In this document: positions 1 to 57,715 of the stretch, piece after piece
Layout of the letters: the number at the start of each line of letters is the position of its first letter
Position numbering within the stretch: the stretch's first letter is position 1
Assembly: GCA_016783745.1 (NCBI GenBank)
Contig: JADHVZ010000008.1
Span: 1-57,715 of the forward strand
DNA: 57,715 bases
Direction: 5' to 3'
Source of the DNA: Candidatus Omnitrophota bacterium
GTDB taxonomy: Bacteria; Omnitrophota; Gorgyraeia; JAHIPI01
Program-made: the position numbers and the translations under genes
Notes under the pieces: model-generated
The model's input: only the letters and a program-made list of their open reading frames with translations
What the model was told of the DNA's origin: nothing
The model's database searches: none

Positions 1-100
1 TTTTGACGATGTGTCCGAATGCATCGTAAAAAGAAACACGATAAAGAAGCGGAAGAAACCGATATTAATAAGAAAACCGGAGAGAAAGATTGCTTGATTG

Positions 101-352
101 AAGCAATGTTGATATTAAGCTGAGGTTACGAAAGGTTACGTAAGGTTACAAAGTCCCGGGTTGTTGGTTGTTCATATATCGTTAATCGTTTATCGTTGAT
201 CGTATATCGTTTTTGTTGATGTCCTTCACCGGATTTGTACGATTGACGATTGACGATATACGATAAACGAATTACGAGCGTTTCTGCGAAATAACAAACA
301 AGTCGAGAGCACAGGTAATATTTATAAAGCGAGAGAATGATCAACATTGCTT
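101..352. repeat. Composite palindromic intergenic element. A 13-bp terminal inverted repeat (101-113 AAGCAATGTTGAT / 340-352 ATCAACATTGCTT) encloses three tandem 10-mers (123-152, AGGTTACNNA) and opposed heptamer arrays: (ATCGTNN)x5 at 178-212 and ACGAT-type units x6 at 7-nt spacing, 239-278
   Basis: Read directly from the sequence. The two heptamer arrays are imperfect reverse complements and could form a long hairpin. Confidence 0.7.
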
Positions 353-366
353 AACACAGGTGATAT

Positions 367-1626
367 ATGGCTAAAGTCAAAAACACGGCGTGTATAATAC
401 TGGCAGCGGGAAAAGGAACGCGCATGAGATCATCCCTGCCAAAAGTCCTGCACAAGATATGCGGCAAGACCATGATAGAGCATGTCTTAAAGCTTGCGGA
501 GCCTTTCGGTTTTAAACCGACTATTGTTGTAACGGGCTACAAGGGCAAGGATGTGGCAAAGGCCGCTAAAGGAGCGGCGAAGATCATCAACCAGAAAAAA
601 CAGCTTGGTTCCGCGGATGCCGTTATGAGCGCTGAAGCGGCGATCTCAAAGTTTAGCGGCGATGTTATCGTTATGTACGGCGATATTCCCCTGATAAGAC
701 GGGAGACTCTAAAGCAGGTCCTCCTCCGTCACAAAGCGAAAGGCGCCGCCTGTACGCTGCTTACGGCAAAACTCAGGGATCCATCGGGTTATGGAAGAGT
801 CTTGCGGGATGAGAATAATGAAGTGGTAAGCATAATCGAGGAAACAGATCTTTCTTTTAATGACAGGGCGGTAAATGAGACAAATGTAGGGGCTTATTGC
901 TTTGACGGCAAGGCTCTTTTTGAGGCGCTAAAGGAAGTCAAGATCAACAAAAACAAGAAAGAGTATTATCTCACCGACGTTATATCTATCCTAAAGAATA
1001 AAGGCCTGAAGATAGAGGCCTTCTCTACGAAAAATGAAGATGAAGGAATGGGCATCAATTCAAGAGGTGAGCTTGCGGCAGCCGAAAGGGTGGCGCGCAG
1101 CAGAGTGTTAGAAAAATTCATGGATCACGGCGTGACCATAGAGGATCCATCCACTACATATATAGATCCAGGCTGCGTAATAGGCGCTGATACCCTGATA
1201 AGGCCTTTTACCATGATCGAGGAAAACGTAAAGATAGGGCAAAACTGCGCGGTTGGGCCCTTCGCGCGTTTAAGGGCCGGCACCAGGTTGTCCGACGGCG
1301 TTGAGGTAGGAAACTTTGTGGAGGTCGCCAGAAGCTATGTGGGCGGCGGGACAAAAATAAAACACCATTCCTATATCGGGGATAGCGTGATAGGAAAAGA
1401 CGTGAACGTGGGCGCGGGCACCATAACCGCTAACTACGACGGAAAAAATAAAAATAAGACTATTATAAAAGACGGCGCGTTCATAGGAAGCGGAACGATA
1501 TTAGTGGCACCGGTCACTGTGGGTAAAAAAGCGGTGACAGGAGCCGGAGCCGTGCTTACCAGGAAGACAAAAGTCCCGGATTCATCCGTGATCGTAGGAA
1601 TCCCGGGCCGGATCTTAAAAAAGTAA
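367..1626 (+). CDS. glmU: Bifunctional UDP-N-acetylglucosamine pyrophosphorylase / GlcN-1-P acetyltransferase (GlmU)
   Basis: N-terminal LAAGKGTRM nucleotidyltransferase motif and a C-terminal left-handed beta-helix of hexapeptide repeats. 419 aa. Confidence 0.9.
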   Translation: MAKVKNTACIILAAGKGTRMRSSLPKVLHKICGKTMIEHVLKLAEPFGFKPTIVVTGYKGKDVAKAAKGAAKIINQKKQLGSADAVMSAEAAISKFSGDVIVMYGDIPLIRRETLKQVLLRHKAKGAACTLLTAKLRDPSGYGRVLRDENNEVVSIIEETDLSFNDRAVNETNVGAYCFDGKALFEALKEVKINKNKKEYYLTDVISILKNKGLKIEAFSTKNEDEGMGINSRGELAAAERVARSRVLEKFMDHGVTIEDPSTTYIDPGCVIGADTLIRPFTMIEENVKIGQNCAVGPFARLRAGTRLSDGVEVGNFVEVARSYVGGGTKIKHHSYIGDSVIGKDVNVGAGTITANYDGKNKNKTIIKDGAFIGSGTILVAPVTVGKKAVTGAGAVLTRKTKVPDSSVIVGIPGRILKK

Positions 1627-1638
1627 AAGGAGCGGGCT

Positions 1639-2598
1639 ATGAAAAGACACGAGGTGCTGTTGTTCACGGGCAATTCCAACAAAAAGTTGGCTAAGGAGAT
1701 ATGCGCTAACCTTGGAATGCCTCTCGGCAACGCTTTAGTGGGAAGGTTTAGCGAAGGCGAGATAAAGGTCAAGATCAACGAAGATGTCCGAGGTAAAGAT
1801 GTTTTTATAATACAATCTATATGCCCCCCCGTTAACGAAAATCTTATGGAACTGCTTATACTTATAGACGCGCTAAAACGTTCTTCGGCCTGGAGGATCA
1901 CGGCCGTGATACCTTATTATGGTTATGCCAGACAGGACAGAAAAGACCAGCCGCGCGTACCGATAACGGCTAAGCTGGTAGCCAATCTTCTGACGGCGGC
2001 CGGGACGAAGAGGGTCCTTACCATCGATCTGCACGCCGGCCAGATCCAGGGTTTTTTTGATATCCCCCTCGATCATCTTTTTGCCATAAACGTGGTGGCG
2101 GATTATTTTATAAAACACAGACCTAAGAATCTTGTGGTTGTTTCGCCGGATGTCGGCGGCATAAAAATGGCAAGGGCCTATGCCAAGAGATTGAGAGCGG
2201 GCCTGGCCATAGTCGACAAAAGGCGCGTCAACGACAAAAAGACGGAAGTGATGTTCATCATGGGTGAGGTAAAGGGGAAGAACTGCCTTCTCGTAGACGA
2301 TATCATCGCGACGGCGAGTTCGCTGGTAGAAGCGGCCCAGGCGCTTAAAAATAACGGAGCGAAGGATATTTTCGCGGCCATCACGCACCCTATACTTTCG
2401 GGTCCGGCAATAGACAGGATCAAGAAATCCGCCATCCAGAAACTGGTTGTGACTAATACAATACCTGTCCGCAGGGACAAAATAATCCCCAAGATAGAGG
2501 TTTTATCGGTAGCGTCTCTGCTGTCCGAGGCGATCGACAGAATACATAATGAAAAATCTATCAGCGTTCTATTTGACAAGTTCCCGGGACTGGGATGA
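1639..2598 (+). CDS. prs: Ribose-phosphate pyrophosphokinase
   Basis: YYGYARQDRK and DLHAGQIQGFF motifs plus the PRPP-binding loop VDDIIATASS. 319 aa. Confidence 0.95.
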   Translation: MKRHEVLLFTGNSNKKLAKEICANLGMPLGNALVGRFSEGEIKVKINEDVRGKDVFIIQSICPPVNENLMELLILIDALKRSSAWRITAVIPYYGYARQDRKDQPRVPITAKLVANLLTAAGTKRVLTIDLHAGQIQGFFDIPLDHLFAINVVADYFIKHRPKNLVVVSPDVGGIKMARAYAKRLRAGLAIVDKRRVNDKKTEVMFIMGEVKGKNCLLVDDIIATASSLVEAAQALKNNGAKDIFAAITHPILSGPAIDRIKKSAIQKLVVTNTIPVRRDKIIPKIEVLSVASLLSEAIDRIHNEKSISVLFDKFPGLG

Positions 2599-2614
2599 GA
2601 AGGAGAAAACAAAT

Positions 2615-3310
2615 ATGGAAAGAATACAACTTAAAACACAGGTAAGAGAGGATACCGGAAAAAGGCTTACAAAGCTGTTACGTAAGGAAGGCCTTGTTCC
2701 GGCGATAGTCTACAAAGAGGGCAAAGACACTATACACATAGGGATCAGCGAAAGGGAGCTGCGGCGCGCCATCCACACAAAAGCGGGCGCTAACGTAATC
2801 ATCAATCTCAAGATCGAGGACGGGCCAAAGAACAAGGATGAAGACCGTGTTGTGATCATCAAAGAGATCCAGCATCACCCCATAAGAGAGCAAATACTGC
2901 ATATCGATTTTCAGGAGATCTCCCTGACGGAAAAACTAGAGGTGAGTGTGCCTATACGCATAAAGGGCGAAGCCGAAGGTGTCGTAAAAGACGAGGGTGT
3001 CATGGAACACATCCTCTGGGAAATAAAAGTGGAATGCCTGCCCACAGAGATTCCCGCGAAAATAGAAGTGGAAGTGGGACATATGAAAATAGGCGATTCT
3101 ATACTTATAAAGGATATCCAGGCGCCGCCCGGAGTCAAGATACTGGAAGATGAGGGGCAGACAGTTATATCGGTAGTACCGCCGTACGTGGAAAAGCCGG
3201 CCGAAGAAGGTGTCGAAGAGGCGATAGAGCCTGAGCTTATCAGGGAAAAGAAGGAAGAAGAAGGAGAAGAAGGCGCAGGGGAAGCGGCGCCGGAAGAGGA
3301 AAAGAAGTAG
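2615..3310 (+). CDS. rplY: Ribosomal protein L25/Ctc with an acidic C-terminal tail
   Basis: L25/Ctc-like N-terminus (LPAIVYKEGK). Start moved to the ATG at 2615 behind GGAGAA, because the track ORF start at 2549 lies inside prs. Confidence 0.85.
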   Translation: MERIQLKTQVREDTGKRLTKLLRKEGLVPAIVYKEGKDTIHIGISERELRRAIHTKAGANVIINLKIEDGPKNKDEDRVVIIKEIQHHPIREQILHIDFQEISLTEKLEVSVPIRIKGEAEGVVKDEGVMEHILWEIKVECLPTEIPAKIEVEVGHMKIGDSILIKDIQAPPGVKILEDEGQTVISVVPPYVEKPAEEGVEEAIEPELIREKKEEEGEEGAGEAAPEEEKK

Positions 3311-3873
3311 TGAAGCTGGTAGTGGGTCTTGGCAATCCCGGCGAGAGATACAAAAACACAAGGCATAACATCGGCGCTAATGTCGCCAAGAAGTTCGCGA
3401 AGCTGCATAATATAAGCCTCAGGAGGCAAAGATATCTTTCGCATTTCGGCGAAGGTAAGGTAGGCGGCGAGGATGTAAAAATAATACTCCCTCTTACTTA
3501 TATGAATCTCTCCGGAGAGGCTGTTGGTTCGATAGTAAAGGATAAGAAAATAGCTCTTTCAAGCATACTGGTGATATGCGATGATGCCGATCTGGAGCTG
3601 GACACCTTGAGGTTAAGGCCTAAAGGGTCAAGCGGAGGCCATAAAGGACTGCGTTCTATAATCGAACACTTGAAGAGCGATTCATTTCCGCGCCTGAGAA
3701 TAGGCATAGGCAAGGCAGGAGATCTTAAGGATCATGTGTTATCGCCTTTCGGAAAGTCAGAAGCAGATCTGGTGGAAGGGATCGAAGCCATGGCATCCGA
3801 AGCGGTCGTCTGCTGGATTACAAAAGGCATAGAAAAGGCCATGAGTACCTATAATGCCGGTAGATCGGCATAA
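3310..3873 (+). CDS. pth: Peptidyl-tRNA hydrolase
   Basis: VGLGNPG...Y..TRHNIG motif. The GTG start overlaps the rplY stop (TAGTG). Confidence 0.93.
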   Translation: MKLVVGLGNPGERYKNTRHNIGANVAKKFAKLHNISLRRQRYLSHFGEGKVGGEDVKIILPLTYMNLSGEAVGSIVKDKKIALSSILVICDDADLELDTLRLRPKGSSGGHKGLRSIIEHLKSDSFPRLRIGIGKAGDLKDHVLSPFGKSEADLVEGIEAMASEAVVCWITKGIEKAMSTYNAGRSA

Positions 3874-3960
3874 GGTGAGCTTTGAATTTCCTTGCCTAAC
3901 TAATATAGTATATGAGATAATATACGCCACGACAAAGCACAAATCAAGGAGGTATTTACA

Positions 3961-4248
3961 TTGAATAAGTATGAAGTGATCATCATATTCAAAGGGGACC
4001 TGAGCGAGGAACAGCTTGAGAAAGAATACGCGAAAGCCGAAGAGTCTATTAAGAAGCACGAAGGTAAGGTAGAAAAAAGCGAAAAGTGGGGCAAGAGGAA
4101 GCTTACTTTTGAGATCGACAAGTTCCGCGACGGCTTCTTTTTGTATCTGCTCTTTAATACCCTTCCTCAGTCAATAAAGCCTTTAACCGAAGCTTTTAAG
4201 CTTGATAATAATATTTTAAGAGCTCAAGTCATAAGAATGGAAAAATAA
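3961..4248 (+). CDS. rpsF: Ribosomal protein S6
   Basis: YEVIIIF...WGKRKLTFEI motif. TTG start 9 nt after AAGGAGG. Confidence 0.9.
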   Translation: MNKYEVIIIFKGDLSEEQLEKEYAKAEESIKKHEGKVEKSEKWGKRKLTFEIDKFRDGFFLYLLFNTLPQSIKPLTEAFKLDNNILRAQVIRMEK

Positions 4249-4260
4249 CGGTGGTGCAAA

Positions 4261-4734
4261 ATGGCTAATTTTAACAAGGTTTTACTGATAGGTAATTTGA
4301 CGAGAGATCCGGAACTGAGATATATCCCGAGCGGCACAGCAGTGGCGAACTTCAGCCTCGCCACTAACAGGGTATATGTTACCTCATCCGGAGAAAAGAA
4401 GCAGGAAGTATGTTTTGTCAGGATAGTGGCCTGGGGTAAAATGGCCGAGACCTGCGGGGAGTATCTTTCAAAGGGAAGCCCTGTATTCATAGAAGGAAGG
4501 CTGCAATACCGTTCATGGGAAGGCACGAACGGTGAAAAGAGAAACACCCTCGAGGTAAAGGCCGAGAGAGTGCAGTTTTTAGGCAGAGCAGGAAAGGCGG
4601 GCGCGCCCCAAAAGGGAGAAAAAACAGCGCCTGAGGCGGTAGAGGATATAAATCTGGATGCGGGCTCACCTGAGCCGAATTTAGACGGAAAGGAAAAATC
4701 CGGAGGAGCCGGTAGTGACGAGGTTCCTTTTTAA
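4261..4734 (+). CDS. ssb: Single-stranded DNA-binding protein
   Basis: OB-fold N-terminus NKVLLIGNLTRDPELRY, a Gly/Pro-rich linker and an acidic tip DEVPF. Confidence 0.95.
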   Translation: MANFNKVLLIGNLTRDPELRYIPSGTAVANFSLATNRVYVTSSGEKKQEVCFVRIVAWGKMAETCGEYLSKGSPVFIEGRLQYRSWEGTNGEKRNTLEVKAERVQFLGRAGKAGAPQKGEKTAPEAVEDINLDAGSPEPNLDGKEKSGGAGSDEVPF

Positions 4735-4758
4735 TCAAGAATAACACATGGAGTAGTT

Positions 4759-5121
4759 ATGATAGGAAGAAAATTTCAAGCAGGAACAGGTAAAAGAGCG
4801 GGAGCAGGTAGGGCCGGCGGTAAGGATATGGCCGGCGGTAAGGATAGGGCCGGCGGTAAAGGCAAGGACAGGGGAAAAGGAGTGGCAGACCGTAAAAAGA
4901 AACCTTTCTACATGCTTAGAAAAAAGGTATGCAGGTTTTGTGAGGACAAAAAGGCTCCGGTCGATTACAAAGATACCGCAAAACTACAGAAATATTTAAC
5001 CGAGAGGGGTAAGATAATACCGTCGCGCATATCCGGTAATTGCGCGAGGCATCAGAGGGAACTGGCGCGGGCGATAAAAAAAGGCCGCGCGATCTCACTC
5101 CTTCCGTATGTAACGGAGTAA
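4759..5121 (+). CDS. rpsR: Ribosomal protein S18 with a ~50-aa Gly/Lys/Arg-rich N-terminal extension
   Basis: C-terminal 70 aa are canonical S18 (CRFC...[20 protein letters not shown]). GGAG lies 5 nt before the ATG at 4759. The extension contains 18-nt tandem repeats at 4813-4866. Confidence 0.85.
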
Positions 5122-5137
5122 AACAGAGGTAGCTATA

Positions 5138-5581
5138 ATGAAAGTGATATTACTGGACGATATAGAGAAGATGGGCTCGCTGGGTGATGTAGTGGAAGTT
5201 AAAAAAGGCTTCGCGCGTAATTTTCTTTTTCCGAGAAAACTCGCTATAGAGGCGCTTGATAAGAACCTGAAGGTACTTGAGGAAAGAAAAAGAAAGCGGG
5301 CACAGCAGATCGCCAAGGTAAAACAGGAGACGGTAGAGCTCGGAAAGAAGATCTCGGGCATCTCATGCACCATTCCTATGACAGCGGGGGAAGAGGATAA
5401 ACTATTTGGCTCGGTCACGACTGAGCTTGTAGCCGAGGCGCTTGCGGCCGAAGGCGTGAATATAGATAAAAAGCAGATAACTCTCCCGGAGTCCATACGT
5501 AAGTTAGGCGTATATCAGGTCGAAGTAAGGCTTGACCCGGAAGTCACCGTATCGACAAAGATCTGGGTAGTCAAGAAGTAA
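5138..5581 (+). CDS. rplI: Ribosomal protein L9
   Basis: MKVILLDD..K.G..GDVVEVK.GFARNFL motif. Confidence 0.95.
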   Translation: MKVILLDDIEKMGSLGDVVEVKKGFARNFLFPRKLAIEALDKNLKVLEERKRKRAQQIAKVKQETVELGKKISGISCTIPMTAGEEDKLFGSVTTELVAEALAAEGVNIDKKQITLPESIRKLGVYQVEVRLDPEVTVSTKIWVVKK

Positions 5582-5603
5582 CAGACAGGCGTAAAACTGA
5601 TCT

Positions 5604-6971
5604 ATGGCTGAAAATAGGGTAACTACTAAAAACTTGCCTCTGGAAAAGATCCCGCCTCAAAACATAGAAGCGGAGATCGCTGTTCTGGGCTCGATGCTGA
5701 TAGAAGAGCAGGCTATAGCGAAAGCTCTCGAGGAAATAGACGAAGGCAGCTTTTATAAAGATGCCCACCGCATGATATTTAAGACTATTACGGAGCTATT
5801 CGGCAAAAGTTCAGTCGTGGATTCAGTCACGATCATAGAGGAGCTGAGGAAGAAGGGGCGGCTTGATGAAGTCGGAGGGGCCCCTTACATAATCGGGCTT
5901 ACTTCATCCATCCCTACGGCGGCTAACATCGAGTACTATGCTAAGATCGTTAAAGAAAAGAGCATCATAAGGCAGCTTATAAATAACGCCACCGAAATAG
6001 TGCACGATTGTTATGAATCTACCAGTGACGCCAATAAGATACTTGATAAGGCGGAAAGCCGGATCTTTGAGATAACCTCTAAAAAACTTGATCAGAGATC
6101 ATCGATACATCTGAAGGATATAATCAAAGACAGCATAGAGATCATAGACAGCCTGTACCAGAGGAAAGAGAATATAACCGGCATCCCTACGGGCTTTCAT
6201 GAGTTCGATATCATTACAGCGGGACTGCAGTCCTCAGATCTGATCATCATAGCCGGCAGGCCGTCCATGGGCAAAAGCGCTCTAGCGACCTGTATTGTAG
6301 AGCACGCAGGGATAATAGAAAAGATACCCGTTGCTTTCTTCAGTCTTGAAATGTCAAAGGAGCAGCTTGTGCAGAGGATGCTGTGTTCGCATGCCAAGGT
6401 CAACGCACAAAGAGTAAGGACCGGCTTTCTTTCACAGGCCGACTGGCCCCGCCTTGTAAATACAGCGGGAAAATTATCGGAAGCCCCCATTTTTATAGAT
6501 GATACGCCATCGCTTGGCGTTCTTGGATTACGCGCGAAGGCCAGGCGCCTTAAGGCGCAGTATGATATAAAACTTATAGTAGTCGACTATCTCCAGCTGA
6601 TGCAGGGGCCGGCCGGAGCCGAGAACAGGCAGCAGGAGATATCGGAGATATCCCGGGCGCTGAAAGCGCTTGCCAGAGAACTACGCGTTCCGCTGATAGC
6701 GGTAAGCCAGCTTTCGAGAGCCGTCGAGCAGAGGGCTGATCACAGGCCTATGCTTTCCGATCTGAGGGAATCCGGAGCCATAGAGCAGGACGCCGATGTA
6801 GTCATATTGTTATTGAGGGAAGAGTATTATAATCCCGGCCTGGAGGATAAGAAGGGACTGGCGGAGCTTATTATCGCGAAACAACGTAACGGCCCGACGG
6901 GCAGCGTGAACCTTGCTTTTATAAGCGAATATACGCGTTTTGAAAACCTATCCAGAAGAGAGGATGTGTAA
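5604..6971 (+). CDS. dnaB: Replicative DNA helicase DnaB
   Basis: PPQNIEAE..VLG N-terminus, Walker A GRPSMGKS, and SQLSR...DLRESGAIEQDAD. No intein. Confidence 0.97.
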   Translation: MAENRVTTKNLPLEKIPPQNIEAEIAVLGSMLIEEQAIAKALEEIDEGSFYKDAHRMIFKTITELFGKSSVVDSVTIIEELRKKGRLDEVGGAPYIIGLTSSIPTAANIEYYAKIVKEKSIIRQLINNATEIVHDCYESTSDANKILDKAESRIFEITSKKLDQRSSIHLKDIIKDSIEIIDSLYQRKENITGIPTGFHEFDIITAGLQSSDLIIIAGRPSMGKSALATCIVEHAGIIEKIPVAFFSLEMSKEQLVQRMLCSHAKVNAQRVRTGFLSQADWPRLVNTAGKLSEAPIFIDDTPSLGVLGLRAKARRLKAQYDIKLIVVDYLQLMQGPAGAENRQQEISEISRALKALARELRVPLIAVSQLSRAVEQRADHRPMLSDLRESGAIEQDADVVILLLREEYYNPGLEDKKGLAELIIAKQRNGPTGSVNLAFISEYTRFENLSRREDV

Positions 6972-9280
6972 TGCGTCGAAAAGTATTATTTTTTACGGCA
7001 TTGATCCTATTTTTCATGAGCGTAGGCCACTTTGTATCTGCTCAGTCACAACCGGGCAAGAGTGTAAAGGAGATCAGGATAGTAAACAATAAAAGCGTTT
7101 CCAGCTCGACTATCCGCGCGAAATTGAAGACATCTGAAGGCCTGGTATTCTCGCAGGACACTCTAAGCGAGGACCTTAAAAGGTTATATGGTCTTGGCTT
7201 TTTCGAGGATATTGTGATAGATGTAGAGGAAGAGGAAGATGGTTATATAGTCAGCTTCATGGTCATGGAAAAACCCGTCATAGAATCTGTTATTTTCGAG
7301 GGCAATAAGATTATTAAGGAAAAGAAGTTGAGAGAAGAGATAAGCTCTCAGGAAAATGATATGCTTGACCGCTCGAAGCTGAACCGCGATCTGGTGACGA
7401 TACGCAAATTTTACGAAGGGCAGGGGTTTCAGCTGGCAAATGTGGATTATGACGTCCATGTGGACGAAGGGTTGAACAGGGCTAATCTTAAATTCAGGAT
7501 AAGTGAGAAGCAGCGTATTAGAGTTAAAAAAATAAAGTTTTTCGGAAATTATTCCTTGCCGGATAAAGACCTTAAAAAGATCATGGTCACAAAGACAGAA
7601 TTCCTGTTTTTTATCCAGCCCGGTTATTTTAAGGCTGAAGAATTTGATGCCGACATCAAAAGGATAGGGGCATATTACCGGGATAACGGTTTTCTGGATG
7701 TGAAAGTGATCCCGGAGCTGGATTACAGCGATGACGGCACGGATATGTACATATCCGTTAATATTGAGGAGGGGAAAAGGTATCTGGCGGGCGATATCGG
7801 GCTATCGGGTAATACGCTTTTCGATGATCATGATGTTCTGGCTGAAGCCAAAAGCGAAAGCGGGAAGTACTTTAGTGAAAGTATGATCATGGAGGATAGT
7901 GTAGGCATACAACAGTATTACTTTGACAGGGGCTATATGGACTGCGATGTGGATATCGACAGGTCACTAGATCCCGCGACGGGAAACATCGACGTTACTT
8001 ACGGAGTGGATGAAGGCGAACTTATTTATGTAGATAAAGTGAAGGTACGGGGCAATAATAAGACCAGAGACGTCGTCATAAGAAGAGAATTACGGGCATA
8101 TCCGGGAGAACCTTTCCGCGGCGCTGAGATAAGAAGAAGCAAGGAAAGGCTTTATAATCTCGGTTTTTTTGAAGAGGTCGTACTGGATACCGAACCCGGA
8201 AGCGGCCCTGGCCAGAAGGATCTTGTCGTGACCGTAAAGGAGGCGAAGACGGGAGAGTTTTCCTTCGGCGGCGGATACAGTTCCGTGGATAAACTTTTAG
8301 GATTTGTGCAGATCAACCAGAGAAATTTTGATGCCGTGAATTTTCCTACGTTTACCGGCGGCGGCCAGAACCTGAATGTAAGGGCCGAGCTTGGAAGCGT
8401 GAGGCAGAATTATGTAGTCAGCTGGACCGACCCCTGGATATTAGGATATCCGCTTTTATTCGGATTTGATGTTTTTCAAACTGAGCACAAAAAGACCACT
8501 GATGCAGGCTATTATTTCAGTGAGAAAAGGCTCGGCGGTGACCTGCGGCTGGGGAAAGAATTCACGGAATATCTGAAGGGCGATGCCATGTATAAGATCG
8601 AACAGATAGATATATCAGAAGTTCCTGAAGATGCCGCGGAGTCCATAAAAGAAGAAGAGGGAAAAAACTGGCTGAGCAGGCTGGCGCTGTCTCTAAACTA
8701 TGATACGCGGGATAATGTATTTACACCTACGCAGGGTTTTACAGTGGGAGCGACGCTGGAAAATACCGGAGGGTTCCTGAGCGGCAGCAAGGATTTTGTA
8801 AAATACGGGTTCGGCGGCTCTAAATATTTTAGTTTTTTCGATAAGAAATTGGTGCTCCAGCTTTCCAGCAGTTTATATTTCGCGGATAGTTACGGGGACA
8901 CTGATAAGCTTCCCATATATGAGCGTTATTACGCGGGAGGAGCTAATTCTATAAGAGGTTATAAGGAGCGGCATGTCAGCCCGAGGGACGATGATACCAA
9001 TAACCCTATCGGCGGTAATGTACGTTTTCTGAATAGCGCGGAAGCGCAGTTTCCTCTGGTAGAGAAGATGATAAAAGGAGCGGTTTTTATAGACGGCGGC
9101 GAGGTATGGAAAGACACCTCGGATGCTTTCACCAGTAATCTGAAATTCGGCACAGGGGTAGGCGTAAGGGTAAAGACGCCGCTTGGCCCTGTCAAGCTGG
9201 ATTACGGATGGCCGCTCTCTGACAATCATGATGATGAGAAGACAGGCCGTTTTTATTTTTCCATGTCGCACGGATTTTAA
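6971..9280 (+). CDS. bamA: Outer membrane protein assembly factor BamA
   Basis: Signal peptide, repeated POTRA-like segments and a C-terminal Omp85 barrel ending in F. The ATG overlaps the dnaB stop (TAATG). Confidence 0.92.
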   Translation: MRRKVLFFTALILFFMSVGHFVSAQSQPGKSVKEIRIVNNKSVSSSTIRAKLKTSEGLVFSQDTLSEDLKRLYGLGFFEDIVIDVEEEEDGYIVSFMVMEKPVIESVIFEGNKIIKEKKLREEISSQENDMLDRSKLNRDLVTIRKFYEGQGFQLANVDYDVHVDEGLNRANLKFRISEKQRIRVKKIKFFGNYSLPDKDLKKIMVTKTEFLFFIQPGYFKAEEFDADIKRIGAYYRDNGFLDVKVIPELDYSDDGTDMYISVNIEEGKRYLAGDIGLSGNTLFDDHDVLAEAKSESGKYFSESMIMEDSVGIQQYYFDRGYMDCDVDIDRSLDPATGNIDVTYGVDEGELIYVDKVKVRGNNKTRDVVIRRELRAYPGEPFRGAEIRRSKERLYNLGFFEEVVLDTEPGSGPGQKDLVVTVKEAKTGEFSFGGGYSSVDKLLGFVQINQRNFDAVNFPTFTGGGQNLNVRAELGSVRQNYVVSWTDPWILGYPLLFGFDVFQTEHKKTTDAGYYFSEKRLGGDLRLGKEFTEYLKGDAMYKIEQIDISEVPEDAAESIKEEEGKNWLSRLALSLNYDTRDNVFTPTQGFTVGATLENTGGFLSGSKDFVKYGFGGSKYFSFFDKKLVLQLSSSLYFADSYGDTDKLPIYERYYAGGANSIRGYKERHVSPRDDDTNNPIGGNVRFLNSAEAQFPLVEKMIKGAVFIDGGEVWKDTSDAFTSNLKFGTGVGVRVKTPLGPVKLDYGWPLSDNHDDEKTGRFYFSMSHGF

Positions 9281-9293
9281 AAATCAGGAGGAT

Positions 9294-9824
9294 ATGATGA
9301 AAGGATTAAAAGTTTGTGTTTGTATTTTAGCCGTTGCCGCTGTCGCGGCGGCAAGTTTTTTCGCGAATGCCCAAGAGGCAGATAAGCAGGAGCAAAAAAT
9401 AGGGTACATCAACCTTGGTAAGACCTTTGATGAATATGAGAAGACCCAGCAATATGAAAAATCTCTCGGCGAAAAGAGCGACAAGAAAGAAAAGGAACGG
9501 GAGAAGCTGGTCGATGACATTAAAAAATTGAAGGATGAGATGATCCTTCTGAGTGAAAAGGGAAAGGTCGATAAACAGGAAATCGTCGATGATAAAATAA
9601 AGGAGCTCCAGGATTTTGACAAAGAGACAAGGGACGAATTAAAGAGCGAACGCGACGATATAGTGAGGAATATCTTAAGAGAGATCGACGGTGTTATTCA
9701 GGATTTCGGTAAGCAGAACGCCTTCAGTGTCATACTTAATGACAGAATACTTGTTTACGGAAACAAGGCTATAGATATAACCGAGAAGATTATCGGCATA
9801 TTGAACAGCGGGAAGAAAGACTGA
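9294..9824 (+). CDS. skp: Periplasmic chaperone Skp/OmpH
   Basis: Signal peptide followed by a Lys/Glu-rich coiled coil, in the position after bamA. Start moved to the ATG at 9294 behind AGGAGG. Confidence 0.8.
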   Translation: MMKGLKVCVCILAVAAVAAASFFANAQEADKQEQKIGYINLGKTFDEYEKTQQYEKSLGEKSDKKEKEREKLVDDIKKLKDEMILLSEKGKVDKQEIVDDKIKELQDFDKETRDELKSERDDIVRNILREIDGVIQDFGKQNAFSVILNDRILVYGNKAIDITEKIIGILNSGKKD

Positions 9825-9832
9825 AGAGTAAA

Positions 9833-10876
9833 ATGTCATATACAGTCAAACATATAGCGGAATTCATAGGCGGAGAGTTGAAAGGCGACGGCGGAATAAA
9901 GATAAGCGGCGTCTCAAGCGTTGACGACGCCAGAGAAGGTGAACTTATCTTTGTCGAAAGCCCGAAATATAAGGAAAAAGCGAAGGGAACCAGGGCGTCC
10001 TGCATCGTAGCTTCTTTTGACATCGAAGGTGTAGATAAACCTGTGATAAAATGCAAAAATCCGTCTTTGGCCATGACAAAAATTATTGATAAGATCTTTC
10101 CGCGCGCAGTGACCCATCCTGAAGGACTGCATTCAAGCGCTTTGATCGGCAAAGACGTGAAATTAGGCAGTGGTGTCTCCATAGGCGCGAATGCCGTAAT
10201 AGGCGACGGCGCTGCCATAGGGGACGGAAGTATTATATATCCTCTCGTGTATATAGGAAGCGGCGCGGTAATAGGAAAGAACTCCCTTATATATCCCAAT
10301 GTCACTATCCGCGAGGGCGTTTGCATAGGAGATAATGTTATCATACACAGCGCTTCGGTTATAGGCGCTGACGGGTTCGGCTACGTCAGGGACGGAGAAA
10401 GATTTGTTAAGATCCCTCAGATAGGTATTGTGGAGATCAAAGATGACGTTGAAATAGGGGCATGTGTGGCTATTGACAGGGCAAGGTTCGGCAAGACGGT
10501 TATAGGAAAAGGGACAAAAATAGATAACCTTGTTCAAATAGCGCATAATGTTAAAATAGGAGAAAATTGCATAGTCGTGGCCCAGGTCGGTATATCAGGC
10601 AGCGTCAATATAGGTAAAGGCGTTATGCTGGGGGGGCAAGCCGGTATAACTGACCATATTGAGATAGGAGACAACGCCATGGTGGCCGCCAAAAGCGGTA
10701 TCACGAAATCCGTTCCGCCAAGGACTATAATGAGCGGCATACCGGCAAGGCCGCATAATGTAAGCAAAAAATTAGTAGCCCACATCGATAATTTACCTAA
10801 AACCGCTGAAAGGCTTGATAGGCTTGAAAAGAAATTAGAAAAGCTTTTAGCAATTGATAATGAACTTAAACCCTGA
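9833..10876 (+). CDS. lpxD: UDP-3-O-acylglucosamine N-acyltransferase
   Basis: LpxD N-terminal domain plus hexapeptide repeats, including the IAHNV.IG motif. 347 aa. Confidence 0.93.
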   Translation: MSYTVKHIAEFIGGELKGDGGIKISGVSSVDDAREGELIFVESPKYKEKAKGTRASCIVASFDIEGVDKPVIKCKNPSLAMTKIIDKIFPRAVTHPEGLHSSALIGKDVKLGSGVSIGANAVIGDGAAIGDGSIIYPLVYIGSGAVIGKNSLIYPNVTIREGVCIGDNVIIHSASVIGADGFGYVRDGERFVKIPQIGIVEIKDDVEIGACVAIDRARFGKTVIGKGTKIDNLVQIAHNVKIGENCIVVAQVGISGSVNIGKGVMLGGQAGITDHIEIGDNAMVAAKSGITKSVPPRTIMSGIPARPHNVSKKLVAHIDNLPKTAERLDRLEKKLEKLLAIDNELKP

Positions 10877-10894
10877 CACCCTGACACCCTGACA
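10871..10894 (+). repeat. (CCCTGACA)x3 tandem octamer beginning in the lpxD stop codon
   Basis: Read directly. TGA at 10874, 10882 and 10890, one in each reading frame. Confidence 0.9.
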
Positions 10895-10900
10895 CTTAAT

Positions 10901-11767
10901 ATGAGATATCAAAGAACAATAAAAAACCCCGTCACACTAAAGGGCAAGGGCATTCATAGCGGTGATGATGTAACGCTAACGATAAAAAACGCGCCTGCAG
11001 ATACAGGCATAATTTTTTTCAGGAGCGACCTGAAGCAAAAACCGGCCATAGCTGCCAATGTGTCAAACCTGGCTGACTATTCCGGCGATCTCAGATGCAC
11101 GTCGCTAGAAAAGAACGGGACATCAATCAATACTATAGAGCACCTGATGGCCGCGCTCAGCAATCTGAACATCGATAATGCTGCCATTGAGATCGATAAT
11201 CAGGAATTGCCGGCGATGGACGGCGGCGCCCTGGATTACACACTTAATATCAAAAAAGCGGGGATCCTGGAGCAAGATAAGGAAAAAAAAGAATTTTATT
11301 TAAGGGAAGCGGTATGGTGCCGTGAGGGTGACGCGCTGCTTACGGCGGTCCCGAGTGAGAGCCTTAATATATCATATCTGCTTAAATACGACGGCTTATC
11401 ATATATGACACAGTGCGCGGATTTCTCATTCGCCTCGATCGAGGAGAGAGAAGAATTATTCACTAAAGAGATAGCTCCGGCCCGGACGTTTTGCCTGGAA
11501 AAGGAACTCGCGCACATACTGGAGAGGGGACTGGGTAAAGGCGGTGACTACAAGAATTCGCTGGTGCTGAACGCTCAGGATGGAAATCCCGTCGGAAATG
11601 AATTTAAGTTTATAAATGAACCTGCGCGTCACAAGGTGGTGGACCTGCTCGGAGACCTTGCTCTTCTCGGAGCGGATATAAAAGCGCACATCATAGGGAT
11701 AAGAAGCGGACATTCATTAAACAAGGAACTTTTAAAAAAGCTGGAAAAACGGTTACATGCGGAGTAG
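10901..11767 (+). CDS. lpxC: UDP-3-O-acyl-N-acetylglucosamine deacetylase
   Basis: G.G.HSG, TIEHL..AL and HK..DL.GD motifs. Confidence 0.93.
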   Translation: MRYQRTIKNPVTLKGKGIHSGDDVTLTIKNAPADTGIIFFRSDLKQKPAIAANVSNLADYSGDLRCTSLEKNGTSINTIEHLMAALSNLNIDNAAIEIDNQELPAMDGGALDYTLNIKKAGILEQDKEKKEFYLREAVWCREGDALLTAVPSESLNISYLLKYDGLSYMTQCADFSFASIEEREELFTKEIAPARTFCLEKELAHILERGLGKGGDYKNSLVLNAQDGNPVGNEFKFINEPARHKVVDLLGDLALLGADIKAHIIGIRSGHSLNKELLKKLEKRLHAE

Positions 11768-11769
11768 TC

Positions 11770-12249
11770 ATGGAAAGAGACGCCAGGCTTAGGGCAGGCG
11801 AAGTCGTAAAATCCGGGGACGGGACTCTTAGTTTGGAGGATATAAAGAGAATATTACCGCACAGAGATCCGTTCTTATTTGTTGACAAGGTCATCGAGAC
11901 CGGGGTAGATAAAAGAATAGTAGGCATAAAGAAAATAACGGGTGAGGAATATTTTTTTAAAGGCCATTTTCCGGGCAGGCCGATATTGCCGGGCGTAATA
12001 ATGATAGAAGCAATGGCGCAGCTTAGCGGCATACTTCTGCTGAATAAAGAGGAGTGTCTGGAGCGGGGCGCTTATTTTATAGGCGTAAATAATGTGAGAT
12101 TCAGAAAGGCCATAATACCGGGTGATGAATTGAGATTAGAAGCGGAGATCGTCAAGATGAGGACCCGCTTAACTAAGGTGCACAGCGCTGTAAAACTCGG
12201 GGACGAGGTAATCTGTGAAGCCGATTTCATGTTCGGCTTCGGTTCGTGA
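11770..12249 (+). CDS. fabZ: 3-hydroxyacyl-ACP dehydratase FabZ
   Basis: LPHR.PFLFVD...HFPG.PI.PGV...EA.AQ motif. Confidence 0.93.
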   Translation: MERDARLRAGEVVKSGDGTLSLEDIKRILPHRDPFLFVDKVIETGVDKRIVGIKKITGEEYFFKGHFPGRPILPGVIMIEAMAQLSGILLLNKEECLERGAYFIGVNNVRFRKAIIPGDELRLEAEIVKMRTRLTKVHSAVKLGDEVICEADFMFGFGS

Positions 12250-12256
12250 CATAGAT

Positions 12257-13069
12257 ATGGGAAAAGTCGAGAGGATCGGACTATTGGCCGGCGGCGGCGA
12301 GCTTCCGGTTATTTTCGCGGATGAAGCCAGAAAAAAAGGCGCTAAAGTAGTCGCGTTCGCGGCACGCGATATAACCTCCCGCGAGCTTGACGCCCATGTA
12401 GATAAAATATACTGGATAGACTTACGGGAGACAAAAAAGCTCCCGTTATTATTTTTGACTAACAGGATAAAGAACCTGGTCATGATAGGGAAAATAGAAA
12501 AAAGTGTTCTTTTTAACAAGGATCTCTCGGAAAGCGGGGAGATAGGCTCTTTACTTAAGGATACCGAGAACAGGACGGACGATTCGCTCATGAGAAAGGT
12601 ATCCCAGATCGCAGGGCGCTTTGGCGTAAAATTCCTGGACCCTGCGGATTTCCTTTCTGATTTCATGCCGGAAAAAGGCACGTTGACCGAAAGAAGCCCC
12701 ACGCCTCAGGAGTGGGATGACATAGAGTTCGGCAGGGATATGGCCAGGTCTTTAGGAAAACTGGATATAGGGCAGACTGTCGTGATCCGCGATAAGGCTG
12801 TCCTTGCCGTAGAAGCGATCGAAGGGACTGATGAAGCGATAAAACGCGGAGGCAGGTATTCAGGCGCCGGCGCGGTAGTAGTAAAGATGATAAAGCCCGG
12901 GCAGGATACGCGCTTTGATATTCCGACCGTAGGAAAAAAGACGATAGATTCTATGGTAGAATCTAACGCGAATGTGCTTGCGATCGAAGCTGAAAAGACA
13001 TTTTTTATCAACAAAGAAGAATCGATCAAAAAAGCTAACGAGCACAATATCGCTATAGTCGCTATATAG
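12257..13069 (+). CDS. lpxI: UDP-2,3-diacylglucosamine pyrophosphatase LpxI (DUF1009 family)
   Basis: GLLAGGGELP N-terminus, DIGQTVV...AVEA.EGTD, and K..Q..RFD.PT.G. Start moved to the ATG at 12257, downstream of the fabZ stop. Confidence 0.75.
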   Translation: MGKVERIGLLAGGGELPVIFADEARKKGAKVVAFAARDITSRELDAHVDKIYWIDLRETKKLPLLFLTNRIKNLVMIGKIEKSVLFNKDLSESGEIGSLLKDTENRTDDSLMRKVSQIAGRFGVKFLDPADFLSDFMPEKGTLTERSPTPQEWDDIEFGRDMARSLGKLDIGQTVVIRDKAVLAVEAIEGTDEAIKRGGRYSGAGAVVVKMIKPGQDTRFDIPTVGKKTIDSMVESNANVLAIEAEKTFFINKEESIKKANEHNIAIVAI

Positions 13070-13070
13070 T

Positions 13071-13844
13071 ATGATGAAAGAGATAAACATGGATCCCATA
13101 GTGAAAGATCTGACGGGTTTCATAAAGAAGGCCGTGCATGGCGCCGGCTTCAAAAGGGTCATACTGGGGCTTTCGGGCGGGGTAGATTCGGCTACTGTGG
13201 CGCATCTCTCGAAAGAAGCTCTCGGTTCGGAAAATGTTGTCGCTGTCCTTATGCCTTACGGTGATATAGATCCGAAGAGCATTGAATGCGCGGATCTGGT
13301 GATCGATGCCCTGAAAATAAAAAAATACAAAGTTGACATAGCGCCCATGGTGGATGCCTATTTTAAGAATTTTCCGGATGCGGATGAGCTGAGACGCGGA
13401 AACAAGATGGCCCGCGAACGCATGGCCGTCCTGTATGATCTGTCCAAGAAAGAGAGCGCGTTAGTCATAGGATCCGGCAACAGGACAGAAGGGCTTTTAG
13501 GCTACTGTACTTTATATGGTGATAGCGCGTGGGCACTGAACCCGCTTGCCTGTTTGTATAAAACCCGGGTATATATGCTAGCCCGGCATCTGGGCGTTCC
13601 CGAGCCTGTTATAAAGAGGAGGCCGACAGCGGGCCTGTGGAGCGGACAGGCCGATGAAGATGAGCTTGGTTATAGTTATAGTGATATCGACAGGCTTTTA
13701 CCGCTTATGGTAGATGAGGGATTTTCCGACGAAAAGCTTCAGCGGGAAGGCTTCGATAAAAAATTTATAAGTGACATAAAAGACCGCATAAAGAAATCGG
13801 AATTTAAAAGGAAACCTGCGCTAATACCGGGAGATGTATCATGA
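13071..13844 (+). CDS. nadE: NH3-dependent NAD+ synthetase (single-domain NadE)
   Basis: PP-loop SGG.DS motif. 257 aa with no glutaminase domain. Confidence 0.9.
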   Translation: MMKEINMDPIVKDLTGFIKKAVHGAGFKRVILGLSGGVDSATVAHLSKEALGSENVVAVLMPYGDIDPKSIECADLVIDALKIKKYKVDIAPMVDAYFKNFPDADELRRGNKMARERMAVLYDLSKKESALVIGSGNRTEGLLGYCTLYGDSAWALNPLACLYKTRVYMLARHLGVPEPVIKRRPTAGLWSGQADEDELGYSYSDIDRLLPLMVDEGFSDEKLQREGFDKKFISDIKDRIKKSEFKRKPALIPGDVS

Positions 13845-15163
13845 AGACAAACAAGGAAGTCCTTGCTTATGTAAAGAGAAAGAAGATCGCGAATATCCAG
13901 CTCTGGTTTACGGATATTCTGGGTAACCTTAAATGCTGCGTGATAACCGATAGCGAGCTGAAGGCCACCCTTGACCACGGAAAAGGCTTTGACGGGTCAA
14001 GCGTTACCGGATACGCGGAAGCTGAGGAAAGCGATATTCTTGCGAAACCAGATATAAGTACATTTAAACTTGTACCCTGGGAGGGCAAAAAGGAACCCGT
14101 GGCAAGGATGTTCTGCGATGTGCTTACCCCTGAGGGAGAGCCGTACGCCGGCTGCCCGAGGTATGCCCTGAAAAGAAATCTGGCAAGGGCAAAAAAGATG
14201 GGTTTCACTTTCTACGTAGGCCCGGAGCTCGAATATTTTTATTTTAAGAGAAAAGATAAACCGGAGATACTCGATGAAGGAAGCTATTTTGACCTGGTGC
14301 CCAATGATGTCGCAAACGGCCTGCGGAAAGAGACCGTAAAGATGCTTGAGGAAATGGACATATGCGTTGAGACAAGCCATCATGAAGTCGCCCGTTCCCA
14401 GCACGAGATAGATCTGAAATATTCGGAAGCCCTGGAAATGGCCGATACTGTCATGACTTACAAGATGATAGTAAAAGAGGTGGCCCAGCAGCATGGTTAT
14501 CATGCCTCGTTTATGCCTAAGCCGCTTTTCGGAGAGAACGGAAGCGGGATGCATACACATCAGTCACTCTTTAGGGGGAAAAGAAACGCCTTTTTTGACA
14601 AGAAGGATAGATATAACCTGTCAAGGACAGCGAAGCAGTTTATAGCGGGACAGCTTAAGTATGCCAGAGAGTTTTGCTCTTTAACAGCCCAGTGGGTAAA
14701 TTCCTATAAGAGGCTTGTGCCGGGTTATGAGGCGCCTGTATATATTTCCTGGGCCAGAAAGAATAGGACCGCTCTGATAAGGGTACCGGTTTACAGGCCC
14801 GGTAATGAGCAGGCGACCAGGGCTGAACTTAGATCTCCGGATCCAGCCTGCAATCCATATCTCGCCTTTAGCGTCATGTTGGCAGCAGGGTTAGAGGGGG
14901 TCGAGAATAAATACAAATTGCCTGATTCTATCGAGCCGAATATATATAAGATGGAGATGGAGGAACGCGAAAGAAAAGGCCTTAAAGCGCTTCCGGTCAA
15001 CCTGTTTGAGGCTATTAAAGAGACAGAGAAAAGCAAACTGGTGAAAGATGCGCTGGGTGACCATATATTCACAAGGTTCCTCCACAACAAGCTAAAGGAA
15101 TGGGACGAGCACCGGATCCAGGTGACTTCCCATGAGATCAAGAAGTATTTGCCGATCTTATAG
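13841..15163 (+). CDS. glnA: Glutamine synthetase, type I (short form, 440 aa)
   Basis: GS beta-grasp and catalytic motifs (GSGMH.H.S, NPY). The start overlaps the nadE stop (ATGA). Confidence 0.93.
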   Translation: MKTNKEVLAYVKRKKIANIQLWFTDILGNLKCCVITDSELKATLDHGKGFDGSSVTGYAEAEESDILAKPDISTFKLVPWEGKKEPVARMFCDVLTPEGEPYAGCPRYALKRNLARAKKMGFTFYVGPELEYFYFKRKDKPEILDEGSYFDLVPNDVANGLRKETVKMLEEMDICVETSHHEVARSQHEIDLKYSEALEMADTVMTYKMIVKEVAQQHGYHASFMPKPLFGENGSGMHTHQSLFRGKRNAFFDKKDRYNLSRTAKQFIAGQLKYAREFCSLTAQWVNSYKRLVPGYEAPVYISWARKNRTALIRVPVYRPGNEQATRAELRSPDPACNPYLAFSVMLAAGLEGVENKYKLPDSIEPNIYKMEMEERERKGLKALPVNLFEAIKETEKSKLVKDALGDHIFTRFLHNKLKEWDEHRIQVTSHEIKKYLPIL

Positions 15164-15184
15164 CGTATAGCGTATAGCGTATAG
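15161..15184 (+). repeat. (TAGCGTA)x3 plus TAG tandem heptamer beginning with the glnA stop codon
   Basis: Read directly. TAG at 15161, 15168, 15175 and 15182, covering all three frames. Confidence 0.9.
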
Positions 15185-15188
15185 ATTT

Positions 15189-16709
15189 ATGGATAAAGCC
15201 ATAAAGATCCTTTGTACCCTTGCCATTATATTTTTCTGCGTTCAGGCATTTTCCGATAATAAAGCGGACGTGGACCTGTGGGGGAATGTAGGATTTGTAA
15301 AAGCCCCTGTATGGGATCAGGATTTTCAGCGTGTAAATACATTTTCCTTTACTGAGCCTGACTACCCATGGTTCAATCATGAATGGCTGGGCCAGTATTT
15401 GCTTTATCTCACCTATGCCCATTCCGGCAATACGGGCTTGCTTCTCCTTAAACTGGCGCTGGGCCTTTGCGTTATGTATGTGCTTTATATCGCCATGAGA
15501 GGCGCTTGTAAGTCCGGTCCGGTAAAATTTTTATTGCTGCTGCTTATAATCTCAACGGCTGGTTACGGCTTTTCTACACGCCCTCATCTTTTTACTTATC
15601 TCTTTTACGCCTTGCTGCTTTTGTTTCTGCGGAGAAACAGGACTATTAAGCCGGGTCAGCTTATCCTGTTTCCGGTATTAGGCGTGATCTGGGTCAATCT
15701 CCACGGCGCTTTTTTTGCCGGCATCATACTTTTGGTCTTTTATCTGATCTTTGAAGCCCTGAAAAAGCTGTATCTAAAAGGGAAAGGGGCTTCATCGGGC
15801 ATTACCATGATCTCGATCGCTATCGTCTTGTTTACCGCGGCGACTTTGATAAATCCGTACGGCTTCAGGCTGTGGAATTTTATATTTTACTCGGCGGGAA
15901 TCGCGCGGCCTTTTTTGAGCGAATGGGCGCCCTTTACCAGAATGGCGTATTTTAACGAGCATATGGATTTTGTTATGCTTTGCGCCATTTCGATAATCGC
16001 GGTAGTGTTTTCAAATAGGCCAAAAGATCCGGCCTGGCTGGGTATTTTACTGGTTTTATTCGTATCCGCTATCATGATGCGCAGAAACATCCCGCTTTTT
16101 GCGATCACGGCCGCGTTTGTCATCCCGGAGCATCTGGAGGATGTAGCGGGCCCTCATCTGTACAGTATAGGAAGTAAGATCCCGCGCGCCGTTCCGATAA
16201 TATGCCTTTCGGTTTTTCTGATCATATCCGGGATCTATACTTTTACGTTTGAAAAAACGGATCCCGCCGAAATAGAGATACCGCAAAACCGTTTTCCCGT
16301 TGATGCTGTGAGATTTCTGAAGGCAAACGGTATATCGGGTAATGCCCTTATATTCTTTGACTGGGCTGAATATTGTATATGGAAGCTATATCCGGACTGC
16401 AGGGTATTTCTGGACGGACGGCTTTGTTCCGCTTACAGCGTAGGGACAGTTGACGATTATTTTGATTTCTTATATATGGGCAGGGATTGGGAGGATGCCT
16501 TGGATGATTATCCTACGGATATTGTTTTTATCCACAGGGCTAATCCGGTATATCTAAACATGCTCTCGCGCGCCGGCTGGTCACTTGCCTACGAAAATGA
16601 GATCTCAGGAATTTTTTTAAAGCAGGCTAAACATCCGGAATTTTTTGAAGCCGTGAGCAGGGGCGCTGTGGTGTACCCGGAGAGAAGACAATACGAGTAT
16701 TTTCCGTAA
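15189..16709 (+). CDS. Polytopic membrane protein with a soluble C-terminal domain; GT-C-like glycosyltransferase is a speculative guess
   Basis: About 10 or more hydrophobic segments, then a ~150-aa non-membrane tail. No family motif that I can name with certainty. Confidence 0.6.
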   Translation: MDKAIKILCTLAIIFFCVQAFSDNKADVDLWGNVGFVKAPVWDQDFQRVNTFSFTEPDYPWFNHEWLGQYLLYLTYAHSGNTGLLLLKLALGLCVMYVLYIAMRGACKSGPVKFLLLLLIISTAGYGFSTRPHLFTYLFYALLLLFLRRNRTIKPGQLILFPVLGVIWVNLHGAFFAGIILLVFYLIFEALKKLYLKGKGASSGITMISIAIVLFTAATLINPYGFRLWNFIFYSAGIARPFLSEWAPFTRMAYFNEHMDFVMLCAISIIAVVFSNRPKDPAWLGILLVLFVSAIMMRRNIPLFAITAAFVIPEHLEDVAGPHLYSIGSKIPRAVPIICLSVFLIISGIYTFTFEKTDPAEIEIPQNRFPVDAVRFLKANGISGNALIFFDWAEYCIWKLYPDCRVFLDGRLCSAYSVGTVDDYFDFLYMGRDWEDALDDYPTDIVFIHRANPVYLNMLSRAGWSLAYENEISGIFLKQAKHPEFFEAVSRGAVVYPERRQYEYFP

Positions 16710-16712
16710 ACG

Positions 16713-16735
16713 TAATTAGGGACGGAGCCTAATTA
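16713..16735. terminator. AT-rich hairpin TAATTAGG-N7-CCTAATTA between convergent genes
   Basis: Read directly. 8-bp stem, weak, with no clear U-tract. Confidence 0.35.
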
Positions 16736-16736
16736 A

Positions 16737-17879
16737 CTAATTAAGGGAATTCAGGACGGAGAGGGCGGCTCGGCGGGATGCGCCTTCTTTTCCCAGGGAT
16801 TCCTTAACACCGGCAAGCTCTTTTTTGATCCGGCTGCTTACGCCTTCCTCAAAAAGTATCTTCGAGGCCTCCCTTAAGACATTTCCGACGGTAAAATCAG
16901 ACTGGACCAGTTCCGGCACGATCTTTTTTCCGGCCAGGATATTGGCCAGCCCTATCATAGAGATCCTCATGAAAGCTCTCATCACTATAGCCGATATCGG
17001 TGAGACCTTGTAAGTTATGACCATAGGCACGTTCATTATGGCGCATTCCAGTGTTACCGTGCCCGAGGCGGCAATAGCCAGATCCGATGCCGCCAGATAG
17101 TCATAAAGATCATTGCCCGTATTTTCAACAAGTAAGCAGGGCGCTTTTAGAAGAGACAGACATTTTTCAAATATATTTTTATCCAGGGTTTGAGATCTGA
17201 CTACTATGAACTGGATGGACTTATTTTTTTCATAAAGTTTTTGCGAGGCCTTGACCATCGTGGGTAAGAGCGCCGAGACCTCCCGTTTACGGGAGCCCGG
17301 TAAGATGATGACTGTTTTTTTTGCGTTGTCCAGGCGTAATTTTTCTATTATCGCGCTTTTTGCGGCGGATGGTTTTGCCGTATCCAGAAGTGGGTGGCCT
17401 ACAAATTCGACAGGGACTCCGTTTCTTTTGTAAAGATCCTCTTCGAATTTGAAGAAGACCAGTATTTTTTCAACACAGTTTCTAATAGTCTCTATTCTGT
17501 CGCTGCCCCATACCCATACCTGAGGACTCACATAGTATATTACTTTTATCCCGCGCTTTTTTAATTCCTTAGCCATGCGGAGATTAAAGCCGGGATAGTC
17601 GATGAGTATCACAAGATCCGCTTTTTCCTCTTCGACTTTAGCGATGAAAGAAAAGAATATTTCTTTTATCTTCCAAAAATGCTTTAGTATATCCTGAAGT
17701 CCTATGATGGCGAGTTCGTCCGTTCTATGGAAGAGCGATACGCCGGCAGAGGCCATATTGGCGCCGCCAATACCCGAGAGGGAAATATCAGGATCCGCTT
17801 TTTTTATTTCGGCGGCGAGTGAGGAGGCGTGAAGATCGCCTGATGGCTCTCCCGCCACCAAGAAGATCTTTTTACTCAT
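16737..17879 (-). CDS. lpxB: Lipid-A-disaccharide synthase
   Basis: GEPSGD N-terminus and overall LpxB GT-B layout. 380 aa. Confidence 0.92.
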   Translation of the reverse strand: MSKKIFLVAGEPSGDLHASSLAAEIKKADPDISLSGIGGANMASAGVSLFHRTDELAIIGLQDILKHFWKIKEIFFSFIAKVEEEKADLVILIDYPGFNLRMAKELKKRGIKVIYYVSPQVWVWGSDRIETIRNCVEKILVFFKFEEDLYKRNGVPVEFVGHPLLDTAKPSAAKSAIIEKLRLDNAKKTVIILPGSRKREVSALLPTMVKASQKLYEKNKSIQFIVVRSQTLDKNIFEKCLSLLKAPCLLVENTGNDLYDYLAASDLAIAASGTVTLECAIMNVPMVITYKVSPISAIVMRAFMRISMIGLANILAGKKIVPELVQSDFTVGNVLREASKILFEEGVSSRIKKELAGVKESLGKEGASRRAALSVLNSLN

Positions 17880-18798
17880 TTAACTTTGCCTTTATCTGTT
17901 TGGTAATGTCAATAGCGACGCTCAGGGCCTCACGGGCCTCTTCTCCCGATACAATAGGCCTTTTGTTGTTTAAGACACAGTCAGCGAAACTCTGGAGCTC
18001 TCTTTTGAGGGGCTCTTCTTTTTTGATATTTATTTTTTTCTTCTTCAGGCGGTTAAGCTTTTTCTTATAAAGGATCGCGGATTCGGTAAGGTAATTCAGA
18101 TTTATAAATGAATCCTCCTGGGATATTTTGATAGTCCTCTGTGATTTTTTAGTAACGCGGCTTGCGGTGAGGTCGCATATAGTCTTGTTGGCGAAAGTCA
18201 TCCTTACATTCGCCGTATCCTCATGATCGGAGACTATCTTAACACCTACAGCCTCTATGTTAATCACATGGCTTTTGATCAAGCTCAGTATTATATCGAT
18301 ATCATGTATCATCAGATCGAGGACCACACCTATGTCAGCCGCCCTCTGAACAAAAGGCCCGAGCCTGTTACATTCTATAAAGCGAGGCTCCTTTATGAAA
18401 GGTTCAATAGCTATAACGGCGGAGTTGAAGCGCTCAATATGCCCCACTTGTATTATAAGGTTTTTCTTTTTCGCGAGCGCGAGCAGTTCATCGGCTTCCT
18501 CAATGGTCTTGGTTATCGGCTTCTCGATAAGGACATGGATGCCATGATCAAGAAAATCCTTGGCTATTTTATAGTGCAGGAACGTGGGAACAGCTATGCT
18601 TACCGCTTCCACCTTATCGAACAGATCGCGGTACTCAGAGTAGTATTTGGTGTGGTACTTATGAGCCGTTCTTTTTCCTCTCTCTTCGTTCGTATCCGAG
18701 ACCCCGACAAGGCTTGCGCTCCTGAGGCTGGAATATACCTTGGCGTGCTTCGACCCCAGGTGCCCTACCCCTATTACTGCCGTGTAAAGCTTTTCCAT
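17872..18798 (-). CDS. Gfo/Idh/MocA-family NAD(P)-dependent oxidoreductase, overlapping the lpxB start by 8 nt
   Basis: N-terminal Rossmann GVGHLG and an EKP motif. 308 aa. Confidence 0.85.
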   Translation of the reverse strand: MEKLYTAVIGVGHLGSKHAKVYSSLRSASLVGVSDTNEERGKRTAHKYHTKYYSEYRDLFDKVEAVSIAVPTFLHYKIAKDFLDHGIHVLIEKPITKTIEEADELLALAKKKNLIIQVGHIERFNSAVIAIEPFIKEPRFIECNRLGPFVQRAADIGVVLDLMIHDIDIILSLIKSHVINIEAVGVKIVSDHEDTANVRMTFANKTICDLTASRVTKKSQRTIKISQEDSFINLNYLTESAILYKKKLNRLKKKKINIKKEEPLKRELQSFADCVLNNKRPIVSGEEAREALSVAIDITKQIKAKLNE

Positions 18799-18891
18799 TT
18801 ATGCTCCTTGTAGTAGTAAATTAATAAAATTATATCACTAAAAGGCCCTATTCGCAACAATAAAAAATACGCTTGTTATGGACGGGGAAAT

Positions 18892-20739
18892 GTGCTAAAA
18901 TTGAACACCATGAGAGACTACATAAGGCTTCTGAAATTCCTTATCCCCCACCTGTGGGTGTTTTTCGCGGCCGTTTTGTTCATGTTTTTATTCGGCATTT
19001 GCGAAAAGGCCTCATTATGGGCGGCGATCCCGTTTGTGGATAACATACTTGCCGGGAAAGAGATAGTAATGCCCGGACAGCAGTATGTTCCCCTGTTTTT
19101 ACTGGATTTTGTGGACAGGATAAATGTGCTGGGCAGCCGGTCACGTCTAACGCTTCTTTACTGGATAGTAGGCGTGCTGGGCATATTGCTGGTCTCGCGC
19201 GAGGTGACAGCGTTTTTTAAGAACTATTTCATGCGCGATCTCGGGGAAAGAGTGATACGGGACATCAAAACAAGGATATACGATAAATTTCTATCGCTTT
19301 CTCTCGATTTCTACAGCAAAAACCCGACAGGAAGACTTGTATCCCGTATAACCTACGACGCTGTCCTTATCCGCGATTCTATCACAACAGGCCTTACCGA
19401 TCTGTTCGATCAACCTATGCAGGTCATAATAGGCCTCATCGTCATATCGGTCATAAGGCTCTGGTTCGATATTTCCTGGTTATTGATCTTACTTAGCATA
19501 GGCGTGCTCCCGGCCATACTTTACCCGGTCAAACGGCTGGGCAAGAGGCTTAAGAAGCTTAGCAGGCAGAGCCAGGAGAAGATGGGCGATATAAATGAAA
19601 CGCTTTATGAGACAATATCCGGCATCAGGATCGTTAAAGCATTTTCGATGGAACCTTACGAGTCGGACAAGTTCAAAAGAGATAATCAGCATTTTTATAA
19701 GCTTAGCATGAAGACGGTGAAGAGGATGGAGATCATAAGCCCCATGTCCGAATGTGCCATATTTATTTGCACGGGGTTCGTTATACTCTTTGCGGGAAAA
19801 AGTATTATAGAAGGCACTCTCTCCGCCGGCGCTTTCACCGTATTCGTAGCGGCTCTTGCGCTCATGGCTAAACCGGTCAAACGGCTGGCCAGGGTGTATG
19901 CCATATTGCAGACAGCGCTTGCCGCGGGGAAAAGGATATTCGATGTTCTCGACGAGGAATCAAAGGTAAAAGAGCGGCCGGACGCGAAACAGCTGCCGCT
20001 ATTTGAAGACAAAATAGCCTTTGACAATATGAATTTCAAGTATGAAGATAGCGATGTGCTTAATAATATATCGTTTGAGGCAAAAAAAGGCGAGATCATA
20101 GCTTTTGTAGGTCCAAGCGGGGTAGGTAAGACTACTCTTGTCAACCTGATCCCGCGTTTTTATGACCCGACAAGCGGTTCCATTAAAATTGACGGCGTTG
20201 ACGCCAGAGAGTTTACCCTGAAGTCTCTGCGTGATCAGGTGGGTATTGTCACTCAGGAGACCATTCTCTTTAACGATACCGTAAGCGCGAATATCGGTTA
20301 CGGAAGAGGTGATGAATCGAACAAAGAAGAGATTATCCGCGCCGCGGAGATAGCCAACGCGCACGATTTTATAGTCAAAATGCCGCAGGGTTACGATACA
20401 GTGATAGGAGAACGCGGCTTCAAGCTTTCGGGCGGTGAGAAGCAAAGGCTTGCAATAGCAAGAGCTGTCTTCAAGAATCCACCCATCCTTATTTTAGATG
20501 AAGCCACCTCTCAGCTTGATACTGAATCCGAGATCCTTGTCCAGAAGGCAATCGATAATCTAATGAAGGGAAGGACCGTATTCGTAATAGCCCACCGGTT
20601 AAGCACCATAAAGCACGCCACAAAGATCCATGTCCTTGATAAAGGCAGTATTATAGAGACAGGTACGCATGATGTTCTTATCGAAAAAAGCGGCCTCTAC
20701 AAACGTCTCTACGAAATGCAATTCGCTGATAGAAGGTAA
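18892..20739 (+). CDS. msbA: Lipid A export ABC transporter (MsbA-type fused TMD-NBD)
   Basis: Six-TM domain, Walker A GPSGVGKT, signature LSGGEKQR and Walker B ILILDE. GTG start at 18892; an alternative ATG lies at 18910. Confidence 0.85.
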   Translation: MLKLNTMRDYIRLLKFLIPHLWVFFAAVLFMFLFGICEKASLWAAIPFVDNILAGKEIVMPGQQYVPLFLLDFVDRINVLGSRSRLTLLYWIVGVLGILLVSREVTAFFKNYFMRDLGERVIRDIKTRIYDKFLSLSLDFYSKNPTGRLVSRITYDAVLIRDSITTGLTDLFDQPMQVIIGLIVISVIRLWFDISWLLILLSIGVLPAILYPVKRLGKRLKKLSRQSQEKMGDINETLYETISGIRIVKAFSMEPYESDKFKRDNQHFYKLSMKTVKRMEIISPMSECAIFICTGFVILFAGKSIIEGTLSAGAFTVFVAALALMAKPVKRLARVYAILQTALAAGKRIFDVLDEESKVKERPDAKQLPLFEDKIAFDNMNFKYEDSDVLNNISFEAKKGEIIAFVGPSGVGKTTLVNLIPRFYDPTSGSIKIDGVDAREFTLKSLRDQVGIVTQETILFNDTVSANIGYGRGDESNKEEIIRAAEIANAHDFIVKMPQGYDTVIGERGFKLSGGEKQRLAIARAVFKNPPILILDEATSQLDTESEILVQKAIDNLMKGRTVFVIAHRLSTIKHATKIHVLDKGSIIETGTHDVLIEKSGLYKRLYEMQFADRR

Positions 20740-20855
20740 TTTTGGTAGGCTTTTTTGTTAGTAATTGAAAATAGTTAGGTATTACATAACTATAATTAGA
20801 TGAATATGTTACGTATATCATGACAAAAGACCTAATATTTTTCTTATAATAGGTA

Positions 20856-20884
20856 TTGACACGTCCCTTGAAAAATGATATAAT
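20856..20884 (+). promoter_or_regulatory. Consensus sigma70-type promoter TTGACA-N17-TATAAT
   Basis: TTGACA at 20856-20861 and TATAAT at 20879-20884, about 80 nt upstream of the 20966 CDS. Confidence 0.65.
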
Positions 20885-20965
20885 AATAGTGGAGAAAAGG
20901 GGGCATTTTTTTATCCCACCTTAATTGAGGCCTTTACAAAGATTTGCATAAAAAAGGGGAAAATC

Positions 20966-23956
20966 ATGAGACGCTTATTAAAAAGTTCTATTTCTATGTT
21001 AATATGTGCCGGGCTTCTATGTCTGCTGCCTTTGACGGCTCACGCGGATAATCTATTGCTTAATAATAGTTTCGAAGACTCAGGTTGGCCTCCGGTTAAC
21101 TGGGTCGAATGGTCAGGCGCTGAAAGGCCTTATAGCGGAGCTTTTGGCTATCTCTCAAGGGTGGCAAATTCAGGAATCAGGTCCGCGTTGCGGGCTCTCT
21201 ACGGAAGAGGTAATCGCTGGAGCGGGTACACCCAGGATGCAGCCGTAAGCGCGGGTGATGTAGTTAGGGCAAGCGGCTGGTTTTACTGCCCGAAGGGCAA
21301 TCCGCTGCGAAACGGAGCGGAAGCGTACATAGAAATAAAATTTTTGGATATAGGCGATAACGAATTAGAGGTCCATCAAAGCAGTTTCCTTACGTCAGCT
21401 ACGCTTTGGGCGCAGCAAACTATACAAGATAAACGAGCGCCGGCCGGTACGACTACCGCGAGATTCAGTTTTGTATTACGGACCACCCAGGATACATCCG
21501 CGGGTGTGGTTTACTTTGACGACGCGTCAGTGGAGATCGATGAAGCGCCGCCCGTCGTTATGATCATCTCGCCACCCGATCAATTGGCGACAAATATTTC
21601 TTCTATAACGGTCAACGGAACAGTTGACGATCCTCAAGTCACATCGATTGATCTGAACGGCAACATAGAGACGGTAAGCGGCGGATCCTGGTCCGGCAAT
21701 ATTTCGCTGGCGGAGGGAAGCAATATTATCATCGCAACAGCCGCTGATGCCGCCGGTAATATCGGCTCTGACAATATTACGGTCTACCTCATCACAACCG
21801 CTCCCATCGTACAAATAACATCTCCCGCTGATCTTTCGGCAGTATCGGTATCACAGGTAACTGTAACGGGTACTATCGATGATGTATCGATCACTTCTAT
21901 AGATGTGAATGGCAATATTGAGACGGTAAGCAGCGGCTCATGGTCAAGCTTGGTGGCTTTGATCGATGGAGCGAACTTGATCACTGCGGCCGCCACTGAT
22001 AGTGCCGGAAATCCCGGTTCAGACAGTATAACCGTGAATTTTACGCTGCAAAAGGCGTTATTAAACCAGGGGTTTGAAGATCCAGGATGGCCGCCTTCCG
22101 GATGGAGTGAATGGTCAGGGGCCGCAAGCGGTGATCCTGCGGACGGATGTTACGGATATATCGAAGCTACGGAGGTTTATTCAGGCTCTCAGTCAGCGGC
22201 CAGAGGCCTCTACGGAAATGGTTTTCGCTGGGGCGGGTTCAGCCAGGAAATCGCGGTAGGAGGATGGGATCTCATCAAGGCAAGCTGCTGGCTTATGAGC
22301 TCTACTTCAGATGACCCGTTGGCAAATAACGCGAGCGCGTATATCGAGATCAAATTTTACGACGGAAGCAGTGAGGAGCTTGGATTTTATCAGAGCGCGC
22401 CGCTTACGGCCGCGAGTCCGTGGGTAGAACATAAGATAGAAAGATGCGCGCCCAAAAACGCGACAAAGGTGCGGTTTGTACTTGTTATGTTGGGGAGTTC
22501 GGAAAACTCTTCGGGTAAAGTTTTTTTTGACGACGCTTCAATAGAGATCATACCCGGCAGCTGTGCTCCGGCCCCGGAACCGCCGTTTAATAAACCGATA
22601 AGTACCGGGGGAGTCCAGATTTCGGGAAATACCCTGCTGGTAGAAGGAAGGTCATTTATTATTAAAGGCCTTTGTTATCAAGCAGTACCTATCGGAGAAT
22701 TCCCATGGATATACGATATCTACAATGATGCCAACATATACGATCGTGATCTGCCTATTTTACGCGACATGGGAGCTAATACCATACGAACCTATAGCAA
22801 AGTAACTTCAAGTGGATTTCTTGATGCCTGTTATAACGGAGGAGTGGATCCAGTTTACGTAGTTATGGGATTCTATATTGACGGCGATCTTGATTTAGGC
22901 GATCCCACTATAAGGGATTCGATCAAGGCTGATTTTATAAATTATGTGAACACATATAAAGACCATCCGGCTGTGCTTATGTGGTCGCCCGGCAATGAAA
23001 CAGAGTACACTTATACAGGATGCGACTGGGAATATTACTCACTTCTTAATGAGCTGGCTGAGGAGGCTTATATCGCGGAGGGCAGTACATATCATCCCGT
23101 GACATCGGCAATGGTTGATATATCCGATATCGGCGACAGTGGCCTTCTAACATCTGACAGCGATATGGACTACCTCGATGTATGGGGGGCAAACGTTTAC
23201 AGGGGGCAATTTTTCGGCGATCTTTTTGATGATTACGCGTCTAAGAGCGGAAAAGTCTTCTGGGTGTCCGAATTCGGCGTAGACACCTGGCATACAAATG
23301 ACAAAAACGGTGATCCGGCGGACGGCGTTTTAGATGAGGTATCGCAGGAGAATTGTGATGTGGCGTTATGGGACGAGATCGCTTCACGCGGCGATGTATG
23401 TTCAGGCGGCGCGGTATTCGAATATTCGGATGAGTGGTGGAAAGGCCATTACGGCGATCCCGCTGCTCACGATTATCAAGGATTCGCCTATAATAACCCT
23501 ACCCATCCAGATGAGTACTCGAATGAAGAATGGTACGGCCTTGTGGCGGTCTCAGACAACGGAATAGGGCCGGATATCGTTTCAATGCGTAATGTGTATT
23601 ACGGATTACAATCGCGATGGGCGGAGATCGAAGAATCCGCGCTGCACGTAGAAAACATATCTTTGGAGTTAAGGTATTGGTATTGGCTTGCCAGGGCCCA
23701 GGCAACTGTTACAATATATGATGATGCCGGTCAACCTGTTGCCGGGGCTACTGTATATGGAAGATGGAGCAATTTGACTCTTGATAGAGATATTGCCGTA
23801 ACCGATGCCGAAGGCAAGGTCACAGTCACTTCCAATAACGTCATAGTGAATCCCGGAGCGCAATTTTGGTTTACGGTCACCGATATTGAGGGTGCCGGTT
23901 ACGTTTATGACCCTGCGGCCAATGTCGAGACCAGCGATTTGATCATTATTCCATAA
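20966..23956 (+). CDS. Secreted multidomain glycoside hydrolase: signal peptide, (CBM-like + Ig-like)x2, clan GH-A-like TIM barrel, C-terminal beta-sandwich
   Basis: Duplicated NxxFED.GWPP..W.EWSG...AYIEIKF...FDDAS.EI modules, and duplicated I(S/T)SP..L...V.GT.DD...TSID.NGNIETVS.GSWS modules. NTIRTY, SPGNE and VSEFG motifs are typical of clan-A acid/base and nucleophile strands. Confidence 0.75.
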   Translation: MRRLLKSSISMLICAGLLCLLPLTAHADNLLLNNSFEDSGWPPVNWVEWSGAERPYSGAFGYLSRVANSGIRSALRALYGRGNRWSGYTQDAAVSAGDVVRASGWFYCPKGNPLRNGAEAYIEIKFLDIGDNELEVHQSSFLTSATLWAQQTIQDKRAPAGTTTARFSFVLRTTQDTSAGVVYFDDASVEIDEAPPVVMIISPPDQLATNISSITVNGTVDDPQVTSIDLNGNIETVSGGSWSGNISLAEGSNIIIATAADAAGNIGSDNITVYLITTAPIVQITSPADLSAVSVSQVTVTGTIDDVSITSIDVNGNIETVSSGSWSSLVALIDGANLITAAATDSAGNPGSDSITVNFTLQKALLNQGFEDPGWPPSGWSEWSGAASGDPADGCYGYIEATEVYSGSQSAARGLYGNGFRWGGFSQEIAVGGWDLIKASCWLMSSTSDDPLANNASAYIEIKFYDGSSEELGFYQSAPLTAASPWVEHKIERCAPKNATKVRFVLVMLGSSENSSGKVFFDDASIEIIPGSCAPAPEPPFNKPISTGGVQISGNTLLVEGRSFIIKGLCYQAVPIGEFPWIYDIYNDANIYDRDLPILRDMGANTIRTYSKVTSSGFLDACYNGGVDPVYVVMGFYIDGDLDLGDPTIRDSIKADFINYVNTYKDHPAVLMWSPGNETEYTYTGCDWEYYSLLNELAEEAYIAEGSTYHPVTSAMVDISDIGDSGLLTSDSDMDYLDVWGANVYRGQFFGDLFDDYASKSGKVFWVSEFGVDTWHTNDKNGDPADGVLDEVSQENCDVALWDEIASRGDVCSGGAVFEYSDEWWKGHYGDPAAHDYQGFAYNNPTHPDEYSNEEWYGLVAVSDNGIGPDIVSMRNVYYGLQSRWAEIEESALHVENISLELRYWYWLARAQATVTIYDDAGQPVAGATVYGRWSNLTLDRDIAVTDAEGKVTVTSNNVIVNPGAQFWFTVTDIEGAGYVYDPAANVETSDLIIIP

Positions 23957-23968
23957 GGGGAACATAAA

Positions 23969-24028
23969 GGGGACAGACACTTTTTGAGGCTATGTATATA
24001 GCTACAAAAAGTGTCTGTCCCCTTTTTA
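23969..24028 (+). terminator. Rho-independent terminator
   Basis: Perfect 18-bp stem GGGGACAGACACTTTTTG / CAAAAAGTGTCTGTCCCC followed by TTTTT. Confidence 0.85.
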
Positions 24029-24069
24029 CATAGTATTTTGCGTATTATTATAATAGAGGGAGAAAAAGC

Positions 24070-24097
24070 TTGCAAACAGGGCATATTTTGGTATAAT
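24070..24097 (+). promoter_or_regulatory. Promoter TTGCAA-N16-TATAAT with an extended -10 TG
   Basis: TTGCAA at 24070-24075, TGG then TATAAT at 24092-24097, upstream of rpsB. Confidence 0.6.
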
Positions 24098-24162
24098 ACA
24101 ACACCAGTACAAGCTGTCAATCAAGCAAAAGCAACTATTTTAATAACGCAAAGGAGAAAAAA

Positions 24163-25086
24163 TTGGAACTAGATACACAGACACTAATAAAGCAGTTACT
24201 TGAAGCGGGGGTACATTTTGGCCATCAGAAGAATAAATGGAACCCTAAGATGAAGGAGTATATATTTACCCAAAAAAGCGGTATATATATAATAGACCTT
24301 CAACAAACCGTGGATGCCCTGAAAAAAGCGTGTGATTTCATCAGCAGTGTGACGACTAAAGGTGAAGGCATCTTATTTGTGGGCACAAAGAAGCAGGCGA
24401 AGGACATCATAAAAGAAGCCGCCGAGTCCAGTAACAACTATTACGTGGTGAATAGGTGGCTAGGAGGCCTTCTTACCAATTTCGGAACTATCAGAAAGAG
24501 CGTGGCGCGATACGATAATATCGAGGCCATGAAAACTGACGGCACTTTCGATAAGCTTTCGAAAAAGGAAGCCTCCCAGCTGAACAAAGAGCTTCTAAAA
24601 CTGAAGAAAAATCTCGACGGTGTCCGCAAAATGAAGAAATTACCCGACGCACTTTTCATAATAGACCCCATGAGAGAGACCATTGCCGTTAAGGAAGCGG
24701 TAAAACTCAAGATACCCATCGTAGCTTTAGTGGATACAAATTGCGATCCCGGGCTGATCGATTATGTTATACCAGGCAATGACGATGCGATCCGTGCCAT
24801 CAAGCTGATAACAGGCATAATCCTTGAAGCTGCGACAAAGGGCAGGATCGATTTCGTGGCAGGAGTCGAGAAGGTAGTCACAGCTAAGGCTGAGGGAAAA
24901 GTCACGGAAGCTATAGACGCCTCAAAAGAGATCATTGAGTCCATGCCGGAGGATAAGCTGGTGGAAGAAGCCGAAGTCATAGAAAAACTGGCTCGGCATG
25001 GCAAGAAGGATGAAAAAATAGAAGAAGAGAAAATAATAAAGAAGAAACCGCAAATTAAACGTCAAAGGCCCATAAAAAGAGGATAA
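24163..25086 (+). CDS. rpsB: Ribosomal protein S2 with a Lys/Glu-rich C-terminal tail
   Basis: [11 protein letters not shown]...WNPKM motif. TTG start 6 nt after AAGGAG. Confidence 0.93.
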
Positions 25087-25089
25087 GTC

Positions 25090-25680
25090 ATGGTAAAGGC
25101 AGATCAGGTAAAAAGATTACGAGAGAAAACAGGCGTAGGGATGATGTCCTGCAAAGAGGCACTACGCGAAGCGGGCGGCGATCTTGACAAGGCCGTAGAT
25201 ATATTGCGAAAAAAAGGTGAAGCAAAAGCCATAACACAGTCAGGGAGAACGGCTAAAGAAGGCTTGGTGGCAAGTTATATCCACCTCGGAGGCAAGATAG
25301 GTGTACTTCTGGAGATGAGCTGCGAGACTGATTTTGCCGCCAAGAGCGAGGACTTTAAAGGTTTGGTAAAAGATATATGCATGCATATAGCGGCAAGCAA
25401 TCCACTGTATGCAAAACGGGAAGACGTCCCTAACGAAGTAATAGCTAAAGAGAAAGAAATATTCACGGCACAGGTAAAAGGCAAACCGGAGAAAGCAGTA
25501 GAAAAGATCATAACCGGTAAGTTGGAAAAGTTTTATAAAGACGTATGCCTTCTTGAGCAGCCTTTTGTGAAAAATCCTGACACTACGGTAAAGGATCTTA
25601 TGGTCGCTTCGGTCTCAAAGATAGGGGAAAACATCTTTATCCGAAGATTTACACGTTATCAGGTTGGGGAAGAGATTTGA
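25090..25680 (+). CDS. tsf: Elongation factor Ts
   Basis: VK.LRE.TG.GMM.CK.AL N-terminus. 196 aa short form. Confidence 0.93.
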
Positions 25681-26393
25681 GAAAGCCGGTTTTTAAAAGA
25701 ATAGTACTGAAGCTCAGCGGAGAGGCGCTGCAGGGCAAAATAGGTCACGGTATTGACTATGGCGTTACGGCCGCTATCGCTAAACGCATAAAAGAAATAC
25801 ACGGATTAGGCATTAAAGTCGCGATCGTGATAGGCGGAGGTAATATCTTCAGAGGAGCCGCCGCTGAAAACCGGGGAATAGACAGGTCGACGGCTGACTA
25901 TATGGGCATGCTGGCAACTGTGATAAACGGTATGGCGCTGCAGGATGCCCTGGAAAATGAAGGCGTTTTTACAAGAGTGATGTCCGCAATAGAGATGAAG
26001 GAAGTAGCTGAGCCCTATATCAGGCGCAGGGCCATGCGGCATCTCGAAAAAGGAAGAGTCGTCATTTTTGTAGGAGGGACCGGCAACCCTTACTTTACCA
26101 CTGACACTACGGCAGCCTTAAGGGCTGTAGAGCTTGACGCGGAAGTCATATTAAAAGCCACGAAGGTAGACGGTGTTTATTCCGCTGACCCCAAAAAGAA
26201 CAGGACCGCCAGGAGATTCAAGAATTTGAAATATATAGACGTCATCAGAAAAAATCTGAAAGTGATGGACGCGACTGCCATAAGCCTGTGCATGGATAAC
26301 AAACTGCCTATAATCGTTTTTAATCTGTTCGTAAAGGGAAATATTAAAAAAATCATTTTGGGCGAAAAAATCGGCACAATAGTTAAGGAGTGA
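25677..26393 (+). CDS. pyrH: UMP kinase
   Basis: [15 protein letters not shown] and TTD motifs. The TTG start overlaps the tsf stop. Confidence 0.93.
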
Positions 26394-26396
26394 TTT

Positions 26397-26960
26397 ATGG
26401 ACACCGTAAAAGATGTAATACGAGATGTCGAAGGTAAGATGAAAAAAACCCTTGAGGCCACTCACAGGGAGTTCAATACCATCAGGACGGGCAGGGCTTC
26501 ACCGGCGCTGGTAGAAGGCTTAAAAATAGAGTATTACGGCCAGGAAGTCCCGATAAAGCAGATAGCCGGAATTTCCACGCCTGATGCTAAGCTTATTGTC
26601 ATACAGCCGTGGGATCCGACAGCGCTTGGCGGGATCGAAAAAGCTATATTAAAATCAGATGTAGGTATAACACCTAATAATGACGGCAAGCTTATAAGAT
26701 TAAGCGTACCGCCTCTTACCGAGGAAAGAAGAGAAGAGCTGATCAAGCTTGTGAAGAAGATGTCTGAGGACGGGAAGGTCTCGCTCCGCACGGCCCGGCA
26801 TTCGGCGAATGATATTATAGACAAGCTGGAAAAAGATAAGAAAATAACCGAAGACGGTAAATTTAACGGGCACAAAGAGACACAGAAGCTTATCGAGAAG
26901 TATTCCGAAGAGATAGATAAGTTATTCAAGACAAAAGAAGAGGAAATAACCAGCCACTAA
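26397..26960 (+). CDS. frr: Ribosome recycling factor
   Basis: RTGRA.P.LL....V.YYG and LT.ERR motifs. Confidence 0.95.
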   Translation: MDTVKDVIRDVEGKMKKTLEATHREFNTIRTGRASPALVEGLKIEYYGQEVPIKQIAGISTPDAKLIVIQPWDPTALGGIEKAILKSDVGITPNNDGKLIRLSVPPLTEERREELIKLVKKMSEDGKVSLRTARHSANDIIDKLEKDKKITEDGKFNGHKETQKLIEKYSEEIDKLFKTKEEEITSH

Positions 26961-26990
26961 TTTTATATGTTGAAAGGACTTGAGGTTTTC

Positions 26991-27041
26991 GGTGTACGGT
27001 TTTCGGTTAACGGTTGTTCCGAGAACCGAGAACCGAACACC
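26991..27041. repeat. Heptad-periodic hairpin: CGG every 7 nt on the left arm (26991-27013), a 5-nt loop, and CCG every 7 nt on the right arm (27019-27041)
   Basis: Read directly. 19 of 23 arm positions are complementary. No U-tract on either side. Confidence 0.7.
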
Positions 27042-27071
27042 AAACAGCGCTCTTTACATAGTACTATTTAT

Positions 27072-27147
27072 GGGCCGCTAGCTCATCTGGTAGAGCACCG
27101 CCCTTTTAAGGCGGGCGTGGAAGGTTCGAGTCCTTCGCGGCTCACCA
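27072..27147 (+). tRNA. tRNA-Lys (anticodon TTT), CCA encoded
   Basis: Cloverleaf folded by hand: acceptor GGGCCGC/GCGGCTC, D stem GCTC/GAGC, anticodon stem CCGCC/GGCGG with loop CTTTTAA, T arm GAAGG-TTCGAGT-CCTTC. Confidence 0.9.
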
Positions 27148-27169
27148 AATTTTGCTTCGCAAAATTTGG
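27145..27169 (+). terminator. Perfect 11-bp hairpin CCAAATTTTGC-TTC-GCAAAATTTGG starting in the tRNA CCA end
   Basis: Read directly. No U-tract follows, so its function is uncertain. Confidence 0.3.
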
Positions 27170-27236
27170 TCCCGTAGCAGCGTTAAGAAATGCGACGAGT
27201 AGGAGCATTTTAGCTGCGGAGGGGCCATCCAACAAC

Positions 27237-27479
27237 ATGTGGCACGTTTACATCCTCAAATGTTCCGATAATTCTCTTTACACCGGCGTAACAAATGACC
27301 TCCCCGGCCGCGTAAAAAGGCACAATCAGCGACGAGGCGGCGCATATACCCGCTCCCGCACACCGGTTAAGCTTATCCATTCCGAAGAATGCGCCACAAA
27401 ATCCCAAGCATTAAAACGAGAATTAGAAATCAAGGACTTATCGCGCGAAAAGAAACTTCTCCTAATCAATCAGCAATAG
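27237..27479 (+). CDS. Small GIY-YIG domain protein
   Basis: WHVYILKC.D.SLYTGVTNDL..R...H motif. Start set at the ATG at 27237, because the upstream part of the track ORF overlaps tRNA-Lys. Confidence 0.75.
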   Translation: MWHVYILKCSDNSLYTGVTNDLPGRVKRHNQRRGGAYTRSRTPVKLIHSEECATKSQALKRELEIKDLSREKKLLLINQQ

Positions 27480-27612
27480 ATCCGGTTCATATCTCGTAGC
27501 AAATATCCAGCCAAAATCCGCAGTTTATGCCTCTTAACCTCTCTAGTTAACGCGTTATTGCGCTATTTCTGCCGTTATTGATCGACGGTTTTATTGTTGA
27601 TTTATCTCTTAA

Positions 27613-28530
27613 CTAGGAATTTGCTGTAAAGGGGAGAGAGGTATTGGTGAGTTTCTGCCATATGATCCTTTGCTTTTCCCAATCGAATTCATTGGTTATT
27701 TCGCGCGTCTTATATTTCGGTAGGCTGTTTATCTTATCATCGGTAGAGAGAAGTATCTCTTTTTGTATGTCAGGCGCCAATAAAGTGAGATTTACGATCT
27801 GCAGCAGCCTCGGGTGGCTTATATGGAGCCAGTTGGAGATCTGGCTGAAGTCCTCGGCCTTACCTTCCTTTAAAGCTCGTTCGATATGATATGCAAGCGC
27901 TAGATGCTGCCTTAACCTCGGCTCATTTATTATCTTTGCCATGCGGTACCGTGGCGAAGCATGGCGTACTTTTTTTAGGTTGATTTTGAATTCGAATTGC
28001 ATTTCGCGGGTTCTCTTAGCAGATGTAAGAATCTGATACCGTTTTCGTTCAGTTTGAGGCTCAACTTCTCGTCTCTGGCATCATAGGACGCCTCTTTCAG
28101 CAAAAGCTGCAACACACGGTGTTTCTGCGCGAATAAGAGCACATCCCAGATGGGTGATGTGACTAAAAGCGCATCCTTAAGTTCCTTTTTTGATAAAGCT
28201 GGATTTTCCGGATCCTTGTTTATGGAGTCTAGAATTCTTGCCAGTTCTCTCTCATTTTCGGATATATTCACAAGCTGCGCGATAACTGCCTCTTCCATTG
28301 CCTGGGCATTGACGGATTTGGTAGGACATGACTTATAGCCGCGTTTCTGGGCGTTTAAGCAGACATAATACCTGTATAGATGCTTGCCTTTTTGCACATA
28401 AGTATGGAACATGGTGCTGTCGCAGGCCCGGCAGCGCAGGATGTGGTAATCTTTACTTTGGATTTTATTCAAGAAAGAATAGATTTCGACCCTACTAGTT
28501 CTATACGTGCTGCCAAAGATGATGGATCGG
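27613..28530 (-). pseudogene. Large serine recombinase remnant: zinc-ribbon/coiled-coil part and C-terminal HTH part in two frames; the N-terminal catalytic domain is absent
   Basis: LRCRACDSTM...YRYYVC....C motif (zinc beta-ribbon) in ORF 27975-28472. LTLLAPDIQKEIL motif, typical of the C-terminus of such recombinases, in ORF 27613-28002. The two ORFs overlap by 28 nt in different frames. The open frame upstream ends at about 28530 without a resolvase domain. Confidence 0.7.
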
Positions 28531-29082
28531 TATTAATGGCTGAATATAGCCTGGAGATCAACCGTTTCTTGAAAAGATATTGGGGAAACGGGATTCTGGA
28601 GCTTTGGGACGGAAAGGATGGCAAATGCCTTGGCTATTCTGATGCTTTTATACCCGTAAATATCGACCTTCGCGGAACAATTGATAACTTTAACCAGAGA
28701 ATCAAAACTTGCGAAGAAGAAATCATAAAAAGACGAGATTCGGCAAAAGGCTAAATCCACACCAACTCGCGCCAACCAGTGACAGCGTAGGAGCACGTAT
28801 ATTAATCTATCAAAAACCTACCTCATATCCTGCCTAAAATGGCCTTTTGAAGCCCCTACCAGCGTCCTATAATCTTATATATTATGTGAAGTTGTAAAAC
28901 TGAACTTTTGTTTAAAATAAATGAGTTGCGACAATTTCCGGAGGTGACTTTTCACAAAAAAACGTTAGGAAAACGCGATCAGAAGCAAAGGGAAAGGTAG
29001 ATATATATTTTTTTGGATTTACTATTAATAGAGTATAATGTTATTAAGATACGAGACGACCAAAAGTAAAGGATCTGTTTAG

Positions 29083-29718
29083 GTGAAAATAACATGTTCC
29101 GATTGTAAAACAACCTTAGGTGAACAAACGCCATTTGATGATCCTTTTAAAATCTATGCCAGATGCGTTTCCTGTCTTGCCAAACAAAAAGAAAAAGCCT
29201 CAAGATTTACACCTGAACCTAAACCTGGCCAGAAAAAAGAAATCACATTAGAAAACGGCATGAAAGGTGTTCTCTGGGTTCCGGAGAGTAAAGAAGAGAA
29301 GCTTTCCCTAGGGGAATTAGCGGTTTCGGGGAAGAGGTGTTTTTGCTCAAAATACGAACGAGTGAAATGTCAGAATTATCTAGCGGGTTTAAAAGATGAA
29401 GACGTGGACGTTTCCTTTCTTCATTCTATGACCTGTAAGATAGAAACTTCTTCAAAAAGTCGCAAGAAAAAGCAGGATCCTCCTAAGATAGAAGAACCAA
29501 AAAAGGACGATAGCATTAACTATAATTGTACCATAAGAGCGCCTAAGCATTATGTTCAACTCATTTTTGATGATATGGCTGAGCGGATGGATAGAGTATT
29601 AGAGATACTGGCAGAAGCATCACTTAAAGCATGTAAAGAAGATCGCCAAAAAGCTAACACAAACGATGCCCTATCGCCTATGTCCGGGTCGAAAGAGCTG
29701 GGCAATCCTATCTCTTAG
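29083..29718 (+). CDS. Hypothetical protein with an N-terminal CxxC...CxxC zinc-ribbon-like motif and a Lys-rich centre
   Basis: Only ORF evidence, a GTG start after AAAGGA, and Cys pairs CSDC/CVSC. No recognisable family. Confidence 0.5.
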   Translation: MKITCSDCKTTLGEQTPFDDPFKIYARCVSCLAKQKEKASRFTPEPKPGQKKEITLENGMKGVLWVPESKEEKLSLGELAVSGKRCFCSKYERVKCQNYLAGLKDEDVDVSFLHSMTCKIETSSKSRKKKQDPPKIEEPKKDDSINYNCTIRAPKHYVQLIFDDMAERMDRVLEILAEASLKACKEDRQKANTNDALSPMSGSKELGNPIS

Positions 29719-29776
29719 CCACTTAAATAGCCTACCCAAGAAAGCGGCCAGTCGTTTCGCTTAGAACGAGAAATAC

Positions 29777-29805
29777 TTGACAGACATAGGGTAATGTAGT
29801 ATAAT
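29777..29805 (+). promoter_or_regulatory. Consensus promoter TTGACA-N17-TATAAT
   Basis: TTGACA at 29777-29782 and TATAAT at 29800-29805, upstream of the HTH-DUF4065 gene. Confidence 0.65.
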
Positions 29806-29864
29806 CTTACAGGACTTGTAATTTAATCGAACATATGGTATATTTATTAGGAGGGGGTGAGGAT

Positions 29865-30626
29865 ATGATCACGAAGCATAAGCTCGCAAAGAGAATAAAG
29901 AAGATGAGGGAAGACAGGGAGCTTTCGCAGGAAGACCTTGCCATAAGGTTAGGGGTACCGCGGCCATCCATATCCCACCTTGAATCAGGGCAGCGAGATA
30001 TAAGCAGCATCGAACTGGCGAAGCTGGCAAATATCTTCGAAATATCGGTCGATGATCTACTGAGTCCGGATTTAGAGGAAAAAGAATGCCGAGACATGAA
30101 CAAGGGTCAAAAAATGCCTAAATTTAACAAGAAAAAGTTTAAGGAAGTGCTTCTTTACATACTGGACAGTTGCGGCGCCAAGGCGAATGTCGGGGAGACC
30201 GTACTTTATAAGCTTTTGTATTTCTCGGACTTCAATTACTATGAGTTATTTGAGGATTATTTGACAGGCGCAGCTTACAGGAAAATAAGCTATGGCCCGG
30301 CTCCCTGTGATTTTCAGGAGATAGTCGGGGAGATGATAGAAGAAGGTGATTTAAAAAAAGTGGTAGCGGATTATTACGGTAAGCCCCAGAAGAAGTATCT
30401 ACCTCTTGTAGATGCCGATATCAACGTATGGAATTGGAGCGCTCGTGAAAAAGAAGTCATCGATAAAGTCATAGAAAGATTCTCTTCCATGGATGCTACT
30501 ACAATAAGCGAGTATTCCCATGATGATATCCCCTGGGAGGTAACCAAGGACAAAGAGATAATAGATTACGATACGGTCTTTTATAGAAAACCGCCTTTTT
30601 CGGTAAGAGCTTACCCCGAGGAATGA
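29865..30626 (+). CDS. XRE-family HTH fused to a DUF4065 (Panacea/SocA-like) domain; putative antitoxin
   Basis: HTH segment LSQEDLAIRLGV.RPSISHLESG, then the KLLYFSDF....L.G..Y....YGP motif typical of DUF4065. Start placed at the ATG at 29865 behind AGGAGGGGG; the track ORF starts at 29835. Confidence 0.8.
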   Translation: MITKHKLAKRIKKMREDRELSQEDLAIRLGVPRPSISHLESGQRDISSIELAKLANIFEISVDDLLSPDLEEKECRDMNKGQKMPKFNKKKFKEVLLYILDSCGAKANVGETVLYKLLYFSDFNYYELFEDYLTGAAYRKISYGPAPCDFQEIVGEMIEEGDLKKVVADYYGKPQKKYLPLVDADINVWNWSAREKEVIDKVIERFSSMDATTISEYSHDDIPWEVTKDKEIIDYDTVFYRKPPFSVRAYPEE

Positions 30627-30630
30627 CATC

Positions 30631-30975
30631 ATGGAATTTACAACTCTGCATGAATTCGACTCGGAATTCAAGAAGCTCTTCAAGAAATTCCGCAGTTTAA
30701 AAGAAGACCTCGATGTCCTGAAATCCGTGTTATTAAAATATCCACGCGGATATGAGCCCCTCATATATCGTATACCGGGTCTTGGCGTAGAAACCGAGAT
30801 ATATAAGGTTAAGAATTTCAGGTGCAAAGCATTACAGAGGGGATCACGCAGCGGAATTAGGGTTATATACGCTTACCTTGAGGCAGAGGGAAAGATAGAA
30901 TTTGTGGAAATATACTATAAGGAGAAGGACACCGTAGATTGCAATAAAGATAGGATCCGGAAATATTATAAATAG
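30631..30975 (+). CDS. RelE/ParE-superfamily-like toxin (putative)
   Basis: 114 aa, 4 nt after the antitoxin gene. F..FKKL.K....L and GIRVIYAY....I.FVEIYYK resemble RelE/HigB-type toxins. Assignment is by eye only. Confidence 0.6.
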   Translation: MEFTTLHEFDSEFKKLFKKFRSLKEDLDVLKSVLLKYPRGYEPLIYRIPGLGVETEIYKVKNFRCKALQRGSRSGIRVIYAYLEAEGKIEFVEIYYKEKDTVDCNKDRIRKYYK

Positions 30976-31020
30976 GTCGCCTTATAACCGTAGGGCGAGC
31001 TAGTATCAAGGCTGGTAATA

Positions 31021-31053
31021 TAGAATGTCCACCCCAAAAGGGTGGACATTCTA
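31021..31053. repeat. Perfect 13-bp-stem hairpin TAGAATGTCCACC-N7-GGTGGACATTCTA; copy 1 of a repeated element
   Basis: Read directly. A related copy lies at 42837-42863. Confidence 0.75.
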
Positions 31054-31181
31054 TGACTATATGACAACGGAGAATAAGGGGTCTAACGTCCAACTTCAAT
31101 AAGGAAGAAGCTCTTACAAAATACACATATAACCCAACCTAAGATCTCAAGCTATCCATCCCAAATATTTTTTAAAAAAAC

Positions 31182-31210
31182 TTGACAACATTCGTCCATA
31201 TTAGTATAAT
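31182..31210 (+). promoter_or_regulatory. Consensus promoter TTGACA-N17-TATAAT
   Basis: TTGACA at 31182-31187 and TATAAT at 31205-31210, upstream of the ArsR-family gene. Confidence 0.65.
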
Positions 31211-31263
31211 AGTTGCGAAACATATAAACTATGAAACCAGTTGCAAAAAGAGGGGTGTAGAAA

Positions 31264-31605
31264 ATGGACAAAAATACAGAGGAGAAAATGTTTCAGATGC
31301 ATGCCGAAGTCTGTAAAAGCATGGCTAGCCCCACCCGCTTAAAAGTTATGAATCTATTGCGTGAAGGAGAAAAATCCGTTGAGGAGTTAAGAGAGCGACT
31401 ACGATTACCTAAAGCAAATCTTTCCCAACACCTGAGCATATTGCGCCAACGCAGGATTGTTTCTACCCGCAGATCCGGTTTAAATATTTACTACAAAGTT
31501 ACTAATCCAAAGATGATTAAGGCATGCGATATTTTACGAGAGGTGCTTTTAGAACAGCTTCAAGAAGGCCAGAAATTAGTGAGAGGAATAACTAAGAAAA
31601 AGTAA
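31264..31605 (+). CDS. ArsR/SmtB-family transcriptional regulator
   Basis: Winged-HTH segment R.KV..LL.EGE.SV.EL......ANLSQHL..L. Confidence 0.88.
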   Translation: MDKNTEEKMFQMHAEVCKSMASPTRLKVMNLLREGEKSVEELRERLRLPKANLSQHLSILRQRRIVSTRRSGLNIYYKVTNPKMIKACDILREVLLEQLQEGQKLVRGITKKK

Positions 31606-31627
31606 TTTAAAAAAGAAGAGGTCTAAA

Positions 31628-33928
31628 ATGCTTAGCAAATTAACTGAAATAGTTACTAGATTTCCAAAAACAACTATAGTTGTCGTACTTATCGCTACTA
31701 TATTTTTTGCTATCCAATTTCCCAAGATCAAAATAGATACTGACCCAGAGAATATGCTTGAACAAAGACAGCCTGATAGAGTTTTCTATAATAATGTTAA
31801 AAAAGAATTTGGAATACGCGACCTTTTGGTTGTAGGTATTGTTGATGAAGATGGGATTTTTAATTCAGATACATTAAAAAGAATCGCTAAAGTAACGGAT
31901 GATATTCTTAAAATTAAGGGAGTAATTATTGAGGATGTAGTGAGTCTCGGCACATCGGATAATGTCACCTCAGAAGAGGGCGCTCTTACTGTAAAACGTT
32001 TCATGGAAAAAATTCCCCAGGCTCCTCAAGAGATAGAACAGCTGAAGAAAGAGCTTTTTGGCAATCCTTTCTTTGTAGATAAAATTGTCTCTCGCGATGG
32101 CAAAGCCACATCTATTTATATCCCTATTGAGAAAAAAGACCAGAGTTATCGCATATCTAAAGAGATTGAAAGGATTCTCAAAAAAGAACTAACACCGGAA
32201 CAGAAGTATTACTTAGCCGGTTTACCTGTTGCTGAAGATACATTTGGCCATGAAATGTTTGTCCAGATGGGTATAACTGCGCCTTTAGCCGGATTCTTTA
32301 TTATGATTCTTCTCTTTCTTATTTTTAGAAGAGGCATGTTTATTGTCCCACCAATGATGGATGCAATGTTAGCGGTATGCTGGGCAATGGGACTTCTAAT
32401 TGGCTTAGGTTTTACCGTTCACATTATGAGCTCGATGATCCCTATATTCCTTATGCCAATTGCCCTATTGGATGACATTCATATATTAAGTGATTTCTTC
32501 GATCGTTATCCCTCTATTAAGGATAGAAGAAAGACAATAATAGCCACAATGAAAGACCTTTATCGACCAATGTTCTTTACTTCTATTACCTCAGCAGTGG
32601 GCTTTGGCTCATTGGCTTTAGCCGACATTCCTCCTGTAAGAATATTTGGCCTTTTTGTTGCCTTCGGCATAATGGCTGCTTGGTTATTTTCTCATACAAT
32701 AGTCCCTGCTATAATAATGCTTATGAGTGAAGAAAAGTTAACAGCTTTTTTAGAGAGAAGACATAATAAGAGATCGTTTTTAGACGGAGCACTTAAAGGA
32801 CTTGGTAATTTTGCGTTTGCGAAAAGTAAGATTATTCTTCTAGGAGCAGTAATAGTTTTGGCTATAGGGATAATTGGAGTTAAGCAAATCCATATTAACG
32901 ATAATCCAGTAAAATGGTTTAAGCCGAAACACAAGATTAGAATCGCGGATAGCGCTATGAATAAATTCTTCGGCGGGACATACATGGCTTATTTAGTGGC
33001 GGAAGGAGATGAGGAAGATGCAATCAAAAGGCCCGAGGTAATGTCTTATATAGATAAACTACAAAACCATCTTGAAACCTTAAAGATTGTTGGTAAAACT
33101 TCTTCAATAGCAGATATTGTAAAAAGGATAAATTATGTTCTTCACGATGAGAACAAATCATTTGATTCTGTTCCTGGAAAGCAAGATGAGATTGGCCAAT
33201 ATCTTTTCTTGTTCTCAATGACTGGAGATCCAAATGACCTGGATAACTTTATCGATTACGGGTCACAAAAAGCAAATATATGGGTTCAAATGAAAGGCGG
33301 AGAAAATATCCAGATGCGCAAGGTTGAAGAGTCTACCTATGCATTTACAGAGACAAACCCACCCCCTAGAGGCATAACCATTAAATGGTCCGGTCTTACC
33401 TATATCAACAAAGTCTGGCAGAACCTTATGGTGTTCGGAATGCTTAAGGCAATATTGGGAAGCTTTTTTGTAGTATTTTTGCTTATGATCCTTGCATTTC
33501 GCTCTATAAAACTGGGTGTAATTTCAATGCTCCCCTTGAGTTTTGCTATCATTTCTTCCTATGGCCTTGTAGGATTCCTAGGAAAAGATTATGATATGCC
33601 TATTGCAGTGTGCTCATCTTTAAGTTTAGGCATGGCCATTGATTTTGCTATACATTTCTTACAGCGTTTTAAAGCAGGATATAAAAAATATAATGATATT
33701 GAAGCAACCAATATCTATATGTTCCAAGAACCTGCAAAGGCTATAACTCGAAACGCCATCGTGATAACATTTGGTTTTTTACCCTTATTAGCATCTACGC
33801 TTACACCTTATATAACCGTAGGGACATTTTTTGCTACTTTAATGATGTTCAGTTTCTTGACCACTCTAGTATTATTTCCAGCCATTATGAGGTTATGGGG
33901 CAAAGCATTATTTGCAAAGGAGGCTTGA
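31628..33928 (+). CDS. MMPL/RND-superfamily exporter (HpnN-like architecture)
   Basis: 766 aa with two blocks of about 6 TM helices, each preceded by a large periplasmic loop. Typical MMPL layout. Confidence 0.8.
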   Translation: MLSKLTEIVTRFPKTTIVVVLIATIFFAIQFPKIKIDTDPENMLEQRQPDRVFYNNVKKEFGIRDLLVVGIVDEDGIFNSDTLKRIAKVTDDILKIKGVIIEDVVSLGTSDNVTSEEGALTVKRFMEKIPQAPQEIEQLKKELFGNPFFVDKIVSRDGKATSIYIPIEKKDQSYRISKEIERILKKELTPEQKYYLAGLPVAEDTFGHEMFVQMGITAPLAGFFIMILLFLIFRRGMFIVPPMMDAMLAVCWAMGLLIGLGFTVHIMSSMIPIFLMPIALLDDIHILSDFFDRYPSIKDRRKTIIATMKDLYRPMFFTSITSAVGFGSLALADIPPVRIFGLFVAFGIMAAWLFSHTIVPAIIMLMSEEKLTAFLERRHNKRSFLDGALKGLGNFAFAKSKIILLGAVIVLAIGIIGVKQIHINDNPVKWFKPKHKIRIADSAMNKFFGGTYMAYLVAEGDEEDAIKRPEVMSYIDKLQNHLETLKIVGKTSSIADIVKRINYVLHDENKSFDSVPGKQDEIGQYLFLFSMTGDPNDLDNFIDYGSQKANIWVQMKGGENIQMRKVEESTYAFTETNPPPRGITIKWSGLTYINKVWQNLMVFGMLKAILGSFFVVFLLMILAFRSIKLGVISMLPLSFAIISSYGLVGFLGKDYDMPIAVCSSLSLGMAIDFAIHFLQRFKAGYKKYNDIEATNIYMFQEPAKAITRNAIVITFGFLPLLASTLTPYITVGTFFATLMMFSFLTTLVLFPAIMRLWGKALFAKEA

Positions 33929-33932
33929 TAGA

Positions 33933-34742
33933 ATGAAGACACTCAAAATATCGTTAGTTATTAGTTTATTATCAGCTCTATATCTCACCCCAGCAGTTCT
34001 CTTTGCAGAGGATAACGTAACTGCTGAAGAAATTGTTATTAAATCAAGGCTTACCTTTTATTATGCCGGTGATGATATGCGGGCGAAGGTACTGATGGAA
34101 CTTATAAATAAAGATGGGAAAAAAAGGGTAAGAGAGCTTACTATGTTAAGAAAGGATTATGAAGAAGGAGGGGATCAAAAGTATTTTATGTATTTTCATA
34201 AGCCAGCTGATGTAAGAGATACTACTTTTATGGTCTATAAGTACCACGATAGAGACGATGACCGTTGGCTATTCATTCCTGCAATTAATTTGGTAAAGAG
34301 GATTGCCGCCAATGATAAATATTCAAGCTTTGTAGGAAGCGATTTTACTTATGAAGACATCTCTGGCAGAAAGCCTGAAGAAGACACTCATACTTTATCA
34401 AGGAAAGATAAGTTGAACGGTAAAAATTGCTTTGTTATTGAAAGTATTCCTAAAGAAACATCAGAATACACAAAAAGGATTTCCTGGATTGATGAAGCAA
34501 ATTTCTTACCCTTAAAAGAAGAATTTTACGATAAACAGGATGAACTCTACCGTCAGTTTGAGGCACAAGAAGTAAAAGATATGGATGGTATTCTGACAAT
34601 AACCAAAAGAATAATGAAGAATGTCAAAACTGGCCATAGGACAGAAGCAGCCTTTCAGGAGGTTGAATATAATTTAGGGGTAGAAGATAACGTTTTTTCT
34701 GAGCGATACTTAAGGAGGCCACCTTTACAATGGATAAGGTGA
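33933..34742 (+). CDS. Outer-membrane lipoprotein-sorting (LolA-like) protein
   Basis: Signal peptide and the D.W.FIPA...V.RI.......SF.GSDFTYEDI motif of the LolA-like family. Start moved to the ATG at 33933 behind AAGGAGG. Confidence 0.78.
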   Translation: MKTLKISLVISLLSALYLTPAVLFAEDNVTAEEIVIKSRLTFYYAGDDMRAKVLMELINKDGKKRVRELTMLRKDYEEGGDQKYFMYFHKPADVRDTTFMVYKYHDRDDDRWLFIPAINLVKRIAANDKYSSFVGSDFTYEDISGRKPEEDTHTLSRKDKLNGKNCFVIESIPKETSEYTKRISWIDEANFLPLKEEFYDKQDELYRQFEAQEVKDMDGILTITKRIMKNVKTGHRTEAAFQEVEYNLGVEDNVFSERYLRRPPLQWIR

Positions 34743-35989
34743 GGATTGTATTGTGCATGCTCATTTTATTAGGATTCGTTCCTTTGTCCTTCGCGGAGGA
34801 GTTATCACTACATGGATTAGTACAGACAAATTATTCAATAAGGATTGCTGACGATAACCCACAAGGTGCAAAGCAAGATAATTTAATTTTAGGAGAAGAA
34901 AGAATACAGTTAAAAACCTCGTTCTTTCCATCAAAATCAAAGATTGGTTTTTTTGTTAAAAGTGATTTTTTTCATGATTGGGTAGCCGAAAGATGGGCCT
35001 TTGACTTTCGAGAAGGTTATATCGATTATAATCTGGATGATTTCGGCCTTAGGATTGGAAGGCAGATTATAACATGGGGCGTGGGTGATTTGCTTTTCGT
35101 TAACGATATCTTCCCCAAAGATTGGGAGGCCTTCTATTCCGGCAGGCCTTTAGAATACCTAAAGATAGGCGTAGATAGCGTGAAATTAGACATTTACTCT
35201 GATATTGTATCTATTGAGGCTATTGCCATACCGTTTTTTGAAACAGATGATTTACCCTCAACGGGTAGATTTCATTCCTTTGACCCTTACCCTACAATCG
35301 GGAATAGAGAATTTGATAAACCCGGCACAAATTTTAAAAATACTGAATATGCGCTAAGGCTCTATCGATATATCGGTGATTTTGACGTCTCGGCTTATGC
35401 TTACAAAGGTTTTTTTAGATCGCCTGGTATGAAAGCCGATAATTTCAACTCCCCTTCCACTGTTTCACATTTCTTTACAAAGTTAGCTGCATATGGAGCA
35501 AGCGTTCAAAAAAGTGCTTTAGGTGGAGTTGTAAGCGCTGAATACGGCTATTACGACTCTTTAGATGATCGGGGCGGTAAAAATCCGGGCATTGACAATT
35601 CTCAGTCAAAGTTCTTAATAGGATATCAAAAGGCATTCCCCGATGACCTTACCGCTGGAGTCCAATATTATGGCGAGCTGATGCATAGATACAGCGAGTA
35701 TGAAGATAATCTGCCTTTTGCATTTTCGAAGAAAAAAGAACTCCATCAATATATTGCTTTGAGGCTTACGAAGTTACTTAAATACCAGACATTGAAACTT
35801 TCATTATTCACTTTCTACAGCCCGGATGATGAGGATATTTTAATAATACCCGAGGTTAGCTATAATTTTACCGACAATCTACAGGCAATACTGGGTGCAA
35901 ACATTTTTGAGGGAAGTAATAAAGATACCACCCTGGGGCAACATGATGAAAATGACAATATCTATGTAACGATAAGATATAGTTTTTAG
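34730..35989 (+). CDS. Putative outer-membrane beta-barrel protein
   Basis: Signal peptide, alternating-hydrophobicity strands rich in Y/G/F, and a C-terminal RYSF. Overlaps the upstream gene by 13 nt. Confidence 0.6.
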   Translation: MDKVRIVLCMLILLGFVPLSFAEELSLHGLVQTNYSIRIADDNPQGAKQDNLILGEERIQLKTSFFPSKSKIGFFVKSDFFHDWVAERWAFDFREGYIDYNLDDFGLRIGRQIITWGVGDLLFVNDIFPKDWEAFYSGRPLEYLKIGVDSVKLDIYSDIVSIEAIAIPFFETDDLPSTGRFHSFDPYPTIGNREFDKPGTNFKNTEYALRLYRYIGDFDVSAYAYKGFFRSPGMKADNFNSPSTVSHFFTKLAAYGASVQKSALGGVVSAEYGYYDSLDDRGGKNPGIDNSQSKFLIGYQKAFPDDLTAGVQYYGELMHRYSEYEDNLPFAFSKKKELHQYIALRLTKLLKYQTLKLSLFTFYSPDDEDILIIPEVSYNFTDNLQAILGANIFEGSNKDTTLGQHDENDNIYVTIRYSF

Positions 35990-36020
35990 TCATAAGCGAT
36001 AAAGGATAGGATTATTTAGT

Positions 36021-37184
36021 ATGAAGAAACGTAAATTAGATAGAAATATTTTTACGCTTGGTTTAGTAAGTCTTTTTACTGATATCTCAAGCCAGATGAT
36101 ATATCCTTTGCTTCCAATATTCTTATCCAGTGTCTTGGGTATGGGGATAGTATTTATCGGCTTACTTGAAGGGATAGCTGAAGCTACTGCCAGCATATTG
36201 AAAGTATTTTCCGGGTGGTATTCCGATAGGTTGAAGAAGCGTAAGCCTATTATCTTCCTAGGATATAGCTTATCAACTCTGGGCAAGCCTTTTCTTTATC
36301 TGGCTACTTTAGGCTGGCATGTATTGATAGTTCGATTCATTGATAGAGTTGGTAAAGGAATACGCACATCCCCCAGAGATGCCTTGGTAGCAGATTCAAG
36401 CCTGCCTGAACAAAGAGGAAAGGCGTTTGGGATTCAACGCGCTATGGATAGAATAGGTGCCTTCTTGGGTCCCTTGATTGCTTTTGCTATTTTACCACTA
36501 CTAAACAATAATCTGCGATTAGTCTTTCTACTTGCCTTTTTCCCTGCACTTATTGCTGTACTTATCATAATATTTTTTCTCAAAGATAAACCACATGTTC
36601 GTGATCCATCAAAAGAGCTAAAGTCCTTTTCTTTAAAAGACCTGAACAGGGATTTTAAAGTATTTATCTTTATTCTCGCTATATTTACTTTAGGAAATTC
36701 TAGTGATGCATTTTTAATCTTAAGAGCAAAAGATTTAGGTGTGAAGGTAGTATTCATACCGATTCTTTGGCTTATGTATAATTTTATAAGTTCTGCCACA
36801 TCTATACCGTTAGGCAGTTTTTCGGATAAGCTCGGGAGAAGAAAAACAACTTTACTAGGTTTTTTTGTTTATGGGATTGTTTACCTTGGTTTTGCTTTTT
36901 CAAATTCTCAAAGCTCAGTCTGGTTTTTTATGGGTCTTTACGGTGTCCATTATGGTTTAAGTGAAGGTGTGCTTCGGGCATATGTAGCGGATTTGGTAGA
37001 AGATAAATCTATCTTAGCTACCTCATATGGAATCTATCATACGGTTGTAGGCCTATGCATGTTTCCAGCGAGTCTGATCATGGGAATTCTTTGGCAATCT
37101 TTCGGGCCTCATGTAGCGTTTTCATTTGGCGCCGCACTTTCACTTGTAGCAGCCGTACTTTTGGCTATCTTCATTAGGAGGTGA
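36021..37184 (+). CDS. MFS transporter
   Basis: About 12 TM segments with a D-R-x-G-K/R-R-like loop (DRLKKRKP, SDKLGRRK). Confidence 0.85.
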   Translation: MKKRKLDRNIFTLGLVSLFTDISSQMIYPLLPIFLSSVLGMGIVFIGLLEGIAEATASILKVFSGWYSDRLKKRKPIIFLGYSLSTLGKPFLYLATLGWHVLIVRFIDRVGKGIRTSPRDALVADSSLPEQRGKAFGIQRAMDRIGAFLGPLIAFAILPLLNNNLRLVFLLAFFPALIAVLIIIFFLKDKPHVRDPSKELKSFSLKDLNRDFKVFIFILAIFTLGNSSDAFLILRAKDLGVKVVFIPILWLMYNFISSATSIPLGSFSDKLGRRKTTLLGFFVYGIVYLGFAFSNSQSSVWFFMGLYGVHYGLSEGVLRAYVADLVEDKSILATSYGIYHTVVGLCMFPASLIMGILWQSFGPHVAFSFGAALSLVAAVLLAIFIRR

Positions 37185-37387
37185 TAAAAATGACACTAGA
37201 GAGAGTCTTAAGAGGCATTGCAGGTTTTTTTATTCTGACTAGCCTTATTCTGGCCTATTATGTAAGCCCAAAGTGGCTGTGGTTTACTGCTTTTGTCGGA
37301 TTTAATCTCTTTCAATCCGCATTTACAAATTGGTGCCCTATGATGTGGATTTTAAGAAAATTAGGAATAAAATTGACCCAAACATAG
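37181..37387 (+). CDS. DUF2892 (YgaP-like) small membrane protein
   Basis: R...G...L.......W..F.G.NL.QS.FT.WCP motif. Overlaps the MFS stop. Confidence 0.75.
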   Translation: MIKMTLERVLRGIAGFFILTSLILAYYVSPKWLWFTAFVGFNLFQSAFTNWCPMMWILRKLGIKLTQT

Positions 37388-37606
37388 CCAAGGATATTCA
37401 GGAAAATGTTGGATGGCATGAGAACGCTTTTGCACGTCGTTACTCGCATTGCCAAGACACTCCTAGCAAAAAGTGGCAATCTGGATGTCATCACGAATGT
37501 ATGTGGCAATAAAGCTTTTTAACAGAAAAGCCTATAAAAGCCCTCCGTAATCAATTCATTGCAGAGGGTTCTGTTTGGCTATATAATGCTGTAAAGGGGT
37601 TTTAAG

Positions 37607-38659
37607 TTGAATATTGTTACTACCATAATTGAATTAGCAAAGGAAATATGGCACACCGTAGATGAGGCGGCCATTTATATACTTTTTGGCATCTTTGTTG
37701 CTGGCTTAATCCAAATGTTTGTAGACAAAGCCAAAATCGCAAAACACCTAGGCGGGCGAGGAGCTAAATCTGTCTTGTTAGCGGCTATGTGCGGTATTCC
37801 ATTGCCTCTTTGCTCTTGCGGAGTATTACCTACTGCTATTTCTTTAAGGAAAAATGGCGCTTCTAAAGGGGCAACACTATCTTTCTTAATTTCCACACCA
37901 GAGTCTGGCGTAGATTCTATAGCTATATCTTATGCGTTGCTGGATCCAATAATGACTGTGTTTCGGCCAATCGCTGCATTTATCACTGCTATTGTTGCTG
38001 GAACCTTTGAAAATATCTTTGGCAAGAAAGAACAAGAAGTAGCATCATCAAAAGCAAGCACTTGCGTTAGTTGCGGAGAGGCAGACAAGCAGCACTCTCA
38101 TAGTTTTATGCAGAAGTTCAAATATGGTATGCGTTATGCGTTTGTGGATTTATTAGGTGATATATCAAAGTGGCTTATGCTTGGCATCATTATTGCAGGT
38201 ATTATTTCTTATTTTGTCCCGCAAACACTAATTCAATACTATCTTGGTCGTGGTTGGCAAGCAATGTTTTTGATGTTAATTGTGGGCATACCTCTTTATA
38301 TATGCGCAACTGCCTCAACCCCTATAGCGGCTGCTTTAATTCTCAAAGGAATGAGTCCAGGCGTTGCCTTAGTATTCCTTTTGGTAGGCCCGGCTACTAA
38401 TATTGCCGGGATTCTATCGGTAGGCAGATTTTTAGGCCGGAGATCCGTAATTATCTATCTACTTTCTATTTCAATCTGTGCCATTGGGTTAGGATTATTA
38501 CTTAATCAGATATATTCTTTGTCAGGAATTAACATAAGAGCCACGATTGGCAAGGCTGGTGAAGTAATACCGCATTACATCAAAACGCTCTCTTCGATAA
38601 TTCTAGTTGTTTTAATGGTTAATGGCATTCGACTAAGGCAGAAGGAGTATGAAAAATGA
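37607..38659 (+). CDS. Predicted permease of the ArsP/DUF318 type
   Basis: CGIPLPLCSCGVLP...SFLISTPE motif with an internal duplication of TM blocks. TTG start. Confidence 0.78.
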   Translation: MNIVTTIIELAKEIWHTVDEAAIYILFGIFVAGLIQMFVDKAKIAKHLGGRGAKSVLLAAMCGIPLPLCSCGVLPTAISLRKNGASKGATLSFLISTPESGVDSIAISYALLDPIMTVFRPIAAFITAIVAGTFENIFGKKEQEVASSKASTCVSCGEADKQHSHSFMQKFKYGMRYAFVDLLGDISKWLMLGIIIAGIISYFVPQTLIQYYLGRGWQAMFLMLIVGIPLYICATASTPIAAALILKGMSPGVALVFLLVGPATNIAGILSVGRFLGRRSVIIYLLSISICAIGLGLLLNQIYSLSGINIRATIGKAGEVIPHYIKTLSSIILVVLMVNGIRLRQKEYEK

Positions 38660-39432
38660 AGGCAAACAACAAGTCTCTTAATGAAATTGGTGCCGAAGAC
38701 ATAAAAGAAGCCGTAAGAGAGAAATACAGCAAAGTAGCGAAAAATCCATGTGCTACATTCAATTTTCCCGTAGGCAAAAAATTTGCCTTAAAAGTAGGAT
38801 ATCCTAAAGAGGTACTTGATAAGCTACCACCATCCATGTATGAGTCTTTTACAGGCGCTAACAATCCCCAACCTTTTATAGAACTAAAAGAAGGGGAGAG
38901 GGTATTGGATTTAGGATGCGGCGCAGGATTAGATCTTTATTTTTATGCCAAAGCTGTGGGCCAAGAGGGTAAAGTATACGGGTTAGATATTTCACAGGAT
39001 ATGGTTAACAAAACAACCAGCAATATGAATGCAATGGGAATAAAGAATGCAGAGATAAAATGTGGCCATTCAGATAGCCTGCCATTTAAGGATAATTTCT
39101 TTGATGTTGTAGCCTCAAATGGTATTTATAACCTTGCGCCGGATAAGGAAAAGGTTATGAGTGAGGTTTTTCGTGTATTAAAACTCGGGGGAAGGACAGT
39201 TTTTTCTGAGATCGTTCTAAAAGAAGCATTACCTGAAAACATCAGGAAAAATATGGATGACTGGTTTAAATGTATAGGGGGCGCCTTGTCTGAAAAAAAC
39301 TTTCTTGGCTTAATGGAGAAGGTAGGATTTAAAAACATAGAGGTTATTTCAAAAATCAAAAATGCCCGGACAGGCCATAAATTTGCCATTTGCGCAAACA
39401 TAAAAGCTTATAAAACTACTACGGAAGATTGA
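38656..39432 (+). CDS. ArsM-like class I SAM-dependent methyltransferase
   Basis: VLDLGCGAGLD SAM motif and the ArsM-like N-terminal VREKYSKVA and C-terminal CIGGA segments. Overlaps the permease stop (ATGA). Confidence 0.8.
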   Translation: MKANNKSLNEIGAEDIKEAVREKYSKVAKNPCATFNFPVGKKFALKVGYPKEVLDKLPPSMYESFTGANNPQPFIELKEGERVLDLGCGAGLDLYFYAKAVGQEGKVYGLDISQDMVNKTTSNMNAMGIKNAEIKCGHSDSLPFKDNFFDVVASNGIYNLAPDKEKVMSEVFRVLKLGGRTVFSEIVLKEALPENIRKNMDDWFKCIGGALSEKNFLGLMEKVGFKNIEVISKIKNARTGHKFAICANIKAYKTTTED

Positions 39433-39435
39433 TTA

Positions 39436-39933
39436 ATGAAAAAGAAAGTAGGCTGGATTAGTGCAATAGGAGGCATAATTTCCGCGGTATTAGGAGTTAT
39501 AGCGAGTTGTATGCTTATACCCCTTTGTGGCGGCGTTTGTATAGCAGGCCCGTTAGTTGCTATTTTCGGTATCGGAATCGCCGGATTTCTTCATAAATAT
39601 AACATTTGGTTTACTATTTTCGGCAGTCTATTTTTCATCCTTGGTCTTTTTTTAATAATCAAAAATAGGAAATATTGCACCTTAGGTAATATTGAAAACC
39701 ATTTAAGGCGCCTAAAAAAATGGTATAAGGAAGAGAAATGCAGAACGTGCGATTGTTTTCAAGCTGCCCTTACTCAGTTTGAATTAGACGGAGGGGACAA
39801 AGTAAAGAATAAACTAAACAATATGAAAGTTTTTAAGGACAGAATGCATAGTTGCTTAGGATGCGACCCCTGCCCACCGGGTGAGATATTTTCTTCATAC
39901 CTAAAGACTAAGAAGAAATTGACTAATTCTTGA
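39436..39933 (+). CDS. Membrane protein (3 TM) with a Cys-rich cytoplasmic or periplasmic tail
   Basis: Hydrophobic N-terminal 75 aa containing Cys residues, then CRTCDC and HSCLGCDPCPP motifs. No family recognised. Confidence 0.6.
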   Translation: MKKKVGWISAIGGIISAVLGVIASCMLIPLCGGVCIAGPLVAIFGIGIAGFLHKYNIWFTIFGSLFFILGLFLIIKNRKYCTLGNIENHLRRLKKWYKEEKCRTCDCFQAALTQFELDGGDKVKNKLNNMKVFKDRMHSCLGCDPCPPGEIFSSYLKTKKKLTNS

Positions 39934-40063
39934 GACAATTTCTGGATAAAATTAATAAAAAATTGCTCAAATTTACGTTGATTTTTTCGTCAAAGACGGT
40001 TGGGTTTGGTTTTTAGCGAATCCCAGCCTTTCCGCCATACCTTATAAAAACTCCTAAAAAGTC

Positions 40064-40092
40064 TTGACAGGAAAAAACAATTGTGCTATTAT
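40064..40092 (+). promoter_or_regulatory. Promoter TTGACA-N17-TATTAT for fur
   Basis: TTGACA at 40064-40069 and TATTAT at 40087-40092. The -10 element is embedded in the palindrome below. Confidence 0.6.
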
Positions 40093-40113
40093 TGAAACAC
40101 ATTTTCAATAATA
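40087..40113. promoter_or_regulatory. Fur-box-like palindrome TATTATTGAAA-N5-TTTCAATAATA
   Basis: Perfect 11-nt inverted repeat read directly. It overlaps the -10 element and lies immediately upstream of a Fur-family gene. Confidence 0.6.
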
Positions 40114-40119
40114 GGATAA

Positions 40120-40554
40120 ATGGATATGCAAAAAGAAATTGAAATATTACAAGAATACATAAAATCAAAGGGCCTAAGAAACACTCCTCAGAGAGAAGCG
40201 ATACTCAGAGTTTTTCTTTCCTCTGAAAGGCATCTCTCAGCCGATGAATTACACAAAATTGTTCAAAGGAAAGACTGTTCAATAGGCTATACAACTGTAT
40301 ATAGAACAATGAGACTTTTGTTAGAATGTGGTTTATGTGCCGAGATTGCCTTTGCAGATGGAGTTCAAAGATTCGAACACAAATGTGGTCATGAGCATCA
40401 CGACCATCTTATATGTATAAAATGCGGCAGATTTATTGAAGCCGTGAAACCACAAATCGAAAAGATGCAAGAAGCATTAGCAAGAGAGGAGGGCTTTACA
40501 ATAACACACCATAAATTACAGATATTCGGTTTTTGTAAGAATTGTAAAAAGTGA
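40120..40554 (+). CDS. fur: Fur-family metalloregulator
   Basis: T.QR..IL motif, an HHDH cluster, and CxxC pairs (CIKCG, CKNC). Confidence 0.9.
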   Translation: MDMQKEIEILQEYIKSKGLRNTPQREAILRVFLSSERHLSADELHKIVQRKDCSIGYTTVYRTMRLLLECGLCAEIAFADGVQRFEHKCGHEHHDHLICIKCGRFIEAVKPQIEKMQEALAREEGFTITHHKLQIFGFCKNCKK

Positions 40555-40571
40555 TTTTTTTTAAAATATTG

Positions 40572-40588
40572 TTGAAAATGCTTTTCAA
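40572..40588. promoter_or_regulatory. Second operator-like palindrome TTGAAAA-TGC-TTTTCAA
   Basis: Shares the TTGAAA/TTTCAA half-sites with 40087-40113. Lies 18 nt upstream of the porin start. Confidence 0.5.
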
Positions 40589-40605
40589 TAACAAAGGGGG
40601 GAGAA

Positions 40606-41931
40606 ATGAAGAAAGTAGTTTTAATAGTCATGCTTTGTGTTGCGATGTTTTCTCTTGGTGAAATAGTTGAAGCGACAGAGATTAATGATTTAAAGAAAGA
40701 GTTTCAGCAACTTAGACAGGAGTATGAAGCAAAGATCCAGGAGCTGCAGGCACAAGTTGATGAATTAGCTAAGGAGCAGGAGAAGACAGTAGTTCAAATA
40801 GAAGAAGAAATCGATAAGAAGTTTTTAGATGTCGAATATGTAGGCAGATACGAAGGCCCATTTCAAAAAGGAGGACTCCTCATCAAGAATCCATCCGGCT
40901 TTGGAAATGTGAGTGTAGGTGGTTATATGGATCATGAATTTGAAAGTTTCCATGAAAGTACCGCTACCTTTGACCAACACCGCTGGATCATAAATATCGG
41001 TGCTGAGCTTGCGGATAGACTGAGATTCTACTCAGAATACGAAATAGAGCATGGTGGCCCCAATGCAAGTGGCGGAGGTGAAGCAAAGGTAGAACAAGCT
41101 TGGATAGATTATTTAATAACAGAATGGCTCAATTTAAGGGCAGGGGCAATCCTTGTGCCATTTGGCAGATATAACCTATACCACGATTCAGATCTGCAAG
41201 ACTTAACAGACAGACCTCTTGTGGCAAGAGACATTATTCCAACCACCTGGACAGAATCCGGTGTCGGTCTATATGGAGAATTTAACCCCGTACTAAGAGA
41301 TTATGAAGACCTTGTGTTAGGTTATGAAGCTTATGTAATTAACGGATTAGATGACGGCTTTTCTGATACAAGCCTACGTGGCGCCAGAGGCAGCATAGAA
41401 TCTGATAACAACACTGCGAAATCGCTGGTAGGCAGGGTGATCGTGAGTCCGGCTTTAGGCCATGAAATAGGACTAAGCGGTTACTGGGGTATATATAGTA
41501 ATAAAGACGATATCACAGGAGGTGCAGTTGACTGGTTGACGACATGGGGTTCTTTAGAAGTTCTAGGTGAATTTGCTTATTTTGGTGTAGATGAGCCATC
41601 AGGCATGAATATAGCGGATTACTTTACAGGATACCATATTCAAGCTAATTATCACTTCTGGCCCGAATTCTTAAATGATACGTTTTTAGGTAGAAACTTC
41701 GACGAACCTAGCTTTACGTTGGTCAGCAGATATGGCTGGGCCAAGATAGACGATGATTCAGATGCCGGTACGGGTGATAACGAAGAGAGGAGAGTTACCT
41801 TAGGTCTTAACTATAGGCCAGTTGAGAGCTGGGTATTTAAGACCGAATATCAATGGAACGATACCAAAAATGAAAGGTTAGAGCGGGGAGATAAACATGG
41901 CTTTATGGCCTCAGTGGCTATGGGATTTTAA
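40606..41931 (+). CDS. Outer-membrane porin-like beta-barrel with an N-terminal coiled coil
   Basis: Signal peptide, heptad-rich EFQQLRQEYEAKIQELQAQVDEL segment, Y/G/W-rich strands, and terminal MGF. Confidence 0.65.
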   Translation: MKKVVLIVMLCVAMFSLGEIVEATEINDLKKEFQQLRQEYEAKIQELQAQVDELAKEQEKTVVQIEEEIDKKFLDVEYVGRYEGPFQKGGLLIKNPSGFGNVSVGGYMDHEFESFHESTATFDQHRWIINIGAELADRLRFYSEYEIEHGGPNASGGGEAKVEQAWIDYLITEWLNLRAGAILVPFGRYNLYHDSDLQDLTDRPLVARDIIPTTWTESGVGLYGEFNPVLRDYEDLVLGYEAYVINGLDDGFSDTSLRGARGSIESDNNTAKSLVGRVIVSPALGHEIGLSGYWGIYSNKDDITGGAVDWLTTWGSLEVLGEFAYFGVDEPSGMNIADYFTGYHIQANYHFWPEFLNDTFLGRNFDEPSFTLVSRYGWAKIDDDSDAGTGDNEERRVTLGLNYRPVESWVFKTEYQWNDTKNERLERGDKHGFMASVAMGF

Positions 41932-41937
41932 CGAATT

Positions 41938-42492
41938 ATGAGAAGAACCTTCTCTATTTTTATTACTGTTTTCATTACGGCGATTTCTATCTTATCTTAT
42001 GCTGAGAATTATCTTAGTAAAGATGATTTTTTAAAGAAGATTCTCTCAAGCTCGGAGAAGATAGAAACTAAAGAGATAAAACTATCCGAAGATAAAAAAA
42101 AGATCATAGAGAAAAGATTCAGGTATAGAATTCCAGAGGATAGTTTTACCTTCTATATAGGCAAGACTAAAGAAAAAACAGATGTATATTGTCTTGTTTT
42201 AAGAGAGAGAGGAAAACACGGCCCTATTACTTTTATTTTTGCCATAACTCAAGATGGCACTATTAAGGATATGGCTGTTCTGGAAAGCAAAGAGGTAAAG
42301 GGCTCAAAAATAGGTAAAAGAAGATTTCTAAGGCAGTTCATAGGAAAGAGTTTCGAAGATCCTTTAAGGTTAAAAAAGGATATCGATGCTGTAACCGGAG
42401 CCACAATTTCGTCCAATGCAGCCACCCGGGCAGCAAGGAAGGCTCTGATGATATGGCAAGAGATGATTTTGACAGAAGGAAGAGGTGGGTGA
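41938..42492 (+). CDS. Exported FMN-binding domain protein
   Basis: Signal/anchor sequence and the FMN_bind signature DAVTGATISS (the flavinylated Thr motif of NqrC/RnfG-type domains). Confidence 0.78.
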   Translation: MRRTFSIFITVFITAISILSYAENYLSKDDFLKKILSSSEKIETKEIKLSEDKKKIIEKRFRYRIPEDSFTFYIGKTKEKTDVYCLVLRERGKHGPITFIFAITQDGTIKDMAVLESKEVKGSKIGKRRFLRQFIGKSFEDPLRLKKDIDAVTGATISSNAATRAARKALMIWQEMILTEGRGG

Positions 42493-42776
42493 AGAAGAAG
42501 TTAGGAGTTTTTAGTATTCTTTTTTTCTGCTGTTCGAATTTTGTCTGGGCGCAGGATAGCATACCGAACGCAGAATTGCTAAAGGAAATCAAAGCATTGA
42601 AGCATATAGTTAGTCAACAGGGAAAAATGATTGCAGAACTTGAAGCAAAATTAGTCCAACAAGAATCTGTATCCAAAAGTGTGCAGCTGGAAGATTTGAC
42701 TATGGTGCGAAAATACAATAATATAACGCCTCCTCATAGCATATTTAACGCAGATTATTCCTATAATAATGCCTAA
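42489..42776 (+). CDS. Small exported coiled-coil protein; possibly the N-terminal stump of a second porin
   Basis: GTG at 42489, a signal peptide, then a LKEIKALK...IAELEAKL coiled coil like the N-terminus of the 40606 porin. The ORF ends at the edge of the AT-rich block. Confidence 0.4.
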   Translation: MKKKLGVFSILFFCCSNFVWAQDSIPNAELLKEIKALKHIVSQQGKMIAELEAKLVQQESVSKSVQLEDLTMVRKYNNITPPHSIFNADYSYNNA

Positions 42777-42836
42777 TAAGGGATATTCACTTCCGTAAAA
42801 AAGTTAATCCCACAGTTGCGTAAATCATGATATTAT

Positions 42837-42863
42837 AATGTCCACCTTATGCATATGGACATT
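42837..42863. repeat. Hairpin AATGTCCA-N11-TGGACATT; copy 2 of the 31021 element
   Basis: Shares AATGTCCACC...TGGACATT and the trailing (C/T)ATNACTAT with copy 1. Further TGGACA/TGTCC motifs occur at 42914-42960. Confidence 0.6.
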
Positions 42864-43022
42864 TCATAACTATTTATTTAGCAAAGAGTTACAAAAATTG
42901 GCGCAGTAAAATACTGGACAAATTGGACAAGGAATAGGATATTTTGTCCGGCAAGGACATTTCTGAGACTTTTGGCATATTGAAACCTCTCTAAAACTAA
43001 CCTCTCTCTTATCAGAAAAATC

Positions 43023-43051
43023 TTGCTACTTGTCAGTAATAGTTATATAAT
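43023..43051 (+). promoter_or_regulatory. Orphan promoter TTGCTA-N17-TATAAT, paralogous to the promoter at 52971
   Basis: 36 of 41 nt are identical between 43017-43057 and 52965-53005. No CDS follows. Confidence 0.55.
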
Positions 43052-43116
43052 ATCACCAGTCAATTTAGATGTAAGATAAACGTGAGAGGCAGAGCCCCTC
43101 ACCATCTCTCGACGTG

Positions 43117-43154
43117 AAAAATCCTCTCTATTATAAATAATGGAGAGGATTTTT
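43117..43154. terminator. 17-bp-stem hairpin AAAAATCCTCTCTATTA-TAAA-TAATGGAGAGGATTTTT (bidirectional terminator shape)
   Basis: Read directly. One G-T pair. A-run and T-run are built into the stem ends. Confidence 0.6.
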
Positions 43155-43182
43155 CGTGCTCGGGATGGCCCTGAGCAAGTGA

Positions 43183-43479
43183 AACGCGTCGAAGGGTCGA
43201 ATAACGCGCCATAACTCCAAAAAAGCCTCAAAAAGAGTAAGGATTTTCAGAAAGGATCTAAGGGTAAAGGCAAGGATAGAGGTATTAAATTCTTTTAGCG
43301 CCCACGCTGACCAGACGGAGATGATCGAGTTTCTTTCAAATCTAAATAGAGAGAGACTGAAAAGTCTGTTTTTAGTCCACGGAGAAAAAGATCAGCAAGA
43401 GATATTCAAGTCCGTCCTTGAAAACCATGGTTTCTCCAATATCAAGTTCCCGAAACTCAAAGAAGAGTTTACACTATAG
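43183..43479 (+). pseudogene. C-terminal fragment of a beta-CASP/MBL-fold ribonuclease
   Basis: Open frame without a start codon translating ...RVKARIEVLNSFSAHADQTEMIEFL....LFLVHGEKDQQEIF...L...GF, the conserved C-terminal motif C region of beta-CASP enzymes. About 350 upstream residues are missing. Confidence 0.65.
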
Positions 43480-43535
43480 GAGTCTCGGAGTATAAAAAAA
43501 TTGCTATAATACGTATATTGTGCTATATTTAAGCC

Positions 43536-44408
43536 ATGAAATCAAAAAGCAAAAAGAAAACTGAATATAGCTGGCTGACAAAAGCGTACAAAAATAAGGA
43601 CTTTTTAAATAGTCCATCCGCGCGCCTTATAAGAATTCTGTCTGAGATGATTGAGCCTGCTGAGCGTTTTCGTAAATACGGAGTGAAAGATACTGTTGTA
43701 TTTTTTGGATCGTCTAGAATTTTTTCCCGGAGTGTTACTTCTCTTAAACTTAGAAGAATAAAGAAGAGAATAAAAAGAGTAAAATCCCCCTCCCCCAATC
43801 TCAAACACCAGTACGAACAAGCAAAGCGAGATGTAGTAATGTCGCGTTACTACGAAGATACTCGTCTTCTTGCGAAAAAACTCACCCATTACTTTAAAGG
43901 ATTGAGGAAAAAAGGTAAGAATTTCATGATTTGTTCCGGCGGTGGCCCCGGCATAATGGCCGCCGGAAACCAGGGTGCAAAAATAGCGGGCGGTAAATCT
44001 ATAGGTTTAAATATCAGTATTCCTATGGAGCAATATCCGAATCCTTACCAGACTAAGGAGCTTGCATTTGAGTTTCATTACTTTTTTATACGTAAATTCT
44101 GGTTTTTTTATTTAGCAAAAGCGCTTGTTGTGTTCCCGGGAGGTTTTGGGACGATGGATGAGCTTTTTGAGTTACTTACTCTCACGCAGACAGGTAAATA
44201 TAGAAAACCTCTGCCGGTCATTCTGTTTGGACGGGATTACTGGCAAAAAATAGTCAATTTTGATGAAATGTATAAATGGGGAACAATTTCTAAAGAGGAC
44301 TTAAAGCTTATTAAAGTGTTCGATGACGTAGATGAAACATTTAATTATCTAAAAAAACAATTAACCAGACATTTTATAGATAAAAATCACGATAAAGAAC
44401 CTTTCTAA
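43536..44408 (+). CDS. LOG-family (TIGR00730-type) nucleotide 5'-monophosphate nucleosidase-like protein
   Basis: GGGPGIM..GN.GA and PGGFGTMDELFE motifs. Long basic N-terminal extension. Confidence 0.85.
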   Translation: MKSKSKKKTEYSWLTKAYKNKDFLNSPSARLIRILSEMIEPAERFRKYGVKDTVVFFGSSRIFSRSVTSLKLRRIKKRIKRVKSPSPNLKHQYEQAKRDVVMSRYYEDTRLLAKKLTHYFKGLRKKGKNFMICSGGGPGIMAAGNQGAKIAGGKSIGLNISIPMEQYPNPYQTKELAFEFHYFFIRKFWFFYLAKALVVFPGGFGTMDELFELLTLTQTGKYRKPLPVILFGRDYWQKIVNFDEMYKWGTISKEDLKLIKVFDDVDETFNYLKKQLTRHFIDKNHDKEPF

Positions 44409-44687
44409 TATCCCTTAAATCCAAAAATATATTTATCCTATAATCCCGCGACAACTATTTCAAGTCCAACCCGAGGAGCCTTGGCTCTTTTGGTAATGAC
44501 CATTGAATGTTAAATAGGATTGATTTTTAACAAAATGTATGATAACTTATTTAAGTTATGAGTAATAACCCCCACTTAGATGTTTTTTGCGTAGCAACCG
44601 GAGCAATGATTAGTCCCTTCCTTTAAGAGGTATTAGGAAGGACTACCCTGCTGGGTTAGGCGGAATTATAAGAAAGGGGAATAAGGT

Positions 44688-46787
44688 ATGATAGGACAGG
44701 ATGTGATTTCTATGCTTGGTGAGTTAACCCCGATAGCAATATCAGTTTTTGTGAGCCTATTAGGTCTTTTTTTTGTGTGGTATTTAATAAGACGTATACT
44801 CTCGGTAGATGCCGGAACAGAAAAGATGAGAGAGATTCAAGGACTAATACATAGAGGTGCGATGGCATTTTTATGGCGGGAATATAAGGTAATAGCCTGT
44901 TTTGTTTTTATCGTAGCTATTGTTATATTTTTTTCTATCTCTAAAAATACGGCTTTTGCCTTTATCATTGGTGCCTTATGTTCTCTTCTTGCCGGCTATA
45001 TAGGTATGAATATCGCTACAAAGGCAAATGCAAGAACTGCTCAAGCTGCCTCAACTTCTTTTAAGGATGCCCTATCAGTAGCATTTCGCGGCGGGGCGGT
45101 TATGGGTATTTCCGTAGTGTCTTTAGGTTTACTTGGCCTATCCTTAGTCTATCTTATTTTTATTTTACTTGAGCATCAGAAAACTATTGGTTTTGTTAAT
45201 CAACTGATAGAGGCAACAAAACCTATTGTAGGATTTTCTATGGGCGCATCCTTAGTAGCGTTGTTTGGCCGCGTTGGTGGTGGAGTTTATACCAAGGCAG
45301 CAGATGTAGGTGCGGATTTAGTGGGTAAGGTTGAGACAGGAATCCCGGAAGATGACCCTAGAAATCCAGCGGTCATTGCTGATAATGTTGGGGATAATGT
45401 AGGTGATGTCGCTGGTATGGGAGCAGATTTATATGAGTCCTATGTAGGTGCAATTATTTCCGGGTTTGTAATCGCTGTTGCGTCTGTCTCCATGATGGGA
45501 GTAAGAGGCGTTTTTCTGGGGTTACTGTTAGCTGGCTGGGGTATTATAAGTTCTATTATGGGGATATCTTTTGTCAGGGCAACTGCTGAAGAAGATCCGC
45601 AAATTACCCTGAATAAAGGTATGATTCAAGCTGTGGTTATTTTTGCTATAGGTGCGTTTTTATTGACAAATTTCTGGTGTAAAAATATTGCTTATTTCTG
45701 GTCATTATTATCGGGTTTAGCAGCCGGTATGCTTGTTGGATTTTCAGCCCAATATTATACCTCAGGCAAGGTTGTCAGAAGTATTGCCGAAAAAGCCAAA
45801 ACCGGGACAGCCACCTGCATTATTGAAGGTTTAGCTGTGGGTATGAAGTCAACTGTTTTACCACTTGTGGCCATTGCTCTGGCTACAATCGTTGCCTATA
45901 AGTTTAGTGGAATTTTTGGTATTGCTCTTTCGGCAATTGGCATGCTGGCACTAACAGGTACTACCGTTGCTATTGATGCTTATGGACCTATTGCTGATAA
46001 TGCCGCCGGTATCGCAGAGATGGCTCATATGGGTAGTGAGGTTCGCCGTCGCGCAGAAAGGCTTGATGCCGTGGGTAATACTACAGCGGCTATTGGCAAG
46101 GGTTTTGCTATTAGTTCGGCTGCGCTTACCGCATTAGCACTTTTTAGTGCTTATGCCCAAACCGTGAGGCTATCTCTGGGAGATATTCGCCTGCTAAATA
46201 TTTTAGATGCAAAAGTTATTGCCGGCGCCTTTATTGGAGGGATAATCCCTTACATATTTTGTTCTAAAACTTTACAGGCTGTAGGCAGAGTTGCGTTTTG
46301 TGTTGTAGAAGAAGTGCGCAGACAATGGTGCCAGATACCCGGCCTTAAGGAAGGCAAGGCTATGCCTGATTCTGCAAGGTGTGTGGATATAGTTACAAAA
46401 GGGGCGTTACGTGAAATGCTTGGGCCTGGATTTTTTGCTGTTGTTTCGCCTATGTTTATAGGCATAATATTGGGAAAAGAGGCACTGGGGGGATTTTTAG
46501 TCGGCTCATTAGTTACAGGTGTTCCGCTAGCAATTTTTTTAGCTAATGTAGGCGGTGCCTGGGATAACGCTAAGAAATATGTAGAAGAAGGCAATCTGGG
46601 TGGCAAGGGTTCAGAAGTCCACAAATCCACAGTAATTTGTGATACGGTGGGCGATCCCTGTAAGGATACTTCCGGCCCGTCATTGAATATACTATTGAAG
46701 CTTATGGCTGTTGTATCCCTTGTTTTTGGCCTGCTGTTGGAGCATATTCACGAAATAATTGTTAGCGTGTTGCCATTTCTGAAATAG
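44688..46787 (+). CDS. hppA: Membrane-bound ion-translocating pyrophosphatase
   Basis: GGG.YTKAADVGADLVGKVE, DNVGDNVGD and GDTVGDP.KDT motifs. 699 aa. Confidence 0.95.
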   Translation: MIGQDVISMLGELTPIAISVFVSLLGLFFVWYLIRRILSVDAGTEKMREIQGLIHRGAMAFLWREYKVIACFVFIVAIVIFFSISKNTAFAFIIGALCSLLAGYIGMNIATKANARTAQAASTSFKDALSVAFRGGAVMGISVVSLGLLGLSLVYLIFILLEHQKTIGFVNQLIEATKPIVGFSMGASLVALFGRVGGGVYTKAADVGADLVGKVETGIPEDDPRNPAVIADNVGDNVGDVAGMGADLYESYVGAIISGFVIAVASVSMMGVRGVFLGLLLAGWGIISSIMGISFVRATAEEDPQITLNKGMIQAVVIFAIGAFLLTNFWCKNIAYFWSLLSGLAAGMLVGFSAQYYTSGKVVRSIAEKAKTGTATCIIEGLAVGMKSTVLPLVAIALATIVAYKFSGIFGIALSAIGMLALTGTTVAIDAYGPIADNAAGIAEMAHMGSEVRRRAERLDAVGNTTAAIGKGFAISSAALTALALFSAYAQTVRLSLGDIRLLNILDAKVIAGAFIGGIIPYIFCSKTLQAVGRVAFCVVEEVRRQWCQIPGLKEGKAMPDSARCVDIVTKGALREMLGPGFFAVVSPMFIGIILGKEALGGFLVGSLVTGVPLAIFLANVGGAWDNAKKYVEEGNLGGKGSEVHKSTVICDTVGDPCKDTSGPSLNILLKLMAVVSLVFGLLLEHIHEIIVSVLPFLK

Positions 46788-46856
46788 AAAACGAGATAAA
46801 GAATGAGTGGTAAATATTTGCTTTACGCCCAAGAGAGAGCTGCTCATCATAAATCT

Positions 46857-47036
46857 CTAAGATGTCGGCTGACAGCCGTTATCAGAGATTAGGAATAGCC
46901 GCTCTTTGATCTCGTCCTTGATACCGCCAGGGAAGCGGGTATTGACTGCCATCGCTAGGGCGTTCAGCCAATCATCAGTCTTTGACTGAAACCCAAGTGA
47001 ATAACCAAAATGATCTCTAAAAAACACTTGACAAGC
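46857..47036 (-). pseudogene. Internal fragment of an rve (DDE integrase-core) transposase
   Basis: Hand translation of the minus strand gives ...HFGYSLGFQSKTDDWLNALAMAVNTRFPGGIKDE..LFLISDNGCQPTS*, which matches the region around the second catalytic Asp (SDNG.Q) of IS3/IS481-type transposases. No start, no N-terminus, no C-terminus. Confidence 0.6.
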
Positions 47037-47056
47037 TTACTTTAATGATGTATATG
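47028..47056 (+). promoter_or_regulatory. Promoter TTGACA-N17-TATATG
   Basis: TTGACA at 47028-47033 and TATATG at 47051-47056. It lies inside the transposase remnant on the opposite strand, upstream of the ArsR gene. Confidence 0.5.
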
Positions 47057-47103
47057 TCCATATGAGCATATAGTTGATTCAACCTTAAGCAAGGAGGCGA
47101 AAC

Positions 47104-47478
47104 ATGCGTATTAAAAAAGCCCGCCAGATGCTGAAGAGTTTTGCCGATGATACCCGGCTCAGAGTCATAAATCTTTTGAGCAAGCGGAGACTGAACGTAA
47201 CTGAGCTATGCGAGATTCTAGGTGCTAGTCAATCAAGCCTTTCAAAACATCTTGCGCGTTTACGATTAACAGGAGTGGTGAACGATCAAAGAGAAGGGCT
47301 TAACGTATATTACAGCTTGAGAATTCCGGATGACAAGGCACATAAAGAGCTTATTGATGCCATTACCGGAGGGCTGTCAGAACTGGAAGCTTTTAAAAGG
47401 GATTTTGAAAAACTAAAAGGGCTTAAGAAAACAAGGGTAAATGGGGAAAAACTAAACATGGAGGTGAGAAATGTATAG
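47104..47478 (+). CDS. ArsR/SmtB-family transcriptional regulator
   Basis: Winged-HTH segment D.TRLRV.NLL....L.V.EL..IL...QS.LSKHL. AAGGAGG RBS. Confidence 0.88.
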   Translation: MRIKKARQMLKSFADDTRLRVINLLSKRRLNVTELCEILGASQSSLSKHLARLRLTGVVNDQREGLNVYYSLRIPDDKAHKELIDAITGGLSELEAFKRDFEKLKGLKKTRVNGEKLNMEVRNV

Positions 47479-47863
47479 GGGATTATTTGTAATCATCCTG
47501 AGTGCAATGGTAATATCGTTACCATACGCGACCTTTGCTCAGGAAGAAGATGTTGAATATGGCTATGGAACTGTGGTTAAGGTGAATGAGTCAAAAAAAG
47601 AAATTGTTGTCAGCGAGTATGATTATGACAGCGATACAGAGATTAATATCACCTACTCTGTCGATCCCAATGCAAAGTTTGAAGATGTTGATTCGATAGG
47701 AGAAATTAAAGTAGGGGACGGAATCGGCATTGATTATATGGAAGACGAAACAGGCAAAAAAATCGCCAAAGTTATTAGTATCTATAAAGCGGAACCCGAA
47801 TTTGAGACTACAGAGGATATACCCGAGACGCCGGATCTAGACATGCCAGACATAGACTATTAA
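47471..47863 (+). CDS. Small secreted acidic protein, unknown function
   Basis: Signal peptide ending ATFAQ and an Asp/Glu-rich mature part. Overlaps the ArsR stop by 8 nt. Confidence 0.6.
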   Translation: MYRGLFVIILSAMVISLPYATFAQEEDVEYGYGTVVKVNESKKEIVVSEYDYDSDTEINITYSVDPNAKFEDVDSIGEIKVGDGIGIDYMEDETGKKIAKVISIYKAEPEFETTEDIPETPDLDMPDIDY

Positions 47864-48118
47864 ATATCCTACTTTTTACCATTCGTTTCTTATACCTATG
47901 CCCTTAGGCCATCAGGACAAAAGAAAACCGCTGATACATTTACCCTTTATCGGTCATATTCTATGAAAAAAGAAAAACTATCTCAAGGTTTGAGAAAATA
48001 TATACGACGGCAAAAGTTAGCTATCAAGAGGATGGCAAATAATAAAGGTGAAGAGCGCCGATTGATAAGAGAACTTTTAAACAGGTTTTACGCAACTAAA
48101 TAAAAGGAGGTGGTTTAC

Positions 48119-48250
48119 ATGTGCTGTGAATCATGTCCAGAATATGAAGAATGCGCTGCTAAGAACAAGTTAAAAGATGACTGTTGCAAAAGATGCCCCG
48201 ACCACGACTCTTGTTTTGCCGCAGATGAAGATAATGAGGAGGGCTATTAG
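48119..48250 (+). CDS. Unannotated 43-aa Cys-rich microprotein with two CCxxCPxxxxC motifs and an acidic C-terminal tail
   Basis: Hand translation: MCCESCPEYEECAAKNKLKDDCCKRCPDHDSCFAADEDNEEGY. AAGGAGGTG lies 6 nt before the ATG. The ORF ends 29 nt before the KamA-type gene. It is below the length cutoff of the ORF track. Confidence 0.6.
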   Translation: MCCESCPEYEECAAKNKLKDDCCKRCPDHDSCFAADEDNEEGY

Positions 48251-48279
48251 TAAAAGACCTTAGGAGGGTAAAGGTAAAG

Positions 48280-49404
48280 ATGGGCACAGAAATAGGAAAA
48301 GTGCTGTTAGAAACGGATGAACCGCCGGGAGGTAGTTTAGAGTGGAGTGATTGGAGATGGCAGTTAAGAAATACCGTATCAGATATTGATAAGCTTGCAA
48401 AGCTGTTTTTATTGAACGCAGCAGAGTCAGAAGATTTAAAGAGGATCACCGCAAAGTACCCGTTCACCATTACCCCGTATTATCTCTCGCTTATGGATAA
48501 AGATGACCCCCAGGACCCTATCCGACTGCAATGCCTGCCGTCACAGGAGGAAGAGAAGCTATATTTCGGGGTCCAGGACGATCCCCTTGATGAAGAGGCG
48601 GATTCGGTGTTGCCGGGGCTTGTGCACCGTTATCCTGACAGGGTATTGGTCACCCTTACTAATATGTGCCCCGTATATTGCAGGCATTGTACAAGGAAAA
48701 GGGACTGGTGCGGGAGCAGGTGGGCCAGAAAGCCCCAGGAGCTGGCATCGATATATCAGTATATCTCCCAGCATAAAGAAGTGAGAGATGTTATACTTTC
48801 AGGCGGCGACCCGCTTATCCTGTCCAACGAAAGGATCGAGGCGGTCTTAAAAAGCTTAAGAGACATCCCTCATGTAGAGATCATCAGGATCGGCACGCGC
48901 TGTCCCGTGGTACTGCCGCAGAGAATAGATGACGGGCTCGTCTCTGTGTTAAGGAAATACAGGCCCATATGGGTGAATACGCATTTTAATCATCCACGCG
49001 AAATAACCAAAGAGTCAAGCATGGCGTGCGACAGGATGGTCTCATCCGGCATACCCGTTAATAATCAATCCGTGCTTCTGAAGGGGGTAAACGATAGCAC
49101 AGAGACCATGACAAAGTTGTGTCAGGGGCTGTTGAGGATCAGCGTGAGGCCGTACTATCTTTTTCAATGCGACCCTGTAAGCGGGACAGGCCACCTGAGG
49201 ACATCCATAGAAAAGGGCCTGGAAATCATCAAGGGTATGAGGGGCTTTACATCGGGGCTAGCGGTCCCGAATTTTGTTGTGGACGGCATGGAAGGCCATG
49301 GCAAGGTCCCGCTCCAGCCGGATTACCTGGTGGCATTGGAAAAGGATCACGCGCTTTTAAGGAGCTACAAAGGAGAAGTTTTCAGGTATTACAACCCGGA
49401 ATGA
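48280..49404 (+). CDS. KamA-family radical SAM aminomutase (lysine 2,3-aminomutase-like)
   Basis: CPVYCRHCTRK cluster motif, SGGDPL, and NQSVLLKGVND. Overall colinearity with KAM as I remember it. Confidence 0.88.
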   Translation: MGTEIGKVLLETDEPPGGSLEWSDWRWQLRNTVSDIDKLAKLFLLNAAESEDLKRITAKYPFTITPYYLSLMDKDDPQDPIRLQCLPSQEEEKLYFGVQDDPLDEEADSVLPGLVHRYPDRVLVTLTNMCPVYCRHCTRKRDWCGSRWARKPQELASIYQYISQHKEVRDVILSGGDPLILSNERIEAVLKSLRDIPHVEIIRIGTRCPVVLPQRIDDGLVSVLRKYRPIWVNTHFNHPREITKESSMACDRMVSSGIPVNNQSVLLKGVNDSTETMTKLCQGLLRISVRPYYLFQCDPVSGTGHLRTSIEKGLEIIKGMRGFTSGLAVPNFVVDGMEGHGKVPLQPDYLVALEKDHALLRSYKGEVFRYYNPE

Positions 49405-49410
49405 TTATAA

Positions 49411-50436
49411 ATGAAAATAGGTATAACGTACAATTTAAAGGATGAATTATCTCCCGATGCAATAATAGACACTGAATCGTGCGAAGAATTTGATTCGCCT
49501 CTTACAATAGACGCCATATGCGGGGTTTTTGAGAAAAACGGCCACGAAATAGTGAAATTGGGCTGTGGCATCAAGATTATCGAACGCCTCAGAGGCGAAA
49601 AGGTCGATTTTGTGTTTAATATTGCAGAAGGGTGTCGCGGGAGGAATAGAGAATCCCATACACCCTCCATTTTAGAGATGCTTGATATCCCCTATTCCGG
49701 ATCAGATCCCCTGACGCTGGGCCTTACGCTCGATAAGGTTGTGACAAAAAAAATAGCTTTTCAGGCGGGGATCCCCACGCCGCGCTACTTGGTGATAAAG
49801 ACATCGGAAGACCTCTTGTTTTTAGAAAATAAATTAGTCTATCCTCTTATCACTAAGCCTGCATGGGAAGGCTCGAGTAAAGGGATATACAATTCGTCAA
49901 AAGTATTTAACAGGCAGGAACTGGAGAAAAGCGCGGAGCTTCTTTTTAAAAAATATCCGGATCAACCTCTATTGGCCGAGGAGTATGTTGAAGGAAGGGA
50001 GATCACGGCAGGCGTCATAGGCAACGAACCCCCGCGGGTTTTGGGACTTATGGAGATAGTGAATAGAGCCGGCCCCGAAGAGGATATCTTTTATTCCTTG
50101 GATACCAAAAGGGACTGGAAGAAATTGGTTGACTATGCATCGCCGCCGGATATAGAGCAGTTGATTCAAAAGCACATAAGCCATTATGCCCTTATGGCCT
50201 TTAAAGAGTTTGGATGTAAGGATGTCGCCCGCATCGATTTCAAAATATCAAAAAATAATAAAATATTCATGCTGGAGGTGAACCCGTTACCGGGCCTGTC
50301 TCCGGAATACGCGGATCTGGTAATAATGGCACGGAAAAACGGCATAAAGTACGACGACCTCATTTTATCGATTTTTAATCACGCACTTTTGCGATATAGA
50401 AGCGGTAAGGGAGATTTAAGCTATGAAACAGTATGA
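49411..50436 (+). CDS. D-alanine--D-alanine ligase-family ATP-grasp enzyme
   Basis: Ddl-like layout: N-terminal pre-ATP-grasp domain, K.....AGIPTP, P...KP..EGSS.GI, and LEVN..PGL. Confidence 0.8.
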   Translation: MKIGITYNLKDELSPDAIIDTESCEEFDSPLTIDAICGVFEKNGHEIVKLGCGIKIIERLRGEKVDFVFNIAEGCRGRNRESHTPSILEMLDIPYSGSDPLTLGLTLDKVVTKKIAFQAGIPTPRYLVIKTSEDLLFLENKLVYPLITKPAWEGSSKGIYNSSKVFNRQELEKSAELLFKKYPDQPLLAEEYVEGREITAGVIGNEPPRVLGLMEIVNRAGPEEDIFYSLDTKRDWKKLVDYASPPDIEQLIQKHISHYALMAFKEFGCKDVARIDFKISKNNKIFMLEVNPLPGLSPEYADLVIMARKNGIKYDDLILSIFNHALLRYRSGKGDLSYETV

Positions 50437-51412
50437 TTTTGCCTTAGCATGGAACAGTGGGAGTAAAGAGAACTTTGTTAAATGGACGAGGCGAGAGTGT
50501 ACTCTTCGGGGTTTGAAATTTATGCTCATAGTCGAGAAGAACGTAGAGAATGTCATTAAAGATCTTGAAAAGGGAAAACTAAAAATTAACTTTCTCCTTG
50601 ATAATGAAGCAGACTATGACGATAAGAATAACCTGTTCGCTAGGTTATGCTACGCTGTCAAAGACGCAAATGGATATGTGGTCTGTGATCCTGATGACGC
50701 TCGGCAAGCCGCGAACAAGGCTATTACACATTATGATTTAGTAAGAGCGAAGATACCGGTTCCATACACTATTGTTGTAAGAAATTGGGAACCCGATGAC
50801 TTTGAACTAAATAAAGAAGAAGTAAAGCAGTTGAGGGTACCTTTTATCATAAAGCCGGCCTCCGGATTCGGGCAAAAAGGGGTCGTTAAGAACGCAAACG
50901 GATCTATAGTGGAGATTGCTCAGGCGCGCCATTTTAATAAAGGCGACGACTTCTTGCTGCAGGAAAAGATAGAACCCCTTATGATCGGCGATAAACAAGC
51001 GTGGTTCAGGATATATTTTATATTTGGCGAGATCATACCGTGCTGGTGGAATACCGAGACGGGATATTATACACAGGTGACGCTCAGAGAGATGTACGCC
51101 TTCAGGCTCTTGCCTCTGGCGCGCATTATATCGGAGATAGCCAGGATCACCAATATGGAATTCTTCTCGTCCGAGATCGCGCTCACCGGCAAGGGAAAAG
51201 AGAGGCGTTTTGTTGCAATCGATTATGTGAATGACCAGCCCGAGCTTTGCGTCCGCTCCGAAAAGGTCGGAGGGGGTCCGGTTCCGGAAGTCATCAACCA
51301 CATTGCGGAACGGATTGTAGAGATCGTCTGGCGCGCCTCACGGAACATTCCAGTAGGAATGTTCCGCTCGCTCTGGCTCGCGAAAGCCAAGCTCGAAGAC
51401 GAAAGTATATAA
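50423..51412 (+). CDS. Divergent ATP-grasp-fold ligase
   Basis: IPVPYT, PFIIKPASGFGQKGV, LLQEKIEP and AIDYVNDQP segments in ATP-grasp order. Overlaps the upstream gene by 14 nt. Confidence 0.65.
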   Translation: MKQYDFALAWNSGSKENFVKWTRRECTLRGLKFMLIVEKNVENVIKDLEKGKLKINFLLDNEADYDDKNNLFARLCYAVKDANGYVVCDPDDARQAANKAITHYDLVRAKIPVPYTIVVRNWEPDDFELNKEEVKQLRVPFIIKPASGFGQKGVVKNANGSIVEIAQARHFNKGDDFLLQEKIEPLMIGDKQAWFRIYFIFGEIIPCWWNTETGYYTQVTLREMYAFRLLPLARIISEIARITNMEFFSSEIALTGKGKERRFVAIDYVNDQPELCVRSEKVGGGPVPEVINHIAERIVEIVWRASRNIPVGMFRSLWLAKAKLEDESI

Positions 51413-51459
51413 CACATGATTAGAAAACCATTAAGCTTAGGGGAATAATTTTCGGGAAG

Positions 51460-51672
51460 ATGATCAAGTGTATAGACAGGTCTGGAAAGAAATACAGTAT
51501 AAGACAGGTGCTGAACGATATAATAGGCCACTTAAAAATTCCTATTATATATGGATTTCCTTCTGGGCATAGGATACCAGGTGATATTAACGTTACCCTG
51601 CCATTTGGAACATCTGTAACAATAGATGCAGATAAAGCAAGGGTTATAGTAAACGAAGGTGGAGTAAGCTGA
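51460..51672 (+). pseudogene. C-terminal fragment of an S66 LD-carboxypeptidase (MccF/LdcA family)
   Basis: IPIIYGFPSGH....NVTLPFGTSVTIDA motif, the catalytic His region. Only 70 codons, where the family is about 300 aa. Confidence 0.6.
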
Positions 51673-51691
51673 TTTAAAAAGGAGATATTAA

Positions 51692-52906
51692 ATGCTAAGA
51701 AGTATAGGAGATTACATTGATATTGTCGGAGCGGAGACTATTTCAAAGATTTACAAGAAGGCTAATAAATTATATGGGAAACGCATAGCAAATGTGAATG
51801 CGACGTTCCTGGGAGGAGGTGTGGCAGAAATACTTGGCAGGATGGTGCCACTCATGAATGAGATCGGCCTAGATGCCGAATGGCGCACCATCCATGGAAG
51901 CCCCGCTTTTTTCGACATAACCAAGAACTTCCATAATGCGATGCAGGGAGGGGCGATAGAGATCACAGACCACATGAGATCGCACTATATGAATATCAAT
52001 GAGGAGTATGCCAAGTTTACGCATATGAATGTCTATGACTGCATTATCGTGCACGATCCTCAACCGCTCCCGCTTATAAAATTTTGTGGAAAACAACAGC
52101 CCTGGATCTGGCGATGCCATATCGATATCACCAATCCGAATCCGGAACTCTGGGATTTTCTGAAAAGGTTTATGATACAGTATGACACTATAATCGTCTC
52201 GAGCGAGAAATACAAAAAGTCGGATCTTCCGGTTTCGCAGCGGGTCATTCCGCCGGCGATCGACCCTTTGTCGTTAAAGAATCAAGAGCTTTCAGAAGAC
52301 GAGATTATGAAGTATATCAGAGAATCCGATATCCCGACCGACAAGCCTATAATTACGCAGGTATCGAGGATGGATTCCTGGAAAGACCCTGAAGGCGTGC
52401 TCGAAGTCTTTAAACTGGTAAAAGAGAAGGTGGACTGCAGGCTTCTCTATTGTTACAACCTGGCCACCGATGACCCCGAAGGGATAAAGATATACGATAA
52501 GGTATACACAAAAGCTAAAAAATTTGCGGAAAACAGGGATGTTTTGTTCGTAGTAGGAAATAACGAACTCCTTGTAAACGCAATTCAGAGATTTTCAACC
52601 GTGATTATTCAGAAATCAACAAGAGAAGGTTTCGGCCTTGTCATTGCGGAAGCTATGTGGAAAGGAAAACCCGTTGTCGCCGGCAATGTAGGTGGTATAC
52701 CAAGTCAAATTAAAGACGGTAAAACAGGTTTCTTGGTCGATCCCCATGATTATAAAGCTTGCGCCGATAGGATCGTAAGGTTTCTTCAGGACCAAAAACT
52801 AGCTCAAGAAATGGGAAGGCGGGCCAAAGAATTTGTCAGAGAGAGATTTCTTACCACACGGCTGATATCAGATTATCTGGATTTGTTATACGATGTATTA
52901 AAATAA
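51692..52906 (+). CDS. treT: TreT-like trehalose glycosyltransferring synthase (GT4)
   Basis: The N-terminus (NATFLGGGVAEIL...VPLM...G....W..I.G...FF..TK.FHNA.QG) closely parallels archaeal and Thermotoga TreT as I recall it. C-terminal GT-B E.FG motif. Confidence 0.75.
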   Translation: MLRSIGDYIDIVGAETISKIYKKANKLYGKRIANVNATFLGGGVAEILGRMVPLMNEIGLDAEWRTIHGSPAFFDITKNFHNAMQGGAIEITDHMRSHYMNINEEYAKFTHMNVYDCIIVHDPQPLPLIKFCGKQQPWIWRCHIDITNPNPELWDFLKRFMIQYDTIIVSSEKYKKSDLPVSQRVIPPAIDPLSLKNQELSEDEIMKYIRESDIPTDKPIITQVSRMDSWKDPEGVLEVFKLVKEKVDCRLLYCYNLATDDPEGIKIYDKVYTKAKKFAENRDVLFVVGNNELLVNAIQRFSTVIIQKSTREGFGLVIAEAMWKGKPVVAGNVGGIPSQIKDGKTGFLVDPHDYKACADRIVRFLQDQKLAQEMGRRAKEFVRERFLTTRLISDYLDLLYDVLK

Positions 52907-52970
52907 GTATCATTTTTTTATGCCTTGGCGCCCAAGCGGTGCCCAACTAAAGTGAATATACAGGAAAATC

Positions 52971-52999
52971 TTGTTACTTATCATTAATAGTTATATAAT
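52971..52999 (+). promoter_or_regulatory. Promoter TTGTTA-N17-TATAAT
   Basis: TTGTTA at 52971-52976 and TATAAT at 52994-52999. Paralog of the orphan promoter at 43023. Confidence 0.55.
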
Positions 53000-53046
53000 A
53001 GCAACAACGAATTCAGAGATACCCCTATAACGAAGGATTATTTACA

Positions 53047-53388
53047 TTGAAAATAGTTAGAGAAGTATTAATGCTTACTGAACTGAAACAGATGGCTGCT
53101 GCTACATTTGGAGATTTAGTTAAAGCCGCCATCGATGTTGACAGAGAGCTTATTGCGGTCGATGCCGAACTTCATGCTGATTTGGAAGCATTGCTTCTAC
53201 AGGATGGATCTAAACAAAAAAGCCTTTGGGGAATTAACTTTTATCCAGAAATGCATGGAGATGACTTTATTGAGTTTGATTCTATGATTAATATGCGTCC
53301 ATCGCAAGGCAACAGAAGCCGTGCCATAGAAAATAAAGAAATATGTAAAAAAATAATAGAGATCGTTGCAAAGAGGATTAAGCAATGA
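53047..53388 (+). CDS. Small conserved protein (DUF5674-like by recollection)
   Basis: ORF with a TTG start at 53047; an alternative ATG lies at 53071. The family call is a tentative memory of the ...DAELH.D.E..LL..GS....LWG.N.YP motif. Confidence 0.55.
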   Translation: MKIVREVLMLTELKQMAAATFGDLVKAAIDVDRELIAVDAELHADLEALLLQDGSKQKSLWGINFYPEMHGDDFIEFDSMINMRPSQGNRSRAIENKEICKKIIEIVAKRIKQ

Positions 53389-53717
53389 GTTATCAGCATA
53401 AAGATCTAGCGATGGGCCGTTGGAAACACTTGCCGTTTCTTGAGCAAATGGCAAATATTGGGAGCGAAGTGGAACGCGCCCTTAAATGGCGAGTGAAGCA
53501 TAATACCGCTTATTATCAGCAAGCTTCTGAGCGTATTCTGGAGCTGATGGATTTGACTTTGGACAGCGTTACGGGTTTTGCCCGCCTTAAAGAACTTGCC
53601 CGCTTACGAGAAGCGATTGTGGATTACTTCTTTGGAACAAACCAGTTTAAATCTACAGAAGTATTGTGGAGAAAATACTTTTCAAGTTTTACCTATGCCG
53701 CCCGCAAAAATTACTAA
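53385..53717 (+). CDS. Small helical hypothetical protein
   Basis: 110-aa ORF whose ATG overlaps the upstream stop (ATGA). No family recognised. Confidence 0.55.
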   Translation: MSYQHKDLAMGRWKHLPFLEQMANIGSEVERALKWRVKHNTAYYQQASERILELMDLTLDSVTGFARLKELARLREAIVDYFFGTNQFKSTEVLWRKYFSSFTYAARKNY

Positions 53718-53753
53718 TATTGCTACCTCTTTCAAAAATTACGTCAATATACC

Positions 53754-54170
53754 ATGAAACGATTCGAGATCATAGACCATACCGCTGATATCAGCATAAA
53801 GGCATACGGGAAAAGCTTAAAAGAGCTTTTCCGGAATGCCGCCTTCGGAATGTTCAATATCCTAGCGGACCTGGAAGGCATCACCACCTCAACAAGCTTA
53901 GAACTAAAGCTCGACGCTCCCGACAAAGAAGAATTACTTATCGAATGGCTGGATGAACTTTTGTATAATTTTTACACCAAACAACTAATATTCTGCGATT
54001 TTGACATCACGGAACTTACAGACAAAAATCTGACCGCCAAAGTAAAAGGCCGCTTTATCGGAGAAAACAAGAACCGTCTAAAAACAGAGATAAAAGCAGC
54101 CACTCGCCATGACCTGCATATTACTAAGAAGGAAGATACTTACGAAGTCCGAATAGTTTTCGACGTTTAA
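53754..54170 (+). CDS. Archease
   Basis: F...DHTADI...A.G N-terminus and IKA.T.H.L C-terminus. 138 aa. Confidence 0.9.
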   Translation: MKRFEIIDHTADISIKAYGKSLKELFRNAAFGMFNILADLEGITTSTSLELKLDAPDKEELLIEWLDELLYNFYTKQLIFCDFDITELTDKNLTAKVKGRFIGENKNRLKTEIKAATRHDLHITKKEDTYEVRIVFDV

Positions 54171-54181
54171 GAGGAACCACT

Positions 54182-55642
54182 ATGGGTAACGAATGGCAGG
54201 GCCCGCTCGAGAAAATAGACGCCTACAGGTGGATGATCCCGCAGACTTACGCAAACGGGATGAAAGTCCCGGGCATGATATACGCCGATGAAAACCTGCT
54301 TAAAAGTATAAAGCGTGACAGGGCACCTCAACAGGTTTCCAACGCTGCTTTCCTTCCGGGTATTGTCAAATATTCATTCGCTATGCCTGATATCCACTGG
54401 GGATACGGCCTGCCTATCGGAGGTGTTGTTGCTACCGATATCGAAGCGGGAGGAGTCATCACGCCCGGCGGCGTGGGTTTTGACATCTGCTGCGGCCTGC
54501 GGCTCTTGCGTTCCAATCTTACCGAAAAAGAAGTCAGGCCTAAGCTTGATAACCTTATTCATGCACTCTTTTCCAATGTACCGGCCGGCGTAGGCTCAAA
54601 AAGTAATATAAAAGTGAACGCGGCGGAAGAAGAAAAGATCATGGTGAAAGGCGCCCGCTGGGCCGTTGAAAAAGGCTTCGGTACAAAAGAGGACCTTGAG
54701 CGGACAGAAGATGGCGGGTGCATGGAAGGAGCCGACGCTTCCCATGTATCTGATAGGGCCTTTGAGCGCGGAAGCAATCAATCAGGAACACTTGGATCGG
54801 GAAATCATTTTCTAGAAGTGCAGATCGTGGATGAGGTATATGATGATAATGCTGCCGGCATTTTAGGCTTGGATAAAGGAGCTATAACTGTTATGATACA
54901 TTGTGGCAGCCGCGGCTTTGGCCACCAGGTCTGTAGTGATTACTCAAAGGGCATGGTCAGGGCTCTTTCAAAATATAATATAAATGTTCCGGACCGTCAG
55001 CTCGCATGTGCCCCTGTCAATTCACCGGAGGGCAAAGCGTATATTGCCGCGATGAAATGCGCCGCGAACTATGCCTGGAATAACAGGCAGTGCCTGATGC
55101 ATAAAGTAAGAGGCGTCTTTGAGAAAGTCTTTGAGGCCGGGCAGAAAGATCTTGGAATGGCGCTGGTCTGGGACGTTGCGCATAATATAGCTAAATTTGA
55201 GAAATACAATATAAACGGCAAAGATAAGCTTCTATGCGTTCATAGAAAAGGCGCTACAAGGGCATTCGGGCCCGATAATCCCGCTGTTCCCGGAATATAT
55301 AGAAAAATAGGCCAGCCTGTTATCATCCCCGGGGATATGGGCCGTAATTCTTATGTACTCGTTGGCACGAAGAAGGCCGAAGAAGAGACATTCGGCAGCA
55401 CCTGTCATGGTGCGGGCAGGCTTATGTCGCGAAAGGCCGCAGCTAATGCGCCAGAAAGGCATACGCTTCTCCGGGATCTCGAAGCAAAAGGCATAAAAGT
55501 AATGGCAGCGGGAAGAGGCACTCTTGCCGAAGAAGCTCCTTACGCGTATAAGAACGTTAATGAAGTAGTAGATGTGGTACACAATGCCGGAATATCAAAA
55601 AAAGTATGCAGGATGCGACCGATAGGTGTCATCAAAGGATAG
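54182..55642 (+). CDS. rtcB: RNA 3'-phosphate ligase RtcB
   Basis: MPD.H.GYG.PIGGV, GG.G.DI.CG, SGNHF.E and GS.CHGAGR motifs. Confidence 0.96.
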   Translation: MGNEWQGPLEKIDAYRWMIPQTYANGMKVPGMIYADENLLKSIKRDRAPQQVSNAAFLPGIVKYSFAMPDIHWGYGLPIGGVVATDIEAGGVITPGGVGFDICCGLRLLRSNLTEKEVRPKLDNLIHALFSNVPAGVGSKSNIKVNAAEEEKIMVKGARWAVEKGFGTKEDLERTEDGGCMEGADASHVSDRAFERGSNQSGTLGSGNHFLEVQIVDEVYDDNAAGILGLDKGAITVMIHCGSRGFGHQVCSDYSKGMVRALSKYNINVPDRQLACAPVNSPEGKAYIAAMKCAANYAWNNRQCLMHKVRGVFEKVFEAGQKDLGMALVWDVAHNIAKFEKYNINGKDKLLCVHRKGATRAFGPDNPAVPGIYRKIGQPVIIPGDMGRNSYVLVGTKKAEEETFGSTCHGAGRLMSRKAAANAPERHTLLRDLEAKGIKVMAAGRGTLAEEAPYAYKNVNEVVDVVHNAGISKKVCRMRPIGVIKG

Positions 55643-55659
55643 AGGGAGTAAGGTGGCTT

Positions 55660-56937
55660 ATGCTTGATATAAAATTTATTAGAGAATACCCGGATATAGT
55701 TAAGAAATCGTTAAAAGATAGAAATACTAAGCTTGATATCGATGAACTGCTTTCACTTGATACAAAAAGGCGGGAATTACTTACAGAAGTGGAGGCGCTT
55801 AAGCATAAAAAGAACACACTTTCCCAGAAAATAGGCCAGAAACTAGCAAAAAAAGAGGATGTAAATCGAGAGAAAAGTGAGATTAAATCAATATCCCAAA
55901 ATATCAATGAAATAGAGCCAAAAGTGGAAGAAATTGAGCAAAAAATTCACCATTTTGTATTCACTATCCCAAATATACCCCATAAATCCGTTCATATTGG
56001 TCCTGAAAAAGAAGCAAATCAGGTGGTAAAGGAGTGGGGTAAGCCTCCAAAATTCAACTTTAAGCCGAGTACCCATATAGAAATAGCCGATCTCCTGGAC
56101 ATCATCGACTTTAAGAGAGCCTCAAAAATCACAGGTTCATCCTTCATATTATACAAAGGCCTTGGAGCCAGGCTGGAAAGAGCGCTGATCAATTTTATGC
56201 TCGATTTACATACTAAGAAGCATGGTTATACGGAAGTATTTCCGCCTTTTCTGGTGAATAGGGACAGCATGACAGGTACCGGACAGCTCCCTAACCTGGA
56301 AGAAGATATGTATAAATTAAAGGATGACGATCTATTTTTGATACCCACGGCGGAAGTGCCTGTGACAAATATGCATAGAGACGAAGTCATTGCTTTCGAT
56401 AAGTTGCCGCTCTGCTACGCCGCGTATACAGCGTGTTTCAGGAGAGAAGCAGGATCATATGGGAAGGATACCAAAGGCCTTACCAGAGTGCACCAGTTTG
56501 ACAAAGTGGAGATGGTCAAATTTGTCAAGCCGGAGACATCTTACAATGAACTGGAGTCCCTGCTGCAGAATGCCGAAAAAGTGATCCAGCTTCTTGAGCT
56601 GCCCTACAGGATCATTCAGCTTTCTTCGCATGGGATAAGCTTCGCGGCGTCAAAATGCTACGACATTGAATTATGGGCGGAGGGAAGTAAGATGCAGCTC
56701 GAGGTCTCAAGTTGCAGCAATTTTGAGGATTTCCAGGCGCGAAGGGCGAATATAAGGTATCGGGATAAGAAGACTAACAAACTCTCATATGTCCATACGT
56801 TAAACGGATCCGGAGTCGCCACAGCAAGGCTGCTTATAGCTTTATTGGAGAATCATCAGACTAAGGCCGGAAACGTACTTATACCTAAAGCGTTACGGCC
56901 ATATATGGACGGCCTTAAGGAAATAAAACCGGCCTAG
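55660..56937 (+). CDS. serS: Seryl-tRNA synthetase
   Basis: MLDIKFIRE N-terminal coiled-coil arm and class II motifs (FRRE...G.D..GL.RVHQF.KVE, GSG.A..R). Start moved to the ATG at 55660, downstream of the rtcB stop. Confidence 0.93.
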   Translation: MLDIKFIREYPDIVKKSLKDRNTKLDIDELLSLDTKRRELLTEVEALKHKKNTLSQKIGQKLAKKEDVNREKSEIKSISQNINEIEPKVEEIEQKIHHFVFTIPNIPHKSVHIGPEKEANQVVKEWGKPPKFNFKPSTHIEIADLLDIIDFKRASKITGSSFILYKGLGARLERALINFMLDLHTKKHGYTEVFPPFLVNRDSMTGTGQLPNLEEDMYKLKDDDLFLIPTAEVPVTNMHRDEVIAFDKLPLCYAAYTACFRREAGSYGKDTKGLTRVHQFDKVEMVKFVKPETSYNELESLLQNAEKVIQLLELPYRIIQLSSHGISFAASKCYDIELWAEGSKMQLEVSSCSNFEDFQARRANIRYRDKKTNKLSYVHTLNGSGVATARLLIALLENHQTKAGNVLIPKALRPYMDGLKEIKPA

Positions 56938-56941
56938 CTAG

Positions 56942-57607
56942 ATGCGGAAAACAGTTAAGACAGTCATAGGAATATTATTATTACCGTTTGTAATAAGTTT
57001 TTCCAAGTCATTCTATTCGCAGTTCGGGAATATAGATGTTTTTTTGTCAATGGGGCAGCAATATTTTTTGTTCGGAATAGGGATATATTGCTTTATTCAG
57101 CTTTTTTTGTTCAAGCCGGTATACGCTTATGTATTAGGGCATGAGACGGTTCACGCTCTGGCGGCCTGGCTTTGTTTCGGCAAGGTGACATCTTTTAAAG
57201 CTTCTTCCGCCGGCGGGAGCATCTCAACAAGTAAAAACAATATATTTATTTCTCTCAGCCCGTATTTTATCCCCATTTATTCATTGACTTTGATCGTGGT
57301 TTATTATTTAATAAACCATGTTTTTACGGATGGCCTGATAAGCCCGTCATATTTTATGCTTCTTTTAGGGCTGACGATCGCTTTTCACATCATAATGACG
57401 GTCGACACGTTAAAAACAAGGCAGCCCGATCTTATTAAGGCGGGCTATCTTACTTCTTCGATATTTATATATGTGATCAATGTGACTGTGATAGCTCTGG
57501 CGTTCGGGATCTTATTCGAGGGTTTTTCATTCCGCTCTTTTTTAAGTAACGCGTATGTGATGTCTTTGCATATATATAAGTCGATCTTTAACCAGTTGTT
57601 TTTGTAG
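56942..57607 (+). CDS. Polytopic membrane protein with an HExxH motif (putative intramembrane metalloprotease-like)
   Basis: 6 or so TM segments. GHETVHAL lies at a TM boundary. The family is not identified. Confidence 0.55.
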   Translation: MRKTVKTVIGILLLPFVISFSKSFYSQFGNIDVFLSMGQQYFLFGIGIYCFIQLFLFKPVYAYVLGHETVHALAAWLCFGKVTSFKASSAGGSISTSKNNIFISLSPYFIPIYSLTLIVVYYLINHVFTDGLISPSYFMLLLGLTIAFHIIMTVDTLKTRQPDLIKAGYLTSSIFIYVINVTVIALAFGILFEGFSFRSFLSNAYVMSLHIYKSIFNQLFL

Positions 57608-57623
57608 GTTAAAATCGGGAAAC

Positions 57624-57715
57624 GGAGAGGTACGGAAGTGGATAAAACCGGGCGGTCTTGAAAACCGCTTGACTCCTTGCGGGTCACGTGGGTTCGAATC
57701 CCACCCTCTCCGCCA
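57624..57715 (+). tRNA. tRNA-Ser (anticodon TGA), CCA encoded, long variable arm; ends at the window edge
   Basis: Acceptor GGAGAGG/CCTCTCC, anticodon stem GCGGT/ACCGC with loop CTTGAAA, a long variable arm, and T arm GTGGG-TTCGAAT-CCCAC. Confidence 0.88.

Follow-up and report, generated by a model that had tools for sequence, protein, structure and literature searches.

An undescribed, conserved aminomutase–ATP-grasp gene set in an uncultured Omnitrophota bacterium that may couple beta-lysine peptides to an acidic-tailed small protein

The window, the whole stretch of DNA analysed here, is the 57,715-nt contig JADHVZ010000008.1 from a Candidatus Omnitrophota bacterium, and the locus lies at positions 47104–51672 as one cluster of genes, all on the forward strand and headed by an ArsR-family regulator. 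Its enzymatic core comprises a KamA-family aminomutase, two ATP-grasp ligases (hereafter G1 and G2) and an S66 peptidase that has now decayed. An initial annotation, made from the sequence alone, had described a Cys-rich micro-ORF, the aminomutase and the two ligases, and its ORF positions, spacings, motifs and overlap were all reproduced in our analysis. To these we add the S66 remnant, the ArsR gene, a gene for a secreted protein (c5) and a small basic ORF.

KamA (48280–49404) is a radical SAM/PLP 2,3-aminomutase of 374 aa, a short form lacking the Zn site, and carries the motifs CPVYCRHCTRK, FQCD and VVDG. Among NCBIfam models it scores 469 bits with AblA (cut-off 525), 344 bits with the KamA subfamily (cut-off 199) and 257 bits with EpmB (cut-off 369), placing it nearer AblA than EpmB. 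Alignment to the Clostridium subterminale lysine aminomutase LAM (PDB 2A5H, E = 8e-120) identified its Asp pair as D293 and D330 and its PLP lysine as K337. These three residues, together with C125, C129, C132 and R134, are kept in all 20 linked KamA orthologues, and the Zn ligands C268, C375, C377 and C380 are missing from all 20. The initial annotation had taken the lysine-binding Asp pair to favour a basic substrate, and this conservation bears it out; on residue pattern, D293 and D330 point to free lysine as the KamA substrate.

G1 (49411–50436) begins 6 nt downstream and belongs to the Ddl family (Dala_Dala_lig_C at 4e-36). It falls below the NCBIfam cut-offs, with 171 bits versus 243 required for the Ddl subfamily, and PGAP names it only as an ATP-grasp domain-containing protein. 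Compared with E. coli DdlB, G1 retains the residues for ATP, Mg and catalysis, and its substrate pocket is remodelled by H63E (28/28 members), E68R (27/28), Y216R (25/28) and L282D (27/28). Because these four pocket residues are recharged while the catalytic residues persist, G1 is not a cell-wall Ddl; judged by these positions, it is catalytically intact but re-specified. G1 adjoins KamA wherever KamA belongs to the module; in one locus (L066) the KamA-G1 pair lies ~2 kb upstream on the opposite strand.

G2 (50423–51412, C-terminus ..EDESI) overlaps G1 by 14 nt and is, as first proposed, a second and divergent ATP-grasp ligase, here assigned to clade A of an unnamed family. More than 100 homologues align over its full length, supporting the 329-aa start (the source gene call gives 296 aa). 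No Pfam or NCBIfam family covers it, and RimK, LysX and MptN models match at only 22–24 bits; clustering at 90% leaves 666 homologues, and 391 GTDB species hold relatives. Foldseek searches with the AF2 model (pLDDT 84.8) returned Ddl, ArgX/LysX–LysW complexes and RimK, all near 1e-11 with 10–15% identity. By profile scores and predicted fold, G2 is a family of its own with a generic ATP-grasp fold that Ddl, ArgX/LysX and RimK match equally well.

The S66 remnant (51460–51672) consists of the C-terminal 70 aa of an LD-carboxypeptidase-family protein (Peptidase_S66C at 1e-6), retaining the FPSGH His motif and missing the GYSD nucleophile. In relatives, a full-length S66 of ~315 aa with conserved GYSD and FPSGH lies beside G2 in 37 loci; S66 scores 128 bits with LdcA, whose cut-off is 378. 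Independent contigs of the same species carry the identical truncation, and this genome has lost S66 while retaining the ligases.

Across Omnitrophota, Margulisiibacteriota and unclassified MAGs, the core is arranged as either KamA-G1-G2-S66 or KamA-G1-S66-G2. Recurrence of KamA-G1-G2 across loci upholds the earlier view of the enzymes as one unit, and on this comparative evidence the three form a single conserved unit. We found no description of the KamA-G1-G2-S66 gene set in the literature searched. The set is a conserved module that probably makes and trims a beta-lysine-containing peptide. G2 and S66 are also widespread without KamA or G1, and the core pair G2-S66 is therefore independent of beta-lysine. 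The initial annotation had stated that the known KamA partners are absent, and this stood for the part of the window ORFs that was examined, which included no GNAT or EpmA-like gene.

Upstream of the core, the ArsR-family HTH regulator (47104–47478; Pfam HTH_5 at 5e-13) has a single Cys, in an ELCEILG segment, and by eye no obvious metal-site motif; in 16 loci a homologue precedes the module. The c5 gene (47471–47863) encodes a signal peptide, a small beta domain and an acidic C-terminal tail ending DIDY, with a weak, below-cut-off match to DUF5666 (E = 0.006). The c5/c19 family adjoins the module in ~18 loci, in four arrangements, and in 13 of 14 metagenome loci a member immediately precedes the micro-ORF. 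The basic ORF (47963–48103; 46 aa, pI 11.3), conserved in the interval from c5 to the micro-ORF in six loci, matches nothing in Pfam or NCBIfam.

The micro-ORF (48119–48250; ATG at 48119, stop at 48248–48250) ends 29 nt before KamA and encodes an acidic-tailed protein of 43 aa with eight Cys, MCCESCPEYEECAAKNKLKDDCCKRCPDHDSCFAADEDNEEGY. The strong ribosome-binding site noted initially, AAGGAGGTG, lies 8 nt 5' of the ATG, and an in-frame GTG upstream at 48110 is used by none of the homologues. All eight Cys are kept in 16 divergent homologues (39–59% identity), in the pattern MCC-x2-CP-x-Y-x2-C ... CC-x2-C-x5-C followed by a variable acidic tail. Cys codons are mixed among them (71 TGT vs 57 TGC), an interchangeability that indicates selection on the protein rather than the DNA, and by these patterns the micro-ORF is a real gene. 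It has no match in Pfam or NCBIfam, and its low-confidence AF2 model (pLDDT 67), which is helical rather than a ribbon and has a disordered tail, found no fold match in the PDB. Conservation beside homologous clusters stood only in part: the micro-ORF lies next to just 4 of the 16 KamA clusters that could be assessed. Its constant neighbour, rather than KamA, is the secreted c5, and the c5-micro pair occurs in six loci without KamA, G1 or G2 within 1.3–5 kb.

Sister loci place a different protein in the slot that the micro-ORF holds here between ArsR/c5 and the ligase operon, or directly beside G2: a small, acidic-tailed Zn-ribbon protein (ZR). All eight ZR copies match Pfam PF21344 (best E = 9e-12) and NCBIfam lysW (best E = 7e-9), and the ZR profile matches the LysW structures 3WWL and 5K2M at ~5e-10; on these profile matches ZR is a true member of the LysW family. 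It appears in the order ZR-c19-KamA-G1-S66-G2 in three loci, as ArsR-ZR-c19-G1-G2-S66 in L115 (whose G2 has 64% identity to that of the window and the same C-terminal motif), as a two-gene ZR-G2 unit in L060, as S66-G2-ZR in L066 and as c5-ZR-PurD-like-G2 in L070; ArsR homologues adjoin ZR/c19 in L115 and in L037. Comparison of the micro-ORF with ZR by hhalign detected no homology (probability 1.4%). Canonical LysW has a conserved C-terminal Glu; the last residue varies in ZR (W, E, S, F or D) and in the micro-ORF family (Y, E, Q, I, V, N or L).

In amino-group carrier protein (AmCP) systems, to which LysW belongs, an ATP-grasp ligase, LysX or ArgX, loads the carrier. A property-only scan for two CxxC motifs and an acidic tail across ~0.9 Mb of loci returned five ORFs, all at most 160 nt from a module gene or c19. 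Microproteins rich in Cys and with an acidic tail are found at 7 of 16 KamA-positive versus 2 of 50 KamA-negative loci (Fisher p = 4e-4, a value that overstates the support because the loci are not phylogenetically independent). Counted within a 2-kb cut-off (up to 6 kb of flank was fetched), they are absent from 9 of the 16 assessable KamA clusters and from ~85% of all G2 loci; the complete genome CP070837 is among the clusters lacking one nearby. By median pI, G2 (8.6) and S66 (9.6) are basic while G1, KamA and the PurD-like ligase are acidic, which is weak evidence for a carrier link because the background proteome is also basic.

The initial annotation had suggested that the ligases load the microprotein tail. 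This idea is partly supported, since the micro-ORF is absent from most clusters and yet a LysW-family ZR occupies its slot in sister loci, and we hold it tentatively, at somewhat less than even odds. That the module acts on an acidic-tailed small protein at all comes close to an even chance; that the micro-ORF of the window is this protein is doubtful. AmCP pathways studied so far all tether their substrates to the carrier C-terminus (PMC11726168). Counted against a carrier are the missing LysW homology of the micro-ORF, the variable C-terminal residue and the partnership with c5, as well as a KamA suited to free lysine, the small-molecule habits of the Ddl and S66 families and a G2 fold equally near Ddl.

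From gene content, conservation, residue patterns, co-localisation and the LysW-family membership of the sister-lineage protein, all directly observed, we infer every chemical step of the following scheme. KamA would convert free L-lysine to beta-lysine, and G1, whose pocket gained Glu, Arg, Arg and Asp, would join it to a second amino acid. G2 would then attach the beta-lysine unit to a small metal-binding carrier, through one of the carboxylates of its acidic C-terminal tail; in sister lineages this carrier would be a LysW-family Zn ribbon, and here it may be the 8-Cys microprotein, which holds that slot. The S66 serine carboxypeptidase would release or trim the added unit, a step lost in this genome, and the setting would be an ArsR-headed osmotic-stress neighbourhood. 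We give this explanation as a whole, a beta-lysine peptide module coupling to an acidic-tailed small carrier, a probability of about 0.42.

Nearly as likely as the carrier idea is a free small molecule, in which G1 and G2 would act in turn to assemble a soluble beta-lysyl di- or tripeptide as a charge-balanced compatible solute replacing N-epsilon-acetyl-beta-lysine, S66 would degrade it on osmotic downshift, and ArsR, c5 and micro-ORF/ZR would be stress genes under shared regulation, their products binding metals or cations, for instance, rather than serving as substrates. Already raised in the initial annotation, this alternative has gained ground from the neighbours: a TreT-type trehalose synthase follows in the window (51692–52906; TreT_GT1 at 1.7e-57, Glycos_transf_1) and in two other loci; TreT, GH15, GH65, HAD, GT4, MscS or MscL flank the module in eight loci; and a trehalase-like GH15, GH65 with HAD and GT4, MscS and MscL lie directly 3' of S66 in two of these (L110 and L113). 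The Asp pair of KamA, the fit of E63, R68, R216 and D282 in G1 to charged amino acids, the scarcity of microproteins near module loci and the c5-micro pairs outside the module also favour it; to our knowledge, every Ddl-family or S66 enzyme characterised so far has a small-molecule substrate, and NAGGN, made by Ngg, is a precedent for ATP-grasp-made dipeptide osmolytes. The AblA/AblB route to N-epsilon-acetyl-beta-lysine is similar in its KamA type, its osmolyte-type neighbourhood and the masking of an amine by an amide, but here two ATP-dependent ligases and a peptidase replace the GNAT acetyltransferase, and KamA is short, Zn-site-free and under the AblA cut-off. A free peptide leaves unexplained why a LysW-family ZR lies beside G2 in at least five arrangements, one of them a two-gene unit, when the only role of LysW-family proteins that we know of is as ATP-grasp substrates; nor does it account for G2-S66 pairs independent of beta-lysine, and the osmolyte neighbours, limited to related Omnitrophota, could be inherited synteny.

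A role in the cell wall, with G1 as a variant Ddl, S66 as an LdcA-type enzyme and G2 as a stem-peptide or cross-bridge ligase building or recycling beta-lysine peptidoglycan, is improbable. G1 and S66 do share their superfamilies and catalytic residues (those of S66 in full-length relatives) with Ddl and LdcA, and ATP-grasp ligases that add cross-bridge residues, such as D-aspartate ligase, are known; however, both enzymes score below the respective cut-offs, the residues that define the D-Ala site are replaced in nearly all G1 members, PGAP does not call G1 a Ddl, no mur, ddl-ftsQ or racemase gene occurs in any locus compared, and this genome kept its ligases after losing S66. Less probable still is EF-P-type beta-lysylation by an EpmB-like KamA and an ATP-grasp enzyme replacing EpmA on EF-P or another translation factor, which would suit the short, Zn-site-free architecture typical of EpmB and the lack of EpmA among the ORFs examined, but not the AblA-leaning KamA scores, the absence of efp from ~100 loci, the G2-S66 pairs without KamA or a carboxypeptidase with no part in the scheme.

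Returning to the carrier reading, RimK/S6 offers one analogy, in which an ATP-grasp enzyme of similar predicted fold could lengthen an acidic C-terminus with a peptidase encoded alongside. G2 differs in that it reaches 24 bits where the RimK-family cut-off is 143, the S6 encoded in the window has no acidic tail and ends ..VIRMEK, and dedicated microproteins would be the targets here, with a beta-amino-acid-forming enzyme attached. LysW/LysX, ArgW/ArgX and AmCP secondary-metabolite clusters share with our loci a small metal-binding, acidic-tailed protein whose gene adjoins those of ATP-grasp ligases; a genuine LysW-family protein is present in sister loci, the modelled G2 fold matches ArgX/LysX–LysW complexes, and a carboxypeptidase-type enzyme could take the releasing role of LysK. 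In contrast, G2, at 22 bits vs a 276-bit cut-off, is no orthologue of LysX, the window microprotein has no detectable homology to LysW and is predicted to be helical, window and sister microproteins have no conserved C-terminal Glu motif, most loci have no carrier gene, and the gene set holds none of the kinase, reductase or aminotransferase of known AmCP pathways. The analogy is nonetheless a live hypothesis: this undescribed, conserved gene set of an uncultured Omnitrophota bacterium may work in the manner of LysW/LysX, and KamA, a Ddl-like ligase and an S66 peptidase would then be new partners for such a system.

The genes between positions 47104 and 52906 of the window, whose source we judge from homologues to be a Candidatus Omnitrophota bacterium, are closely packed on the same strand. 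The run opens with an ArsR-family regulator (47104–47478), followed by c5 (47471–47863), which is secreted and combines a small beta domain with an acidic tail, a basic 46-aa ORF (47963–48103), and a 43-aa micro-ORF with eight cysteines and an acidic tail (48119–48250), which has AAGGAGGTG 8 nt 5’ of its ATG. It continues with a KamA-family radical SAM aminomutase (48280–49404), a Ddl-family ATP-grasp enzyme that we call G1 (49411–50436), and a second ATP-grasp enzyme, G2 (50423–51412), which shares 14 nt with G1, and it closes with a 70-aa remnant of an S66 peptidase (51460–51672) and the trehalose synthase TreT (51692–52906). The sequence details reported in the initial annotation for the micro-ORF, KamA, G1, and G2 were all correct on re-checking; the S66 remnant and the three genes 5’ of the micro-ORF were absent from it. 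The basic 46-aa ORF (pI 11.3, ..LSxGLRKYIRRQK..), situated between c5 and the micro-ORF, has no family match and is conserved in six related loci (L006, L008, L011, L015, L092, and L094).

Rfam scans of the window and six related loci gave no match at gathering score and nothing credible at permissive settings, and a riboswitch 5’ of kamA was rejected on these grounds. Promoter and terminator counts do not exceed shuffled expectation, so that these scans yield no operon boundaries. The remaining genes of the window are housekeeping (ribosomal proteins, lpx genes, BamA, GlnA, and SerRS). At 27072–30975, a recombinase Zn-ribbon fragment on the minus strand comes after a tRNA gene, with an XRE-HTH/Panacea (SocA-like) antitoxin gene and its small partner next in line; the segment could be what is left of an integrated element with a toxin-antitoxin pair. 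In the segment 31264–39933, about 8 kb 5’ of the locus of interest, genes for a second ArsR-family regulator and an MMPL/RND-type transporter are followed by those for an MFS transporter, an ArsP-type permease, and a SAM methyltransferase, suggesting a cluster for metal or arsenic resistance.

A G2 profile retrieved 79 GTDB loci, whose genes we clustered. S66 lies beside G2 in 37 of these loci, G1 is present in 32, and KamA is present in 21, adjoining G1 in 20; in locus L066, KamA-G1 is encoded on the other strand, ~2 kb upstream. The full set occurs in two gene orders, KamA-G1-G2-S66 and KamA-G1-S66-G2, while S66-G2 also stands alone and G1-G2-S66 also occurs without KamA. This module is spread over Omnitrophota, Margulisiibacteriota, and other metagenome-assembled genomes, and because its gene membership is constant across phyla while the order shifts, we argue that it is a functional unit. 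A full-text search, with the amidoligase survey of Iyer et al. 2009 outside its coverage, found no publication joining KamA, ATP-grasp ligases, S66, or LysW, and the KamA/G1/G2/S66 combination is absent from the literature searched. The system is a variation on known ATP-grasp, carrier, and aminomutase chemistry and includes the unnamed G2 enzyme family and unannotated microproteins.

Two further genes recur around the module. A PP-loop gene resembling GMP_synt_C/NAD_synthase lies directly 5’ of G1 in L016, L105, L111, and L113, and it keeps that position in L105 and L111, where a G1-like gene stands without G2 or KamA. A 304–315-aa protein outside any Pfam or NCBIfam family is found in or beside the module (L006 6993–7940, L020 2044–2958, L026 630–1544); by eye only, its D-x-H-x-x-N segment resembles a kinase-fold catalytic loop.

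The KamA of the window aligns over its full length to Clostridium lysine 2,3-aminomutase (PDB 2A5H, E=8e-120). The radical SAM motif CxxxCxxC, R134 (the alpha-carboxylate arginine), and the PLP lysine K337 are kept in it and in 20/20 linked orthologues. Its FQCD and VVDG motifs align to D293 and D330 of 2A5H, which we take to be the residues holding the epsilon-ammonium group, and both are likewise kept in 20/20 linked orthologues, bearing out the proposal in the initial annotation that KamA retains two lysine-binding aspartates. The broad KamA subfamily model is the sole KamA/AblA aminomutase model that the protein passes (344 bits, cut-off 199); it reaches 469 bits against the AblA equivalog (cut-off 525) and 257 bits against EpmB (cut-off 369), scores that place it nearest AblA and far from EpmB. 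From the kept aspartate pair and the AblA-like score, the best inference for the KamA substrate is a basic molecule, most simply lysine. The Zn ligands C268, C375, C377, and C380 are missing from the window KamA and from all 20 orthologues; in the window, serine replaces C268 and the protein ends at residue 374, ahead of the CxCxxC motif, and lacks the C-terminal oligomerization domain of lysine 2,3-aminomutase. We considered whether the micro-ORF is a split-off piece that stands in for the lost Zn-binding C-terminus of KamA, and rejected this: C268 too is gone from all 20 short KamAs, most of which have no micro-ORF nearby.

G1 keeps all ATP, Mg, and catalytic residues of E. coli DdlB, with K97, K144, E180, E187, K215, R255, D257, E270, and N272 kept in 25–28 of 28 G1 sequences. 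The D-Ala site is changed throughout the family (H63E in 28/28, E68R in 27/28, Y216R in 25/28, and L282D in 27/28), G1 scores 171 bits against the Ddl model (cut-off 243), and the NCBI pipeline labels it an ATP-grasp domain-containing protein and nothing more specific. Judged by these residues, G1 is a catalytically active ligase rather than a cell-wall Ddl, its pocket being different and more highly charged.

G2 falls outside all Pfam and NCBIfam families, and its scores against LysX (21.8 bits, cut-off 275.6), RimK (23.8, cut-off 143.4), and MptN (23.6, cut-off 350) are far from membership. We collected 666 strongly conserved G2 homologues, with relatives in 391 GTDB species. The source annotation places the G2 start 33 codons late (omitting 50423–50521 and leaving 296 aa), and since the homologues cover the 329-aa form, the start overlapping G1 is correct. 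A search of PDB sequences with the G2 profile returned nothing significant. The predicted structure (pLDDT 84.8) is matched about equally well by Ddl, the ArgX/LysX-LysW complexes, and RimK (~1e-11, 10–15% identity); the resemblance of G2 to LysX, ArgX, and RimK is limited to the fold. G2 as a RimK-type modifier of ribosomal protein S6 was discarded, the S6 of the window having no acidic tail, and an apparent 955-aa G2 fusion in L045 proved to be an N-run artefact whose downstream gene is GlnRS.

The C-terminus of G2 in the window’s clade (clade A; 51395–51412) carries a conserved ..WLAKAxxEDESI segment with predicted disorder (pLDDT <50), and the endings of other clades are conserved too, but different; the clade-A tail might serve for docking or self-modification. 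In the S66-G2 clade, the usual place of G1 is often occupied by a PurD-like ATP-grasp enzyme (GARS_A/GARS_C) adjoining G2 (L049 1437–2729, L054 820–2115, L066 4077–4604, L070 4709–6001), which scores 119 bits against the 288-bit purD cut-off. By gene neighborhood, a second, different ligase beside G2 seems to be a recurring requirement.

Of the S66 peptidase, the window retains only the last 70 aa, with the FPSGH histidine motif present and the GYSD serine nucleophile gone. Full-length S66 occurs in more than 30 related loci, where both motifs are kept in 29/31 (L080 yielded no histidine motif, and L032 has a split gene), and scores 128 bits against LdcA (cut-off 378). Independent contigs of the same species show the identical truncation, indicating that the peptidase was lost in this lineage, which is thus a natural knock-out.

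Conservation indicates that the micro-ORF is a genuine gene. It was located 5’ of KamA by HMM and pattern searches in L006, L008, and L011, which represent three further species, and a metagenome scan added 14 contigs. All members share the pattern MCC-x2-C-[PA]-x-Y-x2-C ... CC-x2-C-x5-C at 39–59% identity, with TGT and TGC interchangeable as cysteine codons, and an acidic tail is present throughout, varying in length, sequence, and last residue. The constant neighbor is c5, directly 5’ in 13/14 metagenome contigs; KamA comes next in just two of the 14, and none of KamA, G1, or G2 lies within 1.3–5 kb of the micro-ORF in L092, L094, L095, L100, L101, and L103. Of the KamA clusters with enough upstream sequence, just 4/16 carry the micro-ORF. 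Taken alone, these absences would refute the carrier idea by the standard of the initial annotation itself and would leave the micro-ORF unrelated to the ligases, a view that the LysW-like proteins of sister loci led us to revise. The micro-ORF matches no Pfam or NCBIfam family, and its low-confidence helical model, too weak to interpret, found zero PDB folds. Homology to LysW was rejected: hhalign against the LysW-like profile gives a probability of 1.4%, and the equal CxxC-x16-CxxC spacing is unsupported by the helical model.

The LysW-like proteins, which we call ZR, are exemplified by a Zn-ribbon protein of 77 aa whose tail is acidic and whose gene lies two genes 5’ of KamA in L106. All eight members match Pfam Zn_ribbon_LysW (PF21344, best E 9e-12) and NCBIfam lysW (TIGR01206, best E 7e-9), yet with 24 bits against the 53-bit equivalog cut-off, and among structures the ZR profile matches LysW (3WWL and 5K2M) at ~5e-10; at the level of profiles, the family is truly LysW-like. 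Every member has an acidic tail with a variable last residue. ZR stands directly before c19 (a c5 relative)-KamA-G1-S66-G2 in L044, L047, and L106, and it also occurs as ArsR-ZR-c19-G1-G2-S66 (L115), as a two-gene unit ZR-G2 (L060), as S66-G2-ZR (L066), and as c5-ZR-PurD-like-G2 (L070). This adjacency is the one indirect pointer to a protein C-terminus as the possible substrate of G2. L115 and the window have G2 proteins with 64% identity and the same C-terminal motif, so that in an orthologous setting a LysW-like gene occupies the exact slot of the micro-ORF. A scan on properties only, which asked for a small ORF, two CxxC motifs, and an acidic tail, yielded five such ORFs in ~0.9 Mb, all ≤160 nt from a module gene or c19. 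Cys-rich acidic-tailed microproteins occur in 7/16 KamA-positive and 2/50 KamA-negative loci (p=4e-4, with real support lower than this value suggests as the loci are mutually related).

The c5/c19 family, found in ~30 loci, combines a Sec signal, a small beta domain, an acidic tail, and a weak DUF5666 match. It pairs with the 8-Cys micro-ORF or with ZR and adjoins the ligase module in four arrangements; its signal peptide is clear, although the partner ligases are cytoplasmic. The module is associated with three unrelated acidic-tailed small-protein families (c5/c19, micro, and ZR), and each pair among them occurs adjacent without the third.

LysW is loaded by an ATP-grasp ligase (LysX/ArgX). 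In known LysW-family proteins, the substrate is tethered to the acidic C-terminus (PMC11726168). We narrowly favor a model of the module that involves a carrier, with a probability of about 0.4. As a specific and more doubtful version, we propose an undescribed beta-amino-acid carrier pathway in which G2, helped by the re-specified Ddl-like G1, would assemble a unit containing beta-lysine on the acidic tail that a dedicated microprotein provides. The 8-Cys helical micro family and the unrelated LysW-like ZR family would serve as interchangeable carriers in different lineages, the S66 carboxypeptidase would free the product, and secreted c5 may be another target or may partner the product. The LysW link of ZR, the positional equivalence of micro-ORF and ZR, and the microprotein enrichment in KamA-positive loci argue for a carrier. 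Against it, most loci have no nearby microprotein, the micro-ORF shows no LysW homology and its low-confidence model is helical, no terminal residue is conserved in either family, and the aspartate pair of KamA points to free lysine as substrate. Unlike known carrier pathways, moreover, the module has no kinase, reductase, or aminotransferase, and all Ddl-family and S66 enzymes known to us act on small molecules. The background proteome is basic (median pI 9.0), making isoelectric point weakly informative on carrier binding.

A purely small-molecule system, in which the ligases make a free beta-lysine peptide as an osmolyte, is nearly as likely: TreT lies within the window, and a trehalase-like GH15, GH65 with HAD and GT4, MscS, and MscL lie directly beside the module in related loci, but the adjacency of LysW-like ZR is left unexplained. 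Both could be true if the osmolyte is built on the carrier. A cell-wall function is a minor alternative, opposed by the replaced D-Ala-site residues of G1 and the sub-cut-off scores of G1 and S66 against Ddl and LdcA. Beta-lysylation of EF-P is similarly minor given the EpmB score of KamA, and neither EpmA nor efp turned up in the window or the compared loci.

G2 represents an unnamed enzyme family, and whichever model holds, four or five small genes suffice to test the system in E. coli. If the carrier model is true, LysW-type chemistry would reach beta-amino acids, beyond lysine, arginine, and DADH biosynthesis, non-homologous microproteins would have converged on a carrier role, and a class of unannotated micro-ORFs would gain a function. 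If instead the product is a free peptide, the module would define a new way for Omnitrophota and Margulisiibacteriota, phyla with hardly any experimental biochemistry, to make compatible solutes based on beta-lysine in an ATP-dependent manner.
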